From an uncultured Chloroflexia bacterium (GTDB lineage: Bacteria > Chloroflexota > Chloroflexia > QHBQ01 > JADMIH01): a stretch of DNA of 64,000 bases. The notes beneath the pieces were generated by a model. That model was not told the origin of the DNA, ran no database searches, and was given only the letters and a program-made list of their open reading frames with translations. The DNA lies in assembly GCA_963797095.1 (NCBI GenBank), contig CAWCNY010000005.1:256001-320000 (forward strand). The letters run 5' to 3'. The position numbers were made by a program, and so were the translations under genes. Below are positions 1 through 64,000 of the stretch, piece by piece (position 1 is the stretch's first letter; every line of letters begins with the position of its first letter).

Positions 1-1
1 C

Positions 2-316
2 TAGCTCAGCTTCCGGGATGGGCGATAGTGGGAAGAGCACCTGCGTCTGCTCGACCTGTTTGGGCGGGGTCTCCGCCCTCTCCGATGGCACAAAAGCGCC
101 ATAGAGCGCACCCACCAGCGCACCGATGCCAGCTCCCGCGAGAAGTCCTACAATGGCAGTTGAAAGGACACCCTGGCCCACAGTCGGGCCAATTACCGGC
201 ACAGCTTCCGGTCGCGTGGCGATCACCCACCCGATCAAAGCGCCGAGTATTCCACCAAACACCGCGCCAACGGCTGCGCCTCCCCTGACATTTGCCATTG
301 TCTCGTCATCCGACAC
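2..316 (-). CDS. Gly/Ala-rich membrane protein (glycine-zipper/general-stress-like), 3' end runs off the window
   Basis: Open minus frame from GTG at 316 (SD GGGAGGGG): MSDDETMANVRGGAAVGAVFGGILGALIG...VPVIGP...GLLAGAGIGALVGALYG. No stop before position 1. Absent from the ORF track. Confidence 0.65.
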   Translation of the reverse strand, partial: MSDDETMANVRGGAAVGAVFGGILGALIGWVIATRPEAVPVIGPTVGQGVLSTAIVGLLAGAGIGALVGALYGAFVPSERAETPPKQVEQTQVLFPLSPIPEAEL

Positions 317-542
317 CAATCGCCCCTCCCAACCCGGGAAATAAAGCAGCTACTACGAAGAGTGAGAGCGCTGAACGCCAAATCTTCGCTAGTGAGCACT
401 CTATTCTACGACTAATCTGTGGTTGATGCAACGACCTCTGCACACGCGAAAAGCCTAGTGCCATAATCCCTCGAACGGAATATTGGGTTGTGGACGGTTG
501 CCCTGGAGGCAACACCACAACAGGCGATTACGGAGTAGGCCA

Positions 543-2157
543 TTGAGTTCTATCAATCTGGCTGTGGCCTGCGTGTGCGGGTGCGGGCTGGGACTCCTCC
601 TGCTGGGCCACTACCCGGCAGGGCTTGACCTCGCGCCTTGGATGGTGCTAATCCTGCTGGGCTTGTGCTCCCTGGGTTGCGCGTTCCTGGGCGCACTGAC
701 AGGCGAGTCACATGGGCGGCTCTGTTGGCCGCGTTCGCCCCCCTGGGGTGCGGTCGTGCCCTCGTAATCCACCCGCCCGCTACCTCTACCGACCTGGCTT
801 ACTACAACACTCCAATCAGTTCCACCGGCCCACCCATCCAGGTTGTAGGCGTCGTTACCGGCGAGCCACTGTTGGCCGACCGCTCACAAAGTCTGCGTAT
901 CAGCGCAGAAACGATCCGGCTAGGAGGCTCTACAAGCAGGCTGGTAGTCAAGGGTGATTTGCAGGCCGTCCTCCCGCGCTACCCTGAGTACTCGTTCGGC
1001 GAGCGGCTCGTCCTCGAAGGAATCCTTACAGGCCCGCCCACACTTGGCGACTTCGATTACGCGGCGTGGCTTGGCAGGCAGGGCATTTACAGCTACATGA
1101 GCTTCCCCCGCACTCGCAGTCTGGGGCGCTCAGGCGACGAAGGATTAGAAGCACTGGTTTCGGAGGCTAGAGAGGAGGCGCGCAATACCTTGCGGCGCAC
1201 GGTGGCCGAGCCGCAGGCCAGCGTCGCTATTGGCGTGGTTGTGGGCGACCACACCGCCCTTCCCGACGCCCTGAGCGACGACTTCCGCCGGACCGGCACT
1301 TTGCACATTCTCGCCATCTCCGGCCAGAGTATCTCCTTGCTGTCGGGCTCCTGTGGCTCATCAGGTCGGGCCGCCGGCGCAAGCGCGTCATGCCCCTATG
1401 GCTCGCCCTGATTACGGCGGTCGTGCTCGCGCTCCATACCGCCTTCACGGGAGCATCACCCCCTTAGTAAGGGCCGCGATTATGGGCGCTGTCGTCCTCT
1501 TTGCGCCCGTTGTTCGTCGCCGCTACGACCCACTTGCCGCCCTGGCGGTAGCGGCTGCGGCCATAATCCTGCTCGATCCCGATGTGCTGGCCGATGCGGG
1601 TTTCCAACTGTCATTCCTGTCTATGTGGGGCATAACCACTTTTGCCTCGCCCATAACCTCCCTGCTGGGGAAAATACGGCTGCCCGACCTCCTCTTCTAT
1701 CCGCTGGCGACCAGCCTCTCCGCTCAAACCGCCACCCTCCCTCTGAGCATACTCCTCTACGGGCAGGTATCTATCGTCTCGCCGATCGCCACCCTGGTCG
1801 CCGACACCACCCTCTCACCGCTCATGCTCTCCGGTATTGCCACGGTTTCTAGGCCTTCTGCCGTGGTTCGTCTTTTCGTGGCTGGGCGGCCTGCTCGTCT
1901 GGCTGTCAGCCGCCTGGCTCACCTGGTGGGTAGAATGGTGGGCGCAATTCCCCTGTGCGGCCATTCCGGTACAAGGCTTCCAACAACTATACGCCCTCGC
2001 CTATTACGCAGCCCTCTTCGCGGGTGCATGGCTCTTTTCCAGGGCAAAACGCAGAGAGCAACTAATCGCATTAGGGCCCCGCTGCAGAGTGGCTGCCCTG
2101 GGCGCCCTAGCCGCAGGTGTCTGGGTGGCGGCGGTGCTGCTTGTTGTAGCCCGGTAG
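543..2157 (+). pseudogene. comEC: ComEC/Rec2 competence protein (DUF4131 + competence domain) broken by about four frameshifts
   Basis: ComEC motifs lie in successive frames: 'GDFDYAAWL..QGI', 'F.RTGTLHILAISG', 'LVRAAIMG', 'DAGFQLSF'. Frame changes near 703, 1341, 1462 and 1847. TTG start at 543 with GGAG. Confidence 0.85.
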
Positions 2158-2311
2158 ATACAGGCTACCTTCGTCTCCAACTTTTGGGAGAGAAGTACCA
2201 CTGGCAGAGTGACCTCGAAAAGCCGCGCGTAATGTATAATCGGAACGAGTCGCCACTCTAAGGCGCTCATCTCTATGTAGTGCTCACTAATTCCGTGGGT
2301 TTTCGAAAGGC

Positions 2312-4786
2312 ATGGCATTGCACCGTAAGCATATTTTATGTCGTTTTGCGCTGGCTATCTCGCTCATAGTCATATCCTGCGCTTTCCTCAGCCACGCTCA
2401 AACAAACCCAACCTCAGTATATGCCGCGCCAGCCCCCCCGCAGGCATCCTCCCCATTCGGTGTGGCCGGCGTGATGCGCTGGCCCGTTTGGGGCACCTTC
2501 AACGAGCCTGCTGACCTTATGTTGCAAACAGGCGGCGCGTGGGTGCGCGACGACTTCGTATGGTCCTTGATCGAACCTAAGCCCGACCAATGGGATTGGA
2601 CCGCCACCGACAAGATCGTGGCCGAGTTGGGCGGGCGCAATCTCAATGTCCTGGGCCTGCTGGCCTATTCGGTAAGCTGGGCCACTTCCACCACCGACGA
2701 CAATTCCACAGCGCTCTCATTCTACCCACCCGATCCCGACAAATACTACACCTTCGTTCGCACCCTCGTACGCAGATACAAGAACGTGATCCACACCTGG
2801 GAAGTGTGGAACGAGCCCGACAACAACATATTCTGGAAGCCCTCGCCCAGTCCGCGCGACTACGCGGCCCTCCTCAAGGTCGCATACCGCGCCGTCAAGG
2901 ACGCCGACCCAACTGCCAGAGTCGCAACGGGTGGCGTATCGGGAAACGCTGTGCCCTTCCTCGAAGAAGTATTCGCAAGCGGCGCATCAAACTCGTTCGA
3001 CATCCTGGCGATCCACCCCTATGCCGTGCCCCTCGATCCCGCCCAGGGCCAGATACAAAGCCGCCCTGAAGTCCACAAGATACTCGATGTCGAGCTTGCC
3101 AAGTACCGCGCCCTCCTCAGCAGGCACTCACTGGACAAGCCTGTTTGGGTCACCGAGATCGGCTGGCCCGCGAACGGTTGGAACCTGAACCCCAACCTCC
3201 AGGCCGACTACCTGGCCCAGGCTTACGCGCTCATGCTCTCAAGCGGCCTCACCGAGCGTATCTTTGCATACAGCTTCAAGGACCAATCGGCAAACGGCGG
3301 CGACAGCTGGGGCATGGTCGCCTGGGGTGATGGCGCAACCGACCTGAGCCAGGTTCGACCATCTTTCGACGCCTACTCTACCAGCGCGAAACTCCTGACA
3401 GGCACCTCTCCCGGGGGCCGCATCCAATTATCGCCCGTCTCAGTCGCCGTCGATTTCGAATCGGGCGGCCAGTGGTCGCGCTCCATGCAGGGCGATGGCA
3501 CGCTCACCACTTCCACCGAACGCCAGCACAGCGGATCGGCCTCCGGCAAGCTGCAATACAACCTTACCGCCCAGAACCAGGCCGTGGACTTCGCGCCACC
3601 CCAGCCCGTGAACCTGCCGGGTCAGCCTACCCGCATCGGCGTCTGGGTGCTTGGCGATGGGTCGGGCAACTACCTCAGCGCGTGGCTGCGCGACCGCGAC
3701 GGCGAGCTTTTCAAGGTGCGCCTGGGGGCCGTAATGGGCGCGAACGACGGCTGGCGCTATTACGAATCCTCTATAGACAGCTATTACTTCGATTGGGAGC
3801 ACGCAGGCGGCAACCCCGCCAACGGCAAGCCCGACTACCCACTCCAATTCGTCAGCTTCAGGCTTGAGAACACCCCCGACGAACCTGCCGGTGGGGGCAC
3901 AATCTACCTGGATGATTTGCAGACCTGGGAGGGGCCTGATGTGACCGGCGTTCGTTTCAACAGGGGCGACGGCACCGTCGTTGATGTCGTATGGTCGGCC
4001 AACCCCACCCAGGCCCTTCTGCCCACCTCATCGGGAACCGCCCAGGTCTTTACTCGCGACGGAGCGGAATCGACCGTGACCGCAGGCAACGGCGCGATTC
4101 CACTCGATGTCAACGATAGCCCAATTTATGTGGTCCATAAACCTCCTATCAGCGCCCTGAAAACGACCGCTCCGGTGCTGCCAAACGGCGGGTACACTCA
4201 ATTGTGCGATGCCGCCCAACCTGCCGCCGACCTCAACGCCCCCGGCAACACTTTCTACTCCCAGACATGGCACAACCTCTCCGAACCGTTCAGGTCCTAC
4301 TGGCAGAGCCACGGAGGTGTGAACATCCTGGGCTACCCGATCACCGAGGTGTTTGAGGGCACACTGGACGATGGCAAGCCCTACAAGCTGCAATATTTCG
4401 AACGCGCCAGGATCGAATACCACCCTGAAAATCGCTCACCCGAAGATGTGCAATTGGGACTGTTAGGCGTGTGGGCTGCCGCTCACTCCGATGCGTCACA
4501 CGTGGCACAGGCGCAGGCCGCACCGGGGGGGCAGTTCTTCCCTGAAACGGGCCAGACTCTCAACATCTTCAGCGCCTGGTGGAACGCCAACGGCGGCCTC
4601 TCGACTTTCGGCTTCCCTATATCGCCTGAGACCAAAGAGCGCAACGCCGCCGACGGCAAAGACTACACAGTGCAGTACTTCGAGCGCAATCGCCTCGAAT
4701 ACCACCCCGAAAACGCGGGCACATCCCAGGAAGTGATGCTCGGACTCCTCGGTACCGAGTACGTGACCGCGCAGGGCTGCCGCTGA
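2312..4786 (+). CDS. Secreted clan GH-A glycoside hydrolase (GH39/GH5-like) with a carbohydrate-binding-like domain and two C-terminal Chloroflexi-type repeats
   Basis: Signal peptide; 'WEVWNEPD' (acid/base) and 'VWVTEIGW' (nucleophile); repeats 'GYPITE..QYFERARIEYHPEN' and 'GFPISPE..QYFERNRLEYHPEN'. Confidence 0.8.
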   Translation: MALHRKHILCRFALAISLIVISCAFLSHAQTNPTSVYAAPAPPQASSPFGVAGVMRWPVWGTFNEPADLMLQTGGAWVRDDFVWSLIEPKPDQWDWTATDKIVAELGGRNLNVLGLLAYSVSWATSTTDDNSTALSFYPPDPDKYYTFVRTLVRRYKNVIHTWEVWNEPDNNIFWKPSPSPRDYAALLKVAYRAVKDADPTARVATGGVSGNAVPFLEEVFASGASNSFDILAIHPYAVPLDPAQGQIQSRPEVHKILDVELAKYRALLSRHSLDKPVWVTEIGWPANGWNLNPNLQADYLAQAYALMLSSGLTERIFAYSFKDQSANGGDSWGMVAWGDGATDLSQVRPSFDAYSTSAKLLTGTSPGGRIQLSPVSVAVDFESGGQWSRSMQGDGTLTTSTERQHSGSASGKLQYNLTAQNQAVDFAPPQPVNLPGQPTRIGVWVLGDGSGNYLSAWLRDRDGELFKVRLGAVMGANDGWRYYESSIDSYYFDWEHAGGNPANGKPDYPLQFVSFRLENTPDEPAGGGTIYLDDLQTWEGPDVTGVRFNRGDGTVVDVVWSANPTQALLPTSSGTAQVFTRDGAESTVTAGNGAIPLDVNDSPIYVVHKPPISALKTTAPVLPNGGYTQLCDAAQPAADLNAPGNTFYSQTWHNLSEPFRSYWQSHGGVNILGYPITEVFEGTLDDGKPYKLQYFERARIEYHPENRSPEDVQLGLLGVWAAAHSDASHVAQAQAAPGGQFFPETGQTLNIFSAWWNANGGLSTFGFPISPETKERNAADGKDYTVQYFERNRLEYHPENAGTSQEVMLGLLGTEYVTAQGCR

Positions 4787-4894
4787 CGCGCACTCTCCAC
4801 AACAACTTTGAACAAGCTTATCCAGGCGAGAACTATTCCACCCGAAATGGTGTATAAAGAGTTGAGACACCGCGCCCCTGGATAGGATTGTTCA

Positions 4895-6490
4895 ATGCAC
4901 AAGCGACGCCCAACCGCGCTCTTGCTCCTTGCCATTTTGATCGCGACACAGGCGCCGGTCGCTTGTGACAGCACCGCGCTTCCTGTCTCTACTCCAACAT
5001 CACCACAAGCCACTACGACACCTGCGGCAGAGGCCGCGAGAACGCAGGCCGCTCCAACCCCGGAGCCAACATCAGCCTCAACTCCATCTCTGCTGCCAAC
5101 CCCCACCCGGGAGGGCCAAACACCCACCTCCCGGGCGGCCACGCCCCCAGGTTGCCCGCTCTCCCAGCTTACCGGCTCGCCTCGCGACGGTCTGGGGGAC
5201 AAGCTCTTCCTCACGCTCGGCAACTCCGGCTATGACGTACAGCACTACACCCTCGACCTCACTATAGACGTTGATAAGGACGTAATTTCCGGCACGGCCA
5301 CGCTGGCGATCGCGGCCCTGGAGGACCTACCTTCATTCAACCTGGACTTTCGCCGCCTGGGCATCGCCGGCCTCAAAGTTGACGGCCAGGACGCGACCTA
5401 CACCCGTACCGACACCGAACTAACGATAACCCCAGCAACGCCAATCAAGAGCGGGCAGGACTTCACCCTTGCGATGCAATATGGCGGCCAGCCGGTGAGC
5501 GCCACTCTCAACGGCTCGCCAACCGAAGGGTGGCAGAAGTTCAGCGGTGGCATCCTGGTTGCGGGCGAGCCGGAAGGCGCATCCACATGGTATCCCGTCA
5601 ACGAGCACCCTTGCGACAAAGCCCTCTACACCCTCAAAATCAGAGTGCCCAAGCCCTATGTAGTTGCCGCTAATGGGCACGAAGTCAGCGTCACCGACAA
5701 CGGCGACACCACCACCTACCTGAACGAACTGCGAGACCCTGCGGCAAGCTATCTCATCACCATTGACGTGGGCCGCTTCGACAAAGTCACCCAGGCCGGG
5801 CCGAACGGCCTGGAGCTAAGGAGCTACTTCCCTCAAAGTATGCCAAAGTCCAACCGCACAGTCTTCAACAAGACACCCGATATGATCGACTTCTTCAACT
5901 CGGTGTTCGGCCCTTACCCTTTCGAGACGTATGGCACGCTCGTAGTTGACACCGACCTGGGCTTTGCCCTCGAAACCCAGACCCTGTCCATGTTCGGGAC
6001 CGACCTGGACAACCGCACCATCACAGCCGAGGAAACCCTCGCCCACGAATTGTCCCACCAGTGGTTCGGCGATGCGGTCAGCCTCGAACAATGGAGCGAC
6101 ATCTGGCTCAACGAAGGCTTCGCCACCTACGCACAATGGCTCTGGCTCGAACATACTCAGGGTCGAGGGGTATACGATAATCGCGTCAACACCATGTATC
6201 AGGTCGTGCAGCAAGAGAACGGCATCCCACCGGGTAACCCCACAGCCGACCGCATTTTCAACCTGGGAGTCTACCTCAGGGGCGGCCTTACCCTCCACGC
6301 GCTTCGCATGCAGATCGGTGACGATGCTTTCTTCCGCGCTCTCAAAGCGTATTACGCGAAATACAAGTACGGCAACGCCTCTACCGCCGATTTCATTGCG
6401 GTTGCCGAGCAGGAAAGCGGCCAGAACCTGCAAGACCTTTTCAATAGTTGGCTCTATGCAAAGGATATGCCCGCGCTTCCTCCCGATTGA
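4895..6490 (+). CDS. M1 family zinc aminopeptidase, probable lipoprotein
   Basis: 'GFALE' exopeptidase motif, HELSH-x18-E ('WLNEGFATY'), lipobox-like 'VAC', Pro/Thr linker. Confidence 0.9.
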   Translation: MHKRRPTALLLLAILIATQAPVACDSTALPVSTPTSPQATTTPAAEAARTQAAPTPEPTSASTPSLLPTPTREGQTPTSRAATPPGCPLSQLTGSPRDGLGDKLFLTLGNSGYDVQHYTLDLTIDVDKDVISGTATLAIAALEDLPSFNLDFRRLGIAGLKVDGQDATYTRTDTELTITPATPIKSGQDFTLAMQYGGQPVSATLNGSPTEGWQKFSGGILVAGEPEGASTWYPVNEHPCDKALYTLKIRVPKPYVVAANGHEVSVTDNGDTTTYLNELRDPAASYLITIDVGRFDKVTQAGPNGLELRSYFPQSMPKSNRTVFNKTPDMIDFFNSVFGPYPFETYGTLVVDTDLGFALETQTLSMFGTDLDNRTITAEETLAHELSHQWFGDAVSLEQWSDIWLNEGFATYAQWLWLEHTQGRGVYDNRVNTMYQVVQQENGIPPGNPTADRIFNLGVYLRGGLTLHALRMQIGDDAFFRALKAYYAKYKYGNASTADFIAVAEQESGQNLQDLFNSWLYAKDMPALPPD

Positions 6491-6694
6491 CCCCCCGCAC
6501 AAACCCATCTTACCCTCCAATTGCCGTTAGTCTCGTGCTCAGCGTCGCCATATGGGCATCCGTTTGCTCCTCCCACTTTGCAAAGCAGGAAGCACTCTAT
6601 TTACGAATCTATAGACAATATTTACTTAGTTTTCACCTCTACACACTCTCCGTTTCACGTTGCCTCTTTACAATGAAGCCAGTCCGTAAGAAAG

Positions 6695-7522
6695 ATGGCA
6701 AGCGGACCAGGCACTTCTGAGGAAGTCCTTCCAAAGGACCAAGATTCCGGTGATGAGCCGGGAGAGGAGAAAAAGGTGAAGACCGGTAACATTATTCTCA
6801 TGGTGGTGGCAGGGCTGCTGGGTCTTTTCTTCGGTAACGCACTCGGCGGCATTCTCTGGGCGCTCATTTTGGGCGTGATTTCGGTGGGAGGCGCGTATAT
6901 CGCCACCTCTACACAGGAAAAAGCTGATGCAAAGGCAGGCGTATCCACTCAATCGACGGTGGAAGACCCCAAGATCGCTCAGTTCCTTTTCAAAGACACC
7001 CGCGCTGCGGCGCTCTGGCTGCCGCTTCGCATATTTATCGGCTGGGAATGGCTTGACGCCGGTATGCACAAGTTCCAGGACCCCAAGTGGATGAGTGATG
7101 GCACAGCCCTCCTCGGCTTCTGGCAGAACGCCGTCAAGGTTCCCGACACCGGCAAGGCCCCCATTACCTACGAGTGGTGGCGCGGTTTCCTTCAGGGCAT
7201 GATCGACTCGAACGCACACGTCTGGTTCGCGAAAGTAATCACCTTCGGTGAGATGCTGGTTGGCCTGGGCCTGATCGTTGGAGCGCTGGTAGGCGTAGCT
7301 GCCTTCTTCGGAGCCTTGATGAACTTCTCGTTCCTCCTCTCCGGCTCGAGCAGCACCAACCCCATCATGTTGGTGGGTGCCTTCCTCCTGGTGCTGGCCT
7401 GGAAGACCGCCGGTTGGATTGGCGCGGATCGCGTACTCCTCCCGTTCCTGGGAACCCCGTGGCAAGGCGGAAAGATCGTACACCGACAAGATACGATGGC
7501 ACCGACCTCGGTCACATCGTAA
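6695..7522 (+). CDS. DoxX/DoxD (TQO small subunit)-like membrane protein
   Basis: 'LRIFIGWEWLDAG..K', 'GEMLVGLGLIVG...AAFFGALMNFSFLLSGS.STNP', 'AGWIGADR'. Confidence 0.85.
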   Translation: MASGPGTSEEVLPKDQDSGDEPGEEKKVKTGNIILMVVAGLLGLFFGNALGGILWALILGVISVGGAYIATSTQEKADAKAGVSTQSTVEDPKIAQFLFKDTRAAALWLPLRIFIGWEWLDAGMHKFQDPKWMSDGTALLGFWQNAVKVPDTGKAPITYEWWRGFLQGMIDSNAHVWFAKVITFGEMLVGLGLIVGALVGVAAFFGALMNFSFLLSGSSSTNPIMLVGAFLLVLAWKTAGWIGADRVLLPFLGTPWQGGKIVHRQDTMAPTSVTS

Positions 7523-7599
7523 CCCGGTACAGCACAACCGAATATGACATCTAAAGAGAGCGCCTACGCCGGGTGCTCTCTGTCTATCCAGTCTATGGC

Positions 7600-8406
7600 T
7601 CACACCTTCGCTTTAGGCGGTTCAACCACCCGGCGCTTTCCAGCCAGTTCGCGCCACGAGATGACTGTGCCGGGCAGACCCAGCACTATCCCCACCAGGC
7701 CCAGCAGATTCGAGTTGAACCAATCGCCCATCGAATCGGCAATCACATTGTTCGTCACGTTGCTCGCCGGTATTCTCCGCTCCGTAGTCCATAGATCGTT
7801 CGGAACAGAGCTTGTTAGCGCCACAGCGCGATCATTCACGTCGATGTATTCGACGTACACGTGCGGCTTCAGCACCACGTCCTGCCGCTCCTCAGCCGTT
7901 ATCTCCCACTCCCACATGTTAAATGTGTGCAGGTCTTGTTCGCGCTTGTCGACATTCTCCTTCGTGATCTTCGCCCCCACAACCTCCAGGTCAACCGTAA
8001 CGCGGGGCCGCAAATCGGGGAACGATGGTAGCGTGACCGGCACCTCTGGAGTTTCGTTCCCCACCTGTGCAATCGGGCTGTTGCCTTCGGCAAAAATTGT
8101 GAACCTTACCACCGACGCCTGCCCGATTTCGAGCTTTTTCGGGTACGAAAGCTGCGCCTCCCGCGTGATCGGCGCCGGAGTCTCCCCGATGGCAGGTGGC
8201 GTGGAGACTCCCCGCGAAGGCGTGTTCGTCCATTCAACCCCCTCCGCGAGCGCGGTCCATGTGAGGGTTGCCGATGCAGGCGGGGATGGGTTTGAAGACC
8301 CGGCAAAGCCGCCCGTGTTCAGAACGAACGAGATTGCACACACAGCCAGCAGGCCCACGACAACCACACTTATCCACAACAAGATGACAACAAGAGATCG
8401 ATTCAT
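7600..8406 (-). CDS. Hypothetical membrane-anchored protein
   Basis: N- and C-terminal hydrophobic helices around a Pro/Thr linker and a beta-rich domain. ATG 8406 preferred to the longer track start. Confidence 0.6.
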   Translation of the reverse strand: MNRSLVVILLWISVVVVGLLAVCAISFVLNTGGFAGSSNPSPPASATLTWTALAEGVEWTNTPSRGVSTPPAIGETPAPITREAQLSYPKKLEIGQASVVRFTIFAEGNSPIAQVGNETPEVPVTLPSFPDLRPRVTVDLEVVGAKITKENVDKREQDLHTFNMWEWEITAEERQDVVLKPHVYVEYIDVNDRAVALTSSVPNDLWTTERRIPASNVTNNVIADSMGDWFNSNLLGLVGIVLGLPGTVISWRELAGKRRVVEPPKAKV

Positions 8407-8435
8407 ACTCTCAGGCTCCGCGTGCCATGTGCAAG

Positions 8436-8624
8436 CTACGGAACGGTAGCTGTGGCCCCAGGCAACGGTACTTGCAGCGGTGCGCCCACGATCTGCTGCG
8501 CGCCGCTGTCGGGGAAGCTCGCCACCAGGCCCCAGAAGCCCCACACAAGCAGCAGTAAACTCAGCAGCAGGACTATCGCGAAAAGTCCCACTCGTCCCTT
8601 CGTTGTACGCATATCGACACTCAT
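8436..8624 (-). CDS. Small single-pass membrane protein
   Basis: 62 aa with one clear TM helix; starts 8 nt after the ABC ATPase stop. Confidence 0.5.
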   Translation of the reverse strand: MSVDMRTTKGRVGLFAIVLLLSLLLLVWGFWGLVASFPDSGAQQIVGAPLQVPLPGATATVP

Positions 8625-8632
8625 AGCCCGAA

Positions 8633-10186
8633 TCAGGCGGTGCCGCCTGTCATCAACAGACCAAGCTTGTCGCGAGTCGCCTCGGAGCGCGGCAGCACGG
8701 CCACCAACTTCCCCTTGTATATCACGCCAATCGTGTCGGAGAGGGCCATAATTTCGTCCAACTCGGCTGATACCAGCAGCACTGCTACTCCCTCGTCGCG
8801 CTGTGCCACGATCTGCTTGTGGATGAACTCAATCGAGCCTACATCAAGCCCGCGCGTGGGCTGCGCCGCCACCAGGAATTTGATCTGCCTCGAAAGCTCC
8901 CGTGCCAGGATCACTTTTTGCTGGTTTCCGCCCGACAGGTTGCGCGCCTGCACCTCAACGCGTGGCGGGCGCACGTCGAACCGCTTCACAACCCTCCTCG
9001 CGAACTCCAATATCGAGCGATCGTTCCTGAAGATCCCCCTCGCGAAAGGCGCTTCATCATACGTATTGAGCACTGTATTGTCAGCCACCGTGTATGTGAG
9101 CACAAGCCCATACTTGTGCCGGTCTTCAGGCACATGCGCCAGCCCGCTATCTATCAGCGTGCTCGTAAGCGCATGAGTCACATCTTTGCCGTCCAGCTTC
9201 ATCGTCCCACCCGACGGCTTCCTCAGCCCCGTCAGAGCCTCAACGAGATCTGTCTGCCCGTTACCCTCGATCCCCGCTATACCGAAAATCTCGCCCTCGC
9301 GCACGGTCAGGTTCAACCCGTCAACAGCCAGGTGCCGCCGGTTGTCGTGCACCTGCAAATTAGCCACTTCCAGCACCGGCTTGCCCGGCTTGGCGGGCCG
9401 CTTCTCCACCTGAAGCAGCACGTCCCTGCCCACCATCAACGAGGCCAGGTGCGCCTCGGTCGCCGTCGCCGGGTCGGCGCTTCCTGCCACCTTCCCATGC
9501 CTCAAAACGGTGATCCGGTCGGCCACCGCCAGCACCTCTTTCAATTTATGCGTGATGAAAACGATAGCTTTTCCGTTGTCAGCCAGCTTGCGCATAATCA
9601 CGAACAGTTCGTCCGCCTCCTGAGGCGTTAGCACTGCGGTCGGCTCGTCCAGGATCAATATGTCGGCGTTCCGGTAGAATGCCTTGAGAATCTCAACGCG
9701 CTGCTGCGACCCTACGGGCAGGTCCTGTATCTTCGCCCCAGGGTCAACTTCCAAACCGTATTCCGCCGAAAGCTGCCGGATGCGTTTGGCGGCCTCGGTC
9801 CTATCGAGCACCACCCCGGCGGTGACGCTCTCGCCCCCCAGCATGATATTCTCGGTAACAGTAAGTGGAGGCACCAGCATAAAGTGCTGGTGCACCATGC
9901 CGATCCCGGCAGCAATTGCGTCGCTAGGCCCATTGAAGCGCGCCTCCCGACCGCGCACGTAAATATGCCCTTCGGTCGGCCTATACAGCCCGTAAAGCAG
10001 GTTCATCAGCGTGGACTTGCCAGCCCCGTTCTCGCCAAGCAGCGCGTGTATCTCCCCCGGCTTTAAATCCAGGTCGATATGGTCGTTCGCAAGGATCCCC
10101 GGAAACCGCTTGGTCATCCCGCGCGCCTGCAACGCATACGCAGGATCCGGAGCCGCAATTTTGCTTTCACTGAGTGTTTGTTGCAT
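8633..10186 (-). CDS. Nucleoside/sugar ABC transporter ATP-binding protein (NupA/YufO-like, tandem ABC domains)
   Basis: 'GENGAGKST', 'LILDEPTAVL', 'LSGGNQQK', 'QPTRGLDVG'. Confidence 0.93.
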   Translation of the reverse strand: MQQTLSESKIAAPDPAYALQARGMTKRFPGILANDHIDLDLKPGEIHALLGENGAGKSTLMNLLYGLYRPTEGHIYVRGREARFNGPSDAIAAGIGMVHQHFMLVPPLTVTENIMLGGESVTAGVVLDRTEAAKRIRQLSAEYGLEVDPGAKIQDLPVGSQQRVEILKAFYRNADILILDEPTAVLTPQEADELFVIMRKLADNGKAIVFITHKLKEVLAVADRITVLRHGKVAGSADPATATEAHLASLMVGRDVLLQVEKRPAKPGKPVLEVANLQVHDNRRHLAVDGLNLTVREGEIFGIAGIEGNGQTDLVEALTGLRKPSGGTMKLDGKDVTHALTSTLIDSGLAHVPEDRHKYGLVLTYTVADNTVLNTYDEAPFARGIFRNDRSILEFARRVVKRFDVRPPRVEVQARNLSGGNQQKVILARELSRQIKFLVAAQPTRGLDVGSIEFIHKQIVAQRDEGVAVLLVSAELDEIMALSDTIGVIYKGKLVAVLPRSEATRDKLGLLMTGGTA

Positions 10187-10242
10187 AACTATCGCACCGG
10201 AAACCAGGAACTAAGAGCTAAGAACTTGGAACCAGGCCCTAC

Positions 10243-11169
10243 TTACTTCTCATAAGGCACACCCACCGCCGCAGGTGGAGTTGAGCGCCCCACGACCCCC
10301 GCCAGTACCACAATCGTCACCACGTAAGGCAGCATACCGATGATTTGCGCGGGGAAATCGACCCCACACTGTTGAATATTGATCTGCACCGCCTGGGTAA
10401 AGCCGAACAGCAGCGCGGCCCCCCACGCTCCAAGCGGCGTCCACTTACCGAAGATCAAAGCCGCCAGCGCGATGAAGCCTCGCCCGATGGTCATCCCGGG
10501 GCTGAATGTCGATACTTCAGCGATCAGATATGCACCGCCCAACCCCGCCACCGCTCCCCCGATGATAACATTCGTGTAGCGCACCCTGAACACGCTCACG
10601 CCCACCGTATCTGCTGCACGCGGGTGCTCGCCCACCGCCCTCGTGCGCAATCCCCACGGCGTGAAGAAGATCACGAAGTGCGTTACCGCCACCAGCAGCA
10701 GCGCGATCCACACCACAGGCTGCTGCTGGAACAGCCTGCCGAACACAGGTATATCCTGCAAGATCGGGATGCTGATTATCGGCACGCTGCCCCCTGTGGG
10801 CGCATTGCGCGCGAAATACTGGTCATAGAAGAACCCCGTGATCCCGAACGCCAGGATATTCACCACCGTGCCGCTGATGATCTGGTCCACCTTGAACGAT
10901 ATCGAGAGCACGGCGTGCAGCCCCGCCAGCGCCCCCGCGCTCACCATAGCAGCCAACAGCGCCACCCATATCGAACCGCTCCACGCGCCAGCCACATAGG
11001 CGCTGAACGCCCCCATCAGCATCATTCCTTCGATGGCGATATTCACCACGCCCGACCGCTCGCAGAACAGGCCCCCAAGTGCGCCCAGTGTGAGCGGCGT
11101 GGCGACCCGCAGGGTGGTCGCCAGTAGGGTAGCAATAAGCACCCAGATTGAAACGCCGCATAGCGTCAT
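10243..11169 (-). CDS. Nucleoside ABC transporter permease (NupC-like)
   Basis: 'ERSGVVNIAIEGMML', 'GLRTRAVGEHPRAADTVG', 'GRGFIALAALIFGKW'. Confidence 0.92.
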   Translation of the reverse strand: MTLCGVSIWVLIATLLATTLRVATPLTLGALGGLFCERSGVVNIAIEGMMLMGAFSAYVAGAWSGSIWVALLAAMVSAGALAGLHAVLSISFKVDQIISGTVVNILAFGITGFFYDQYFARNAPTGGSVPIISIPILQDIPVFGRLFQQQPVVWIALLLVAVTHFVIFFTPWGLRTRAVGEHPRAADTVGVSVFRVRYTNVIIGGAVAGLGGAYLIAEVSTFSPGMTIGRGFIALAALIFGKWTPLGAWGAALLFGFTQAVQINIQQCGVDFPAQIIGMLPYVVTIVVLAGVVGRSTPPAAVGVPYEK

Positions 11170-12530
11170 TGCCGCTCCTCCTTACCGCCCAGTGCGTCAG
11201 GCGGGCCAGCGGGCCGGGTCTCGTCCCCTTCCTTGTTGCCCGTAAAGGCAGGCGCGGCGGGCATGTCGGCTCTGGAAGCCTTCCGATAGCTGCCGGTAGG
11301 CTCCACCCCTTCGGGAGCGGTCTCGGCTTCCTCGGCAACAGCCGCCATCACGGCAGCCGGGGCCAGCGCGAGTGTGCCGCGCTGTGAGCGCACGCGGACA
11401 TGATATAACCATCGGATGATCACATCAGCTGCTACGAACAAAAGCACCAATCCCTGCACCACCGAAATGATCGATGCTGAAATCTGCGTGTTGAACTGCA
11501 TTTGGGTCGCCCCGGACTTCAGCCCTCCAAACAGGATGGCTGCCGCCACTACCCCGAACGGGTTGGTCCTCCCAAGCAGCGCGATGGCTATGCTGTCGAA
11601 GCCGTAGCCCGACCCGAAGCCAAGCTCGTGCCGGTGCGTCACACCAAGCACCTCCACCGCCCCCGCTGCCCCCGCCAGCAAACCGCTCAGCGACATAGCA
11701 AGGATGGTGTTCTTTGCCACGCTCATCCCCGCGTAGCGCGCAGCATTAGGATTGGCCCCCACCGTGCGTATCTCGAAACCCCAGGTAGTGCGCGACAGGA
11801 ATAGCCACACCAGTACCGCCGCCACCAGCGCCAGCGGCACGCCGTAATGGATCTCCCAGGGCGTGCCCGCAAAGAGCGTCGGTAGTTCGGCTTCGGGAGC
11901 GATCAGCGGCGTGCGGGCCGTAACGTTTCCGGGAGTGCGGTCCTTCATTGGCCCGCCAAGCAGGTATTGCACCAACGAGAGCGCGATATAGTTGAGCATG
12001 ATCGTGATGATCACCTCGTGCGCGCCCGTGTAAGCTTTCAGGAAACCTGGGATCGCGCCCCAGACCAGCCCTCCCAGCAGGCCCGCCGCCAGCGCGAAAA
12101 AGAGGAGGATCGGGAAGGGCAGGCCCTTGAAGCTGTACCCCACGAATGCGGCAGATACCGCCCCCAGCGCCAGTTGGCCTTCGGCACCGATATTGAAAAG
12201 CCCACACTTGAACGCAAGCGCCACAGCCAGGCCCGCGAAAATATATGGCGTGGCCGTAGTAAGCGTGTCGGCGATATTTTTGGGGCTGCCGAACGCGCCC
12301 TCCCACATCCCCACGAACGCGCCATCCGGCCCTATCACCTTGAGGATGTCACCAGTCGAAACCCAGATCACCAACCCGCCGATAACCAGAGCCGTGAACA
12401 CCGCCAGCAGAGGCACCAACAACGCATCTGCCACCGAGCGCAGAAAACCCCCCACCCGTACTACTTGTGATCTTGCCGGTGGCGATCCCGGCGCACCGGG
12501 CCTCGACGGCTCAGCGGAAACAAAGGTCAA
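11166..12530 (-). CDS. Nucleoside ABC transporter permease (NupB-like)
   Basis: 'GLFNIGAEGQ', 'HEVIITIMLNY', 'GYGFDSIAIALLG'. Confidence 0.92.
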   Translation of the reverse strand: MTFVSAEPSRPGAPGSPPARSQVVRVGGFLRSVADALLVPLLAVFTALVIGGLVIWVSTGDILKVIGPDGAFVGMWEGAFGSPKNIADTLTTATPYIFAGLAVALAFKCGLFNIGAEGQLALGAVSAAFVGYSFKGLPFPILLFFALAAGLLGGLVWGAIPGFLKAYTGAHEVIITIMLNYIALSLVQYLLGGPMKDRTPGNVTARTPLIAPEAELPTLFAGTPWEIHYGVPLALVAAVLVWLFLSRTTWGFEIRTVGANPNAARYAGMSVAKNTILAMSLSGLLAGAAGAVEVLGVTHRHELGFGSGYGFDSIAIALLGRTNPFGVVAAAILFGGLKSGATQMQFNTQISASIISVVQGLVLLFVAADVIIRWLYHVRVRSQRGTLALAPAAVMAAVAEEAETAPEGVEPTGSYRKASRADMPAAPAFTGNKEGDETRPAGPPDALGGKEERQ

Positions 12531-12690
12531 TGATCACCCCCACTGTTTCGACGCGATGCAACCTGTAACTCACTAACCTGATCAAAGGACGAAGGACGAA
12601 AGACGAAGGAAGCTAATTCGTCCTTCGTCCTTCGCCTTCGTTTCATTCGTTGGCAAACCGCGATCTGCCAACTGGTGGTTCAGGATCCTA

Positions 12691-13872
12691 TCAAGGGCAG
12701 CCCGCAGGCAGGTCGGCACCCTTGGCAGGGGACACACATGTCTTCACCGACCCATCCAGGATCCCCTGAGTAGCTACGTCTACCTTCGACTTAGCATCGG
12801 CAGACACTGCCGCTTCCTGATCGTGGTACGGAGCCAACCCAACCGTCCCTGTCACGTTGCCACCCTTGAACGTCCCATCTTGCACCGACTTGATTATGTC
12901 GAACACTCCAGGTGTGAGCAGCTTCATGGCGCTCGATACCAGCGCTCCCTTGTACTCGTCACCAATGGTGAAGTACTGGTCGGCGTCCACACCTATCGCC
13001 AGCACGTTGCGTTCCTTGGCAGCGAAGATAGCGCCGTTACCTGTCTGTCCACCTGCTCCGAACACTACGTCAGCGCCTTTGTCTATCATTGAGAGAGCGG
13101 TGGTCTTGCCCCACTCAGGGTCCACAAACGTCTTGGTGATGTCTACATCGCTGTGGTAAGTAACCTGCACCGTCACATCAGGATTGACCGACTTGGCGCC
13201 GTTCTTGTATCCTTCGCAGTATCTCCACACCGGTGGCACATCATCTGTTCCGCACACAGCACCGATGTTACCCGTTTTGGATACAGCCGCCGCCAGAACA
13301 CCCGCCAGATACCCCGCCTTGTCCTCATCAAAGACCAAACCGGCGAGGTTATCGATGGTATCGGTCTGCGCCTGGTCCACCCCGATGAACTTGATGTTAG
13401 GGTTCGCTTTGGCGGCAGCGATGGTCGCTTCACCCAACGCAAAGCCAACCGTCACGATAACATCGTAGCCTTCAGACACGAACTGGTTGATGTTCTTCTC
13501 GTAATCCTTCGTGTCAACGGTCTCGATAGCCTTGGCATCAACACCCAGGTCAGATTGAGCCTGTTGCACACCTTCCCACGAAGACTGGTTGAACGACTTG
13601 TCGTTCAGACGCCCAACGTCTGTTACCAACCCGACCTTTAGCGTGCTGCTCGACGTGCCCTGCGTCGCGGTCGGCTGTGTGCTCGTCCCCGTAGTGGCTG
13701 TAGGTTCCGCCGCTGCCGTTGTCGCCGTCGCCGGTGGCGGTGCAGTTGTAGCAGTCGGTACAATAGGTGTTGCCGTAGGGTCCGCGCCACAAGCAGATAG
13801 AATCGGCAATACAATCATCGCCAGCGTCGTAAGCACACCGGCGCGCCGAATCAAACGCCTTTCTTTAGACAT
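12691..13872 (-). CDS. BMP-family (PnrA/TmpC-like) nucleoside-binding lipoprotein
   Basis: Lipobox 'LSAC', 'DKSFNQ', 'IGVDADQ'. ATG 13872 follows AGGAGG. Confidence 0.92.
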   Translation of the reverse strand: MSKERRLIRRAGVLTTLAMIVLPILSACGADPTATPIVPTATTAPPPATATTAAAEPTATTGTSTQPTATQGTSSSTLKVGLVTDVGRLNDKSFNQSSWEGVQQAQSDLGVDAKAIETVDTKDYEKNINQFVSEGYDVIVTVGFALGEATIAAAKANPNIKFIGVDQAQTDTIDNLAGLVFDEDKAGYLAGVLAAAVSKTGNIGAVCGTDDVPPVWRYCEGYKNGAKSVNPDVTVQVTYHSDVDITKTFVDPEWGKTTALSMIDKGADVVFGAGGQTGNGAIFAAKERNVLAIGVDADQYFTIGDEYKGALVSSAMKLLTPGVFDIIKSVQDGTFKGGNVTGTVGLAPYHDQEAAVSADAKSKVDVATQGILDGSVKTCVSPAKGADLPAGCP

Positions 13873-13953
13873 AACCTTTCCTCCTGATTCACTCAGATTA
13901 AAACCACACGCCCAAACCGGCATATATGCCGGTACCTACCCGGACGTTGCACT

Positions 13954-13981
13954 ATTATATCACGCACTCCCGGCAAGTCAA
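13954..13981 (-). promoter_or_regulatory. Sigma70-type promoter for the ABC operon
   Basis: TTGACT-16 nt-TATAAT with extended -10 TGn. Confidence 0.65.
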
Positions 13982-14018
13982 GGCTACGCAGGCGCACTTT
14001 AGGCACAAAAATCGAGAC

Positions 14019-14047
14019 TTGACACTCTCACAATCGCGCTGTATACT
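14019..14047 (+). promoter_or_regulatory. Sigma70-type promoter for the SAM-I leader
   Basis: TTGACA-17 nt-TATACT. Confidence 0.8.
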
Positions 14048-14088
14048 CATAGCAGTCTTTGAGCTTTCACAATAGAATAGCAACCAGG

Positions 14089-14193
14089 CTCTTATCAAGA
14101 GAGGTGGAGGGATACGGCCCTATGAAGCCCGGCAACCAGACCAACGGTGGTCCAGGTGCCAACTCCGACAGAGCGATCTGTAAGATGAGGGAG
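14089..14193 (+). ncRNA. SAM-I (S-box) riboswitch aptamer
   Basis: CTCTTATCAAGAG-AGGTGGAGGGA..GGCCC.ATGAAGCCCGGCAACC...GGTGCCAACTCC..CAG....CTG.AAGATGAG, upstream of methionine genes. Confidence 0.95.
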
Positions 14194-14224
14194 TGGTTGG
14201 TCTGGCGCTACGCGCACATGCCTG

Positions 14225-14250
14225 CCCCTCACCTTGAGGGGTTCTTTTTA
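14225..14250 (+). terminator. Riboswitch intrinsic terminator
   Basis: CCCCTC/GAGGGG stem followed by TTCTTTTT. The 5' arm can pair with the aptamer 3' strand (TGAGGG). Confidence 0.8.
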
Positions 14251-14297
14251 TCCCTCAAAGTGAGTGAGCCGGACTGAGCAATATGGAGAATTCGACC

Positions 14298-14325
14298 AAC
14301 GCCCCTTCGCTGGGCGTTTTTGTTT
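14298..14325 (+). terminator. Second terminator-like hairpin in the same leader
   Basis: AACGCCC-7 nt-GGGCGTT followed by TTTGTTT. Confidence 0.55.
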
Positions 14326-14356
14326 GCCCAATTTTCATGATACAGGGTGCAGCATA

Positions 14357-15724
14357 GTGAGTTTTGTAGTACAAAAGTATGGCGGTACATCGGTGGCGAC
14401 CACCGAACGCATCCGGGCGGTTGCCCACCGCATTCGCGCTCGCCACGATCAAGGCGACCGGTTGGTGGTGGTGGTGAGCGCTATGGGCAACACCACCGAC
14501 GACCTGTTGGCCCTTGGACTCTCCCTCAACCCACAGGCCTATGGTCGCGAAGTCGATCTGCTTATGTCCACGGGCGAGGTGGTGTCCTGCGCCCTCCTGG
14601 CCCTTGCTCTGCAAGACCTGGGTGTGCCCGCCCGCGCATTCACCGGCGCACAGGCGGGCATCCTCACCGACGGCAATTTCAGCAGGGCCGCCATCGCCGG
14701 TCTGAAACCCGACCGCCTCCAAGCCTCCCTGGCAATCGGCGAGGTGCCGGTAGTAGCCGGCTTCCAGGGCATAAGTGGCACCGACATCGAGATCGAAGTA
14801 ACAACCCTCGGTCGTGGCGGCTCCGATACCACCGCCGTTGCCCTCGCCGCAGGCTTACACGCTGAAAGGTGCGAAATCTATACCGACGTGGACGGTATCT
14901 TTACCGCCGACCCGCGTGTGGTCCCAGGCGCTCGCCGCCTGTCGCGTATCACGCCTACCGAGATGCTGGAGCTTGCTCAGCAAGGCGCTCAGGTAATGCA
15001 CCCCCGCGCCGTCGAGCTTGGCGGCATCTACAACATACCAATCCGGGTGGCCTCCAGCTTCAACGATGGGCCGGGCACATGGATCATAGCGCCCGGTTCG
15101 CCCCTACCGGCAATATATGGACCTGCCTTTCACACTCTTTCTCACAATCTGGAGGAGCAATTGGAGCTAAAGAACAAAGTCTCAGGCATAGCCCACGATA
15201 CTAACGTGGCCCGCATAACAGTCTTCGGCCTCCCCAGGCCCCAGTTCGCCCTCTTCCGTCTCTTCGGCCCCCTGGCCGAGGCTGGCATCAACGTCGACGC
15301 CATAGCTCATTCAATCGAGCCGGGCGGCGAGCATGCCGACTGCTCGTTTACCGTCACCGAGTCCGATCTCACCCGCGCTTTGTCGATCACCCGGCATACA
15401 GCCACCAACCTGGGCGCGTACAACGTCCAAGGCGAGCGCGCCGTAGGCAAAGTCTCCGTCATCGGCCTCGGTGTGCAACACGTACCCGGCCTCGCCTGCC
15501 ACGCTTTCGCCGCCCTTGAAAGCGCGGGCATAGAGATCGACATGGTCACTACCTCGCAGGTACGTATTACCTGCCTGGTCCTCGAATCGCGGGTCGTTGA
15601 GGCCGCGCTGCTCTTGCACTCCGCTTTCGGCCTCGACGGGGAGCCAACAAGCGACACGCATCTCAAACCGGACATCATCGCCCCTGCACTGGCAGGCGTG
15701 CTCACCCCAGGGGGTGGAGCATGA
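14357..15724 (+). CDS. lysC: Aspartate kinase (alpha/beta type, two ACT domains)
   Basis: 'VQKYGGTSV', 'TTLGRGGSDTTA', 'YTDVDGIFTADPR'. GTG start 14357. Confidence 0.92.
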   Translation: MSFVVQKYGGTSVATTERIRAVAHRIRARHDQGDRLVVVVSAMGNTTDDLLALGLSLNPQAYGREVDLLMSTGEVVSCALLALALQDLGVPARAFTGAQAGILTDGNFSRAAIAGLKPDRLQASLAIGEVPVVAGFQGISGTDIEIEVTTLGRGGSDTTAVALAAGLHAERCEIYTDVDGIFTADPRVVPGARRLSRITPTEMLELAQQGAQVMHPRAVELGGIYNIPIRVASSFNDGPGTWIIAPGSPLPAIYGPAFHTLSHNLEEQLELKNKVSGIAHDTNVARITVFGLPRPQFALFRLFGPLAEAGINVDAIAHSIEPGGEHADCSFTVTESDLTRALSITRHTATNLGAYNVQGERAVGKVSVIGLGVQHVPGLACHAFAALESAGIEIDMVTTSQVRITCLVLESRVVEAALLLHSAFGLDGEPTSDTHLKPDIIAPALAGVLTPGGGA

Positions 15725-16929
15725 CTGTACAATCCTCCGGCCTGATCGACCTGACATTCCTCGACGACGATCCTTCTGTCGCCCTACGACCCCTCGCCGT
15801 CGAGGCAGACGATGTGCCGGTCGGCCCCAGGCATCTATGGACCCTCCCCGAAGGTCTCCGCCTGGAATCCGGCGCGCACCTCGCGCCCATCGAAGTAGCC
15901 TACGAGACCTGGGGCCACCTCAACGCAACAGGCGACAACGCGATACTCGTCTGCCATGCCCTCACTGGCGACTCCCACGCTGCCGGTAGATACTCCCCCG
16001 ATGACGACCACCTCGGCTGGTGGGACCCCCTGATCGGCCCCAACCGCGCCTTCGATACAAATCGCTACTTCGTGGTGTGCGCCAACGTGCTCGGCGGCTG
16101 CCAGGGCACCACAGGCCCCGCGTCGATCAACCCTGGCACGGGCCGCCCCTATGGCAGCGTCTTCCCCCAGGTCACAGTGCGCGACATCGTGCGCCTCCAA
16201 TACAGCCTTCTATGCGCGTTGGGTGTCCGGCGTCTGGCGGCGGTCGCGGGCGGCTCGCTCGGCGGGATGCAGGTGCTGGAGTGGCTCGTTACATACCCCG
16301 GCTTCGTCGCCAAAGCCATCCCCATAGGCTCTTCTCTCGCCCACACCTCGCAGGGCATAGCCTACAACCTGGTGGGACGCCAGGCTATTATGCTCGACCC
16401 CGATTGGCAAGGTGGCGACTACTACGGCACAGACCGGTCCCCTGGGCGTGGCCTCTCAATCGCTCGCATGGTCGGCATGATCACCTACCAGAGCGAGGAG
16501 TCGATGCGACGCAAGTTCGCAAGGGACCGTGTAGACCCTTCGCCCGACTCGTATTACGATCCCGACAGCCTCTTCCAGGTTGAAAGCTATCTCCACTACC
16601 AGGGCGCATCTCTCGTCAAACGTTTCGACGCCAACAGCTACCTGCTCCTTTCCAGGGCAATGGACCTGCACGACATAGGCCGCTCTCGCGGTGGCGTAGA
16701 CGAAGCGCTATCCCGCATAAGCCCCACCACAGACACCCTTTTGATAGGCATCAACAGCGACATCCTTTTCCCCACCCACCACCAGCGCGAAACAGCTGGC
16801 CGCCTGACTGCCTCAGGCCACAACGCAACCTACACAGAGATAGATTCCCCATGGGGCCACGATGCCTTCCTGATAGAATACAACCAGCTAGCCTCAGCAA
16901 TAGCCAATTTCATTGGAATTGACGAGTGA
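15721..16929 (+). CDS. metX: Homoserine O-acetyltransferase
   Basis: 'CHALTGDSH', 'GGSLGG' nucleophile elbow, 'RFDANSY', 'GHDAFL'. Confidence 0.93.
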   Translation: MTVQSSGLIDLTFLDDDPSVALRPLAVEADDVPVGPRHLWTLPEGLRLESGAHLAPIEVAYETWGHLNATGDNAILVCHALTGDSHAAGRYSPDDDHLGWWDPLIGPNRAFDTNRYFVVCANVLGGCQGTTGPASINPGTGRPYGSVFPQVTVRDIVRLQYSLLCALGVRRLAAVAGGSLGGMQVLEWLVTYPGFVAKAIPIGSSLAHTSQGIAYNLVGRQAIMLDPDWQGGDYYGTDRSPGRGLSIARMVGMITYQSEESMRRKFARDRVDPSPDSYYDPDSLFQVESYLHYQGASLVKRFDANSYLLLSRAMDLHDIGRSRGGVDEALSRISPTTDTLLIGINSDILFPTHHQRETAGRLTASGHNATYTEIDSPWGHDAFLIEYNQLASAIANFIGIDE

Positions 16930-17017
16930 CGAGTGACGAGTGGCGAGTACCGCTGCACACTCGCTACGCGTCACTCGTCCTCACCTACCCCATTTCACAC
17001 CTCGGAGAAACATAACC

Positions 17018-18277
17018 ATGACTGACACTCAATCCAACAGCACCGGAAGAGCAGCGGGCTTCGCCACCAGGGCGGTACGCTCCGGCCTAAACCCACCGCT
17101 TGAGGGCACACGACCCACCGCAGTGCCCATCTACGCTACCACCACCTTTCTCAGCGACGACGCCCAGGCTCTCGACGGCGTGCTCGGAGGCTCACTACCG
17201 GGCTACGTCTACGGACGCTACGGCAACCCAACCCTTACTTCTCTCGAAAACGCCGTGTCCGCCCTTTTGGACGCGCCCGAAAATACCACAGTCGCCTTCA
17301 GCAGCGGCATGGCCGCCTTGCACGCCGCGCTCCTCCTCTGCGAATTAGAGCCTGGCGCGACCATCCTCGCGGGCACCGAGCTTTACGGAGCGAGCCACAC
17401 CCTTCTCGCCACCCTGTTCGGCCAGTTCGAGGTGCAGATACGCTTTGCCGACATGTCCAATCTGGAAGAGGTACGCCAGGCCCTCAATACCCTGCCCACC
17501 CCTCGCGTAGTCCTCTTTGAAACGATTTCCAACCCTCTTATCAGGGTAGCCGACGTGCCCGCCATCTGCGAGGCCGCCCATGCCGCGGGCGCGCCCGCCA
17601 TCGTAGACACCACCTTCACCCCTCCGCCCCTGGTGCAGCCCCTTGCTCACGGAGCCGACATTGTCGTGCAGAGCGCTACAAAGTACATCGGAGGCCACGG
17701 CGATGTGGTCGGCGGCCTTGTAACTGTGGCCGACCCCGATCGCGTCGCCACCCTGCGCCAGATATCGAAACTAACGGGCGCGATCCTCGGCCCCTTCGAA
17801 GCGTTCCTTATAGCGCGCGGCCTCCGCACCCTCGTACTCCGCGTCACCAAACAAAGCGAAAACGCCGCTATCCTGGCTCGCAGGCTTGCGGAACTCCCCC
17901 AGGTCGCCAGGGTGCATTATCCCGGCCTCCCCAATCACCCGCAGCACGAATTGGCGGGCAGGCTCCTTGTCCGCCCGCTCTTTGGCGCGATGCTGGCGTT
18001 CGAGATCGAGGGCGCGACCTACGAAGATGTGCTCGCCTTCTTCGACAGCCTCAAGCTGGCCCTGCCAGCCACCACCCTGGGCGATATCTACACCGAGGTG
18101 TCCTACCCCCTGATGTCGAGCCATCGCGAGTGGTCGCCAGCCCAGTTGCGCCGCGCAGGCATCACCCCCGGCGTGGTACGCGTCTCCGTAGGCATCGAGG
18201 ATATCGACGATATAGTGGCCGATTTCGAGCAAGCCCTTGCAAAGCTGGAAAGCCGGATCGCAGCCCCCACCCGATAG
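17018..18277 (+). CDS. PLP-dependent transsulfuration enzyme (cystathionine gamma-synthase / O-acylhomoserine sulfhydrylase-like)
   Basis: 'YGRYGNPT', 'FSSGMAA', 'SATKYIGGHGD', 'VRVSVGIED'. ATG 17018 after GGAG. Confidence 0.9.
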   Translation: MTDTQSNSTGRAAGFATRAVRSGLNPPLEGTRPTAVPIYATTTFLSDDAQALDGVLGGSLPGYVYGRYGNPTLTSLENAVSALLDAPENTTVAFSSGMAALHAALLLCELEPGATILAGTELYGASHTLLATLFGQFEVQIRFADMSNLEEVRQALNTLPTPRVVLFETISNPLIRVADVPAICEAAHAAGAPAIVDTTFTPPPLVQPLAHGADIVVQSATKYIGGHGDVVGGLVTVADPDRVATLRQISKLTGAILGPFEAFLIARGLRTLVLRVTKQSENAAILARRLAELPQVARVHYPGLPNHPQHELAGRLLVRPLFGAMLAFEIEGATYEDVLAFFDSLKLALPATTLGDIYTEVSYPLMSSHREWSPAQLRRAGITPGVVRVSVGIEDIDDIVADFEQALAKLESRIAAPTR

Positions 18278-18280
18278 CCG

Positions 18281-19747
18281 CTACGACCTCAGCGCCTTCG
18301 CTAGCGCTCCGGTTCCGCGCCTCGCCGACGCAATACGCTCCCGTTGCTCAACGATCCAGTGCGAGTGCTTACCCAGCGCGCTCCGCCTCGCCTCAAGCAT
18401 CCTCGCCATCTCGTCGGGTGCTGCACCTCCCACGTGCTTGCGCTTTGTGACGGCCCACTCAGGATCAAGGGCCTCTCGCACCTGCTCCTCACTAACCTCG
18501 ATCTTCACGCCAACCGCCTCCGCGCCCGCTCTTATCTGCTCGGCGGTTATGCTGTGAAGCGGCCTCCCCTCCTCGATCATCGCGTCCACTATCCGGCCAA
18601 CGATGCCATAAACTTGCCTGTACCCGACCCCGCTCTGCTGCGCGACGACGTCCGCAAGGTCCGTGGTGCTCGAATAGTTGTCCCGTACCGCCTGCAACAT
18701 CCGCTCCCGGTTCACCGAAAGGGTGGACAGCGTCGTGCTCACAGTAGATAGAGCCGCCAGCGTCTTGTCAAAGCCGAGCGCCGTCCACTCCTTGATCTCC
18801 CGCGAGTCCCGGTTATAACCCATCGGCAGCCCCGCGAGCAGGTGGCCAGCCGTTGCCGCTATCCCTATAACCTCCTGGCCCGTGGCCCGCAACAACTCCA
18901 GCGCGTCAGGGTTCTTCTTCTGCGCCATCACCGAGCTACCCGTGATCGGGTGCAGACGCTGCGCCACCGCCTCCCCCAATTCGATATATCCGTACTCCCA
19001 GGTGGTAAAGAGCAGCAAATCGGCGACCATCTTGCTAACCGTAAGCGCCAACCGTTTGCACACGTCCAGGTAGGCCAGTTGAGGCAGCCCACGCGACCCA
19101 ATAACGTCCTGCGGCACCTCCCAGACCCTCCCAAACCCCAGCAGTTGGGCAGTAAACTCCCTATCTATCGGCCACGAAGTGCCGTAGCTCTCAACCGCCC
19201 CCAGCGGGCAGGTATCGTACTCGTCCCATGTGTGTTCGATATCCGAGAGGCTGCGCGCAATCGCGTCCGCGTACCCAAGCGCCCACTGTCCGAGCGTAGT
19301 AGGCTTGGCGGGCTGCATATGCGTATATCCGGGCATCACCGTCCCAACGTGCTCCTCGACCAGGCCCAATAAGGCCCCCACCACCCCACACGTAGCCCTC
19401 GCCAGCGCCAGCGCCCGCTCCCGCAAAAAGAGCATTTCCGTCACCATCACCTGGTCGTTGCGGCTCCGCGCCGTGTGCATCCGGCTGCCGTCCTGCACCC
19501 CCGCCGCCTCGATCACCGCACGTTCCAGGCTAAGTTGTGCTCCCCGCTCCGGGTCGATCCGAAACTCCCCAGCCTCCACAGCCCCCTCGACATCGTCCAA
19601 CGCTGCCAGTATCGAAACCGCCGCCTGCGCAGGAATGATCCCGACATGCTGTAGCATCAAAACATGGGCCAGCGTGCCCCAGATATCGTACCGAAGCATC
19701 TCGGTATCAAGCGCCACCTGGGCCGCGCTAACGATAAAACCGCCCAT
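18281..19747 (-). CDS. argH: Argininosuccinate lyase
   Basis: 'HTARSRNDQV', 'MPGYTHMQPA', 'GSSVMAQKKNPD'. Start uncertain (19747, 19795 or 19828) because the 5' region is made of 7-bp repeats. Confidence 0.88.
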   Translation of the reverse strand: MGGFIVSAAQVALDTEMLRYDIWGTLAHVLMLQHVGIIPAQAAVSILAALDDVEGAVEAGEFRIDPERGAQLSLERAVIEAAGVQDGSRMHTARSRNDQVMVTEMLFLRERALALARATCGVVGALLGLVEEHVGTVMPGYTHMQPAKPTTLGQWALGYADAIARSLSDIEHTWDEYDTCPLGAVESYGTSWPIDREFTAQLLGFGRVWEVPQDVIGSRGLPQLAYLDVCKRLALTVSKMVADLLLFTTWEYGYIELGEAVAQRLHPITGSSVMAQKKNPDALELLRATGQEVIGIAATAGHLLAGLPMGYNRDSREIKEWTALGFDKTLAALSTVSTTLSTLSVNRERMLQAVRDNYSSTTDLADVVAQQSGVGYRQVYGIVGRIVDAMIEEGRPLHSITAEQIRAGAEAVGVKIEVSEEQVREALDPEWAVTKRKHVGGAAPDEMARMLEARRSALGKHSHWIVEQRERIASARRGTGALAKALRS

Positions 19748-19753
19748 CTCCAG

Positions 19754-19903
19754 ATTTTGGATTTTGGATTTTGGATTTTGGATTTGACCCGTCATAATAT
19801 CACTCGTCACTCGCCGCTCACCATTCACCCTCCGACTACCGACTACCGACTACCGACTACCGACTACCGACTACCGACTACCGACTACCGACTACCGACT
19901 ACC
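19754..19903. repeat. Cluster of heptamer tandem repeats: (GATTTTG)x~4.5, degenerate CACTCGT-like x4, (CCGACTA)x10
   Basis: Directly visible. CCGACTA x10 spans 19832-19901 and includes the argF' stop codon. Confidence 0.95.
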
Positions 19904-20996
19904 ATCTCCCCACCAAGCTAGCCAGCAACGCGTTCTGCGCGTACATCCGGTTCGCCGCCTCCTGAACCACGATGCTGGCCGGGCTATCGAGCACACCATC
20001 CGTAACTTCCACGTTGCGGCGAGTGGGCAGGCAGTGCATGAACCGCCCGCTGTTCGTAAGCGCCATGATCTCCTCGTTCACGATCCAGTGCTTCAACCCT
20101 TCGCGGATTGCCTTTTCAGCCTCCCAATCCCCGTAATGACTGATCGCGCCCCAACTCTTGGCGCAAATCACTTCAGCCCCCTGCGCAGCCTGCGTCATAT
20201 CATGGCTGATCGTCAGCGAGCCTCCCGCCTGCGCGGCTCTCGCATGGGCCGTCGCCATCACATCCGCGTCCAGGTCCCAACCTTCGGGAAACGCCAGCGT
20301 AACATCACAACCCATATCGCAAGCGGCCAGCAATTGCGAATGAGGCGTGGCGGTGGGCAATGCCTTAGGGTGATTTGCCCACGTCAGCACATACTTCTTC
20401 CCCTGCGTCTGCCCAAGTTGCTCCCTCAATGTAAGAGCATCCCCCAATCCCTGGCATGGGTGGAACGCGTTCGATTCCAGGTTGATTACGGGCACGGAAG
20501 CGTACTTCGCGAAGCTTCTCACAATCGTATCCTTGCGCGCCTCCTCCCACGTTGCCGACGAATTGCTCGTCTTGCCACTCGTAGTAATCAACTCGCTCGA
20601 TCTTACTCCTAGCGCGTCGCAATATTCGGCCAGCACCGGAGCGGCCTCCTTGATGTGCTCCTGCGTCGCCCCGTTCATCACCACCCCATCCTCAAACTCG
20701 AACACATACGTCCCCGACAGATCGAGCGCCGTCCCGCCCATTCGAGCTATCCCGGCACCAAGCGATGTCTTGGTCCGAAGTGAAGGGTTGAAGAACACCA
20801 TCCCAACCACAATTCCCCGCAACAATTGTCGCCCATACCCCTCCTGCTTCAAGCTCAAGGCCCGCTCCACAAGCTCAACAAACGCCTCCTGCGGCATCTC
20901 GGCACTATTGAGATAATCTTTCCCGGCGAAGGAATATGCCCCTTGCGCGCCCTGGTTCGCATTGATCTGTTCTATAGTATCTGTAATCGCAACCAT
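19899..20996 (-). CDS. argF: N-acetyl(acyl)ornithine carbamoyltransferase (ArgF')
   Basis: 'FFNPSLRT', 'EHIKEAAPVL', 'HPCQ', 'YVLTWANHPK', 'KSWG', 'HCLPTRRN': AOTCase/SOTCase signatures rather than canonical OTCase. Confidence 0.88.
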   Translation of the reverse strand: MVAITDTIEQINANQGAQGAYSFAGKDYLNSAEMPQEAFVELVERALSLKQEGYGRQLLRGIVVGMVFFNPSLRTKTSLGAGIARMGGTALDLSGTYVFEFEDGVVMNGATQEHIKEAAPVLAEYCDALGVRSSELITTSGKTSNSSATWEEARKDTIVRSFAKYASVPVINLESNAFHPCQGLGDALTLREQLGQTQGKKYVLTWANHPKALPTATPHSQLLAACDMGCDVTLAFPEGWDLDADVMATAHARAAQAGGSLTISHDMTQAAQGAEVICAKSWGAISHYGDWEAEKAIREGLKHWIVNEEIMALTNSGRFMHCLPTRRNVEVTDGVLDSPASIVVQEAANRMYAQNALLASLVGRW

Positions 20997-21016
20997 CTTT
21001 TACCTCCTATCCCTTT

Positions 21017-22090
21017 TCAGGCCACCACTTTCTCTATAACCCGCTCCTGGACCAACCCCGCGCCCTGCCCGAAAAGCTTGCCCTCAACAAGATCGGCAAG
21101 CAGGGCAGGCTGAGTGCGCCCATTGGCGGCAGCCTGCCCGAACCTTTGCCTGATGTAATCCACCCCCGCGCTATTGTCGGTGGCGGGTCCCGAAATACAG
21201 TCAACCTCAAGCCCGAACTGCCCCAGGTAGATCAGTCCACCCCAGGCCGCCACCAGGTCGTTTGCGCACAGCACGTGAGTCTTCACATGCCCCATCAACT
21301 CTCGGTCCTGAAGCAGCAGGTCCACCCCGTAGTGCCCCATGATCCCATCTCCAAACTCCACCACAATCGCATCGGGGTGAGTTTCAGCGAGCGCCGCCAG
21401 TATCCCCTTAGCCGCGGGCACCACGCACTCGTCGGTGTGTGTCGTTGAAGGCAACCCTGCGTCGCTGAAGCTCATAGCGGCAATAGCGCCGTGGTCCTGC
21501 ATGTTGAGCAGGTCGCGCTGGGTCGCCACGCCCGCCAGCTTGGCCGCCGCCAGCCTGTAGCCGCGTCCCGCCAGCACCCGGATGATCTCGCACGCCGCCG
21601 TTGTCTTTCCCGAATTCATGCAAGTACCCGACAACAGCACAATGGGCGGCGATTGGGGCAGGCTGGCGCTCCACGGCACGCCATAGCTGCTCAAGTTGGC
21701 GGGGTGCCCGTCCACCACCGCCGTCCCCACGACCCGTACCCGCAAAGGGTGGCCGAAATCAGCGTTGGCTGAGCTACAGCGCCCGAGCACTCCGCCCATA
21801 TTCAGAACGTGCAAAATATCGCCGGGAGCCACCTGCGCGGGTATCGAGCCAACAAACCCCTTCAATGCCTGCCGCTCCCCAAGCACGCCCGCGATCAGGT
21901 CGCCTTTGATGATGCGGGCCATCCGCCCGCCCACCAGTTCAAGCTCCCCATACACCGACTTCTCCTCCAGCGCCTCCACGACCACCACCTCACCCCGTTC
22001 CGCCGCGATAGAAGGCGCTATCTCCACTTCCACAGGGAGATTCACCCTGCCTGTAACAGAGGCGATCTTGTCAAGGTTGATCTTCATCAC
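21017..22090 (-). CDS. Uncharacterised P-loop protein, DUF1611-like
   Basis: 'SGTCMNSGKTT', 'AAKLAGVA..RD...M.D.GA', 'FSDAGLPST', 'VVEFGDG'. Start overlaps the argG stop (ATGA/GTGA). Confidence 0.7.
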   Translation of the reverse strand: MMKINLDKIASVTGRVNLPVEVEIAPSIAAERGEVVVVEALEEKSVYGELELVGGRMARIIKGDLIAGVLGERQALKGFVGSIPAQVAPGDILHVLNMGGVLGRCSSANADFGHPLRVRVVGTAVVDGHPANLSSYGVPWSASLPQSPPIVLLSGTCMNSGKTTAACEIIRVLAGRGYRLAAAKLAGVATQRDLLNMQDHGAIAAMSFSDAGLPSTTHTDECVVPAAKGILAALAETHPDAIVVEFGDGIMGHYGVDLLLQDRELMGHVKTHVLCANDLVAAWGGLIYLGQFGLEVDCISGPATDNSAGVDYIRQRFGQAAANGRTQPALLADLVEGKLFGQGAGLVQERVIEKVVA

Positions 22091-23385
22091 TCCTCACCTC
22101 CATTCGAATGCGAAGCCTGGAATACTGGCTGGCCGATTTCAACCTGGCCCAAATCGCCCTTCTTTGGCACATCCAATCCAGAATTACGCACTCTTTGAGC
22201 CAGCACGCTCTGCAACCCATACAGCTTGCTGAATGCCGCCGCCTCCGCACCCGTCCATGCCTTGTTCGTCTCGCCATACGTCCCGACCTTGCGGTCCAAC
22301 ATCGAATACTGGCTCCGGCACCCCAGTACCTGCATATGCCCTTTGTAAAGGTTCACCCGCACGTCGCCCGTAACGGTGCTCTGACTGCTGTCGATCATCG
22401 CCTCTATATCACGCATCACCGGGTCAAAATAGAGACCTTCGTGCAGCATATTCCCGTATACATCGGCAAGGTGGTCCTTCCAGAATTGCTGCTGCTTGGT
22501 CAGCACCAGTTTCTCCAACTCTTTATGCGCCGTGATAGCGATCAATGCAGCCGGGGCCTCGAACGCCACCCGCCCCTTCAGTCCCAGTATCGTGTTGCCC
22601 AGGTGCATCCCCCGGCCAACGCCGTGCTTCGCGCCAACGTCAGCCAGTGCAACCATCAACTCCACAGGCCCCAGGGGTACGCCATCCAGCGCCACCGGCA
22701 ACCCCTCATCAAACGTCAGCGTAATAACCTCTGCCTGGTCAGGGGCATCCTGCGCCGCCATCGTATCCACAAACGCTTCATCGGGCGGGAAATCCCACGA
22801 GTTGAGCGTTTCCACCCCACCTATCGTGGTGCCGAGCATCCCCTTGTTGATCGAATACCTGCCCGTCTTCTCCTCAACCGTGAAACCATACGACGTGAGA
22901 TACTCCACCTCTCCAGCGCGTTGCGCCCCCAGGTCGCGTATGGGCGTGACAATCTCGGCCTCCGGCATAAGGGCTTTGATCGCCAGGTCGAACCGCACCT
23001 GGTCGTTCCCGGCCCCCGTCGAGCCGTGCGCGATGGCCGCCGCCCCATACTCCCGCGCCACCTCCACCACATGCATAGCCTGCACCAATCGCTCGGGTCC
23101 CGCGCACAGCGGATACACCCCCCCTCGCAGCACGTTCCCCTTGATGATGTAGCCCACAACAAGGTCCCACAGTGCTTCTCTACCGTCAATATTGTGGTGT
23201 GCCGCCGCTCCCAACTCACGAGAGCGAGCGCTTATCTTCTCCAACTCCGCAGGGCTAAACCCTCCCGTGTCAACCGTGACCGTAACCACCCGGTATCCCT
23301 GCTCTTTCAACCAGGGAACACAAAAGGAGGTATCGAGTCCGCCCGAAAAGGCAAGCACCGCGATTGGCGTCTTCAAGTTGTTCAT
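22087..23385 (-). CDS. argG: Argininosuccinate synthase
   Basis: 'LAFSGGLDTS', 'HGSTGAGNDQVRF', 'KGRVAFEAPA'. ATG 23385 after GGAGGAG. Confidence 0.95.
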   Translation of the reverse strand: MNNLKTPIAVLAFSGGLDTSFCVPWLKEQGYRVVTVTVDTGGFSPAELEKISARSRELGAAAHHNIDGREALWDLVVGYIIKGNVLRGGVYPLCAGPERLVQAMHVVEVAREYGAAAIAHGSTGAGNDQVRFDLAIKALMPEAEIVTPIRDLGAQRAGEVEYLTSYGFTVEEKTGRYSINKGMLGTTIGGVETLNSWDFPPDEAFVDTMAAQDAPDQAEVITLTFDEGLPVALDGVPLGPVELMVALADVGAKHGVGRGMHLGNTILGLKGRVAFEAPAALIAITAHKELEKLVLTKQQQFWKDHLADVYGNMLHEGLYFDPVMRDIEAMIDSSQSTVTGDVRVNLYKGHMQVLGCRSQYSMLDRKVGTYGETNKAWTGAEAAAFSKLYGLQSVLAQRVRNSGLDVPKKGDLGQVEIGQPVFQASHSNGGEE

Positions 23386-23426
23386 ATCTCTCCTCCGTGA
23401 CATCGGACAGCCTGTTTTTGGGCAAC

Positions 23427-23685
23427 AAAAAACCCTCGTCCCAAGCAAGGGACGAGAGTCAAGTTACTCCCGTGGTGCCACCCTCATTGTCACATTTATG
23501 GCCTGTGACCGCTCGTGGTTATTGCTTGCATGGTGACCAACCACCCTCTCCTACTTGCGCGTCATTGACACTTTCTTCGGTAGGCCGCTCCGCGGCGCGT
23601 TCGCTACAACAGGTCCGTCGGGCTTCCACCATCCCCAATTCGCTAAGGTCCCGGCTACAGCTACTATTCCACTTCAACACGGGCA
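23427..23685 (-). ncRNA. T-box riboswitch with Arg (CGC) specifier, including terminator
   Basis: Stem I motifs (AGTAG, AGCGA, GGTGGAA), specifier GAA-CGC at 23602-23597, T-box AATGAGGGTGGCACCACGG at 23488-23470, terminator CTCGTCCC/GGGACGAG followed by TTTTTT. Confidence 0.9.
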
Positions 23686-23806
23686 TTGCGGCATCAGCCG
23701 CTATTCGATTATCCCATAGTTTAGCATACGGCTAATAACCCGTCAAGTGGCAAACTGAACAAAACAGGGCGATTGCAAAGTCGGTAGTTGGCGTACCAGA
23801 GTGGAT

Positions 23807-23837
23807 TTGTCATTCTGAACGAAGTAAAGAATGACAA
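23807..23837. repeat. REP-like palindrome
   Basis: TTGTCATTCT-11 nt-AGAATGACAA. A related GTCATCC/GGATAAC remnant lies near 32255. Confidence 0.6.
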
Positions 23838-24034
23838 GACGTAAACTCGTAGCATTCCCTGGCATTCCCTATGCTCTCTACATGACCTTGCCTGCCAAGC
23901 AAAACGGTGAGTAGGCTATCTCCTCAACAGCCTCCTAACCATGGACCCACCCCTCCCTTATGATAAAATAGAGCAGACCATATCAATCGCCACTATGCAT
24001 CGTCTTTCGTCCGTCGTCCAAAAGGGATACCACC

Positions 24035-24868
24035 ATCAACCCTGATACCCTGACCCACAGCACAAAGCTGCAAAACACTATAGCCGGGCGCTTCAAGGGC
24101 CTCATCCTCGATATGGACGGCGTTCTCTATCGAGGCCAGCAGGCCCTCCCAGGCGCGCAGGACCTCTTCCGCGCTTTACGCGCCAACGCCCTATCCTTTA
24201 TACTACTTACCAACAACGCCACGCTCACCGCGCAGGACTTCTCGAAAAAGCTGGCGCGTATGGAGATTGAAGTCGAACCCGACTGCATACTAACTTCGGC
24301 GGGAGCCACCGCCATCTACATCGAAAGAACCTACCCGGATGGTGGCACAGTCTATGTCCTGGGTGAGCAGGGATTAGTCACCTACATCTCCTGTATGCCC
24401 CACTTTCGCCTCGGCGATGACCACCCCGATCTTGTGGTCGTTGGCCTCGACTACGATTTCGACTACACGGCCATGCGCAAATCATGCACAGCCATCCGGC
24501 AAGGTGCCCATTTCGTCGCCACCAACGCCGACGCCACCCTGCCCGTTGAAGGTGGCGAGCTTTGGCCGGGAGCAGGCAGCATCGTATCGTCCATCCAGAC
24601 CTGCTCCGGTGTAGCGCCCACCGTGATCGGCAAGCCCAACGTCTACATGGCCGACATGGCCCTCGAAAGACTGGGCCTCCCCGCCGACAGGGTCCTCTGC
24701 GTAGGCGACAGGCTTGAGACCGATATCCTCTGCGGTGCAAGAGCGGGCATACCCACCGCTCTCGTCCTCACCGGCGTCTCCAGCCGCACCGACATAGAGC
24801 ATGCCGAAGCTGCCCCCGATTACATTTTCGAAGACCTGCCCGACCTGATGCGGGCAATGGAGATATGA
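24035..24868 (+). CDS. HAD-IIA (NagD-like) phosphatase, probable non-canonical start
   Basis: 'LILDMDGVL', 'LTNN', 'IGKPN', 'VGDRLETDI'. Motif I begins upstream of the first ATG (24113); ATC at 24035 follows AAGGGA. Confidence 0.85.
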   Translation: MNPDTLTHSTKLQNTIAGRFKGLILDMDGVLYRGQQALPGAQDLFRALRANALSFILLTNNATLTAQDFSKKLARMEIEVEPDCILTSAGATAIYIERTYPDGGTVYVLGEQGLVTYISCMPHFRLGDDHPDLVVVGLDYDFDYTAMRKSCTAIRQGAHFVATNADATLPVEGGELWPGAGSIVSSIQTCSGVAPTVIGKPNVYMADMALERLGLPADRVLCVGDRLETDILCGARAGIPTALVLTGVSSRTDIEHAEAAPDYIFEDLPDLMRAMEI

Positions 24869-24894
24869 TCATAGCCCGAAGGAGAAGTGCAAAC

Positions 24895-25278
24895 ATGAAA
24901 CAGCGCGTACTCACAGATCATGCCCCGGCCAGCATCGGCCCCTATTCACAGGCCATAATCGTCAATGGCATGGTCTACACAGCCGGCCAGGTCGGGATCG
25001 ATCCCGTCACTGGCAGACTTGTTGAGGGTGGGATCGAAGAAGAAACCCGCCGCGTACTCGACAACGTCAAAGCCGTATTGGAGGCCGCAGGCAGCTCCCT
25101 CGACAAAGTGGTCAAGACAACCGTCTTCCTCTCCTACCTGGGCAACTTCGCCACTGTTAACGGCATCTACGGCCAGTATTTCAACACTGACACACCACCC
25201 GCCCGCTCCACCGTCCAGGTGGCGGCCCTACCCCTCGGCGCGATGATCGAGATCGAAACCATCGCCACCCTCGACTGA
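24895..25278 (+). CDS. ridA: RidA/YjgF enamine-imine deaminase
   Basis: 'APASIGPYSQA', 'VVKTTVFL', 'PARSTVQVAALP', 'IEIE'. SD AAGGAG. Confidence 0.93.
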   Translation: MKQRVLTDHAPASIGPYSQAIIVNGMVYTAGQVGIDPVTGRLVEGGIEEETRRVLDNVKAVLEAAGSSLDKVVKTTVFLSYLGNFATVNGIYGQYFNTDTPPARSTVQVAALPLGAMIEIETIATLD

Positions 25279-25294
25279 CCCAAAAGAGATAAGC

Positions 25295-26152
25295 ATGGCC
25301 GTCAAAGAAGAAGAGATATCCGAACAGGCCCAAAAGTCTTTCCAATTCGACTACGAAGACGCCCGCACCGTCGAAGGGCGCGGCGCTCTGCGCACCAACT
25401 CGCGTGACCTCGCAGCCCTCCGCCTGGGCCGCGCCCTTCAGGCTATCAAAGGCCATACCGGCCAGCTCCTTGAGATCGGTTGCGGCGCTGGCCGTTATCT
25501 GCGCGCCTTCAAACACTACCGCCCCGACCTCGACCTTCACGGTTGCGACATCTCCCACATAGCCCTCGCCGAAGCCGAAGCCGCCGACCCCAACCGGGAA
25601 ATCGATTATAAACCGGGCGATGCCCTCAACCTCCCCTACGAAGACAACTCTTTCGATATAGTCCTCCTATTCGATGTGTTCGAGCATGTAACCGACGTAG
25701 GCAAAGCCGCCGACGAGGTGGCCCGTGTCCTCAAGCCCGGCGGTGTCTTCCACTGCTTCGTGCCCTGCGAGGGCAACCACCGCACCATCTTCTCCATCCT
25801 GCGCAACAACCGCTACATACCCATCCATCGCTGGAAGCGCGACCACATCGGCCATATACAAATCCTGACCACCAGGGCCATGCAGGGCATCCTCGAAAGG
25901 CGCGGACTCAAAGTCACGGGCACCACCTTCTCATTCCACATCCTCGGCCAGGTCCACGACGTATTCGACTACTGGCAGCGCGAAGTCCTCTCCCGCGATT
26001 GGGTGCCAAACTGGCAAAAAACCATAGTCAGAGCGGTCAGTAAGGCCGTCTTCATCCCAACCTGGCGCTTAGCCTACTACGAAGACACCCTCTTCAAGAA
26101 CACTCCCGCCGCCATAGGTGTTCACCTCACGTGCATCAAGCGAAAGGCATAA
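25295..26152 (+). CDS. Class I SAM-dependent methyltransferase
   Basis: 'LEIGCGAG', 'GDALNLPYEDNSFD', 'VLKPGG'. Confidence 0.88.
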   Translation: MAVKEEEISEQAQKSFQFDYEDARTVEGRGALRTNSRDLAALRLGRALQAIKGHTGQLLEIGCGAGRYLRAFKHYRPDLDLHGCDISHIALAEAEAADPNREIDYKPGDALNLPYEDNSFDIVLLFDVFEHVTDVGKAADEVARVLKPGGVFHCFVPCEGNHRTIFSILRNNRYIPIHRWKRDHIGHIQILTTRAMQGILERRGLKVTGTTFSFHILGQVHDVFDYWQREVLSRDWVPNWQKTIVRAVSKAVFIPTWRLAYYEDTLFKNTPAAIGVHLTCIKRKA

Positions 26153-26196
26153 TCGGCCCTCCGCGCAGCACGACCTCACTCCCCGGTCAATTCCCG

Positions 26197-27057
26197 ATGT
26201 CCTTCAAACTCCTCAATCCGAAATCAGCAATTGCCCTCCTCGCGGCCCTTGCCATCCTGGTCGCCGGCTGGGTCCTGCCCCTCCCACGTCTTGTCCTCGG
26301 CCAGGAGGAAGAGGCCGCCACCCGCATGCCCCAGACCGTCGCAGGCGTCGCACAAGCCCGTAGCGACTTCGATCAGGCTCAAGCCAGCTACAAGGGATAT
26401 ATCGCGACACACGACGTTGGCGCTGCCCTCGATACTTTGGAACAGAACATCGAGGCAGCCCAGGCCGACCCCGCAGATCAAACCCTGCGCAATGCCGTCG
26501 GCGCTTCATCCCAACCCGTCCGCGCCTATCTCTCCCAGTTGCAGACCTACGCCACCACAGGCGATGCCTATTTCGATCAGCTAAAGTATTTTGACGACGA
26601 GTTAATGGCCTGGACCCGCTCCCTCGGTGCCGACAGCGAGTCCCTGCGGGCCGACACCTGGCCCATCGTCGAATACCTTAAGCTCTACCCACCCCCCACC
26701 GGGCTAGACACCGATTACACATCTATGTCAGCCTCCGATGTGACCGCAATCTCAGGCCACCTGCGCGCTTTCGGACCAACCACCGACCTTTCAACCTATA
26801 AGCAGGTCATAGCTGACACCCGCGCCGCCGGGCGCTCCATAGAACACATCGAGAGCCTGCACGCCCAGTACGAATCTCACCTTCAAACCTACCTCACCAG
26901 GCTCCAGGCCGTGGCCTCAGGAACGGCCACCTCATTATCCTCAGGCAGAGCCACTTTCGCGTTCGGTGCGAATATCTTGATCGCTCTCGCCCTCCTCGCC
27001 GGGCTGGCTGCCCTCTTCCTGCCCCGAATCCGCTCGGCCAACGAGGCCACACCTTGA
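26197..27057 (+). CDS. Hypothetical helical protein anchored at both termini
   Basis: N- and C-terminal TM segments; stop overlaps the next start. Confidence 0.65.
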   Translation: MSFKLLNPKSAIALLAALAILVAGWVLPLPRLVLGQEEEAATRMPQTVAGVAQARSDFDQAQASYKGYIATHDVGAALDTLEQNIEAAQADPADQTLRNAVGASSQPVRAYLSQLQTYATTGDAYFDQLKYFDDELMAWTRSLGADSESLRADTWPIVEYLKLYPPPTGLDTDYTSMSASDVTAISGHLRAFGPTTDLSTYKQVIADTRAAGRSIEHIESLHAQYESHLQTYLTRLQAVASGTATSLSSGRATFAFGANILIALALLAGLAALFLPRIRSANEATP

Positions 27058-28586
27058 TCTCCCCCACGCAGGCCCAACCCGAATCCACCCCCCCAACTTC
27101 CGACCCAACACAGTCCGCCCTCTTCTACAGGCTAGCCCAATCCGACGCGGCCGTGCTAACAGCCATGCTCCTCTCGCTCGGCCTTTACTACATCGTGCCG
27201 GGCCTTCTCTCGGCCGCCGTCGGAGGCGCGCTCTTCTTCGCCCTCGCCCTGTACCGCCCCAATCTCAGCCTCATTACCGTGCCGCTTGCCGCCCCCCTCT
27301 TTTACAGGCAGCGCCCATTCACTATCTCACCCGACCACACCCTCTACTTCTCCCTCGCCGAGTTCATCATCCTCGCCAACGTTGGCGCATGGGTCCTCCG
27401 CGACGCCTGGACCTTCCTCCGCTTTCGCTTCCGGAATAAACGCTCGCAACACTCGAATACAGCACCCGCTCCCCAATTCCGCGACCTCCAAATCTGGGTC
27501 CGAAACCCCACCGTCCTGCTCGCCTCTTCCTTCCTCATAATAGGGGTGCTCTGGCTCTTCGTCCCACCCAACATTATCCGCAACATCGCCCTCCGCGAGT
27601 TCAGGGTAACGGTACTTGAGCCTGTGCTCTTCTTCGCCCTCATACTTCGATGGATGCGCACCCCCTCAGACGTCTGGCGCATGGTAGGAGCATGGCTGAT
27701 AACCGCTGCCCTCGTCGGACGCGAAGCGGTCGAGCAATACCTGTTCGGCGAGGCCGCCCTCATGGAAGGCGTGGGCCGCGCCACCTCGGTATTCCCCAGC
27801 GCCACCGCCCTCGGCATCTACCTGGGCAAAGCCCTCCCAGTCGGCATCGTGCTCGCCATCCTCCTCCCACCCGCCTGGCGCTTCCGGAAAATAGCCGCTG
27901 CCCTCCTCTCCCTGGTCATCGGCCTCGGTGTGGTCGTCAGCTTCGCTCGCGGCGCGTGGATCGGCGTCTTCATCGCCCTCGCGGTGATAGCCCTCATAAC
28001 GCGCAACAAATGGATATTTGCCGGATTGGGCGCTGTTATTCTCGCGGGCCTTGCCTCCATCCCCTTCATCAATGTAACGCGCATCACCTCCATGTTCGAC
28101 TTCACCACGGAGGACAACACAGGCGTTGCCCGCGCCAAAATCTGGACCGCCGCCCTCAAAATCATAGGCGACCACCCGTTCACCGGCATCGGCCAGGACC
28201 AGTTCCTCTACCAGGACCCAAAGTACGGCGTCCCACAGCTACGCTTCTTCACCACCTCCCACCCCCACGACTGGATACTCGATTTCTGGCTCCGCCTCGG
28301 ACTCCCCGGCCTTCTATGGCTTCTCGCCACTCTCGCCTACTTCTTCCGCCAGACCTACCTCCTCTGGACCCGCCTAGCAGGCACAGCCGCAGGCGCGCTG
28401 GTCCTCGCCCTCATGGCCTCCATGATCGACTTCACCACCCACGGCCTGGTAGACATGGCCTACTTCACAATGGACTCCGCCCTCACCTTCTGGCTAACCG
28501 TAGGCCTCGTAACAATCCTCCAAAATCAACACCGCACCCAAACCAACAAAAGAGGGCAGGGAACAATCCCCACCCTCCAAACATAA
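27054..28586 (+). CDS. O-antigen ligase/Wzy_C-family polytopic membrane protein
   Basis: About 12 TM segments, 'SFARGAWIG', 'R..IW..A...I.DHPFTGIG', 'SHPHDW'. Confidence 0.85.
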   Translation: MISPTQAQPESTPPTSDPTQSALFYRLAQSDAAVLTAMLLSLGLYYIVPGLLSAAVGGALFFALALYRPNLSLITVPLAAPLFYRQRPFTISPDHTLYFSLAEFIILANVGAWVLRDAWTFLRFRFRNKRSQHSNTAPAPQFRDLQIWVRNPTVLLASSFLIIGVLWLFVPPNIIRNIALREFRVTVLEPVLFFALILRWMRTPSDVWRMVGAWLITAALVGREAVEQYLFGEAALMEGVGRATSVFPSATALGIYLGKALPVGIVLAILLPPAWRFRKIAAALLSLVIGLGVVVSFARGAWIGVFIALAVIALITRNKWIFAGLGAVILAGLASIPFINVTRITSMFDFTTEDNTGVARAKIWTAALKIIGDHPFTGIGQDQFLYQDPKYGVPQLRFFTTSHPHDWILDFWLRLGLPGLLWLLATLAYFFRQTYLLWTRLAGTAAGALVLALMASMIDFTTHGLVDMAYFTMDSALTFWLTVGLVTILQNQHRTQTNKRGQGTIPTLQT

Positions 28587-28635
28587 ACCAAACCCTTCCG
28601 ACAACCAGGAACCAGGAACACTCGTCACTCGTCCC

Positions 28636-30729
28636 CTAAGCGTTAGCCTCCTCTCGGTGCTTCCGCGCTGTCTCGATCACCTTATCGGCCACATGCGCCG
28701 GGACCTGCTCGTAGTGGTCGAAGTCCATCGAGAAGTTCCCCCGCCCCTGTGTCACCGACCGCAGGTCGCTAACATATCGCTGCACCTCGGCCAGCGGGGC
28801 CTGCGCATCCACCACTGTGAAGCCGTTCCCCTGTGGGTTCATTCCAAGCACGCGACCCCTCCGCCCGTTCAGGTCCGACATAATGTCGCCGGTGTAGCTA
28901 TCCGGAACCGTAATATGCAGCGTCATGATCGGCTCCAACAGTACAGGCTTGCCCATCTGCAAACCCTCCTTGAACGCCTGCGACGACGCCAGCTTGAACG
29001 CCATCTCCGAGCTATCCACGGGGTGGTAGCCGCCATCAAACAGTACCGCACGCACGTGCACCACCGGATAGCCTGCCAGCACACCCTCATTTAGCGACTC
29101 GCGGATACCCTTCTCAACCGCCGGGATGTAGTTCTTGGGAACCACCCCGCCAACCACCCGGTCTCCAAACTCGAAGTCACCTTCGCTCATAGGCTCAAGC
29201 TCAAGCACCACGTCCGCAAACTGCCCGTGCCCGCCCGTTTGCTTCTTGTGCCTGTAGTGCACCCGGTCCACCTTTGAGGTGATAGTCTCCCTGTAAGGCA
29301 CCACCGGCAGCCCCACAGTCACATCTACGCCGAACTTGCGCTTCATGCGGTCGGCTGAGATCTGCACGTGGCTCTCTCCCATCGCCGAAAGGATAGTCTG
29401 CCCCGATACCGGGTCCTTCCCCGTTTGGAGCGTCGGGTCCTCCTCGATCATGTTGTTCAGTGCGGTGCCCATCTTATCCAGGTCCGCCTTGGTCTTCGGC
29501 GCGATAGACGCCGAGAATAGAGGCTGCGGGAACTTGATCGGGTCCAGCAACACCGGATCGCCAGGCGCGCACAGCGTATCGCCCGTGTGTGTCTCGGCCA
29601 GTTTCACTACCACCCCTATATCTCCGGGGGCTAACTGCTGCATCGCGATCTGCTCTTTGCCCCGCATCACATATACCTGCCCGATCCTCTCATCAACATT
29701 CCTCGTCGCATTCAGGACGTGGCTGTCCGACCGGAACGTCCCTGAATATACGCGCAGATAGCTCTGCTTGCCGAACTGGTCGCGAATCGTCTTGAACACC
29801 AGCGCCGACAGAGGCGATGCGTCGTTTGGCTGCAACGTCACAGGCTCGTTCGTCACCGGGTTCGTTGCCATAATCGGCCCGGCATCCGTAGGCGAAGGCA
29901 CATACTGCACCAGGAAATCGAGCAGTTGCGACACTCCTATGTTCGTCGCCCCCGACGCCACAAGCACAGGCGCGATCTGCCTGGTTACCACAGCCTTCTT
30001 CAGCGCGCTATCCAGGTCCTCCGTGCTGATGTCCTCTCCCTCCAAATACAAAAGGGTCAGGTCGTCGTCCGTCTCGCAAATACGCTCAATAAGCAGTTCG
30101 CGCGCCTTCTGTACCTCGTCCGCCATCTCGGCGGGAATAGGCCCCTCGGTGAACTTGCCGCTTGTCCCGCCTTCATAGGCATATGCCTTCTGGTGCAGAA
30201 GGTCGATCACCCCCCTGAAGGAGGTCTGCGACCCGATAGCTATCTGGATGGCCGCGCACCTCTTCCCAAGCACCGTATACACCGACTGGAGCGCGTTCTT
30301 GTAGTCGGCGTTCTCACGGTCCATCTTGTTGATCACCACCACGCGAGGTATACCTCGCTCGTCGGCCATACGCCAGGCCTGCTCGGTGCCTACCTCCACT
30401 CCCGCCGATGCGTCCAACAGCAACACCGCTGTGTCTACCACTCGCATTGCCGCCGCCACTTCGCCAACAAACTCCGCGTACCCCGGCGCGTCGATTGCAT
30501 TGACCTTCGTGTCCTGCCACTCCACCGGCGCGACCGCAAGCTGGATCGAAATGTGCCGCTTGGTCTCATCAGGGTCGTAGTCCGAAACCGTATTGCCCTC
30601 GTCCACTCTGCCTAATCGCGTGATAGCCTTGGAGGTAAAGAGCATCGCTTCAAGCAGGGATGTCTTCCCTGCACCTCCATGCGAAAAGAGACCAATGTTG
30701 CGGATTTGGGCGGTATTATATGCTTTCAT
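28636..30729 (-). CDS. fusA: Elongation factor G paralogue (EF-G2-like)
   Basis: 'SHGGAGKT', 'DAPG', 'NKMD', 'KKQTGGHGQF', 'HPVDSSEMAF'. Divergent switch I ('KRHISI') and located outside the str operon. Confidence 0.9.
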   Translation of the reverse strand: MKAYNTAQIRNIGLFSHGGAGKTSLLEAMLFTSKAITRLGRVDEGNTVSDYDPDETKRHISIQLAVAPVEWQDTKVNAIDAPGYAEFVGEVAAAMRVVDTAVLLLDASAGVEVGTEQAWRMADERGIPRVVVINKMDRENADYKNALQSVYTVLGKRCAAIQIAIGSQTSFRGVIDLLHQKAYAYEGGTSGKFTEGPIPAEMADEVQKARELLIERICETDDDLTLLYLEGEDISTEDLDSALKKAVVTRQIAPVLVASGATNIGVSQLLDFLVQYVPSPTDAGPIMATNPVTNEPVTLQPNDASPLSALVFKTIRDQFGKQSYLRVYSGTFRSDSHVLNATRNVDERIGQVYVMRGKEQIAMQQLAPGDIGVVVKLAETHTGDTLCAPGDPVLLDPIKFPQPLFSASIAPKTKADLDKMGTALNNMIEEDPTLQTGKDPVSGQTILSAMGESHVQISADRMKRKFGVDVTVGLPVVPYRETITSKVDRVHYRHKKQTGGHGQFADVVLELEPMSEGDFEFGDRVVGGVVPKNYIPAVEKGIRESLNEGVLAGYPVVHVRAVLFDGGYHPVDSSEMAFKLASSQAFKEGLQMGKPVLLEPIMTLHITVPDSYTGDIMSDLNGRRGRVLGMNPQGNGFTVVDAQAPLAEVQRYVSDLRSVTQGRGNFSMDFDHYEQVPAHVADKVIETARKHREEANA

Positions 30730-30883
30730 AAAGAGAAAAGGCCTCCTGGGGTCTCAGTTACTGCGCATCTCAGGCCCAATATCTCCCAATTAAGGAGCAG
30801 GCCGCCGCAGTTTACCGTGGGTATAGGTATCTACCATTATACGCAAAGGGCCTTTCGATGCAAACTGACCCTGCTCATACCGG

Positions 30884-32186
30884 TAGGGCTGTGTCAAGAA
30901 AGGTGAAAGTGTGAATCCATCGAGTAGAATCACTCCAAGCTCTGGAACAGCGAAGGAGGACCGCCTCAATGGATTCACATCAGTATACCAGCTTGCTGGA
31001 GGCATTAGCGCACGTACCTGACCCACGCAAGGCGAAAGGTAAGGAGCACGAGTGGAGGGTAGTGATGGCTGTGTTATGTGCAGCAGTGGCTGGTGGACAG
31101 CGCAGCGTGAGGGGAATTGCTCAATGGGCAAAAGAACATGAAGCCGAACTTATTCACCATCTGCAACCAACCAGGCAGCATCTACCAAGCGCAGCCACTC
31201 TCTACCGAGTAATGCGTAGCGTTGACGTAGCAAGCGTGGAAAACCATCTTGCTCACTTTTCATATTCGCAGGAGTGTGCCCGTGATAAGCACAATGCTCA
31301 AGATAATCGAAGAAGGCGGCAGCAACTCGTGGAAGGCGGCAGCAACTCGTGGGGCAATCGGTAGATGGTAAGGAATTACGCGGGGCACGAGCACATGGTC
31401 GCCCAATCTGCCTGGTGAGCCTGGTACGACACGGCACAGGTCGCGTGCTGGCGCAGCGAGCGGTAGAGCAAAAGAGCAATGAAATCAAGGCTGTGCCCTA
31501 CCTGCTCCAAGGGCAAGACCTCCGAGGCACAGTCACTACGATGGATGCTCTGCTCACTCAACGAGCTATTGCCCAGCAGATAGTGAGTGGAGGGGGGCAT
31601 TACTTGATGGTGGTCAAGGCCAATCAAGGGGAGTTATATCTGGCTACCGAAGAATTGTTTGCTTGCCCACCCTGGCTGGCACACGAGAAGGCAGCCAACT
31701 ATCGAAGCTACACCAAAGTGGAGAAGGGACATGGGCGACTAGAGAAGCGCACGTTGGAAAGCAGCCCGGCAATGCGAGAGTATATGCAGGAGTATCTGCA
31801 TTGGCCAGCTGGGGCGCAGGTGATGAGGCGCACCTGTCAGAGAGTGACCCTTTCGAGCGGGGAGATCAGTGAGGAGGTCAAGTATGGGGTCACGAGCTTG
31901 AGGTGGGAAGAGGCTGATGTCGCCGAGTTGGAAAGGCTGTGGAGAGGACATTGGACCATCGAGAATCGGGTACACCATGTGCGTGATGTCACGATGGGCG
32001 AGGACCAAAATCAGATGAGGGTGGGCAATGCTCCCCAGGTGCTGGCGGCGCTGCGCAATGCTATCCTTAACCTGGTACGTTCCAAAGGCTGGACTAACAT
32101 CGCCGATGGCCTACGTCATTATGGAGCCTTCGTGCATCGTGCCCTAGCCCTCGTTACCTCCCTTAATCTTCCTTGACACAGCCCTA
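30884..32186 (+). mobile_element. ISAs1-family insertion sequence (1,303 bp)
   Basis: Terminal IRs TAGGGCTGTGTCAAG(A/G)AAG (18/19 match); 10-bp direct repeat CTCATACCGG at 30874-30883 and 32187-32196. Confidence 0.93.
30969..32176 (+). pseudogene. ISAs1 transposase, frameshifted by a 20-bp tandem duplication
   Basis: 'VPDPR', 'VDGK.LRG', 'KSNEI', 'TMDAL', 'VKANQ', 'HWTIENRVHHVRD'. Duplicate GAAGGCGGCAGCAACTCGTG at 31312-31351. Confidence 0.9.
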
Positions 32187-32303
32187 CTCATACCGGCCAT
32201 ACAGCTCTTACAAGGTCAGTGCAGGGCTGTATGGCATGCAAGCCAGGTCTACGGGTCATCCCTGAGGATAACAGCCGCAGGTTGAGCGTCTCTGGAGGCA
32301 GGT

Positions 32304-33700
32304 GTCAAGTAGCCCCCGGATAAATCCGGGGGCTTGTCCCTAAGCGGGAGCTTGAGACGATAAGCCGCTTGACGGCTGCCCGTAACCCAAGGGTATACCG
32401 AGAGCTACAAGGTGTTTATCGCGTATGTTCCTGGAAGCATTCAAGTCCGCGTTTAGCGAATAGTCGCACGAGCGACAAAGGTAAAGAGATTGAGAGCGGC
32501 GGTTACTATGATGTCGGAAACCACACTTAGAGCAGGTCTGGCTCGTGTGTCGAGGGTCTATTGCGACCACGCACATACCCGCTTCTTTGGTCTTGTACTC
32601 CAGGAAGGAGCGCAACTGCCTGAAAGACCATGCGTGCAACCGTCTTTGCCCCTCTCCCCTGCGCAAGCGAGCGCGTTGGCGGATGTCTGTGAGGTTTTCA
32701 ACAACGATAGTAGCCCCAGCAATAGCCGGCTGAACGATACGCTTAGACAATACGTGGTCTCAAAGTGGTCTCAAAGTGGTCTCAATCGCGGTCACAACGT
32801 GGTCTCAATCGCGGTCACAACGTGGTCTCAATCGCGGTGGAATCGCAGTTGCTTGCCAGCCAACTTACGCAGATGGCGGCGAGCCGACTTCGACCCTTTC
32901 GATTGCACCGTACCCTTGAGCCTGAAGTATCGCTTATCAACATCCTTCCACGCTCTCTTACCCAGGAAGGCACCCCGACGTCCCGAAGTGACGGGGGCCT
33001 GTTGAGACCCAGGTCTACACCAATGACCTGCTCACCGGCGACAAACTCACTACCTTTCAAGCTGACTACGATATGCAACCAGAAACCACCCTTGCGGTAG
33101 AGCAGGTCGGCAGTAGCAGTCGGATTGCCTATATATCTAAGCGCATAAGGCGGCACGGTGAAGCCGATACGCATCCTACCCTGTGTAGTGGACAGGCTAA
33201 CTTCCGCTTTAGGCCAATACACTTTGTAGGTGTGCAGGTTATAGCGCGCCGCGCACAGTTGAGAGTATGGTTGAGAGACTGCTCTACCCTGCTTTTGTCT
33301 GGTAAACGCACTCTTGATAGCCTCAGTAGCCTTGACGCGGGCCTGAATAATCAGGTCGGAGACAAGAGATGGGCATTGGGCCTTGATGGGGTAGCAGGTT
33401 TCGTGGTGCAAGCGCACGCCGTTCCGCTCGGTGTTTCTTTTTTGCCAGCCGTATTCGCACACGGCATTGAAAGCATTTGTGAAGGAGGCAAGCGTCTCTT
33501 ACAGAGAGTAAGCTTGTTCAGGTGTCGTATTCAAGCTTGACGCGAACCATCCTAACCATAACTCACCTACACCATATAAAGGGAGAATATGCACGATATG
33601 CACGATATACACTTCAAGAAAAGAGGAAGTGCTTGCTCCTCACCATGCCTGAAGGCAGCTGTACCCCTAAGCACGCAGATTCGATGGAATTGGGCGGGTT
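32304..33700 (-). mobile_element. IS200/IS605 (IS1341-like, tnpB-only) element remnant
   Basis: Right-end hairpin AGCCCCCGGA-TTTA-TCCGGGGGCT followed by ACTTGAC just after the tnpB stop. Left boundary approximate. Confidence 0.75.
32340..33559 (-). pseudogene. tnpB: TnpB RNA-guided nuclease pseudogene
   Basis: RuvC 'GVDLGLN', 'VVENL', 'NADLNASRNI', zinc finger 'TSQTCSKCG..CRSC'. Frameshifts near 33532 and 32995, TAA at 33501-33499, and a 68-bp repeat insertion at 32754-32838. Confidence 0.88.
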
Positions 33701-33727
33701 GTTGCCGGTGCTGAGTAGCGCGGGTGG

Positions 33728-34735
33728 CTAGAGTTGGCGGTGCAGTCTGCGAAGGGGGTTAAGTTCCTGGTCGTAGCTCTGGAGCGTGCGAATGTAATGA
33801 GCGCGTTCAAAGGCACTGGGGTCCTTGCTCTTCTCCTGGCTGGCTATTCCCTGGATCTGCTGGACAAACTCGTAGTTGTGCTCTTCGAGCCATTGGCGCA
33901 GGCCCGCTTCAAGTTTCTTGATATGAACAATCCTGTTTTGAAGCAAGACCGAACAGAGCAATGTGACAGATGCGCCCGCCATCAGCATCTTGACAATGTC
34001 GCCTACCTCATGTAAGCCGCCGCTGGCAGCAAGATCCATCCCAACACGCCCGCGTAAGATAGCGATCCACCTGAGAGGTAAGCGAGTAGCAAAGGAAGTG
34101 CTGAGATTAAAGCGGGAAGTTACACGCAAGGTCTCGATGTCTATGTCGGGTTGGTAAAAGCGGTTGAACAGGACCAGAGCGTTAGCACCTGCGCGCTCGA
34201 AGCGCCCGGCCATTTCGGCAAGATTGCTGAAGAAAGGGCCAAGCTTCACCGCGAGCGGTAGAGACACCGCCGATCTCACTTCTTCAACTATCTTGATATA
34301 GATGTTCTCGACCTCGGAGCCGGGCAGGTCTTCTTCCGTAGGAATGTAGTAGATGTTGAGCTCCAGAGCATCGGCCCCCGCCTGCTCTATCTGCTTGGCG
34401 TACTCTACCCATCCACCGATGCCGGAGGCGTTGAGGCTGGCAATAATGGGGATATCGACCGCCTCTTTGGCTTTATGTATATGATCCAGGTATTCATCGG
34501 GGCCGAGGAAATAGTCCGATTGTTCGGGAAACTCACTTTCCTGGAGTTCGGCAGCGCCTGCACCGTCTTTGGTGTAAGCAAGTTGCTCTTCGAAAAGAGA
34601 TTGCAGCACAACAGCGGCAGCGCCCGAGTCTTCCATTATCCTAATGTTGTCAATCAGTTCGGAGAGGGGAGAAGCCCCAGCAAGAAGTGGGGATCGCAAA
34701 TTCATCCCCATATAGGTTGTTGAGAGGTCGACCAT
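33728..34735 (-). CDS. Dihydroorotate dehydrogenase-like flavoprotein
   Basis: 'DLSTTYMG..LRSPL', 'SLFEEQ', 'ALELNIY', 'LFNRFYQPD'. ATG 34735 after AAGGAGG. Confidence 0.88.
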   Translation of the reverse strand: MVDLSTTYMGMNLRSPLLAGASPLSELIDNIRIMEDSGAAAVVLQSLFEEQLAYTKDGAGAAELQESEFPEQSDYFLGPDEYLDHIHKAKEAVDIPIIASLNASGIGGWVEYAKQIEQAGADALELNIYYIPTEEDLPGSEVENIYIKIVEEVRSAVSLPLAVKLGPFFSNLAEMAGRFERAGANALVLFNRFYQPDIDIETLRVTSRFNLSTSFATRLPLRWIAILRGRVGMDLAASGGLHEVGDIVKMLMAGASVTLLCSVLLQNRIVHIKKLEAGLRQWLEEHNYEFVQQIQGIASQEKSKDPSAFERAHYIRTLQSYDQELNPLRRLHRQL

Positions 34736-35100
34736 CGTATGTACCTCCTTAGCAGATCGGGTCTCACGATCATGAACCAGGGGTGAAAGCAGGGAAGATG
34801 ATCCGTAGATACTGGATGATAGTTGATAGATCTGTAAAAAACGGTATAGGTTAGTAAAAGGCGGGTGAAAGTTCGGTGAAAAGGACCGCCCACCTCTTCT
34901 GAACACTTTCAGCCCTCATTGACTTGACTCCACCCACCCTCAAACCGTATATTAATGTGTTAGACTTAAGAATCATCATCCCAAAAGATATACAATAGAT
35001 ACAACTCAGCAGAACCGCTGCGCTTGATAGAACAAAGGGGTGCAGGGGTCTCCCCACTCTCCTTCCTTCTTTTCCGTCCCGGTGGTGAAACTACAAAACA

Positions 35101-36195
35101 ATGCTAGAAGACAAACTCAACTCAATAGAACAAAGATACAACCAGCTCGAACAAATGATGAGCGAGCCTGACGTTGCCACCGACCCCAGGCGCCTCATGG
35201 AGCTTGGCAAGGAGCGCGCCGACCTCACCGAGCTTGTAGACCTCTACCGGACCTACAGGGAAACCAATCGCCAGCTCACCGACACCGAGACCATGCTCTC
35301 CGAGGACGGCTCAGACCCTGAGCTTGCCGAGCTTGTGCGCGCCGAGATCGAAGACCTCAAAGCAAAGCGCGATACGCAGATGGACGACATCAAGCAGCTT
35401 CTCCTACCCAGAGACCCCAACGACGATAAGAGCGTCATCATCGAGATCAGGGCGGGCGCGGGCGGCGACGAAGCGGCACTCTTCGCCAATGAGCTTTACG
35501 GCATGTACGCCAAATACGCCGAAAAGCGCGGCTGGAAGACCGACATCCTCTCCAGCAACCCCAACGACATCGGTGGCATGAAAGAGATCATCTTCGAAGT
35601 CAAGGGCAAGGGCGCATACAGCAACTTCAAGTACGAAAGCGGCGTCCACCGAGTGCAGCGCGTCCCCGTCACCGAATCCCAGGGTCGTATCCACACCTCC
35701 ACCGCTACCGTCGCCGTCATGCCCGAAGCCGAAGAAGTAGACGTAGACATCCGCGACGAAGATATCAAGCTCGATGTCTACAGGTCGGGCGGCCATGGCG
35801 GCCAGAGCGTCAACACCACCAACTCAGCCGTCCGCATCACCCACCTCCCCACCGGCATAGTCGTCACCTGCCAGGACGAGCGCAGCCAGCTAAAGAACAA
35901 GCTCAAGGCCATGACCGTCCTCCGCACCCGCCTCTACGAAATGGAGCTGGAGCGCCGCCAGAAAGAGATGGGCGACGAGCGCCGCTCCCAGGTCGGCACA
36001 GGCGACCGCTCCGAAAAAATCCGCACCTACAACTTCCCCGATGACCGCGTTACCGACCACCGCATCAAGCGCACTGTTTCCAACGTACCGCGTGTCCTCG
36101 AAGGCGATCTCGACAACTTCATCGAAACCCTCCGTGTCACCGACGAGGCCGAGCGCCTCAAGCACGAAGGTCTCGATGGCTCCAACGGCAAGTAG
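35101..36195 (+). CDS. prfA: Peptide chain release factor 1
   Basis: PVT anticodon motif, 'GGQ', 'RSEKIRTYNF'. Confidence 0.97.
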   Translation: MLEDKLNSIEQRYNQLEQMMSEPDVATDPRRLMELGKERADLTELVDLYRTYRETNRQLTDTETMLSEDGSDPELAELVRAEIEDLKAKRDTQMDDIKQLLLPRDPNDDKSVIIEIRAGAGGDEAALFANELYGMYAKYAEKRGWKTDILSSNPNDIGGMKEIIFEVKGKGAYSNFKYESGVHRVQRVPVTESQGRIHTSTATVAVMPEAEEVDVDIRDEDIKLDVYRSGGHGGQSVNTTNSAVRITHLPTGIVVTCQDERSQLKNKLKAMTVLRTRLYEMELERRQKEMGDERRSQVGTGDRSEKIRTYNFPDDRVTDHRIKRTVSNVPRVLEGDLDNFIETLRVTDEAERLKHEGLDGSNGK

Positions 36196-37029
36196 ATGAC
36201 CGTCGACGAGGCGCTCCGTTGGGGCAAAGAGCGCCTTTCCCTCCACTCCACAACCCCCCGCCTCGACGCCGAAATTATCCTCTCCCATCTCCTCGGCATG
36301 GATCGTGCTGCCATCCTGGCACGCCCATCCCAACCCCTCGATCCCCAATCCCTCAATTCCTACCACCACCTCATCGCACGACGCGAGCACGGTGAGCCGG
36401 TGGCCTACATCACCGGCCACAAGGAATTCTATGGACTCGACCTGATAATCACCCACGATGTGCTCGTCCCCAGGCCTGAAACCGAAAGCATGGTGCAAGC
36501 CTCCCTCGACGCCCTCCCCGCTGCTCGGCCCGCTACCTTCGCCGACATAGGCACAGGCTCAGGCGCAATCCTTGTCGCGGTGACTGTCCACCGCCCCAAT
36601 ATTCGCGCCTACGGCACCGACATCTCCCCCCAGGCCATAGCGGTAGCCGCCCGCAACTGCGACCTTCAGGGTATCTCCCCCAACGTGCGCCTCTTCGTCG
36701 GCCACCTCCTTGAACCTCTACCCGAACCCGTAGACGTGATAGCCGCCAACCTCCCCTACGTCTCCCCCGGCGAAGCCGAACCCGACGTAGCCACCTGGGA
36801 GCCGCAGGTCGCCGTCTTCGGGGGCGGTGACGACGGCGCAGCCACCATCCGCGATTTCCTCTCTCAAGCACCCGCCTATCTCAACCCCAACGGCACCATA
36901 ATCATGGAAACCGCCCACTTGCAAGGCAAAATAGTGTCCGACCTGGCCCGCGCCGCCTTCCCCAACGCCCATATCCAGGTCAGCAAAGACCTGTCAGGTT
37001 ACGATAGAATAGTAGTAATCAAATCGTGA
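36196..37029 (+). CDS. prmC: Release factor glutamine methyltransferase
   Basis: 'LVPRPETE', 'DIGTGSG', 'ANLPY'; adjacent to prfA. Confidence 0.95.
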   Translation: MTVDEALRWGKERLSLHSTTPRLDAEIILSHLLGMDRAAILARPSQPLDPQSLNSYHHLIARREHGEPVAYITGHKEFYGLDLIITHDVLVPRPETESMVQASLDALPAARPATFADIGTGSGAILVAVTVHRPNIRAYGTDISPQAIAVAARNCDLQGISPNVRLFVGHLLEPLPEPVDVIAANLPYVSPGEAEPDVATWEPQVAVFGGGDDGAATIRDFLSQAPAYLNPNGTIIMETAHLQGKIVSDLARAAFPNAHIQVSKDLSGYDRIVVIKS

Positions 37030-37050
37030 GTTCGGAACCAACAGCAAAGC

Positions 37051-37138
37051 AATAAGCAATACGAAGTACGCAAAATAAGCAATACGAAGTACGCAAAATA
37101 AGCAATACGAAGTACGCAAAATAAGCAATACGAAGTAC
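37051..37138. repeat. 23-bp tandem repeat x~3.8 built from heptamers
   Basis: (AATAAGC-AATACGA-AGTACGC-AA)n. The same heptamers recur at 58678-58718. Confidence 0.95.
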
Positions 37139-37143
37139 CACCC

Positions 37144-37986
37144 ATGACAATCAAACTCCTCGCCCTGGACCTCGACGGCACCATCTTCGGTGACGACCTC
37201 CATATCACCCCCCGCACCCACAAAGCCATCGCCGACGCCCAGACAATGGGTGTCATAGTCACCATAGCCACCGGGCGCATGTTCCGGGCTGCCCGCTATA
37301 TCGCCTCCGATCTCAAAATTGATGGCCCCATCATCTGCTACCAGGGCGCTCTTATCCGCGACCCCCTCACCGAAGAAACCCTCCTCCACAAGACCATCCC
37401 CTATCTCCTAGCTCAAGACGTAATCCGCCTCACCTCATCCACCAACCTCCATCTCAACGTCTACCTGAACGACAACCTCTACGTCGAAAAACTCACCCCG
37501 GAGGCCGAGTTTTACGCTCAAATCAACATGGACCTCCCACTCAATGTGGTTGGCAACCTGTCAAACTGGCTCGACATCCAGCGCCCCCACGAACCTACCA
37601 AGCTCGTAATCGTCACCGATCCTGTTCAGACTGATGCTGTACTCAACTCATATACCAAAATATACGGCAGCAGGCTCCAGGTCACCAAGTCGCACGCCCG
37701 CTTCACCGAATTCACCAACCACGACTGCTCCAAAGGCCGCGCCCTCGCCCAACTCGCCAGGCACTACCATCTCGACCGCAAAGAAGTGATGGCAATCGGC
37801 GACGGCCACAACGATTTCGATATGCTCCAATGGGCGGGCCTCGGCGTCGCCATGGAAACCGCCCCGCAAGCCGTCCGCGACATAGCTCGCGAGGTTTGCC
37901 CTCCCCTGGCCCTGGACGGCGCAGCCGACGCCATCGAGCGCTTCATCTTGCGTCAACGCCATACTACCGCGCCTGACGTACACTAG
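37144..37986 (+). CDS. Cof-type HAD-IIB hydrolase
   Basis: 'ALDLDGT', 'IATGR', 'SKG.AL', 'IGDGHND'. Confidence 0.92.
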   Translation: MTIKLLALDLDGTIFGDDLHITPRTHKAIADAQTMGVIVTIATGRMFRAARYIASDLKIDGPIICYQGALIRDPLTEETLLHKTIPYLLAQDVIRLTSSTNLHLNVYLNDNLYVEKLTPEAEFYAQINMDLPLNVVGNLSNWLDIQRPHEPTKLVIVTDPVQTDAVLNSYTKIYGSRLQVTKSHARFTEFTNHDCSKGRALAQLARHYHLDRKEVMAIGDGHNDFDMLQWAGLGVAMETAPQAVRDIAREVCPPLALDGAADAIERFILRQRHTTAPDVH

Positions 37987-38033
37987 AATATGTCACGACC
38001 TTTTCGCGATCTTTGCGTTATAATGAAATCGCG

Positions 38034-39899
38034 ATGAAGGCCGAAACCAAGAAGAGTACAAAGACCCACCAACCATCACCCCAAACGGAGCAATCTGAAC
38101 CTGTTACTAATGGGCAGCGCGACGATGCGGAATCATCTTTGATCGAGGCGGAGTCCGGTGATTTCACAAACGGTGCTGAAATAACTCCCGCTCCCACAAG
38201 CGCTGACGGTCCCTTCGCCATTCTCACCAACCCAAGCCCGCAGACCCTCACACAACCCGCCCCTGCCTCCCAACAGGTCGATACAAGCTGGCAAGCAAGG
38301 CTCAGACGGTTCCGCAACAACTCAAGCCAGGTCCTCGGCGGCCTGAGCCTTGACGACCGCTTGGGCCGTATCCTCCTTTCCATCGTCTTAGCCGTCTTGC
38401 TCTGGTTCTACGTCACCGGGCTTGAGAATCCCGCACAGGACACCCACTTCGGCGGTCTCGTCATCGACGTGCGCGGCACCGAGCCTAACCTGAAATTGAT
38501 CACCACCGAGCCACTCCCCACGGTCGATGTGACTTTTCGCGCTCCGCAGAACATCCTCAACACCCTCCAATCCGCCGACATTCATCCATACATAGACCTC
38601 ACACGGCTTACTGCCGGCGTCCATCAGGTTCCGATCCAGATCGACTTCAACAGGGGCATCGGCAACAGCATCACAAACCTCAACATCACCCCTCCCGACG
38701 TTCAGGTGCTCCTCGAAGTGCAGGTAACCCGCTCATTCACCGTCGAGGCAAGCATAAGCGGCACCCCCGCCCTCGGCTACCTGCCCGAGTTGCCTCCACA
38801 GGTTGATCCGCCCCAGGTAACCGTTACAGGCTCCCAGAGCGCTATAGATCGCATCGCCACGGTCGGCGTCACAGTCGACGTAGATGAGAAGGCAACCACC
38901 CAGCGAGGTCTTAAGACGCCCGTTGCTTATGACAGCACCGGCCAGGAGATTTCCGGTCTCACTTTCAATCCCACCTCCGTTGAAGTCACCGTCCCCATCA
39001 AAGGATCTTTGAGCAACAAACTCGTCCCTGTGCAGGTGCCGATCGTGGGCAACCCCGCCCCCGGTTATAGCGTCAATGACATTGAGATCGATCCAACTAA
39101 CGTCACCCTCTGTTGCGCGGCCAGCGACATTCTCGAACAGATTCAGTTGGTCAACACAAATCCCGTCGCCATCACAGGCACAACCTCAACTATCGTCACA
39201 ACTACAGAGCTAATCTTGCCCGCCGGTGTGGGCCTATATCCCGGCCAGAGCCACACTATTACCGTCACCGTCGGCATAAGAACATTCAATACCACCTGGC
39301 AGCTATCCGTCGCCCCCGCCGTCGTGGGCCTGCCGCCCGACTACTCGGTGGTTGTATCCCCCAACTCGCTCGATCTCACCCTCTCAGGCACCTTCGCCCA
39401 GTTCCAGGCGCTGACGCCCGCCGACGTGAGCGCCACCCTCGATGCCTCCAATCTCGCGGCCGGTACCTATGAGCTAGCCCCTCAGATCACAATCCCGGAC
39501 GACATCAACCTTGTTTCCATCAACCCTCCTACTATCACCGTCAGCCTGATCGCGCCCACTCCCGTGCCGCCCACCCCGACCGAAACCCCCATTCCTGTGC
39601 CCACTGGGACGCCCACCGAGACTCCCACCGAAACGCCTACCCCCTTCGACACACCCCTGCCCTCAGGCACACCAACCCCCACCCATACTATCACCCCCAC
39701 CGCTACAATCTCCCCTATCTCTACCTTCCCACCCACAAGCCAGCCAATCCCCACCGAGACCAATACTCCCACTGAAACACCCATCGACACCCCTACCGTG
39801 GTCGAGCCGGAGCCAAGTCCGGAAATTACCAGCACGCAATCGCCCGCCCAGCCCACCCCCGGCATCCTCTCCCCGACCCTCTCCCCCGGCCCGCCATAA
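38034..39899 (+). CDS. cdaR: CdaR/YbbR-domain protein with Pro/Thr-rich tail
   Basis: 'ILLSIVLAVLLWFYV' TM helix, repeated YbbR units ('G.PA.GY', 'P..VTVTG'), long PT-rich C-terminus. Confidence 0.8.
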   Translation: MKAETKKSTKTHQPSPQTEQSEPVTNGQRDDAESSLIEAESGDFTNGAEITPAPTSADGPFAILTNPSPQTLTQPAPASQQVDTSWQARLRRFRNNSSQVLGGLSLDDRLGRILLSIVLAVLLWFYVTGLENPAQDTHFGGLVIDVRGTEPNLKLITTEPLPTVDVTFRAPQNILNTLQSADIHPYIDLTRLTAGVHQVPIQIDFNRGIGNSITNLNITPPDVQVLLEVQVTRSFTVEASISGTPALGYLPELPPQVDPPQVTVTGSQSAIDRIATVGVTVDVDEKATTQRGLKTPVAYDSTGQEISGLTFNPTSVEVTVPIKGSLSNKLVPVQVPIVGNPAPGYSVNDIEIDPTNVTLCCAASDILEQIQLVNTNPVAITGTTSTIVTTTELILPAGVGLYPGQSHTITVTVGIRTFNTTWQLSVAPAVVGLPPDYSVVVSPNSLDLTLSGTFAQFQALTPADVSATLDASNLAAGTYELAPQITIPDDINLVSINPPTITVSLIAPTPVPPTPTETPIPVPTGTPTETPTETPTPFDTPLPSGTPTPTHTITPTATISPISTFPPTSQPIPTETNTPTETPIDTPTVVEPEPSPEITSTQSPAQPTPGILSPTLSPGPP

Positions 39900-39918
39900 T
39901 CTCCTCCGTTCTTGAGCC

Positions 39919-40821
39919 ATGTGCGCTAACCGCTGGTCCTATCAACCCGCTCCACGCGAAGGTTACTTCCCTGTCGCAAATGCCGAGCTATATTATCGCG
40001 AAGTAGGTCATGGGCAGCCGGTCGTCATTCTGCATGGCGGCCCCGATTTTGACCACAACTACTTACTCCCCGACATGGACCTCCTGACAGGCTCCTACCG
40101 CCTCATCTACTACGATCAGCGTGGGCGCGGTAACTCCGCGGCCAACATACACCCCCACGAAGTAACAATCCAATCAGAGATGGAAGACCTGGAGAGCCTG
40201 CGGCAGCATCTTCATCTGGAATCGGTGGCGGTCTTGGGCCACTCATGGGGCTGCCTCCTGGCGATGGAGTACGCGATCCGCCATCCTGGCCGCGTTTCCC
40301 ACCTGATACTCATGAATACCGCACCCGCTTCTCACGACGACTACATGCTCTTCAGGCAGGATCGCCGCGCCAGGGTGGCTGCTGATATAGAAAAACTGGT
40401 CGCAATTTCATCTACATCCCGGTACCAGGAGGGCGATCTCGAAAGTGATGCCGCCTACTATCGCATTCATTTCCGGGCAGCTTTCAGGCAGCCTGAGAAC
40501 CTCGAAAAAGTGGTCAACAGCCTGCGATTGAACTTCACTGAGAAGGGCATCGTAAAGGCAAGGCAAATAGAAGATCGGCTAATGGCCGAAACGTGGTTGT
40601 CCGGCGATTACAACTTGCTTCCCGGTCTCAAATACCTTGCCATCCCTGCACTCATAATCCACGGCGATCACGATTTAGTCCCCATAGAATGTGCTATCCA
40701 CATTGCGCAGGCGATCCCCGGAGCCAGCTTCGTCCTCCTGAAAGATTGCGGCCACTTCACCTATCTGGAATGCCCGGATCAGGTTCGCAGAGCAATCACC
40801 CGCTTCTCCCAAAGCACTTGA
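39919..40821 (+). CDS. Alpha/beta hydrolase (proline iminopeptidase-like)
   Basis: 'HGGP', 'YDQRGRG', 'GHSWG', 'G.HD', 'CGH'. Confidence 0.85.
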   Translation: MCANRWSYQPAPREGYFPVANAELYYREVGHGQPVVILHGGPDFDHNYLLPDMDLLTGSYRLIYYDQRGRGNSAANIHPHEVTIQSEMEDLESLRQHLHLESVAVLGHSWGCLLAMEYAIRHPGRVSHLILMNTAPASHDDYMLFRQDRRARVAADIEKLVAISSTSRYQEGDLESDAAYYRIHFRAAFRQPENLEKVVNSLRLNFTEKGIVKARQIEDRLMAETWLSGDYNLLPGLKYLAIPALIIHGDHDLVPIECAIHIAQAIPGASFVLLKDCGHFTYLECPDQVRRAITRFSQST

Positions 40822-41070
40822 TTCAAGATCAGCACATATATTAAAGAACTGTAATATGAATCATCCCGAATTCTAGGAGCAAGTTCGCAAGCGTGTAACC
40901 CCGATTCTAAAATTTGGGGAGGGGTTGGGGTGGGGTCTTTGGCTGCCCTAATCTATTTTCCGCATGAATCAAAAACAGGGGATGATTCATGTTCGTAAGA
41001 ATCATGAGCCCTCAGGCGTGGTATAATTATGCCTGTCAATCCATTTGGTTTAAAGAAGGGAAAAACATAA

Positions 41071-42915
<1,845 letters not shown>

Positions 42916-42919
42916 GGGC

Positions 42920-43861
42920 CTACTGCCCCGACACGCTATCCACCTGCCCGAACAACTCCACCAACCGCCGGTGCAACTCATCGGGCAGTGGCGGCTTCAG
43001 GATCGCGGCGATGTTCTCCTCCAGGTGCTTCAAGTTGCCCGTGCCGCTCAGCACCACATTGATCCCAGGCTCGGCCCGGCAGAACCTGTAAGCCGCTTCG
43101 GGCAAACTCCCTACCCCTTCCCACCGCGTCACAAAACCAAGTGGGTCGCTCAGGTCCACTTTGTTCGGGTCGATATTCCCTTCCTGCGCCAATTGTCTGA
43201 CGATCTCGCGCAATCGATCCGGCCTGCTGAAAGCGTTGCGCACCGCGAACATACAAAGCACCCCGATGCCGCGCTTCATCGCCTCCGCCAGCACTTTCCG
43301 CCGTGCGCTCTGGTTCAGGATATTGAACCCCACCATGATCACGTCCCACACGTCGTCATTCACCGCGCGCTCCAACATCGCGTGAGTCGGCTCTGCGCCG
43401 AAATGTTCCGTCACTCCCAGGTACCGAATCTTCCCCTGGTCGCGCAGCTTCACCAGCGCGGGCACCAGTTCCTCCCTGGCATAGTCGTACTCGCCCACCG
43501 CCACCGCATGCAGGTGGTAAATATCCACGTAATCCGTGCCAAGCCGCGACAGGCTCCGTTCGAGGCCCCATGTAAGCTCCGCACCATTAATCATCGTCCG
43601 GTTCTCGCTGAGCGTCTTCTTGGTCGACAGCACCACACGCTCCCGGCCTATCTCCCGCAACGCCTCCCCGATCAGCGGCTCCGTCCCATACAACTCCGCC
43701 GTATCCAGGAAGTTGACGCCCAGGTCAACCGCCCGATGCACGATCTCAAGCGAGGTCTCTCTCGGCACGCCCGTGCCCGTCCCCAGGCGGCTGAACCCGC
43801 CCCCACCAAGCCCCATCACGCTAACGCGCAATCCCGTCCTGCCTAATATTGTGTAGTCCAT
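42920..43861 (-). CDS. Aldo/keto reductase, probably leaderless
   Basis: 'LGRTGLRVS', 'DTAELYG', 'SLSRLGTDYVDIY.LH', 'GKIRYLG'. ATG 43861 lies 7 nt after a TATAAT box. Confidence 0.88.
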   Translation of the reverse strand: MDYTILGRTGLRVSVMGLGGGGFSRLGTGTGVPRETSLEIVHRAVDLGVNFLDTAELYGTEPLIGEALREIGRERVVLSTKKTLSENRTMINGAELTWGLERSLSRLGTDYVDIYHLHAVAVGEYDYAREELVPALVKLRDQGKIRYLGVTEHFGAEPTHAMLERAVNDDVWDVIMVGFNILNQSARRKVLAEAMKRGIGVLCMFAVRNAFSRPDRLREIVRQLAQEGNIDPNKVDLSDPLGFVTRWEGVGSLPEAAYRFCRAEPGINVVLSGTGNLKHLEENIAAILKPPLPDELHRRLVELFGQVDSVSGQ

Positions 43862-43905
43862 ATCGTACATTATAGGCAAGCGCTTCATCCTTGCCAACCG
43901 CAACC

Positions 43906-44913
43906 CTATCTCACTGCCAGCCACTCACGCACATACGCCAGTTCCCGCCCCACCCTCTCCTCCGACCATTCCCAGCCCGGCCTCCCGGCCATGTCTGCTA
44001 GCCACAAAGCCCGCGCCATCTTTCGCGCCGCGATGAACATCTCAACGACTTCGCTTTCCCGGTCGTTCAGGGCCTCCCGTCTGAGCCCTGCATACCCCTC
44101 AAGAAATGCCTCGCGCAACCGCTCATAGTCCGGGTATCGCCCTACCAGCGTTGAGAACGCCACCCCAATATCGTATAGATAATACCCACACCCGCAAAAG
44201 TCGAAGTCAATAACCGCCGTCCTATCCCGAAGAAAGAGATAATTGCCCTGGTGGAAGTCGCCGTGGATCATGCCAAAAGTCGTTGGCACCCTTTCCATCC
44301 CCGGCAGTTCTCGCACCAACACGCCACGCATTGCCTCCACAATCCGCCAGTTCGCCTCCCCAATCACAGCGCGACAGCGACCCAGGTCTACGTTCAGAGT
44401 GCCTCCCATGAACGCTGCTAAGTCCCATATTGGTCGGACAAAATGCTCAGTTGGCCGAAAGCTTCTCGAATGTTCGTGGATCGAAGCCAGCAACGCCCCT
44501 GCTTGCCGCGTGCAAGCCCCGGTCAAAGACCGTCCGCGAAATCGGCCCTCCAACCACATAAACAAGGTGCAATACCATATCCCACTCTCACTATTCTCCC
44601 CTACCTCTACTATAGTCTCCCCAGCTCGAGTTCGTACAACCTGTGGCACCGCCACTCCAGCGTCCAGGCGCAAAGCCTCTATCCACACTATCTCCGACTC
44701 GATCAATTCTCTCTGACCTGGGCCGCCTCTCCGCACCCGCAGTGCGAATTGCTGCCCTCCACCTTCCACGCGGTAAGTAGCATTCAGCCAGTATTGCACT
44801 GATCTGAGTCGGCTCGCCTCCACGCCAAACGCGCGAAGAGCCGTCTCGGCCAGTGTCCTCAACCTGACTAGCTGACATCGACGGCTCAACTCGTGAAACG
44901 CGATCTTGCTCAT
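43906..44913 (-). CDS. APH/homoserine kinase type II-like phosphotransferase
   Basis: 'IHGDFHQGN', 'IDFD'. Confidence 0.85.
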   Translation of the reverse strand: MSKIAFHELSRRCQLVRLRTLAETALRAFGVEASRLRSVQYWLNATYRVEGGGQQFALRVRRGGPGQRELIESEIVWIEALRLDAGVAVPQVVRTRAGETIVEVGENSESGIWYCTLFMWLEGRFRGRSLTGACTRQAGALLASIHEHSRSFRPTEHFVRPIWDLAAFMGGTLNVDLGRCRAVIGEANWRIVEAMRGVLVRELPGMERVPTTFGMIHGDFHQGNYLFLRDRTAVIDFDFCGCGYYLYDIGVAFSTLVGRYPDYERLREAFLEGYAGLRREALNDRESEVVEMFIAARKMARALWLADMAGRPGWEWSEERVGRELAYVREWLAVR

Positions 44914-44930
44914 GGCACGCCCGCGCTCAA

Positions 44931-47615
44931 CTACGGTGTAAGCGTCAGCACACCCTCTTTGTTGGCGTCTATCTGTGCCTTATCGTAGTACATCGGCAGG
45001 TACTGGTAATCCAGCCAGAGCGGGTACATATTTCCCCAGAACTTGCTGCCAGGCTGCCCCAACTCCCCGGTGCCAAAGATCGCCTCCGACTTACTCCAAT
45101 CGTTCAAGTCGATGATCATCCTGTACGATTGGTGCCCGGTCACAGTAAACGGCTGCAACGGGAACGCAGCCACCGGCAGCGGGTACGATGCCACCGACAC
45201 CGTCGTGTTGTCACCACCCATCGCCGCGCTCGCCAACGTGAACAGCCCTCCTATCAACTGCGCGTTGCTGAACTCGTGCGATGGCTGGATAATATGCACC
45301 TTGCCCCACTGCCAGTCCGCCATATTATCGCCCAGCACATTCGTCAGGTCGCCAAGCGCGCCGGTCAGCGAAGCCTGCAAAATGTCGTCCCGCGTCTCCT
45401 TCTGCGTGGTACCCTTATCATCCCACAACGGGTCGTCAGGCTTATTCAGCAGGTCTGCTATTGACAACAACGCTTCGCCCTTGAAATTATCGAGATACTG
45501 CGCGAACAGATTGCTCGTATCCGTATTGAACTCTCGCCCCAACTCATCGCTGAAGGTGCGCGTCAGCACCTGGTGGTACGTGATCTCGTAGATCGATGCC
45601 GCCACGCTGTCAGATGTCACATTCCCATCCCAGCTCTTAAGCATATCTATCGCTTGCTTCCCCTGGTCGTCGGCTCTTTGTATCGCCGTGAACGATGGAA
45701 GCACCCGCTTTGCCAGCAGAGACATGGTATCGCTCTGTATCGCCTCGAAATCGATCTCACCCAGCTTATCTTTCGCCGTCAGCAAGTCCCGGATACGGTC
45801 GATACGCCACGGCTTGGCATAATAGCCCGGTATGTCGTACTGGTATTCCGCCCCGTAAGGCTTCTGGTTCGCCGTCGCTATAAAGTGGTCAGGCGGATTG
45901 TACGCCCTCGGCAGATCATCGAACGGCACATACCCGCTCCAATCGTACTCACCCGTCCACCCCGGCACCGGCGCCGACCCATCCCCTTTCTTCCGGATCG
46001 GCACCTGCCCGGTCATCTGGTACCCGATATTCCCATCTTTATCCGCGTACACGAAGTTCTGCCCAGGTACATCCCACTCCGAAAGCGCCTGCCTGAAATC
46101 GTCCCAGTTCTTGGCTGTCTGCAAGTCCACCAGTGCAGCCATCAGCCTCTCAGGCTGCAAAGCCGACCACTCTATCGAAAAGGTGCCGGAAATCGAGCTG
46201 CTGATTGTTGGGGTCACTGGAAATGAATCGCTCAAGATCGGCCCATGATTGGTGATCCTGACCGTCTGCATGACCGGTTCCCCTCCCGCCACGTTGATCG
46301 TCTCCGTTACAATCTGCAACGGCAGCCATTGGTCGCCCGATTGGTACTGGCCTGGGTGGTTCACATCATCCAGGTGCTCCAGAAACACATCCTCCACGTC
46401 CGCCTCGGTGTTGGTCACGCCCCAGGCGATATTCTGGTTGTGTCCCGTCACGATGCCCGGCGCTCCCGCGAACCCGAAACCCTCGTTATCGATCTGTCCG
46501 TCCGTGGTGGTCAGATGAATCTCATACCAGATCGAAGGGTTGCGCACCCCCAAATGCGGGTCATTAGCAAGCAAAGGCTTGCCCGTAGTAGACTTGGTGC
46601 CATCCACCACCCAGTTATTGGAACCTACACCCTCGTTCCAACTCCCCAGCACATCGGTAACGTTCTTATTGTACTGCGCGATCACACTGTCCCACGACCC
46701 GCTGCTAGCGCCCGGCACCGTAACGGGCGCGTCCGCAGGATACCCAGGCAATAGCTCGGCAGCCGCTTCCGGCCCCAGCTTCTGCACAATATCCGACTTC
46801 ACAAGCTCATTCTGCCACGTCTCGGTCAGGTCCCGCGCCTGTAGCTTGCCGAACGCAATTGTATCCACCGGCTGCCAGTCCTCAAACCCAACACCGAGCA
46901 GCGTAAACTCCAGTGGCAGCTTGTCCGCATGCGTATGCACAAAGGCATTCACCCCATCCGCGTACCACTGAAGTTGCTCTTTCACATCGGGCCGCAAAGT
47001 GGCATATTCCGCTTCCGCCGCTCTCCTGAAACCTATCACCCGCAAATATCGGTCCGAGTCGATCAGGTCGGCGCTGAAAAGCTCCGCTAGCCTCCCCTCC
47101 CCTGCCGTCCTGAAGAAGAACATCTGGTAAAGCCTGTCCTGTGCATGCACATACCCCTGCGCCATATACAGGTCATGTATATTCGCGGCGACAATATGTG
47201 GTACCCCGTTCGTATCCCGCGTAACCGTCACATTGGCGCTCAGGCCCGGCAACTGGGCGCTGCCGTTGATGGTCGGCAGAGGCTTGTTGATCTCGTTCCA
47301 TACATAGAATGCGATCCCCACCACCACCAGCACGACCACCACTCCAATAGTTATGAATACATTACGGCGCGTGAACAGCCTCCGCTGCGTCGCCACCGGT
47401 CCGGACCCTATAGGAGTAGTAGACGAGCCGGTCGCCCCACTTCCCGGCGCGCTATACGCCATGTTCCGGCGGCCATTGACAGGCACACTCCGCGCTCTGC
47501 TCCCCCCCCTCGACCCTGAGCCGGTGCCTGATCCTGAGCGCCCCTTCGCGCCTCCGCTTCCCTGGTTCTCCCCTGATGAAGAGCCTCCTGATCCTGCCAT
47601 GCCCGATCCTCCCAT
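44931..47615 (-). CDS. Penicillin acylase family (Ntn hydrolase), membrane-anchored
   Basis: 'RD..GVPHI', 'GYVHAQDRL', catalytic 'GSNNW', 'LANDPHL', 'TANQ'. Exact start uncertain. Confidence 0.92.
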   Translation of the reverse strand: MGGSGMAGSGGSSSGENQGSGGAKGRSGSGTGSGSRGGSRARSVPVNGRRNMAYSAPGSGATGSSTTPIGSGPVATQRRLFTRRNVFITIGVVVVLVVVGIAFYVWNEINKPLPTINGSAQLPGLSANVTVTRDTNGVPHIVAANIHDLYMAQGYVHAQDRLYQMFFFRTAGEGRLAELFSADLIDSDRYLRVIGFRRAAEAEYATLRPDVKEQLQWYADGVNAFVHTHADKLPLEFTLLGVGFEDWQPVDTIAFGKLQARDLTETWQNELVKSDIVQKLGPEAAAELLPGYPADAPVTVPGASSGSWDSVIAQYNKNVTDVLGSWNEGVGSNNWVVDGTKSTTGKPLLANDPHLGVRNPSIWYEIHLTTTDGQIDNEGFGFAGAPGIVTGHNQNIAWGVTNTEADVEDVFLEHLDDVNHPGQYQSGDQWLPLQIVTETINVAGGEPVMQTVRITNHGPILSDSFPVTPTISSSISGTFSIEWSALQPERLMAALVDLQTAKNWDDFRQALSEWDVPGQNFVYADKDGNIGYQMTGQVPIRKKGDGSAPVPGWTGEYDWSGYVPFDDLPRAYNPPDHFIATANQKPYGAEYQYDIPGYYAKPWRIDRIRDLLTAKDKLGEIDFEAIQSDTMSLLAKRVLPSFTAIQRADDQGKQAIDMLKSWDGNVTSDSVAASIYEITYHQVLTRTFSDELGREFNTDTSNLFAQYLDNFKGEALLSIADLLNKPDDPLWDDKGTTQKETRDDILQASLTGALGDLTNVLGDNMADWQWGKVHIIQPSHEFSNAQLIGGLFTLASAAMGGDNTTVSVASYPLPVAAFPLQPFTVTGHQSYRMIIDLNDWSKSEAIFGTGELGQPGSKFWGNMYPLWLDYQYLPMYYDKAQIDANKEGVLTLTP

Positions 47616-47748
47616 AGAGTATTATCCGTCAGCCCTTGACGTACTATTCCCCTACGATGCGCGGTCGCTGATTGCCGGTAAAACTGAAAAATCAAAAAAG
47701 AGGTTTGAGCATAGCCACATACAAGCTACTCAACCTCTCAGCAACATG

Positions 47749-47820
47749 AGCCGACGGGGGGATTCGAACCCTCGACCCGTCGCTTACGAAGCGACTGCTC
47801 TACCACTGAGCTACGTCGGC
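47749..47820 (-). tRNA. tRNA-Thr(CGT)
   Basis: Cloverleaf with GCCGACG acceptor stem, GTCGC-TT-CGT-AA-GCGAC anticodon arm and GGTTCGAATCC. CCA not encoded; one A.C mismatch in the T stem. Confidence 0.93.
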
Positions 47821-48338
47821 GAACGCCCCTATTATAACCTCTTTCCCCGCACTTGGCAAACCACAAAACATAAATCGTCCCGGAATTTGATCGCAGATTT
47901 GCAGCCGCGCAACCTGCGTCTAACAAGGCAAAAGGGGGGTAAAAGGGGGTGCAGGCGGAACTGCCTGCCGGGGGTTTGGGGGGTGTCCCCCAACTCTACT
48001 TCTTCTTTCTAAACTCCACTCTCCCCATTTCGTGGGGAGAGTGGTCGGGGGTGAGGGGTGTTCGCATTCACTCGCCCAAGAGTTCCAACAAAATACCTGT
48101 ACTCGAAAGCCCAATTAGGGAATGCCTTCTGAGGGCCCCTCCCAATCTATTCCACGCCACGAGCTAAGATTCTGAATGACCCATATTTTGGGAGCCATAC
48201 TTAGCCCACGGCGTGCAAGGCATAGTACCTCAATGGTACCAATGGGTTATCCACAAGTACCATCCACTTTGTTACAATGGAGATTGAGAGATAAAGTAAG
48301 AGCCGCGTACCTCGTGTACTCGATTTTGCTCCTACATG

Positions 48339-48371
48339 AAAGAGAGACCTTGCGGGAGGTCTCTCTTTTTG
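48339..48371. terminator. Bidirectional intrinsic terminator
   Basis: 12-bp stem AAAGAGAGACCT/AGGTCTCTCTTT with T-tracts on both strands. Confidence 0.75.
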
Positions 48372-48444
48372 TTGCATTCCGAAGCACCACGAGCCACTCC
48401 CGCCCCTTTGACCCACGATCCCCGCATCGCAACTTACACCCTTC

Positions 48445-48687
48445 CTATGACCCCTCGCTGTCCATCTCAATATAGAGGATGCTGTGCCACGGGATCACGA
48501 AATCATACGTTTTGGCTCGGTCGCCCAACTCGTCAGCGTGCGCAACGGCGCGCACATACTGCTCCTCAAAGCTCAATTCACCCTGTATCCATGAGATCCG
48601 TTCCTCGTAGCCTGGGCCTGTGCCCGCTTCGCTCCGAGGGCGACGGGCTGCTCTGTAGTACACTTTCCCTGTCTTAGCTGCCGGCAT
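48445..48687 (-). CDS. Small hypothetical protein (80 aa)
   Basis: ATG 6 nt after AGGAGG; plausible globular composition. Confidence 0.6.
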   Translation of the reverse strand: MPAAKTGKVYYRAARRPRSEAGTGPGYEERISWIQGELSFEEQYVRAVAHADELGDRAKTYDFVIPWHSILYIEMDSEGS

Positions 48688-48812
48688 TTTGGGCCTCCTG
48701 CTCAAGTGTATGTGGTAGTTGGTTTGCTGGCTTCCCTGAAAAATGCGTCATGGGCTTCGCCTCAGGGTTTGACCTTCATCTTGTTGCGTCGTAGACCCTT
48801 CACCTTGCTACT

Positions 48813-49400
48813 TCACAAACCAAGTTCCTCGGATATCCCTTGCAAGGCGCGTACCACGAATTCGATATGTTCCTCCAATGGCCGTCCCAGTTCTTGCGCA
48901 CCCTGCACAATATCCTCCCGGTTGACGTTTCTCGCGAACGCTTTGTCCTTCATCTTCTTGACAACTGAGCGAGTGTCAACTTCGACCAGGCTGCGGTTCG
49001 GCTTGACCAGCGCGGTAGCGACTACTAAGCCGCATAGTTCGTCGCATGCAAAGAGCGCGCGGTCCTGCGCCTCGGTCCGTGATACATTAGTATACGTAGC
49101 ATGTGACAGAATGGATCTTACAAAGTCCTTGGGCCAGCCCCACTCCAACAGCATTTTCGCCCCCTCCATCGGGTGCGTGTCAGCCGTCGGGTGTATCTCC
49201 CAGTCCCAATCGTGGATCAGCCCAAGTGTTCCCCAATAATCCGGGTCGCCATCATACAGCGGAGCATACGCGCGCATAGCTGCCTCCACACACAACATGT
49301 GCTTCCGCAACCCCTCATTCTGCACGTTTTCCCTAACAAGCTGCCAGGCGTCCTCCCTACTCTTACCGTTCAAACTCTCCTTCGTGGAAGTACTGGACAA
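48813..49400 (-). CDS. HD-domain metal-dependent hydrolase
   Basis: 'LRKHML.VE', 'GLIHDWD', 'LFACDEL.G', 'KDKAFAR.VNR'. Confidence 0.88.
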   Translation of the reverse strand: MSSTSTKESLNGKSREDAWQLVRENVQNEGLRKHMLCVEAAMRAYAPLYDGDPDYWGTLGLIHDWDWEIHPTADTHPMEGAKMLLEWGWPKDFVRSILSHATYTNVSRTEAQDRALFACDELCGLVVATALVKPNRSLVEVDTRSVVKKMKDKAFARNVNREDIVQGAQELGRPLEEHIEFVVRALQGISEELGL

Positions 49401-49467
49401 AGTGCGTTCTCCTCAGCTAATAATTGCCTAATTATACCTGCTGAGCACCTGAAACGCCATCTGCCGC

Positions 49468-50451
49468 CTAAACTCGTTCCAACAACTCGTCGATCCGCCG
49501 CATCTGCTCCGCGCTAAGCGGCCCATACTCCCCCGCCCCCACGTTCTCCTCCGCCTGCACCACCGACTTGAACCCCGGTATCGGCACCGCGTCCGGCTTC
49601 TTCGCCCATATCCATCCAAGCGCCCCCTGCGCATCCGTCCGCCCGCCCTCCGTAAGCACTCCCCTCATCAACTCCGTCTGCCGGATCCTTTCCGCCGCGA
49701 TCCCCTCCCGCATATTGAAATCGTGCCGCCCATCGTTCTCCGCAAACGTAGTATCAGGCGTGAACTTCCCCGTCAAAAACCCGCTATTAAGCGGCGTCCT
49801 GATCACGCTCCCCAGCCCAAGCTCCCTCGTAACCTCCAACATCCGCGAAGCGTCCCACGTGATGTTCATCCTGTACTGAATGCTGGCGCAATGCTCTCCC
49901 TCGGCAAACACCCGCGCCCGCTCAGGGTCGTCGGTGCTCCACCCATACCACCTGATCTTCCCTTCCTCCACCAGTCTCTCCAATATCTCGCGCACCTCGC
50001 CTGCCCGCTCGGCCGGGTATTCCCCCGCGTGGAAGTGGTAAAGATCTACATAATCCGTCTGCAACCGCCGCAGACTCCCCTCACAAGCAGCCCTGATCTC
50101 CTCGTAGGTCATCGGCAGATCCCGGTCGAAGTACACCATCCGACTCAACTCATCGAACACCGTAGCAAACTTAGTCGAGATCACCACCTCATGCCTCTTC
50201 CCCTCCAGGGACCGCCCAAGCACCGTCTCGCTGTGCCCTGCCCCGTAATTATTCGCCGTATCAAAGAAGTTGCACCCCAGTTCAATCGCCCGGTGCACCG
50301 CCCGCGCGCTCTCCGCGTCGTCAATGTCCCCCCAACCGAACGGCTGTGCCTCCTCGCCGACCATAACATCCACAGGCCCCCCTATTGCCCAGCACCCAAG
50401 CCCTGCCGGGCTTACAAGTAGATCGCTCTTCCCTATTCTGTGCTTTTCCAT
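49468..50451 (-). CDS. Aldo/keto reductase
   Basis: 'GLGCWAIGG', 'FDTANNYG', 'SLRRLQTDYVDLY', 'VPIPG'. Confidence 0.9.
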   Translation of the reverse strand: MEKHRIGKSDLLVSPAGLGCWAIGGPVDVMVGEEAQPFGWGDIDDAESARAVHRAIELGCNFFDTANNYGAGHSETVLGRSLEGKRHEVVISTKFATVFDELSRMVYFDRDLPMTYEEIRAACEGSLRRLQTDYVDLYHFHAGEYPAERAGEVREILERLVEEGKIRWYGWSTDDPERARVFAEGEHCASIQYRMNITWDASRMLEVTRELGLGSVIRTPLNSGFLTGKFTPDTTFAENDGRHDFNMREGIAAERIRQTELMRGVLTEGGRTDAQGALGWIWAKKPDAVPIPGFKSVVQAEENVGAGEYGPLSAEQMRRIDELLERV

Positions 50452-50729
50452 AACGATACCAATCCCTCCATAATGCGTCCACGAAATAGCAAGCGCCGTG
50501 GGGGATTTACGCGCCTTATGCCTTAACTACATTTCTGCTCCTTGGTCGGTTCATGTCCCGCACCCGCCCCCCGACATCCTGTGCCACTCAACCTGGATGA
50601 GCCAGGCCGCTCCACGCCACGCATCTTACTCGGGGCCACGAGAAACTTGTAGTATACTAACCGCGTAGTCACGGTCGGCTTTTCATACTATTTCATCCGG
50701 CACCGCGGCACTCATCAGGAGGCAAACCA

Positions 50730-51401
50730 ATGGACAAAATAATCGACGAGCAAATCGCCTACTACCGCGCCCGCGCCCAGGAATACGACGCCTCCCTGTC
50801 AGTCGCCACCCCCTCCTCACCTGGCATACCCCGGGTCGATCAATTCCAGGGCGAATTGGCTTCCGCCGCCAACCTTCTCAAGCAGCAAGGCCCCTCCAAC
50901 GAAACGTTGGAGCTTGCCTGCGGCACCGGCATCTGGACCCAACTCCTTCTCACAATCTCCAATCATGTGACCGCCCTCGACGCCGCCCCCGAAATGCTAG
51001 CCATTGCCCGCGCCAAACTGGGCGACGACCGCATTGACTACCACCAGGCCGACCTCTTCCAATGGCAGCCCGACAAACAATACGACCTCGTCTTCTTCGC
51101 CTTCTGGCTCTCCCACGTCCACCCCGATGCCCTCGACTCTTTCCTGGACGCCGCGAGCCGCGCCGTCAAACCTGCCGGTCGCCTCATCATTATCGACCAG
51201 TACGTCCCCACCAACTCCGATGCCCAGGTAGCCAGGGACGAAATCTACGCCGAGCGCCCGCTACAGGACGGCCGTACCTTCACAATCGTCAAGGTCTTCT
51301 ACAGCCTCGACCTCCTCCGCGAAAAGCTCACCAACCTCGGCTTCTCGGTCCAGCCCGTGCCCGTGGGATCCTCCTTCTTCTACCTGTCGGCCCAACTCTG
51401 A
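50730..51401 (+). CDS. Class I SAM-dependent methyltransferase
   Basis: 'YYRARAQEYD', 'LELACGTG', 'FFAFWLSHV'. SD AGGAGG. Confidence 0.88.
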   Translation: MDKIIDEQIAYYRARAQEYDASLSVATPSSPGIPRVDQFQGELASAANLLKQQGPSNETLELACGTGIWTQLLLTISNHVTALDAAPEMLAIARAKLGDDRIDYHQADLFQWQPDKQYDLVFFAFWLSHVHPDALDSFLDAASRAVKPAGRLIIIDQYVPTNSDAQVARDEIYAERPLQDGRTFTIVKVFYSLDLLREKLTNLGFSVQPVPVGSSFFYLSAQL

Positions 51402-51480
51402 AAACCCCGCCCTAACCCTGATCCTGGGTGGCCTATCACCGTCCGGAACAGGTCCTGTCACGAGACAGTCACTTCTCGCC

Positions 51481-52836
51481 ATGGACGTCCTCCATCCAGC
51501 GGGACCTCTACCAGGCAAGACGGCCACCACAGGTACCGCTTCGCACCAACATGCAAAGCTGGCCCTAATCCTCCTGCTGGGCCTCTTGATCCGGTTGCCC
51601 TCAATCCTGACCGCCTACCCGCATTCCGATGATGTCCGCACATATAAGGAGTGGGGTGCGACAATCCAGGCTCACGGGCTGCCCGCCGCCTACGACGACC
51701 CCACCATCAATTATCCGCCTTTACTCCTCTACCTGATCCGCGGTGCTGCATGGCTGCAAGCGAACATCACTTCGCTGCCCACCGCATCCCCAAACGATTA
51801 TAGCCTCGTATCCCTCACACTCCAGATTGCCACCGCCGCCACCGATCTCGCTACCGCCTGTCTCCTGGCTGCCCATTTTTGGCGCCGCCGAGGCAACCTC
51901 GCCCTGCTCGTCGCGGGCCTTTACCTCTTCAATCCCGCCGTCCTCTACGTCTCCTCAGTCTGGGGCCAGCTCGATTCGATCTATACCCTCTTCATGGTTG
52001 CCGCCGTGCTCGCTCTCGAACGCCGTGCCGTCCTCCCCGCCTGGCTCTTGGTGGCCATCGCGCTCGCCACCAAGCTCCAGAGCATCTCCCTCACCCCCAT
52101 CTTCCTCGCCTGGACCCTTGTCAAGCATGGCATACGTGGCCTCCTCTCCGGCCTGGCAACCGCCGTCGCCACCCTCTCTCTCCTCTGGGCCCCTTGGCTT
52201 CTGTCCGGCCACACAGACCCCCTCCTAAAAGTCTACACCTCTCCAGGTGTGGAGCGAGCCGTAGTCAGCGGCTTCAACCTCTGGTACCTCCTCCTGGGAG
52301 GAGACCTATCCATGCCTTCGACGGCCCAACCAACCTCCCTACCCCTTTCCTACCAAACCATTGGTGAGATACTCTTCGCGCTGTTGGCCGCGCTCATCAC
52401 ATGGCTGGCCGTCAGCAGGGGCCACAGCCTCCCAATCCCATCCGCGGCCCTCGCGCTCGCGCTCTTCACCGTCCTTCCCGACATCCACGAACGCCACTCC
52501 TACCCCACCCTGGCGCTCCTCCTCCTCGCCGCCGCCCACCATACCCTCGAATGCTCTCGCTCCACCGCCCACTTTTCGGTCCACTGGTGGGCCTATGGCG
52601 CTCTCACCATTGTGACCCTCTTCAACCTTGTAACAATATACCCCGCGCCTCCCCTCGAACCCCTGAGCCTCCTGGAGAACCCTCCCAACTCTCCAATCGA
52701 GCTCGTACTGAAGGACCTCTCCTTTCTGGCCGCCATCGTGAATATCGCCCTCCTGGTCTGGCTGATCTGCAACCTCCTGCCCACAAGACAGCATGAGGCA
52801 TCCTCGACCCCCACGACTGAACTGCATCCTGATTGA
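51481..52836 (+). CDS. GT-C fold membrane glycosyltransferase (GT87/mannosyltransferase-like)
   Basis: Polytopic; 'NYPP', 'FNPA', 'WGQLDS', 'HERH'. Confidence 0.75.
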   Translation: MDVLHPAGPLPGKTATTGTASHQHAKLALILLLGLLIRLPSILTAYPHSDDVRTYKEWGATIQAHGLPAAYDDPTINYPPLLLYLIRGAAWLQANITSLPTASPNDYSLVSLTLQIATAATDLATACLLAAHFWRRRGNLALLVAGLYLFNPAVLYVSSVWGQLDSIYTLFMVAAVLALERRAVLPAWLLVAIALATKLQSISLTPIFLAWTLVKHGIRGLLSGLATAVATLSLLWAPWLLSGHTDPLLKVYTSPGVERAVVSGFNLWYLLLGGDLSMPSTAQPTSLPLSYQTIGEILFALLAALITWLAVSRGHSLPIPSAALALALFTVLPDIHERHSYPTLALLLLAAAHHTLECSRSTAHFSVHWWAYGALTIVTLFNLVTIYPAPPLEPLSLLENPPNSPIELVLKDLSFLAAIVNIALLVWLICNLLPTRQHEASSTPTTELHPD

Positions 52837-52938
52837 CATGCAAAGGTCAGGATGCTAATATGTGCGGGCTTACACACCAACAACACCCCAATCGCTTCGG
52901 CCACTTGCCGCCGTTCGAGGAGAAGGAGTATTGAGATC

Positions 52939-53586
52939 ATGACCAGTTACGGATCACCACCGGGCGGCACGCCGCCGGGAGACCAGTCGAACATACCCCC
53001 CGGCGGTTACCAGCCACCGCCAGGATACCCACCGCCACAGGCGTATCCACCTCCACAGGGTCAGCAGCCTCAACCGGAGGCGCAACCCCCACAGTACATA
53101 CCCCCACAGTACATACCCCCACAGGGCGCTATGCCCCCGCCCGGCGCGCCGCCACCCATGGCACCCGCTCCCGGCCCCCCGCGCAGAAGGTCGCCCTTGC
53201 TCATCATCGTTGGCATTGTGGTGGCCGCGATTCTGGTGTGTGTGTTGGCGGTCTTCCTGCTCGTTGGCGTGGTCTTTACCGCTACACAACCCGTTGTCGA
53301 TGCGGGTGACGCTTTTATGCGTGCCTTGCGCGATGGCGATTACAACGCAGCCTTTGACCTTTCAGCCCCCTCCCTCCAGGCCGAGGCGGGCAACCCGGCG
53401 GGCATTGAAACCGCACTCAGCTTCAAGCAACCCGCAAGCTGGAGTTTCACCTCCCGCAACATAAACAACAACGACGGCAGCCTCTCCGGCACAACCACCT
53501 ACAAAGACGGTTCGACCGGCACAGTCGAAATGGCCCTCACAAAGGTCGGCAACGACTGGAAGGTGACAGGCATCAACCTCAAGTGA
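52939..53586 (+). CDS. Proline-rich single-pass membrane protein with a small NTF2-like extracellular domain
   Basis: ATG after AAGGAG; PPGY/PPQY repeats; TM helix; 'F..AL..GDY.AA', 'WKV'. Confidence 0.7.
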   Translation: MTSYGSPPGGTPPGDQSNIPPGGYQPPPGYPPPQAYPPPQGQQPQPEAQPPQYIPPQYIPPQGAMPPPGAPPPMAPAPGPPRRRSPLLIIVGIVVAAILVCVLAVFLLVGVVFTATQPVVDAGDAFMRALRDGDYNAAFDLSAPSLQAEAGNPAGIETALSFKQPASWSFTSRNINNNDGSLSGTTTYKDGSTGTVEMALTKVGNDWKVTGINLK

Positions 53587-53886
53587 CCTGAACTTGCCAT
53601 AAGCTCCAAATAAGGGAGCCACTTCCAGCACCGGCCTCCCGACCCAGGTCCTCCGCACAATAGCGTGCCACTTGACAGCCCTGGTCCCGCCCCCGAAATG
53701 CTAGTCAGCGCCTGCGTCAAACCAGGCGCTTTGTTCTTCTCCCTCACTGCTCAAACACACTTAGCAATCACATCTTGTATCGTGTGCTATAATATACCTC
53801 AACTCATGATGGCATCCCTTGTCGATTGGGAGGCACATGAATCCCGTACCAGGTAACAGGCCGGAGATATCCACATTGGAGGGGTT

Positions 53887-54297
53887 ATGGCAGGCAATAA
53901 CAACGGTGTCACTACTAGCGATCCTCAAGCGCAGGAACGAATCACCTCCACCAGAAAAGCACAACCCAAACCAATGCCCAAATGGGAATCCGACGTGCGC
54001 GAGCGCATCAAGACTGCGATCCGCCGCTATACACCTCACTTGAACGGCCTCGTGTCGCGCGATGCCAACGAAGGCGATACTCGCCTGCTGATAACCGACT
54101 TCTTATGTGACGCTCTTGGCTACGACAAATATTCGGACTTAACCACCGAGTATCTTGTCAAAGGCGAATTCGCCGATTACGGTGTTCGAATAGACAAACA
54201 ACTGGTGGCGTTTATCGAAGTCAAACGCGCCACCACTAAACTTGACAAGAAACACCTGCGCCAGGTAGAGATGTACGCGGTAATACCAGTGAGCTAA
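53887..54297 (+). pseudogene. Type I restriction HsdR N-terminal-like PD-(D/E)xK nuclease, apparently truncated
   Basis: 'NEGDTR', 'LGYD', 'EY', 'ADY', 'IEVKR', 'Q...YA'. Stops before the usual 'LTNG' segment. Confidence 0.65.
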
Positions 54298-54396
54298 CAC
54301 AGTCTGATCATTGGGGAAAGCTGTCAAAGCGGCTGTCCATCTTAACCAAACAGGGACGCCTGCAAAACAAACGTCCCTTTATAGTATTCAGTTCTC

Positions 54397-54434
54397 TGGT
54401 CGGGGCGCCGCGATTCGAACGCGGGACCTCTTGA
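54397..54434 (-). tRNA. tRNA-Pro(GGG), 3' exon (positions 39-76)
   Basis: TCAAG-AGGTC-CCGCG-TTCGAAT-CGCGG-CGCCCCG-A-CCA. Confidence 0.92.
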
Positions 54435-56906
54435 GTAGGGTAAAAGACCAGCTCTTGGCTTTTGGACCAAGAAACCAACCTCTGCCCTCCGAACCGGACG
54501 TGCGACTTTCATCGCATCCGGCTCTCCAAGAATCTCACTCTTCCAACTGATTAGCGTTGGCGCAGGTCGTATAACAGGTCCGCAAGCTTGATACTGTCGT
54601 ATTCTCCCCTGTGGACTTTTCCGTGACACGACTGGCATACAGGAACTTGCTTTCTGTTGAGAGCACGCATGATGGCTTTGAAGCCAATTGCCGGTTTACC
54701 GTCTGCCTTTCTGATGTGGCGAACGTGGCGCATAACCACCCCATCCGTCTCACCGCAGATTACGCAGGGGTATCCCAGCTTTGAGCGCGTTCTCATCCTC
54801 GTCGCCATCTGTATCAGGTCTGTAGGTTGGTCGCCGTTTGCAAAGGCGTACCTATCTACTTTCCAGTCCCGGTTGACGTAGAACTTGACCGTGCGGTCCT
54901 TCCTCCCGTCCTGGGCTTTGATTACAAACGTAAGCTCTCGCCCATGTTTGCGGTAGATGGAGGCCGAGGTTGCTTTGAGTTTCATACTCAACGTCTTTGC
55001 ACAAGACATTGATAAGACGAATTGGATTCTCGTCAGGCTTCCAAAATTGTCGGTGAACCTGTAGTAACTCTGTATCCCACGATTGATACCGCTGTACAGA
55101 CTTACTATTTGGTCCACGTCCAGGTTTGTCCAGCCTGCTTTGGCCGTTGGTTCCCCTTCTTTGGTACAGAACCCCCTGTCTGCAAGTTTCTCAACAATTC
55201 TCGCTATCGGGGCTTTCATGACCGTCTCCCAGCCAGTGGAGCACCTTTTGAAGGGCTTTCCCCACCTGTTGGTAGTGGTCACGATTTTCGGCTCTCCACC
55301 GTCGCCGGGGCCGATTTGAAGGAGCGTTCCGAGAAATGTAGCTTCTTCTTTCCTGGCTTGGGTGATCCGGGTTTTCTCCTCGCTGAGCGTCAGTTTTAGT
55401 TCCTGACTAAGGAAGCATTTGAGTTCTTCCTTTATCTCCACCGCGAGTGAGTGCGGGCCTTGAATTCCAATTAGCCAGTCATCGGCGTATCGCAGGTATT
55501 TTATCCGGATGAAGTTCGGGTCCGCCGGGTCAATAGCTGGGGTGGTTCTGATTTGCCTGGATAGCGTTTTGAACTCTAGACTTTGTCTGTCGCCCCGTTT
55601 CCGTAGAGTATCCCTACGTTCGACAAGGCTCCGGTACTTGGCATTTCGGCGTTTCGTCTCGCCCCTTTCGTACCTCACTCTTAGCTGTTCAACTCTCTGG
55701 TCTAGTTGGTCTAAGTAGATATCGGCTAAGATTGGGCTTACTATTCCGCCTTGTGGCGTTCCCGCAAGACTGTCTTTGCGCTCGTCCCGCATATCCATGT
55801 ATCCGGCTTTCAGTAGCTTTCGAATTAGGTTGATAAACCGTTCGTCCGCTATCTTCGTGCGCAGGATACTTTCCAGAACTCCGTGGTCTATCTCATCGAA
55901 GCAGGCCCTGATGTCCCCTTCAATTATCCAGTTTACCGCCGACCACCTGGTACGGAACTCTCGCAGCGCCGTATGGCAGCTGCGATTTCGTCTAAACCCA
56001 TGACTTGACTGGTGGAAGTACGGCCCTTGTGAGCTGTCGTAGATAGCTTCCAAAATCATTCGCATGACTTCTTGGACTATCTTGTCTCGTACTGACGGTA
56101 TTCCGAGTCTCCGCATCTTGCCGTTGGCTTTCGGTATAAGTACCGTTCGCACAGGTTTGAATTGAAAGGTCTCGTCACGCATCTGCCGGATTATTCTCTG
56201 GATTTCGTCCATTGAAAATCCATCGAGCGTTTCGCCGTCCGTTCCTGGGGTCATGTTTCCGGGCTTAGACTTGACTCTCTCGTAGGCCAGTACGTACAAG
56301 TCTTCCCTGTACATGAACCTATAGAGGTCTTTGTTTTGCCAGTCCCTGGTGCTATTCAGTTGTTCAAGTGCCTTCACTCTCTGGAAGGCCTGTTCATTAC
56401 TCATCCGAGTAAGCCCTCCTTTCGATGAAGTTAGATTCTCTGTGGCCCTTTCCCGTGTCTCACCCATTACGGTGAGTTTTTGAGTACTATGGCCACTCCG
56501 TAACCCTGGCCCTCACGGGCTTTAGGTCATCCCGAAGTTGCTTAGAAGTCTCGGTTCGTACTTAGGTGCCCATTTCGTTAGTATCCCGCTCCCTGCGGTC
56601 GTCCCCGGTAAGAGCGTTCGCCAGAACTGGGGTTCACTTCCGGCGATACCGGGCTTAGGCATCAACGTCACTGCCTAAGAGTCCTTGATTGACTGACCTA
56701 ACTTGGGTTCGAGTAGTATAACCCTCACCATATACGACCTGGCTGACTGTCCATCTCGATGGTGACGTTCCATCTCAAACAGCCTTTTGGCATCATGCTG
56801 CTGTCCCCTCTCCCTTTCGGGTTCAGGTAAGATGCTGCTTTAGTCACTTTCGCTCTAGTGACACCACACCTCCTGTGGCAGAAACTTCTAAACCACATCG
56901 GCGCAC
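54435..56906 (-). mobile_element. Group IIA intron (2,472 nt) inside tRNA-Pro(GGG)
   Basis: 5' end GTGCG; domain V GAGAGCCGGATGCGATGAAAGTCGCACGTCCGGTTC; domain VI ending CCCTAC; EBS1 ACCCCA (56633-56628) and EBS2 TCAAG (56688-56684) match exon 1. Confidence 0.93.
54551..56404 (-). CDS. ltrA: Group II intron reverse transcriptase/maturase with C-terminal HNH-type domain (LtrA/mitochondrial-like lineage)
   Basis: 'KSKPGNMTPG.DGETLDG', 'RRLGIP', 'SHGFR', 'IEGDI..CFD', 'GTPQGG', 'RYADD', maturase X region, 'CVICG...RHVRH...NRKQVPVCQSCH'. ATG after AAAGGAGG. Confidence 0.95.
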   Translation of the reverse strand: MSNEQAFQRVKALEQLNSTRDWQNKDLYRFMYREDLYVLAYERVKSKPGNMTPGTDGETLDGFSMDEIQRIIRQMRDETFQFKPVRTVLIPKANGKMRRLGIPSVRDKIVQEVMRMILEAIYDSSQGPYFHQSSHGFRRNRSCHTALREFRTRWSAVNWIIEGDIRACFDEIDHGVLESILRTKIADERFINLIRKLLKAGYMDMRDERKDSLAGTPQGGIVSPILADIYLDQLDQRVEQLRVRYERGETKRRNAKYRSLVERRDTLRKRGDRQSLEFKTLSRQIRTTPAIDPADPNFIRIKYLRYADDWLIGIQGPHSLAVEIKEELKCFLSQELKLTLSEEKTRITQARKEEATFLGTLLQIGPGDGGEPKIVTTTNRWGKPFKRCSTGWETVMKAPIARIVEKLADRGFCTKEGEPTAKAGWTNLDVDQIVSLYSGINRGIQSYYRFTDNFGSLTRIQFVLSMSCAKTLSMKLKATSASIYRKHGRELTFVIKAQDGRKDRTVKFYVNRDWKVDRYAFANGDQPTDLIQMATRMRTRSKLGYPCVICGETDGVVMRHVRHIRKADGKPAIGFKAIMRALNRKQVPVCQSCHGKVHRGEYDSIKLADLLYDLRQR

Positions 56907-56945
56907 ACCCCATTCAAGTGCGCTACCGGGCTGCGCTACGCCCCG
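56907..56945 (-). tRNA. tRNA-Pro(GGG), 5' exon (positions 1-38)
   Basis: CGGGGCG-TA-GCGC-AGCCCGGTA-GCGC-A-CTTGA-AT-GGG-GT. Acceptor and anticodon stems pair perfectly with the 3' exon. Confidence 0.92.
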
Positions 56946-56977
56946 AAACCGTGCCTCATCTCAGCGGCACGACCCTA

Positions 56978-57006
56978 ATTATACCAGAACCGCCCCAACC
57001 CTGCAA
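56978..57006 (-). promoter_or_regulatory. Sigma70-type promoter of the intron-containing tRNA gene
   Basis: TTGCAG-17 nt-TATAAT with extended -10 TGn, about 32 nt upstream of the tRNA. Confidence 0.7.
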
Positions 57007-57293
57007 ACCACCCCGACCCAAACACCAGGGCGGACGCAAAGTCAGGCACGAACCCGCAATTATGGTCGCTGGAACCCTTTCCGAGAAAGTAGCTCTTGCC
57101 ATTGACGCCTAGCCGGACCTGGCAATATGCCGGTCACGGTTGCCCAACCAGCTAACTTCGCATTGACGCCTGACTTTGCATCCGCCCTGGACCCAAAACA
57201 AAAGAGGCACCCCAAACAAAGAGTGCCCCATGACTACCAACAAGCAACCAGGAACTTGGAACTTGGAACCCCAATCCGACTACCGACTACCAA

Positions 57294-58124
57294 CTACTCC
57301 CTCTCCACCGGAAACTGTATCTCCGTAACCCACTTCGACTGGTCCCCATTCCTCTTGTACTCCAGGTTCAACTCCCGACTTGGCCCCGCGATCTTATACC
57401 CCGACCGCTCAAGCCAGCTACCAATCGCCCCATAAGCCGCGCTCAGCGTCGAAAACGGCCCGTGATGCACCACGCTCGCCATATTCTCCACCCCGGGCAA
57501 CTCCTCGATCCTCACCCGCTCGCTATCCTTGATCCTGCTGTTAGTAGGGATCGATATCCCCACTTGCACATCATTAGGCTGCACCCCAGGGTCGCCGAAC
57601 CATAGCGCCGTGGGCGGACCGCTAATCTCCCCACCATTCCTCGCCACATGCTCCAGCACCTCGTCAAACAACCGGTCAAAAGTCACACCCACCACGTCCA
57701 TACTGGGCACAACATCGCGCACCATAGCCACGCGCACCGGCTCGACGCGCTTCACAACAACCTCATAGTCAGGCATCTTACCCTCCAATTCAATCTGCTC
57801 GATGCGGGCTTCAACCCGCGCCAATCTCTCCTTGATCTCATGCGCCTGCGCCTGAAGCTCGGCCCGCTTCACCTTCAACATCCCCCTGATCTCCTCCGTC
57901 GGAAGCTCATCGCCCAGCAATTGCCTTATCTGCTCCAACCACAGCCCCAACTCCTTCAAAGCCAGTATCCGGTGCAGCATCCCCAGTTGGTCGAACGAAT
58001 AATACCGGCACCCTGTCCACCGGTCCACGTCCGCAGGTCGCAGCAGCCCTACCTCGTCGTAATACCGCAACCCCGATACCGACACCTGCCCCAATCGCGC
58101 AAACTCTCCAATCTTCAGTCGCAT
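57294..58124 (-). CDS. MerR-family regulator with GyrI-like effector domain (BmrR-like)
   Basis: 'LKIGEFA..VS..LRYYD..GLL.P', 'HHGPF', 'GPSRE', 'TEIQFPV'. Confidence 0.9.
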   Translation of the reverse strand: MRLKIGEFARLGQVSVSGLRYYDEVGLLRPADVDRWTGCRYYSFDQLGMLHRILALKELGLWLEQIRQLLGDELPTEEIRGMLKVKRAELQAQAHEIKERLARVEARIEQIELEGKMPDYEVVVKRVEPVRVAMVRDVVPSMDVVGVTFDRLFDEVLEHVARNGGEISGPPTALWFGDPGVQPNDVQVGISIPTNSRIKDSERVRIEELPGVENMASVVHHGPFSTLSAAYGAIGSWLERSGYKIAGPSRELNLEYKRNGDQSKWVTEIQFPVERE

Positions 58125-58161
58125 AACACTCCCCACTTCCCACTCGAAGATCTTCACCCCC

Positions 58162-58192
58162 ACCATACACCTTCAACCAACCTGAGAGTCAA
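58162..58192 (-). promoter_or_regulatory. MerR-type promoter with 19-bp spacer
   Basis: TTGACT-19 nt (imperfect dyad CTCA...TGAAG)-TATGGT directly upstream of the MerR gene. Confidence 0.6.
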
Positions 58193-58978
58193 TACCATCA
58201 CCCTCAATTCACCCCAAAATCGCAAAAAACTACCCATTTGGCAGTATCCAAAACCAAACAAATGTGCTAAGATCCTACATAGAAGTACTTTCACCTCCCT
58301 GCTGCGCAGCATGGAGGACATAGAGACAAGACTGGTGTCCCTATGCAGCTTTGCGTTTGTACCTTACAAACCACATAAACAACCACCACAACTACCAGCA
58401 CTTTACAAACCAAAAGAATGGTCAGCCAAAAGCCGGTGGCTGTCTCAACACCACCAACCGCTCCGGTCTCCCACCACCGGCCCCTAACGGGACCAACACG
58501 GAGCAGTAATCCAGTGTGCATTCGTGTCACACCCTCTATAGGCACGAGGAACCCTGCGCCACACGTACCAGTTGCGCCATAGGGACATCATTCCTACAAG
58601 CAACCCACATAATAAGGACGAAGGGTGCATGAAACCCCAAAGACCCACATGCACCCCCTTCCCCATACCCACCAACCAATAAGCACTAACCAATACGAAA
58701 TACGCAGTACGCAATACCAACCCACTTCGTGCCCTTCGACTTCCTTCGCTTCTTCGCGTACATAAAGACCCAAAGTCCACCAGCCCCCTGCCATGACACC
58801 AACCCCCACTTCCTCACTCCTCACTCCTCACTCGTCTTCTCGTCTTTTTCGTCCTTGCATATTCCAACGGTTGTGCTATAATCATCTACGGTCTGCCCAA
58901 TTCCTACGGGCCGATCAACGTGCATGTGTCAATCAAGAGGAGTGAGCAGTTCATATATATCTCGAAAGGAGTAAAGGT

Positions 58979-60829
58979 TTGAAAAGCACCAAGCGTGTCC
59001 TGACAACCGCCCTGATGGCCACATTGGTCCTTCCGGCAGTGTCATTTTACGGCTCCCGCCCCGCCGCCGCCGCCGACTTTGCCGACCCCGCGTTCCAGGC
59101 AGTCTGGAACCGCACCGACAAACTCGTCGCTGACAGCCAGGTCAACCGTTCCTGGTACTGGGGCCCCACTCCAGGCGAAACCAAAATGGAATCCTATGCC
59201 GAAGGCCAGGGAGGCGAGAGGCTTGTCCAATATTTCGACAAGTCCCGCATGGAGATCAACGATCCCACAGCCGACCCCACCGACCCCTTCTACGTCACCA
59301 ACGGCCTCCTTACCGTCGAGCTTATCTCCGGCAAGATGCAGACCGGTAACAGCCGCTACGAAACCCGCTACCCCGCCAACATCCCCCTCGCCTCCGACAT
59401 CGACGATAAGAACGCCCCCACCTACGCCTCCTTCTCCCTTATCGCCAACAGCCCCCTGGGCGACCACCCCTTCCCCGACCTCACGGGCAACAACGTCACT
59501 CAGGTAGTCAACAAAGCCGGTATCGTTTCCCGCAGCACCGACTTCGATAAGTACGGCGTCAAATTCGGCTACTACAACACCGATACCAAGCACAACATAG
59601 CCGACGTATTTTGGAACTTCCTCAACCAGACCGGACCCGTCCTTGGCACCGATGGCAACACCACCGATGCTAAGCTCTCTGACCCCTGGTACTACACCAC
59701 CGGCTTCGCCATCTCCGAGCCTCTATGGGCTAAAGTCAAGATCGCCGGGAAGCAAGAAGACGTGCTCATCCAACTCTTCGAGCGCCGCGTCCTCACCTAC
59801 ATCCCCAGCTACGCCCCCGAATGGCAGGTCCAGATGGGCAACATCGGCGCTCACTACTATGACTGGCGCTACAATGACGCCGGCAAGCGCGCCTCCCAGG
59901 CTGTCACAGTCACCCCCGTCAAGCCCGCAGCAGGCGAGCTTGGCTCCGCCGAGAACCCCATCAAAATGGCCTTCGTCCCCTCCTCCAACACCACCGGCGT
60001 GCTGGCAAACGGCACACCCCTCGGCCAGCTTCTCGGCCAGATCACAGGCTATGAGTTCAAGGTCTCCGTTCCTACCTCCTACGCCGCCGTCATCGAAGCT
60101 ATGGGCTCCGACAACGTTGATGTAGCATGGCTCGCCCCCTTCTCCTACGCCCTCGCCAATCAGAAATACGGAGCGCAAGTCATCCTTGGCACTGTGCGTT
60201 TGGGGCAGGTCACCTACCCCTCCGTCTTCATCACAGCCGACCCCAATATCAACACCATAGCCGACTTCAAAGGCAAGAAATTCGCCTTCGTTGACCCGGC
60301 TTCCGCTTCCGGCTACCTCTACCCAACCGCCTACCTCAAGAACGCAGGCCTCGTCACAGGCTCCCCGCCCAACCTCGAAGCCTTCTTCGGCAGCGGTAAC
60401 GTAGTCTTCGCCGGTGGACACGACAAAGTCGCTACCGCCGTCTACAACGGACAGGTATCAGGCGGCGCTGTCTTCGGCGGCCCCTTCAACTCACTGACAG
60501 GCCAGCCCACCGATGCGCGCACCCTTATCCGCTCCACCTACCCGGACGTCCTTAGCAAAGTCCGGATCATCGGCGAAACCCAGCAGATCCCCAACGATAC
60601 CGTGTCGGTTCGCAAGGGTCTCCCCGCTGATATGGTCCAGCAGATCCAGAACGGACTCCTTCAGCTAGCCCAAACCACAAAGGGCCATCAACTCCTCTAC
60701 AACCTCTATCAGATCGATGACCTTTCACCCACTACCGACGCCTTCTACGATCCGCTACGCCAGGTGGCTGAGGACGCGGGCATCACCAACTTCGAAGCCC
60801 TCTTCCCAACCCCCACGCCGAAGCCCTAA
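58979..60829 (+). CDS. Fusion of a Chloroflexi-type secreted N-terminal domain and a PhnD-family phosphonate/phosphite/phosphate-binding domain
   Basis: N-term 'F..VW.RTD', 'RSWYWGP', 'QYFDKSRMEI', 'QLFERRVLTY', 'GNIG.HY'; C-term 'Y.AVIEAM', 'FVDPASASGYLYP', 'GGHD', 'IPND'. Confidence 0.85.
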   Translation: MKSTKRVLTTALMATLVLPAVSFYGSRPAAAADFADPAFQAVWNRTDKLVADSQVNRSWYWGPTPGETKMESYAEGQGGERLVQYFDKSRMEINDPTADPTDPFYVTNGLLTVELISGKMQTGNSRYETRYPANIPLASDIDDKNAPTYASFSLIANSPLGDHPFPDLTGNNVTQVVNKAGIVSRSTDFDKYGVKFGYYNTDTKHNIADVFWNFLNQTGPVLGTDGNTTDAKLSDPWYYTTGFAISEPLWAKVKIAGKQEDVLIQLFERRVLTYIPSYAPEWQVQMGNIGAHYYDWRYNDAGKRASQAVTVTPVKPAAGELGSAENPIKMAFVPSSNTTGVLANGTPLGQLLGQITGYEFKVSVPTSYAAVIEAMGSDNVDVAWLAPFSYALANQKYGAQVILGTVRLGQVTYPSVFITADPNINTIADFKGKKFAFVDPASASGYLYPTAYLKNAGLVTGSPPNLEAFFGSGNVVFAGGHDKVATAVYNGQVSGGAVFGGPFNSLTGQPTDARTLIRSTYPDVLSKVRIIGETQQIPNDTVSVRKGLPADMVQQIQNGLLQLAQTTKGHQLLYNLYQIDDLSPTTDAFYDPLRQVAEDAGITNFEALFPTPTPKP

Positions 60830-60954
60830 AACCCACTCAAACAATGACGGACATGAAACGTCCCGAATTCCACGAGCAGGTCTACAAGCGTGGTCCATCT
60901 CTAACCAGGAGACAATCCGAACTTTAGATGCAGCTTAGCATGCGTGCAATCTAC

Positions 60955-61005
60955 TTCTAAAACAAGCAAAATGGCGGCTTCGCCGCCATTTTGCTTGTTT
61001 TAGAA
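60955..61005. repeat. Perfect 24-bp inverted repeat
   Basis: TTCTAAAACAAGCAAAATGGCGGC-TTC-GCCGCCATTTTGCTTGTTTTAGAA. Confidence 0.95.
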
Positions 61006-61129
61006 AGCCCCTCCCGAAAATTTGGGGGGTTGGGGTGGGTCTTTGGTACGCATCTTGCAGCCCCAACCACCCACCATCTTCCCATTGATGGTAACTACAC
61101 AAGATCCAACCAAACAGAGGAGATCCAAG

Positions 61130-61570
61130 ATGCCAAAGGCAGATAGAAGCGCCCAGGTACAATGGCAAGGCAGCCTGCTCGAAGGGAGCGGCACCATCAC
61201 AAACACAGGTAGCGGCGCGTTCAGCGCCATCTTCCTCCCCGTCACATGGGCCGCCCGCACCCAGGAATCCAACGGCATGACCAGCCCCGAAGAGCTTATG
61301 GCAATGGCCCAGGCCTCCTGCTTCGCCATGCAGTTCTCCAGCGTGCTCGCCAAAGCGGGCCACCCACCCGCTCAACTCGATGTCAGCGCCATCTGCACAT
61401 TCGACCCCCCCAAAATCACCACCATGAAGATCGACGTGCACGGCAAAGTCTCAGGTCTTGACCAGGCAGACTTCGAGCGCCTGGCCGATCAGGCCGAGCA
61501 ACTCTGCCCGGTCGCCAATGCCATCCGCAACAACGTAGACATCCAGCTTACGGTCCACTTGGATCAATAA
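61130..61570 (+). CDS. osmC: OsmC-family peroxiredoxin
   Basis: 'W.G.L.EG.G', 'TSPEEL.A.A.ASCFAM', 'CPVANA'. SD GAGGAG. Confidence 0.9.
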   Translation: MPKADRSAQVQWQGSLLEGSGTITNTGSGAFSAIFLPVTWAARTQESNGMTSPEELMAMAQASCFAMQFSSVLAKAGHPPAQLDVSAICTFDPPKITTMKIDVHGKVSGLDQADFERLADQAEQLCPVANAIRNNVDIQLTVHLDQ

Positions 61571-61574
61571 CAGC

Positions 61575-61602
61575 AAAGGGGCGGGTATTCAAACCCGCCC
61601 TT
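61575..61602. terminator. Intrinsic terminator between convergent osmC and ispG
   Basis: GGGCGGGT/ACCCGCCC stem flanked by A and T runs. Confidence 0.7.
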
Positions 61603-61621
61603 GCAATTGCCTGGCTGCTCC

Positions 61622-63907
61622 CTAGTGCCTTCCGGCCACAGGCTCAGCCCACTTCCCGTGCGCCTTGATGATATCAATCAGGCGGTCAACCGCCTGCCCG
61701 GTTGGCACACCTTTCTCCACGCACTCCTTCCCCACGAACAGGTTCACCTTGTCCGGCGCGCCCCCCATATACCCGAAGTCCGCATCGGCCAGTTCCCCAA
61801 GCCCGTTCACAATGCACCCCATCACGGCGATCTTCACACCCCTGAGGTGCCCCGTCGCCTTCTTGATCCTCTCCGTTGTCTCCTGCAAATCGAACAGCGT
61901 CCTCCCGCACGAAGGGCAAGCCACAAACTCGGCCTTCACCGTCCGCGCTCCCGCCGCCTGCAACACATTGAACGCCAGCGCCACCCGCTCATCAGCCGTG
62001 CCGCTCCCGTTCACCTCCACGCTGCTCCCAATCCCGTCACAAAGCAGCGACCCCAGCTTCAACGAAGGCCCGATCAGCCACCCATCCGAATTGCTGGCAT
62101 CCGCCTCCCTATCCTCACCCTTTCTAGGCGGCAAACCCCATTCCCCCGTATGCGCGATCAGGTGGATAGGATACTTCCGCCCCCACTCCACCAATCTGCT
62201 CGACAACAACCTGTTGGCCCGCACCATATAGGAAGGCGTCACGTCAAACGCATCTACCGATAGCACCAACCCTCGGTGCCCTAGCGCACGCGCCCGCTGC
62301 GCCATCTCCAACACCAGGTCCACTTCCGGGAATGTCGCGTCGCCTCCAACTACTTCCACGAAATGCGCGCCCACGGGCCTCATATTGGTCGCCTTCAACC
62401 ACAGCGGCACGCGTGCCGCCAGCGCCGCCCGAACGCACTCCTCATATTCCCGCCATCGACCATCATCAAGCAGGCTATCAACACCCAGCTCAATACCGAG
62501 GCCACCCACACCCATCAATTGCGGCGCAATCGCGGCAACTCCGCCAAAATCGCTACCGGCATTCACGATCAGTGCCAGTGCCGACTTGCCCGCCCCAGGG
62601 TCCTCTTCCTCGCTCCGCCTGCGCAGTTCATCCGCAAGCGGCGCAACATCGTCCAATTTCGCTAAAGGCAACCGGATGATATCGGGTCTGATCGCGTTCT
62701 GTCCCTTTCTCTTAGCTAAGTCGGCCACAGTCGCGAACGGATCGATATCCGGCCATCGCAGATCAGCCGAAGCCAGCACATGCACCGCCTGCATCCCCCC
62801 AACCTTCACAGCCCCATTAGCCACCTCGTAAGTAGACCGAGGCATATAATGGTAAGGGTCCCGCAAATCCGGCAACGCCATCCTATCGTCCGCCTTCGTC
62901 CTTCGTCCTTCGCCCTTCGTCAGCACAGCAAGTTCGTTGTACGGCTTCACCAGCGCGAACGCCACCGGGATCTCATACTCCGGGTCCTCCGTCAAAGACA
63001 CTCGCACCGTATCCCCCAACCCATCGTCCAGCAACGACCCGATCCCAGCCGCCGACTTGATCCTTCCATCCTCAGCGTTCCCCGCCTCCGTTACCCCCAG
63101 GTGCAGCGGGTAATCCCACCCAAGCACATCCATCCGCGCCACCAGCAGCCTGTAGGCCGCGATCATCACCTTCGGGTTGCTCGCCTTCATCGAGAAGATC
63201 ACATCATGGTAGTCGTACTTCCTGCAGATCGTCATAAACTCCAGCGCCAACTCCACCATCCCCTCAGGCGTATCCCCGAACCTGTTCATAATCCTATCGC
63301 TAAGCGACCCGTGGTTCGTCCCGATCCTCATCGAGATCCCGCGCTCCTGGCACCTCAACACCACCGGCTTGAACTTCTCCTCGATCCGCGCCAGTTCCTC
63401 TTCATACTCGCTATCCGAGTACTCTCGCACGTTCCACCGCTTCTCGTCCGCGAAGTTCCCAGGGTTGATCCTCACCTTATCCGCATATAGCGCGGCTTCC
63501 ATAGCCGCCGCCGGGCTAAAATGGATATCCGCCACCAGCGGCACATCCACCCCTATCTCCAGCAGCCGCCTCTTGACCTCTCCCAAGGCCCGGGCATCAG
63601 CCGAGGTGGGCGTAGTGACCCTCACGATCTCACACCCAACATCCACCAGCCGCAACGTCTGCGCCAGCGTAGCCTCTACATCCTTCGTCAGCGTGGTAGT
63701 CATACTCTGCACCCGAATTGGGTTATCCCCGCCCACGCCTACTTTACCCACCATAACCTCGCGCGTCTTACGCCGCCTGTAAATATATGGATCGCCCACA
63801 TAAGGCAGCTTCACCGCCCCACCAACTGAACTGAGACCCACTATAGTGCTCACTCTTCTATCCTTCGCCGAATCCCATCGGCCCAAATCTTCTTCATATA
63901 AGTTCAC
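61622..63907 (-). CDS. ispG: HMBPP synthase, long (three-domain) form
   Basis: 'RVQSMTTT', 'LVADIHF', 'RINPGN', 'RIGTNHGS', 'PLHLGVTEAG', 'CPSCGRT', 'AVMGCIVNG.GE', with a central insert of about 300 aa. Confidence 0.93.
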   Translation of the reverse strand: MNLYEEDLGRWDSAKDRRVSTIVGLSSVGGAVKLPYVGDPYIYRRRKTREVMVGKVGVGGDNPIRVQSMTTTLTKDVEATLAQTLRLVDVGCEIVRVTTPTSADARALGEVKRRLLEIGVDVPLVADIHFSPAAAMEAALYADKVRINPGNFADEKRWNVREYSDSEYEEELARIEEKFKPVVLRCQERGISMRIGTNHGSLSDRIMNRFGDTPEGMVELALEFMTICRKYDYHDVIFSMKASNPKVMIAAYRLLVARMDVLGWDYPLHLGVTEAGNAEDGRIKSAAGIGSLLDDGLGDTVRVSLTEDPEYEIPVAFALVKPYNELAVLTKGEGRRTKADDRMALPDLRDPYHYMPRSTYEVANGAVKVGGMQAVHVLASADLRWPDIDPFATVADLAKRKGQNAIRPDIIRLPLAKLDDVAPLADELRRRSEEEDPGAGKSALALIVNAGSDFGGVAAIAPQLMGVGGLGIELGVDSLLDDGRWREYEECVRAALAARVPLWLKATNMRPVGAHFVEVVGGDATFPEVDLVLEMAQRARALGHRGLVLSVDAFDVTPSYMVRANRLLSSRLVEWGRKYPIHLIAHTGEWGLPPRKGEDREADASNSDGWLIGPSLKLGSLLCDGIGSSVEVNGSGTADERVALAFNVLQAAGARTVKAEFVACPSCGRTLFDLQETTERIKKATGHLRGVKIAVMGCIVNGLGELADADFGYMGGAPDKVNLFVGKECVEKGVPTGQAVDRLIDIIKAHGKWAEPVAGRH

Positions 63908-64000
63908 AATCTTTACCTATGTTATACGTCTCAACAAGCACTCAAGTATGAACCTGGCATCTAATGTCTGAGGTATCACGTCTCACGCCTGCAATCCGGG

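Follow-up and report, generated by a model that had tools for sequence, protein, structure and literature searches.

The window, the whole stretch of 64,000 nucleotides that was analysed from a contig of an uncultured Chloroflexia bacterium, carries a tRNA-Pro(GGG) gene split by an intron that encodes a maturase. Read on the minus strand from 56945 to 54397, exon 1, the intron and the 38-nt exon 2 follow one another without interruption (Table 1). Joining the exons in silico yields a single 77-nt tRNA-Pro(ggg) cloverleaf in ARAGORN. Its GGG anticodon, G37, C1-G72 pair and A73 are the identity elements of tRNA-Pro(GGG). The insertion point is between tRNA nucleotides 38 and 39. Of the 29 other genomes of the order, 16 have an uninterrupted tRNA-Pro(GGG) gene that agrees letter for letter with the joined exons over nucleotides 1-74, which excludes a chance resemblance. 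The first-pass annotation, made from the letters alone, had described this arrangement: a 77-nt tRNA-Pro(GGG) with encoded CCA, interrupted between positions 38 and 39 by a 2,472-nt intron that runs from GTGCG to CCCTAC and holds an intact YADD RT/maturase. Its coordinates are exact, and ARAGORN on the spliced sequence, Rfam and Pfam agree with it. It had also judged that default tRNA finders would probably miss the gene, and neither default ARAGORN nor the Rfam tRNA model calls a tRNA at the split locus. The sigma-70 promoter that it placed ahead of exon 1 corresponds to a promoter-like site matching 10 of 12 consensus positions, with the -10 element ending 33 nt ahead of tRNA nucleotide 1; such sites number 3 in the region versus 1.5 +/- 1.3 in shuffled sequence.

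Table 1. Features of the split tRNA-Pro(GGG) gene and its intron, in the order of transcription; positions are those of the window.
Feature	Position	Strand	Description
Promoter-like sigma-70 site	56978..57007	-	TTTGCA, 18-nt spacer, TG-extended TATAAT; consensus match only
Exon 1	56907..56945	-	tRNA-Pro(GGG) nt 1-38 (standard numbering), 39 nt; acceptor 5' strand, D arm, anticodon-stem 5' strand (IBS2), anticodon loop; final 6 nt are IBS1, TGGGGT
Group II intron	54435..56906	-	2,472 nt; starts GTGCGCC, ends CCCTAC
Probable EBS2	56684..56689	-	ATCAAG; TCAAG core pairs with CTTGA of the anticodon-stem 5' strand (alignment)
Delta nucleotide	56634	-	A, directly 5' of EBS1; A-T pair with first 3'-exon nt
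EBS1	56633..56628	-	ACCCCA, intron nt 274-279; pairs 6/6 with IBS1
Ribosome-binding site	56415..56420	-	AGGAGG, 10 nt ahead of maturase ATG; read from sequence
Intron-encoded protein	54551..56404	-	617 aa; RT (YADD), maturase X, HNH; stop codon within coordinates
Domain V	54491..54524	-	34-nt hairpin with 2-nt bulge (Rfam match, fold)
Domain VI	54437..54488	-	MFE fold, z = -3.5, and Rfam match
Exon 2	54397..54434	-	tRNA nt 39-76; anticodon-stem 3' strand, variable loop, T arm, acceptor 3' strand, A73, encoded CCA
Intrinsic-terminator-like hairpin	54352..54378	-	12 pairs, then T-rich tail; 19 nt past CCA

The ends of the intron (GTGCG start, CTAC end) fit the group II rule of 5' GUGYG and 3' AY. 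The search with Rfam Intron_gpII (RF00029) that had been proposed for 54435-54540 gives a match at 54435-54526(-) of 67.3 bits, above the gathering score of 40 (E 4.4e-11). A bacterial tRNA group I intron was rejected at this locus: the gathering-level Rfam matches within the window include Intron_gpII and no group I intron family. The candidate branch point is A54441, which is left unpaired in the MFE fold of domain VI and precedes the 3' splice site by 7 nt. EBS1 and delta together pair with tRNA nucleotides 33-39. EBS2 was placed through an alignment with relatives that took in the first ~600 nt of the intron; its pairing with IBS2 has a 5-bp core and is a weaker case than EBS1. IIA introns are defined by a delta-delta' pairing in which the nucleotide just 5' of EBS1 takes part, in place of an EBS3 in the coordination loop. 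The intron is probably of the IIA / mitochondrial-like (ML) type, because delta lies directly 5' of EBS1 and because the best solved (PDB) relative of its maturase is LtrA (residues 25-597, E 6.5e-90). By the Rfam, Pfam and fold analyses, the ribozyme and the maturase each retain every feature that splicing requires. As judged from its sequence, the insertion is a complete maturase-encoding group II intron with predicted splicing capacity.

The maturase ORF has RVT_1, Intron_maturas2 and AI2M-like HNH domains, all above Pfam cut-offs. Its dN/dS versus six relatives is 0.08-0.21 (0.16-0.21 against relatives of 89-94% identity, 0.08-0.12 against those of 67-71%), values that indicate purifying selection on the whole protein. 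A MatK_N match scores 25.4 bits, below the Pfam cut-off of 31.4. Weak MatK_N matches are also found in four of eight other family members tested, two of them at non-tRNA sites and one at a site that is unknown. A special tie to MatK was rejected, such sub-threshold hits being scattered over the family, including members outside tRNA genes. Nor is this a protein of the MatK type, with its degenerate RT motifs, given that YADD and RVT_1 are intact and MatK_N remains under its cut-off.

The assembly (6.02 Mb, 93% complete) codes for 71 tRNAs, with cgg (two genes) and tgg (two genes) as the only proline tRNAs called by ARAGORN. The search for another tRNA-Pro(GGG), suggested in the first-pass annotation, found none in this 93% complete assembly by ARAGORN or by a 30-nt exon pattern, whose single match at up to 3 mismatches is the split gene; a second gene may sit in the missing part, because the assembly is incomplete to that extent. 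The intron itself is single-copy in the genome. ARAGORN run with long introns over the whole genome makes eight calls, among which the window locus is the only tRNA split by a group II intron. The other seven were dismissed as spurious because their printed junction lacks the GTGCGCC intron start. CCC codons, noted earlier as visibly abundant, are the commonest proline codons in 2,572 long ORFs (34.8%) and amount with CCT (22.7%) to 57%. Within the order, loci of tRNA-Pro(GGG) were located with the exon 1 pattern in place of synteny. The 5'-half pattern is present in 37 of 40 genomes, and the gene is uninterrupted at 29 of the 30 loci read, being split only in the window genome. Synteny had been set aside as a weak empty-site test. 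The MerR-like neighbour gene, 57294-58166(-), has matches in 9 of 26 genomes of the genus, and an uninterrupted tRNA lies beside it only in G016 (flagged unpublished); the window genome's own locus aside, the other seven neighbour loci have no tRNA next to the gene.

Four soil contigs share these junctions, and their maturases have 94, 94, 89 and 71% identity to that of the window; L143 holds the 3' junction, and L144, L145 and L146 hold the 5' junction. Their exon variants match different host tRNA alleles. The Pro(GGG) exons look intact on all four, over a synonymous divergence of up to about 2, and their introns contain no spare tRNA. The intron of L147 has the same EBS1 and EBS2 as that of the window. 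Horizontal homing fits this distribution: 29 of the 30 loci read in the order are without the insertion, yet its junctions recur with different exon alleles. The proposal that the element is a tRNA-homing retroelement is supported by these contigs and by relatives that interrupt position 38/39 of five other tRNAs with covarying EBS1 and delta.

These relatives, from Chloroflexota, Alpha- and Gammaproteobacteria, split genes for tRNA-Gly(CCC), Val(GAC), Arg(CCU), Ser(UGA) and Leu(UAA), all at 38/39. EBS1, located by alignment in five introns and by nucleotide numbers in three, allowing for the inserted tRNA in L224/L225, pairs 6/6 with the last six exon 1 nucleotides in all eight tRNA-splitting introns, which cover six tRNA species, and covaries with the target. 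Delta pairs with the first 3'-exon nucleotide in seven of the eight and likewise covaries, the exception having decayed exons. In the G015 intron, a tRNA-Gly splitter, the EBS2 hexamer AGCAAA pairs 6/6 with TTTGCT of its tRNA. The argument from covariation rests on EBS1 and delta, since EBS2 is not assignable with confidence in L026, L031 and L034. L033, which has the 3' half of a tRNA-Ser, was rejected as a full splitter: the search found neither a match to domain I nor a 5' exon there, and it is probably a 5'-truncated copy. On well-supported branches of a 43-row IQ-TREE quick tree the tRNA-residence label changes at least four times, and in a 136-row FastTree at least three times. A single origin of tRNA residence was not retained, the trees showing neither one origin nor repeated gains.

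Outside the Pro lineage, seven of eight splitters hold inside the intron an intact tRNA with the anticodon of the gene that they split. Such a tRNA is absent from the broken eighth splitter and from the Pro lineage of the window. The first-pass annotation had described neither these spare tRNAs nor the wider clade. The intron-borne tRNAs have the same anticodon, a different anticodon stem and the same strand as the intron. Such a copy may escape insertion by the intron. L225 has decayed split Val exons together with an intact intron-borne copy. That seven of eight non-Pro splitters carry a spare tRNA, one of them with decayed exons, suggests that a tRNA context does not in every case allow adequate splicing.

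Parts of the stretch occur in 20 metatranscriptome runs from 11 studies, whose contigs cover 26-27 of 30 bins, the presence of a contig in an RNA library being no proof of transcription. Contigs from soil RNA libraries cover the intron, and one record (X7 record 25, 54400-54590) bridges the 3' splice site. In X5, record 16 was not counted, since its 24 nt of exon 1 fall short of the 31 nt required of a bridge. A single exon-exon joint occurs among the RNA contigs (X7, depth 2, shorter side 25 nt, 3 odd letters between the exons). It was rejected as evidence of splicing: the gene exists uninterrupted in other soil bacteria, and this joint is indistinguishable from such a gene. No ligated-exon RNA is assignable to the window organism among the RNA-library contigs.

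The explanation that we favour, with a probability of about 0.7, is that the single tRNA-Pro(GGG) gene of this soil bacterium was entered by retrohoming of a mobile IIA/ML group II intron whose RT-maturase-HNH protein is complete, and that supply of this tRNA now depends on ribozyme splicing. The site would be recognised by pairing of EBS1 with anticodon loop nucleotides 33-38, of the delta A with nucleotide 39 and of EBS2 with the 5' strand of the anticodon stem, while the maturase would presumably also read the conserved D-arm DNA upstream. The split gene appears to retain its own promoter and terminator, so that intron and maturase mRNA would both be part of the pre-tRNA. Translation from its own Shine-Dalgarno site would yield the maturase, which would bind the intron and promote lariat splicing at the bulged A, and the ligated exons would be trimmed to a normal tRNA-Pro(GGG). 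With no other GGG isoacceptor and no spare tRNA in the intron, the supply of the tRNA that reads CCC and CCU would depend on this splicing. The sequences themselves establish the anatomy, the pairings with their covariation, the single copy, the integrity of the exons, purifying selection on the protein and the recurrence of the junction in other soil sequences; that the intron splices in the cell, that it still moves and that the host needs the tRNA we infer.

Alternatively, a selfish element may have inactivated a dispensable tRNA: UGG tRNA would read CCC and CCU, little or no mature GGG tRNA would be made, and the exons would look perfect for no other reason than the youth of the insertion. 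The two UGG genes, present beside two CGG genes, lend this some weight, because U34 of the two Pro(UGG) tRNAs, suitably modified or unmodified, could read all four CCN codons, which may make the GGG tRNA dispensable. An insertion found at one of 30 loci in the order may also be recent, and intact exons therefore do not prove selection. The relatives commonly need a spare tRNA, as the decayed Val exons of L225 illustrate, and the RNA-library contigs offer no ligated product assignable to the organism. Such a neutral dead end is, however, at odds with the wide presence of the tRNA-Pro(GGG) 5' half in the order and with the share of proline codons that the tRNA reads. Moreover, four further contexts show the same lineage within Pro(GGG) exons that look intact, at the synonymous depth given above and with no spare, and every ribozyme and maturase feature needed for splicing is preserved. 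We regard it as unlikely.

Retrohoming followed by dependence on splicing has also to be weighed against an immobile, domesticated intron like that of plastid trnK/matK, which would splice and whose protein would act as a maturase only. Residence of a single-copy intron in a single-copy gene would suit domestication, as would the MatK_N similarity; this similarity, however, is shared by half of the other members tested, two of them at non-tRNA sites. The intact YADD and HNH motifs, with purifying selection over the whole protein, and the contrast between 29 empty loci in the order and identical junctions with different exon alleles in soil contigs argue against loss of mobility, and we hold domestication to be quite improbable. 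An assembly chimera or chance resemblance is barely conceivable. The junctions recur on independent metagenome contigs (the 3' side in L143, the 5' side in L144-L146), an RNA-library contig bridges the 3' junction while a second one reaches into exon 1, and the exons equal orthologous intact genes; no support for this reading was found.

Among known systems, the mobile intron favoured here resembles Ll.LtrB/LtrA of Lactococcus lactis in the RT-X-D-HNH organization of its protein, the GTGCG start, EBS1/EBS2 and the delta adjoining EBS1. Mobility is presumably by target-primed reverse transcription, as for Ll.LtrB. The gene that Ll.LtrB occupies is the relaxase gene of a conjugative element, whereas the tRNA anticodon loop that the window intron interrupts is chromosomal, and the intron is a predicted part of the pre-tRNA. 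Bacterial tRNA group I introns (cyanobacterial tRNA-Leu(UAA) and tRNA-fMet, Azoarcus tRNA-Ile) are likewise self-splicing ribozymes in anticodon loops. They differ in ribozyme class and chemistry, in their size of a few hundred nt and in homing by a DNA endonuclease where they are mobile. Class C introns, located behind terminators, and attC-site introns (the latter mentioned in PMC4424553) also form lineages tied to a kind of structural target and not to one gene, the target kind of the window's relatives being tRNA 38/39 in six tRNA species. Class C and attC introns lack En and avoid functional genes, while the tRNA splitters have HNH and split RNA genes of an essential type.

Plastid tRNA introns (streptophyte trnK(UUU)/matK and other trn) are a further parallel, sharing the group II intron in the anticodon loop of a tRNA that would need splicing, and the intron-encoded maturase. 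That such introns are a plastid feature, as the first-pass annotation had stated, agrees with passages of two papers, which describe group II introns in tRNA genes only for plastids (PMC4424553, PMC3607583); reviews portray those of bacteria as keeping out of functional genes. Full-text literature searches returned no precedent for a bacterial group II intron in a tRNA gene. According to the same passages, trnKI1 is IIA and MatK lacks RT motifs 0-4 and has lost mobility (PMC4424553). The florideophyte trnMe intron is described there as encoding an RT/maturase and as sitting after the third anticodon position (PMC3607583), in contrast to 38/39 for the window intron. Plastid trn introns are organellar and evolutionarily fixed; the window intron belongs to a free-living bacterium, has a complete protein and is sporadic among congeners.

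We propose, tentatively and at somewhat less than even odds, that a sub-clade of IIA/ML introns is repeatedly or ancestrally specialised on tRNA 38/39. It would switch isoacceptor through EBS1 and delta, with the protein reading conserved tRNA-gene features. Most members would soften the harm done by carrying an intact same-anticodon tRNA; in the Pro(GGG) lineage, without a spare, more than half of the host proline codons would hang on ribozyme splicing. Such introns would be a bacterial counterpart, and possibly a source state, of plastid introns such as trnK/matK. Note that tRNA sets of intron-bearing genomes are under-called, since default tRNA finders report split genes as missing. In the window, a free-living bacterium supplies a case that is complete and apparently active. 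With it one can test by what means retroelements find a tRNA gene, whether supply of a major tRNA can be gated by a ribozyme, and whether carrying a replacement tRNA earns an intron tolerance, as well as the ways in which tRNA introns of plastids may have started.

The tRNA-Pro(GGG) gene is interrupted in its anticodon loop, between tRNA positions 38 and 39 (38/39), by a group II intron. Reading of the sequence and ARAGORN analysis of the joined exons, which yields a single 77-nt tRNA-Pro(GGG) cloverleaf, show that the first-pass annotation had placed both tRNA halves around the intron correctly in every detail. It had also anticipated that default tRNA finders would miss the gene: neither default ARAGORN nor Rfam sees a tRNA at the split locus. 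When long introns are allowed, ARAGORN reports a tRNA divided by an insert of 2,472 nt, misplacing the cut and misnaming the tRNA. The split gene is bracketed by a promoter-like site upstream, corresponding to the sigma70 promoter proposed before exon 1, and a terminator-like hairpin downstream.

Features of the split tRNA-Pro(GGG) gene (window positions), of related split tRNAs and of intron-borne tRNAs (L, loci carrying relatives)
Feature	Location	Strand	Remarks
Exon 1, tRNA 5' half ending in the anticodon loop, 39 nt	56945..56907	-	direct read of 54200-57150
Group II intron, 2,472 nt	between 56907 and 54434	-	direct read; begins GTGCGCC directly after exon 1, ends CCCTAC
Exon 2, tRNA 3' half, 38 nt	54434..54397	-	direct read; CCA encoded
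Promoter-like site	57007..56978	-	consensus match only
Terminator-like hairpin	54378..54352	-	consensus match only
Maturase ORF, 617 aa	56404 (ATG) to 54551	-	RVT_1, Intron_maturas2, AI2M-like HNH; YADD present
Val(GAC) split at 38/39	L026, L224, L225		
Arg(CCU) split at 38/39	L223		
Ser(UGA) split at 38/39	L031		Bradyrhizobium macuxiense
Ser(UGA) split	L033		alphaproteobacterial MAG; probably truncated copy
Leu(UAA) split at 38/39	L034		Marinobacter MAG
Intron-borne tRNA	L004:1400-1474	-	G015; after ORF
Intron-borne tRNA	L031:3333-3422		after ORF
Intron-borne tRNA	L034:1300-1385		before ORF
Intron-borne tRNA	L223 1327-1400		reverse-complemented; before ORF
Intron-borne tRNA-Val(GAC)	L026:768-841		~70-155 nt into domain I (Val introns)
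Intron-borne tRNA-Val(GAC)	L224:782-856		~70-155 nt into domain I (Val introns)
Intron-borne tRNA-Val(GAC)	L225:779-852		~70-155 nt into domain I (Val introns)

The intron is complete and codes for its maturase, as first annotated. Rfam Intron_gpII matches 54435-54526 at 67.3 bits (gathering score 40), and the Rfam results for the window rule out a group I tRNA intron. The final 111 nt fold (z = -3.5 against shuffles) into domain V, a 34-nt hairpin containing a 2-nt bulge, and domain VI, whose helix leaves an A unpaired seven nt before the intron end. The maturase ATG is preceded by AGGAGG 10 nt upstream, and the stop codon is followed after only 26 nt by domain V. The protein is under purifying selection (dN/dS 0.08-0.21 against six relatives). 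Among solved proteins its best match is LtrA, encoded by Ll.LtrB (residues 25-597, E 6.5e-90), while the match to other group II reverse transcriptases is confined to the RT part.

Not only the protein architecture but also the target pairing resembles that of Ll.LtrB. EBS1, ACCCCA (intron nt 274-279), is the exact complement of TGGGGT, the last six nucleotides of exon 1 (tRNA nt 33-38, anticodon included). The delta nucleotide, an A just 5' of EBS1, can pair with the first nucleotide of exon 2; a delta next to EBS1 is the IIA arrangement. ATCAAG, ~55 nt upstream of EBS1, is the probable EBS2, with a predicted 5-bp pairing to CTTGA in the 5' strand of the anticodon stem. Between them, these three pairings make the entire anticodon arm the portion of the target that is read by RNA. 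Exon 1 and domain I would be transcribed long before exon 2, so that IBS1 and IBS2 could bind the intron at a time when the tRNA strand they pair with has yet to be made.

A 30-nt segment of exon 1, searched with up to 3 mismatches in 40 genomes of the same order, is present in 37 of them and occurs once in the window's genome. The tRNA-Pro(GGG) gene is uninterrupted in 29 of the 30 loci fetched, the intron being found in the window's genome only, and 16 of these 29 genes match the joined exons without a difference over nt 1-74. Leaving out three loci from genomes flagged unpublished (G016, G021, G022), the figures are 26/26 uninterrupted and 14/26 identical. The homologue search found soil metagenome relatives flanked by the same tRNA halves: L143 (maturase 94% identical) shares the 3' junction, and L144 (94%), L145 (89%) and L146 (71%) share the 5' junction. 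The exon variants of L145 and L146 match further tRNA-Pro(GGG) alleles found in the order. A fifth contig, L147 (68%), has no flanks but carries identical EBS1 and EBS2 hexamers. The same junctions on independent contigs rule out an assembly artefact. Contig L144 (L144:1, Ga0308206_1001263) starts exactly at tRNA nt 1 and continues into the intron; it may represent a 5'-processed unspliced precursor or a coincidence.

Related introns split other tRNAs. In G015, a genome of the same genus, a contig ends exactly at nt 1 of an intron with a 68%-identical maturase. A tRNA 3' half forms the 3' exon of this intron, and the 5' half, followed by GTGCG, lies on another contig; together they form a tRNA-Gly(CCC) split at 38/39. 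Further cases (see the table) were found among the best 80 named-genome loci and in a Chloroflexota sample, where 5 of 401 genomes have a close maturase. All eight introns with a known 5' exon pair EBS1 with their tRNA loop at 6/6 positions, across six different tRNA species. In the five introns that were aligned, EBS1 falls at the same alignment position; in L223-L225 it was matched by nucleotide number, after correction in L224 and L225 for the inserted tRNA. Delta pairs with the first 3'-exon nucleotide in 7/8, the exception being L225, whose exons are decayed. No other line of evidence argues as strongly as this covariation that the introns target tRNA anticodon arms, and it supports the tRNA homing originally proposed. 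The anticodons of Pro(GGG) and Gly(CCC), the two closest target species, are complementary, so each intron's EBS1 resembles the loop of the other tRNA (window 56628-56633; L004), possibly by chance.

In an IQ-TREE quick tree of 43 proteins the window's maturase belongs to a 6-row clade (99% SH-aLRT) whose five members with known flanks all split tRNAs (Pro x4, Gly x1). The splitters of Val, Arg, Ser and Leu tRNAs occupy other places within a 36-row clade (100% support). Many other family members, mostly of Ktedonobacteria type (52-61% identity), reside in non-tRNA sequence; relatives at 55-61% are found in Ktedonobacter and Dictyobacter genomes. Genomes from the host's own phylum show an almost identical pattern of matches to these, which makes the host probably a Chloroflexota member belonging to a different class. 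On well-supported branches the tree requires no fewer than four changes in tRNA residence, which may be ancestral or recurrent; a 136-row FastTree gives a similar picture. Among the related maturases, L219 and L221 (with L208, L218 and L220) form a long-branched group. The readable 3' exon of L219/L221, which by eye we take to resemble the start of the cytochrome b6f subunit IV (petD) frame, suggests plastid or cyanobacterial introns inside the same clade. In Ktedonobacter racemifer (L024, NZ_ADVG01000005; 1316-1404, 3352-3468, 3638-3907) one maturase gene flanked by two domain V/VI matches suggests a nested or recombined intron, with a HEARO RNA (112.8 bits) directly downstream.

The window's genome holds other group II sequences. 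A solitary domain V/VI fragment (G000:C4:422480-422541; L002:1460-1560, minus strand; Rfam 50.5 bits) is 87% identical over 61 nt to that of the window, has a 3' flank that is not tRNA-like and no maturase match beside it, and is probably the remnant of a related intron. Two maturase pairs, each with identical match statistics (C2:823445-825172 and C3:570214-571941; C1:492855-494627 and C3:116456-118228, the latter pair with an in-frame TGA), are ~40% identical to the window's maturase and represent further intron families. The window also carries an ordinary SAM riboswitch (14089-14191, plus strand; RF00162, 80.7 bits).

Outside the Pro lineage, seven of the eight splitters carry inside the intron an intact tRNA of the same anticodon and strand; the broken copy L033 has none intact. 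The anticodon stem of the inner tRNA differs from that of the split gene in 7/7 and the loop is identical in 5/7. These tRNAs would be replacement copies that take the harm out of the insertion, and the intron is perhaps unable to attack them. An inner spare with the loop of the split gene could pair with the EBS1 of its own intron. In L225 (genome G329), where the 5' exon immediately precedes nt 710 and the 3' exon follows nt 3512, the exons of the split tRNA-Val(GAC) have degenerated, with D and T arms lost. The inner copy is undamaged, and the host apparently relies on it. No inner tRNA occurs in the window's intron or in any of its four Pro(GGG) relatives.

Group II introns in tRNAs are described in streptophyte plastids and in florideophyte trnMe (PMC3607583), trnKI1 being the IIA example in an essential tRNA (PMC4424553). 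Like plastid trnK/matK, the window's element resides in a tRNA gene and encodes a maturase. Intact RT and En domains and a MatK_N score below cut-off show that it is not of MatK type. Full-text searches, in a collection short of most subscription journals and of the Zimmerly database, turned up neither a bacterial tRNA gene that a group II intron splits nor a replacement tRNA borne by an intron, and either may have been mentioned before. The structure stands as real and complete. It places a group II intron, probably of the IIA/ML class, in a niche new for such introns, the anticodon loop of a bacterial tRNA.

ARAGORN finds 71 tRNAs in the assembly (6.02 Mb, 93% complete). The proline genes are two CGG and two UGG, with no other tRNA-Pro(GGG). 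One Pro(UGG) and one Pro(CGG) gene lie inside a dense tRNA array; ~24 Rfam tRNA matches, the second Pro(UGG) and Pro(CGG) copies included, occupy 4.5 kb at G000:C2:1279207-1283690. The genome-wide ARAGORN list has two Arg(GCG), no Arg(ACG) and no Ala(GGC). CCC codons are abundant, as noted initially, being the commonest proline codon in 2,572 long ORFs (34.8%; CCT 22.7%). Part of the split-gene stretch is found in twenty metatranscriptome runs from 11 studies, and in four runs contigs at ≥90% identity cover 26-27 of 30 bins. One contig (run X7, record 25) bridges the 3' splice site and another (X5, record 16) ends 24 nt into exon 1; no ligated-exon RNA assignable to this organism is present among these contigs. 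The coverage fits abundant intron-containing RNA, contigs from RNA libraries not being proof of transcription. The UGG tRNA might cover all four CCN codons, and the insertion into tRNA-Pro(GGG) may be recent. The occurrence in 37/40 genomes, codon use, the missing GGG isoacceptor and dN/dS favour a working split gene. That the cell would need the ribozyme for its main proline tRNA is a well-motivated proposal.

Follow-up and report, generated by a model that had tools for sequence, protein, structure and literature searches.

A probable mobile group II intron in a tRNA-Pro(GGG) gene of a Chloroflexia bacterium with exon-binding sites matched to the anticodon arm

The window, a 64,000-nucleotide stretch of a contig from an uncultured Chloroflexia bacterium, contains a tRNA-Pro(GGG) gene that is split by a group II intron (Table 1). 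ARAGORN recognises the joined exons as a 77-nt tRNA-Pro(GGG), which places the intron between tRNA nt 38 and 39, IBS1 at nt 33-38 and IBS2 at nt 27-31. The ends of the intron follow the group II boundary rule (5' GUGYG, 3' AY), with GTGCG at 56906 and CCCTAC ending at 54435. Moreover, domains V and VI match RF00029 over model positions 1-77 of 77 with 67.3 bits, where the gathering score is 40. The sequence upstream of the split gene also precedes the uninterrupted gene in the relative G017. With its promoter, exon 1, intron, exon 2 and terminator, the split tRNA gene is predicted to be a stand-alone unit. It is the sole GGG proline tRNA gene in this assembly of eight contigs (93% complete), which also holds tRNA-Pro(UGG) and tRNA-Pro(CGG), with two genes for each. 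The intron is present in the genome in one copy.

Table 1. Positions of the intron, its host tRNA gene and the predicted exon-binding elements in the window
Feature	Position	Strand	Remarks
Group II intron, 2472 nt, GTGCG...CCCTAC	54435..56906	-	Ends coincide with the junction of the two exons in intronless alleles
tRNA-Pro(GGG) exon 1, tRNA nt 1-38	56907..56945	-	Same as exon 1 of the uninterrupted genes of relatives
tRNA-Pro(GGG) exon 2, nt 39-76, CCA encoded; delta' TCA at 54434-54432	54397..54434	-	
Sigma-70-like promoter of the split tRNA gene: TTTGCA, 18-nt spacer, TG-extended TATAAT	56978..57007	-	10/12 matches
Terminator-like hairpin and T run, 19 nt past the tRNA 3' end	54352..54378	-	
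Intron domains V and VI	54435..54526	-	Rfam RF00029
Intron-encoded protein, 617 aa: reverse transcriptase, maturase (domain X), HNH endonuclease	54551..56404	-	
IBS1 TGGGGT, anticodon-loop nt 33-38 (U33, anticodon GGG, G37, U38), exon positions -6 to -1	56907..56912	-	
IBS2 CTTGA, anticodon stem 5' strand, nt 27-31, exon positions -12 to -8	56914..56918	-	
EBS2 hairpin GTC-AATCAAG-GAC; EBS2 TCAAG at 56688-56684	56681..56693	-	Consensus fold (columns 245-261); 5/5 with IBS2
EBS1 hairpin: arms TCGCCGGAA (56646-56638) and TTCTGGCGA (56626-56618), loop GTGAACCCCAG (56637-56627); delta TGA at 56636-56634, EBS1 ACCCCA at 56633-56628	56618..56646	-	Consensus fold (columns 292-341)

The intron-encoded protein matches the profiles RVT_1 (99.3 bits), Intron_maturas2 (99.8 bits) and AI2M-like_HNH (24.2 bits, cutoff 23), and its reverse transcriptase active site, YADD, is intact. 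A reverse transcriptase, a domain X of the Intron_maturas2 type and an HNH domain, together with a delta sequence directly 5' of EBS1, are the features of a IIA intron, and by its domains the protein is classed as mitochondrial-like (IIA). Where all 12 aligned relatives have MHH in the HNH motif, the window has MRHV; L040 has MHHV. Only the window's copy carries Arg in place of the first His of "HH", and endonuclease-dependent mobility of this copy may therefore be impaired.

How might the intron recognise its site? A preliminary description of this DNA had proposed that two short motifs of the intron pair with the anticodon arm, and both pairings hold. Without a mismatch, EBS1 complements the six bases at the end of exon 1 (6/6) and EBS2 complements positions -12 to -8 (5/5). 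The 6/6 pairing with nt 33-38 sets a CCC triplet opposite the anticodon GGG, in keeping with the proposal that EBS1 reads the anticodon like a codon. EBS2 was also said to have the same sequence as the anticodon stem's 3' strand, which is true but a logical consequence of IBS2 forming the 5' strand of that stem. The proposed pairing of delta TGA with exon-2 TCA stands in part: all three bases pair in the window, but delta-delta' probably comprises 2 bp rather than 3. The third pair may be incidental, since all three bases are paired in only one of 34 relatives, the window itself. Of two ACCCCA motifs within the first 800 bases of the intron, only the one at intron position 274 has a matching delta and an upstream EBS2.

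The preliminary description regarded the tRNA gene as a genuine homing target, and empty alleles that retain the target support this view. In 27 of 40 related genomes the two exons adjoin directly; G015 also carries an intact gene, which brings the uninterrupted gene to at least 28 of the 40. Among 19 fetched loci of relatives, for which only the presence of the uninterrupted 15-nt target (-12 to +3) was counted, 18 have a perfect copy. The tRNA-Pro(GGG) site is filled in the window and in L040, L041 and L042, whose proteins are 94%, 89% and 71% identical to that of the window, respectively. The 3' exon of L040 is the same as the window's. Had close relatives with the same EBS1 been inserted mainly at non-tRNA sites, the case for homing would have suffered; L041 and L042, the only other loci that combine this EBS1 with a readable 5' exon, both lie in tRNA-Pro(GGG). 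Such introns are rarely found in the genomes sampled. Of the 401 genomes in the phylum sample, 14 (G000 included) had a match to the window protein at E<=1e-100, with no match above 61% identity, and the Massilia intron protein was matched in one of 401 genomes of its order, which is its own genome.

The intron's relatives are not confined to proline tRNA genes. We found 14 related loci in nine tRNA species (Pro-GGG, Gly-CCC, CAU, Lys-CUU, Arg-CCU, Ser-UGA, Val-GAC, Leu-UAA and Leu-UAG), every one at tRNA nt 38/39. Retargeting to other tRNAs, which had been put forward as something relatives could achieve by changing EBS1, is thus borne out by the eight occupied tRNA species other than Pro-GGG, in which EBS1, and mostly EBS2 too, is altered to match. 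EBS1 in the equivalent loop pairs at 6/6 in all 12 of the tRNA-inserted loci with a known 5' exon. The contigs of L043 and L028 end inside or at the intron and do not cover its flanks. In the wider subfamily of about 80 loci, most members sit at non-tRNA sites and have different EBS sequences.

Some relatives also carry a spare tRNA. An intact tRNA with the same anticodon lies inside the intron in nine relatives, occupying at least three different places, and is absent from the window's intron. In the cultured hosts Massilia sp., Cupriavidus lacunae and Pseudomonas silesiensis, the spare and the host tRNA can be told apart by their anticodon stems. In L123 the host tRNA exons have decayed, which indicates that loss of the split gene does occur in this family.

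Metatranscriptomes of soil or rhizosphere, 20 runs belonging to 11 studies, contain words of the intron sequence, although RNA libraries may also contain DNA. Contigs that are 90-100% alike (mostly >=95%) span most of the intron in four runs of four studies. Two contigs cross exon-intron junctions in unspliced form and so represent precursor RNA or DNA. Evidence of splicing was not found in the contigs of the public RNA runs compared with the locus. A lone exon-exon joint (54429 to 56907, with three letters between) was rejected as a splicing product; it probably comes from the tRNA of another organism, because its shorter side is 25 letters, its depth is 2 and two nucleotides of the expected junction are missing.

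We propose, with a probability of roughly 85%, that the window holds a mobile mitochondrial-like (IIA-type) group II intron that lies in a single tRNA-Pro(GGG) gene at nt 38/39 and recognises the anticodon arm. The mechanism is built on the IIA scheme, from which we infer both the splicing and the present mobility of the window's copy. In the precursor, EBS2 would pair with nt 27-31, the 5' side of the anticodon stem, and so open that stem, EBS1 would pair with nt 33-38 so that the anticodon is held by the CCC triplet, and the bases 5' of EBS1 would pair with nt 39-40, thereby aligning both splice sites. Splicing aided by the protein would then free an intact tRNA, and the anticodon stem would re-form. 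The excised intron-protein particle could reuse the same pairings on DNA, reverse-splicing into intronless tRNA-Pro(GGG) genes, and the inserted intron would be copied by its own reverse transcriptase.

Could the intron instead be an immobile or non-splicing relic? If so, tRNA-Pro(GGG) would be knocked out, the UGG and CGG proline tRNAs would cover decoding and the match between EBS and IBS would be the record of a past insertion. The single copy in this genome, the MRHV reading of the HNH motif in place of MHH and the lack of a splicing signal in public RNA contigs are all in line with a relic, as are the duplicate genes for both alternative proline tRNAs and the decayed host exons of L123. 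However, the reading frame is open across 617 aa and retains YADD, domains V and VI score well over threshold, and all 14 EBS/delta pairs of the window's intron are intact. Moreover, the exons are the same as those of the relatives' functional genes, the promoter and terminator are intact, and intron sequence recurs in the metatranscriptomes of the 11 studies. Taken together, this makes a relic unlikely.

The mobile, anticodon-reading intron that we favor also depends on the exon-binding sites having been placed correctly within domain I. A consensus fold of domain I built from 17 sequences contains 107 predicted pairs, 90 of which show compensatory changes. In this fold a 3-bp hairpin presents EBS2 in its terminal loop, and the long arm that follows presents EBS1 in the same way. 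When related introns were aligned, the loops covaried with their own exons far above the level of non-cognate pairs. Across 53 distinct target sites, EBS1 pairs at 6/6 in 24 of 53 cognate combinations versus 31 of 2706 non-cognate ones, and at 5/6 or better in 38 of 53 versus 180 of 2706; EBS2 pairs at 5/5 in 20 of 53 versus 42 of 2724. A clean EBS2 was not found in L029 or L030. In L042 the homologous EBS2 loop pairs only four bases, one of them a wobble, and an exact TCAGG sits in a helix strand.

The same alignment bears on how the 3' exon is read. A separate EBS3 elsewhere in domain I could serve this purpose in the manner of IIB or IIC introns, which would make the TGA beside EBS1 irrelevant, and the observation that only +1 and +2 covary, with the third pair confined to one of 34 relatives, is compatible with such an arrangement. 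However, in 26 of 34 relatives, whose exons differ, positions +1 and +2 are paired with the two bases directly 5' of EBS1, which is the IIA arrangement, and the protein is of the mitochondrial-like type; we regard an EBS3 as very improbable. Finally, the idea that the complementarities arose by chance and that the real exon-binding sites lie elsewhere in domain I has next to nothing left to recommend it: motifs of 5-6 nt do recur randomly, as the second ACCCCA illustrates, but chance is already contradicted, on alignment evidence, by the covariation of the same columns with exons over the 53 target sites, by the terminal-loop position of both motifs in a fold with 90 of 107 pairs compensated and by the 6/6 match in 12 of 12 tRNA-inserted relatives.

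Ll.LtrB of Lactococcus lactis, a IIA intron in a relaxase gene with the protein LtrA, is the basis of "targetrons". Its target consists of IBS2 at -12 to -8, a one-base gap, IBS1 at -6 to -1 and delta' from +1, and alterations to EBS1, EBS2 and delta direct it to new sites. Going by the description of Ll.LtrB, the window's intron is similar in having a protein with reverse transcriptase, maturase and HNH domains and in the geometry of its target. Unlike Ll.LtrB, it targets the anticodon arm of a tRNA, so that IBS2 and delta' come from opposite strands of a single helix, with tRNA nt 32 as the base left between IBS2 and IBS1. Moreover, its natural relatives form a retargeting series over nine tRNAs, which sets them apart from Ll.LtrB.

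Plastid group II introns in tRNA genes may likewise be located at tRNA 38/39; one plastome table gives exon lengths of 36/37 for trnK and 37/36 for trnA, which are mutually inconsistent. The Pfam profile MatK_N matches 36 of 44 subfamily proteins at E<=0.001, versus 0 of 18 other mitochondrial-like intron proteins. The window protein itself scores 25.4 bits, under the Pfam cutoff of 31.4, and the relatives L121 (42.1), L122 (33.7) and L024 (33.5) pass it. Plastid trnK(UUU), which carries matK, and trnA, trnI and trnV are described as containing IIA introns near the anticodon (PMC7068846, PMC7863635), and MatK is described as having lost reverse transcriptase motifs and mobility (PMC4424553). 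The protein of the window's intron, in contrast, is complete. An organellar group II intron with a maturase is described from a tRNA(CAU) gene (PMC13578239, citing Janouskovec 2013); judging by that description, L029 and L030 are alike in that they also sit in a tRNA(CAU) gene.

Bacterial anticodon loops are also interrupted by group I introns, as in tRNA-Leu UAA, tRNA-fMet and Azoarcus tRNA-Ile. Such introns are described as self-splicing and as occupying conserved sites in the anticodon region (PMC3984707). They differ from the window's intron in ribozyme class and mobility mechanism, with neither a reverse transcriptase nor an EBS/IBS code. The window's family can also be set beside integrative elements, which differ in moving by DNA recombination and are alike in using a tRNA gene as a conserved landing site while preserving the supply of tRNA. 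When integrative elements land in a tRNA gene, they bring along sequence that replaces the displaced 3' end of the tRNA. The spare tRNAs of the intron's relatives are analogous, except that a complete second tRNA gene is held within the intron.

What does this intron tell us about tRNA genes as homes for group II introns? Group II introns in tRNA genes are a textbook feature of plastids. Full-text literature searches found no published bacterial counterparts. One intron scaffold has been set into nine tRNAs at the same nucleotide with two short loops changed, which amounts to a natural targetron-like series. The MatK_N signal, which consists of profile matches, makes this bacterial family a concrete candidate lineage in the ancestry of the tRNA introns of plastids. 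We tentatively suggest, as a possibility that we would put at somewhat less than even odds, that the family is a bacterial IIA lineage that ancestrally homed to tRNA nt 38/39 and switches tRNA through changes to EBS2 and to a codon-like EBS1 (5'-N N codon A-3'). Such a lineage would repeatedly gain a spare tRNA with the same anticodon, compensating the host until the split gene can decay, as in L123, and it may be a free-living sister or source of plastid trnK-matK and other organellar tRNA group II introns. The locus makes several aspects of this biology testable: the competition of exon-binding pairing with the anticodon helix during splicing, whether the architecture common to tRNAs lets the protein tolerate target switching, and whether the spare tRNAs borne by introns serve to compensate the host.

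On its minus strand, the window carries a stand-alone tRNA transcription unit that is interrupted by a group II intron. When its two exons are joined, ARAGORN reads a 77-nt tRNA-Pro(GGG). When long introns are permitted, it recovers the gene in split form (54397-56945; intron of 2472 nt), but names the tRNA wrongly because it assigns the canonical insertion position. The Rfam group II domain V/VI model matches the last 92 nt of the intron (67.3 bits, gathering score 40). The joined exons and intron bounds therefore place the insertion between tRNA nucleotides 38 and 39, where the anticodon loop meets the 3' strand of its stem. We found the intron in single copy in its own genome (assembly 93% complete), where tRNA-Pro(GGG) is absent elsewhere and the other proline tRNA genes are two tRNA-Pro(UGG) and two tRNA-Pro(CGG). 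A distinct group II intron protein, sharing 40% identity with that of the window, is encoded twice in this genome (C2:823445-825172 and C3:570214-571941), which also has a further domain V match at C4:422480-422541. Elsewhere, the window holds a SAM riboswitch (S box; 14089-14191, plus strand, 80.7 bits) and a tRNA-Thr(CGU) gene (47748-47820, minus strand).

The preliminary description proposed that the intron's exon-binding sites (EBS) are tailored to the anticodon arm, and every element it listed was found in place. The hairpin TCGCCGGAA/TTCTGGCGA at 56646-56618 presents the loop GTGAACCCCAG. Within this loop, ACCCCA (EBS1, 56633-56628) is perfectly complementary to tRNA nucleotides 33-38, TGGGGT (56912-56907), and TGA (56636-56634) complements the exon 2 bases TCA (54434-54432). 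TCAAG (EBS2, 56688-56684) is complementary to CTTGA (56918-56914), nucleotides 27-31; the unpaired base -7 is nucleotide 32. Folding domain I as a consensus of 17 diverse relatives yields 107 pairs, of which 90 show compensatory changes. In this structure, EBS2 forms the end loop of a hairpin with a 3-bp stem (columns 245-261), and EBS1 forms that of the long arm after it (columns 292-341). We then compared the aligned EBS loops of 68 loci with a readable 5' exon, representing 53 distinct target sites, with their own and each other's exons, leaving G-U pairs uncounted. EBS1 paired 6/6 in 24/53 cognate versus 31/2706 non-cognate combinations, and at 5/6 or better in 38/53 versus 180/2706. For EBS2, pairing was 5/5 in 20/53 versus 42/2724, and at least 4/5 in 43/53 versus 570/2724. 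The two bases adjoining EBS1 pair with exon positions +1 and +2 in 26 of 34 loci. This cognate excess, together with the delta pairing, indicates that these are real exon-binding sites of the IIA kind. The IIA-style delta-delta' interaction thus stands, but its proposed three pairs, present in 1/34 loci, are probably two.

Is the tRNA gene a genuine homing target, as had been suggested? Empty and occupied alleles both support this view. Among 40 relatives drawn, 24 of them from the same genus, the exon 1 and exon 2 matches directly adjoin in 27, and G015, another relative, also has an intact tRNA-Pro(GGG). The 15-nt target (-12 to +3) is uninterrupted in 18 of 19 fetched loci. With three unpublished genomes (G016, G021, and G022) left out, exons are contiguous in 24 of 37 genomes (25 with G015) and the target in 16 of 17 loci. 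In one relative, G017, the uninterrupted gene has the same upstream promoter region as the window's. Three metagenome contigs, L040, L041, and L042, have the site filled; their intron proteins share 94%, 89%, and 71% identity, respectively, with that of the window. The host tRNA-Pro(GGG) of L042 differs in its D loop and anticodon stem, and therefore the association of intron and tRNA predates a single insertion. Beside its normal gene, the relative G010 carries another tRNA-like sequence (L014, about 930-1010, plus strand), which is divergent but shares the tRNA-Pro(GGG) anticodon arm.

Related introns were collected from reference genomes, metagenome contigs (the best 80 of 533 confirmed), a phylum sample, the genomes of three loci, and plasmids. 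Most are found outside tRNA genes, for instance in repeat-protein genes or nested within domain IV of other introns. Many soil metagenome copies (L048, L049, L051, L052, L062, L073, L076, L085, L099, and others) have a 5' flank ending in ATAGTA and appear to be nested, as their insertion site looks like domain IV of another copy of a related intron; the window intron's counterpart of this flank is CCATAGTAC near 56488. Contig L031, assigned to a Flavobacteriaceae genome, has a gene that we take to be petD-like, split by an ORF-bearing group II intron and adjoined by a tRNA-Ser gene; this contig resembles plastid DNA that ended up in a bacterial bin.

The 14 tRNA-inserted introns all lie between nucleotides 38 and 39. 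In all 12 with a known 5' exon, the equivalent loop (intron position 265-299, or farther downstream where domain I has an insert) contains the exact complement of nucleotides 33-38, and thus each EBS1 reads 5'-N N, cognate codon, A-3'. There are nine forms: ACCCCA, TTGGGA, TTATGA, TTAAGA, TTAGGA, TTTCAA, ATGTCA, TTTTAA, and ACCTAA. The prediction that relatives could retarget to other tRNAs by changing EBS1 is therefore borne out across nine tRNA species. Among loci other than L029 and L030, the homologous-loop EBS2 pairs 5/5 in the window, L041, L023, L112, L143, L122, and L152, 4/5 in L121, and more weakly in L042. On the 1.17-Mb Pseudomonas silesiensis plasmid pPL1 (563613-569039), the intron-bearing gene of L152 belongs to an array of eight or more tRNA genes.

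Features of the split tRNA-Pro(GGG) unit, and tRNA-inserted relatives with their spare tRNA genes
Feature	Locus	Coordinates	Strand	Details
Sigma-70-like promoter	window	57007-56978	minus	first element of unit; TTTGCA, 18 nt, TG-extended TATAAT
tRNA-Pro(GGG) exon 1	window	56945-56907	minus	
Group II intron	window	56906-54435	minus	starts GTGCG, ends CCCTAC; no spare seen
Intron ORF, 617 aa	window	56404-54551	minus	RVT_1, Intron_maturas2, AI2M-like HNH domain; weak MatK_N
tRNA-Pro(GGG) exon 2	window	54434-54397	minus	CCA encoded
Hairpin and T run	window	54378-54352	minus	last element of unit
Intron in Pro-GGG	L040, L041, L042			no spare seen; incomplete contigs
Spare, Gly-CCC	L023	2361-2435		exon 1 of split host gene on second contig of G015
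Spare, CAU	L029	2838-2914		Massilia
Spare, CAU	L030	2820-2896		Cupriavidus
Intron in Lys-CUU	L112			no spare
Spare, Arg-CCU	L121	3437-3510	minus	
Spare, Ser-UGA	L143	3508-3595	minus	second intron in same Massilia as L029
Spare, Val-GAC	L122	782-856		
Spare, Val-GAC	L123	779-852		
Spare, Leu-UAA	L151	1609-1693		Pseudomonas plasmid
Spare, Leu-UAG	L152	3683-3766		P. silesiensis plasmid

In protein trees from quick searches, with SH-aLRT support only, the window intron forms one clade with L040, L041, L042, L043, and L023 (support 99-100). The other tRNA-inserted lineages are successive early branches of a well-supported subfamily (backbone supports 58-94), and non-tRNA clades are nested in its crown; the starred branches force at least three label changes. 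This arrangement suggests, short of proof, that tRNA-gene homing is the older habit.

Why carry a second copy of the interrupted gene? Nine of the 14 introns contain a complete tRNA gene with the host's anticodon, three of which score 64-72 bits with the Rfam tRNA model. The spare lies upstream of the ORF in domain IV in L029, L030, L121, L143, and L151, downstream of the ORF in L023 and L152, and within the loop of a domain I hairpin, with a terminator-like hairpin behind it, in L122 and L123. These three different places suggest that spares were acquired several times. Seven spares were examined: nucleotides 33-38 are the same as in the host but the anticodon stem differs, and EBS2 pairing falls from 4-5 Watson-Crick pairs with the host to 1-3 with the spare, a drop from which the spare should be expected to be a poorer homing target. 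The host tRNA-Val exons of L123 (about 670-710 and 3513-3550) no longer show D-arm and T-arm features, while its intron-borne tRNA-Val(GAC) remains intact; here the split gene seems to have been superseded by the spare. The window intron and L112, both complete, have no spare. We infer that the spares are best read as host compensation.

Judged by its sequence, the intron protein is of the mitochondrial-like type that accompanies IIA introns; its NCBIfam group II reverse transcriptase/maturase match (263 bits) is under the model cutoff of 300. Its HNH motif (54704-54718, minus strand) reads MRHV, where 12/12 aligned relatives, including the 94%-identical L040, have MHH; the first His is thus replaced by Arg solely in the window's copy. 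RNA libraries contain the intron. Sequence words sampled from it turn up in 20 metatranscriptome runs on soil or rhizosphere, from 11 studies (shares 0.21-0.59). Most of the intron is covered by contigs from four of these studies (four runs), with 90-100% likeness, mostly at least 95%. Two contigs cross the exon-intron junctions unspliced. These data show presence only, not splicing, and DNA carry-over is possible.

Altogether, the observation in the preliminary description is confirmed and its interpretation supported. The element appears to be an ordinary IIA intron in mechanism, which we take to be that of introns such as Ll.LtrB. The plastid trnK (matK), trnA, trnI, and trnV introns are also of type IIA and interrupt their tRNA genes close to the anticodon (PMC7068846; PMC7863635), and a trnMe intron from a florideophyte plastid codes for a maturase (PMC13578239). 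The Pfam model MatK_N is matched at E<=0.001 by 36/44 subfamily proteins (best 1.2e-10) but by 0/18 other mitochondrial-like intron proteins in the same searches. Three relatives pass the Pfam cutoff, whereas the window's protein is under it (25.4 vs 31.4 bits). In full-text searches of literature outside subscription journals, we found no report of a bacterial group II intron in a tRNA gene or of an intron-borne tRNA of the spare kind. Neither appears by term in a group II review (PMC4424553), a group II genome survey (PMC8919778), or two tRNA-gene reviews (PMC4033280 and PMC4390854). The niche of this intron is thus unreported as far as we found, and its lineage offers a clear natural retargeting series, with striking cargo in the relatives.
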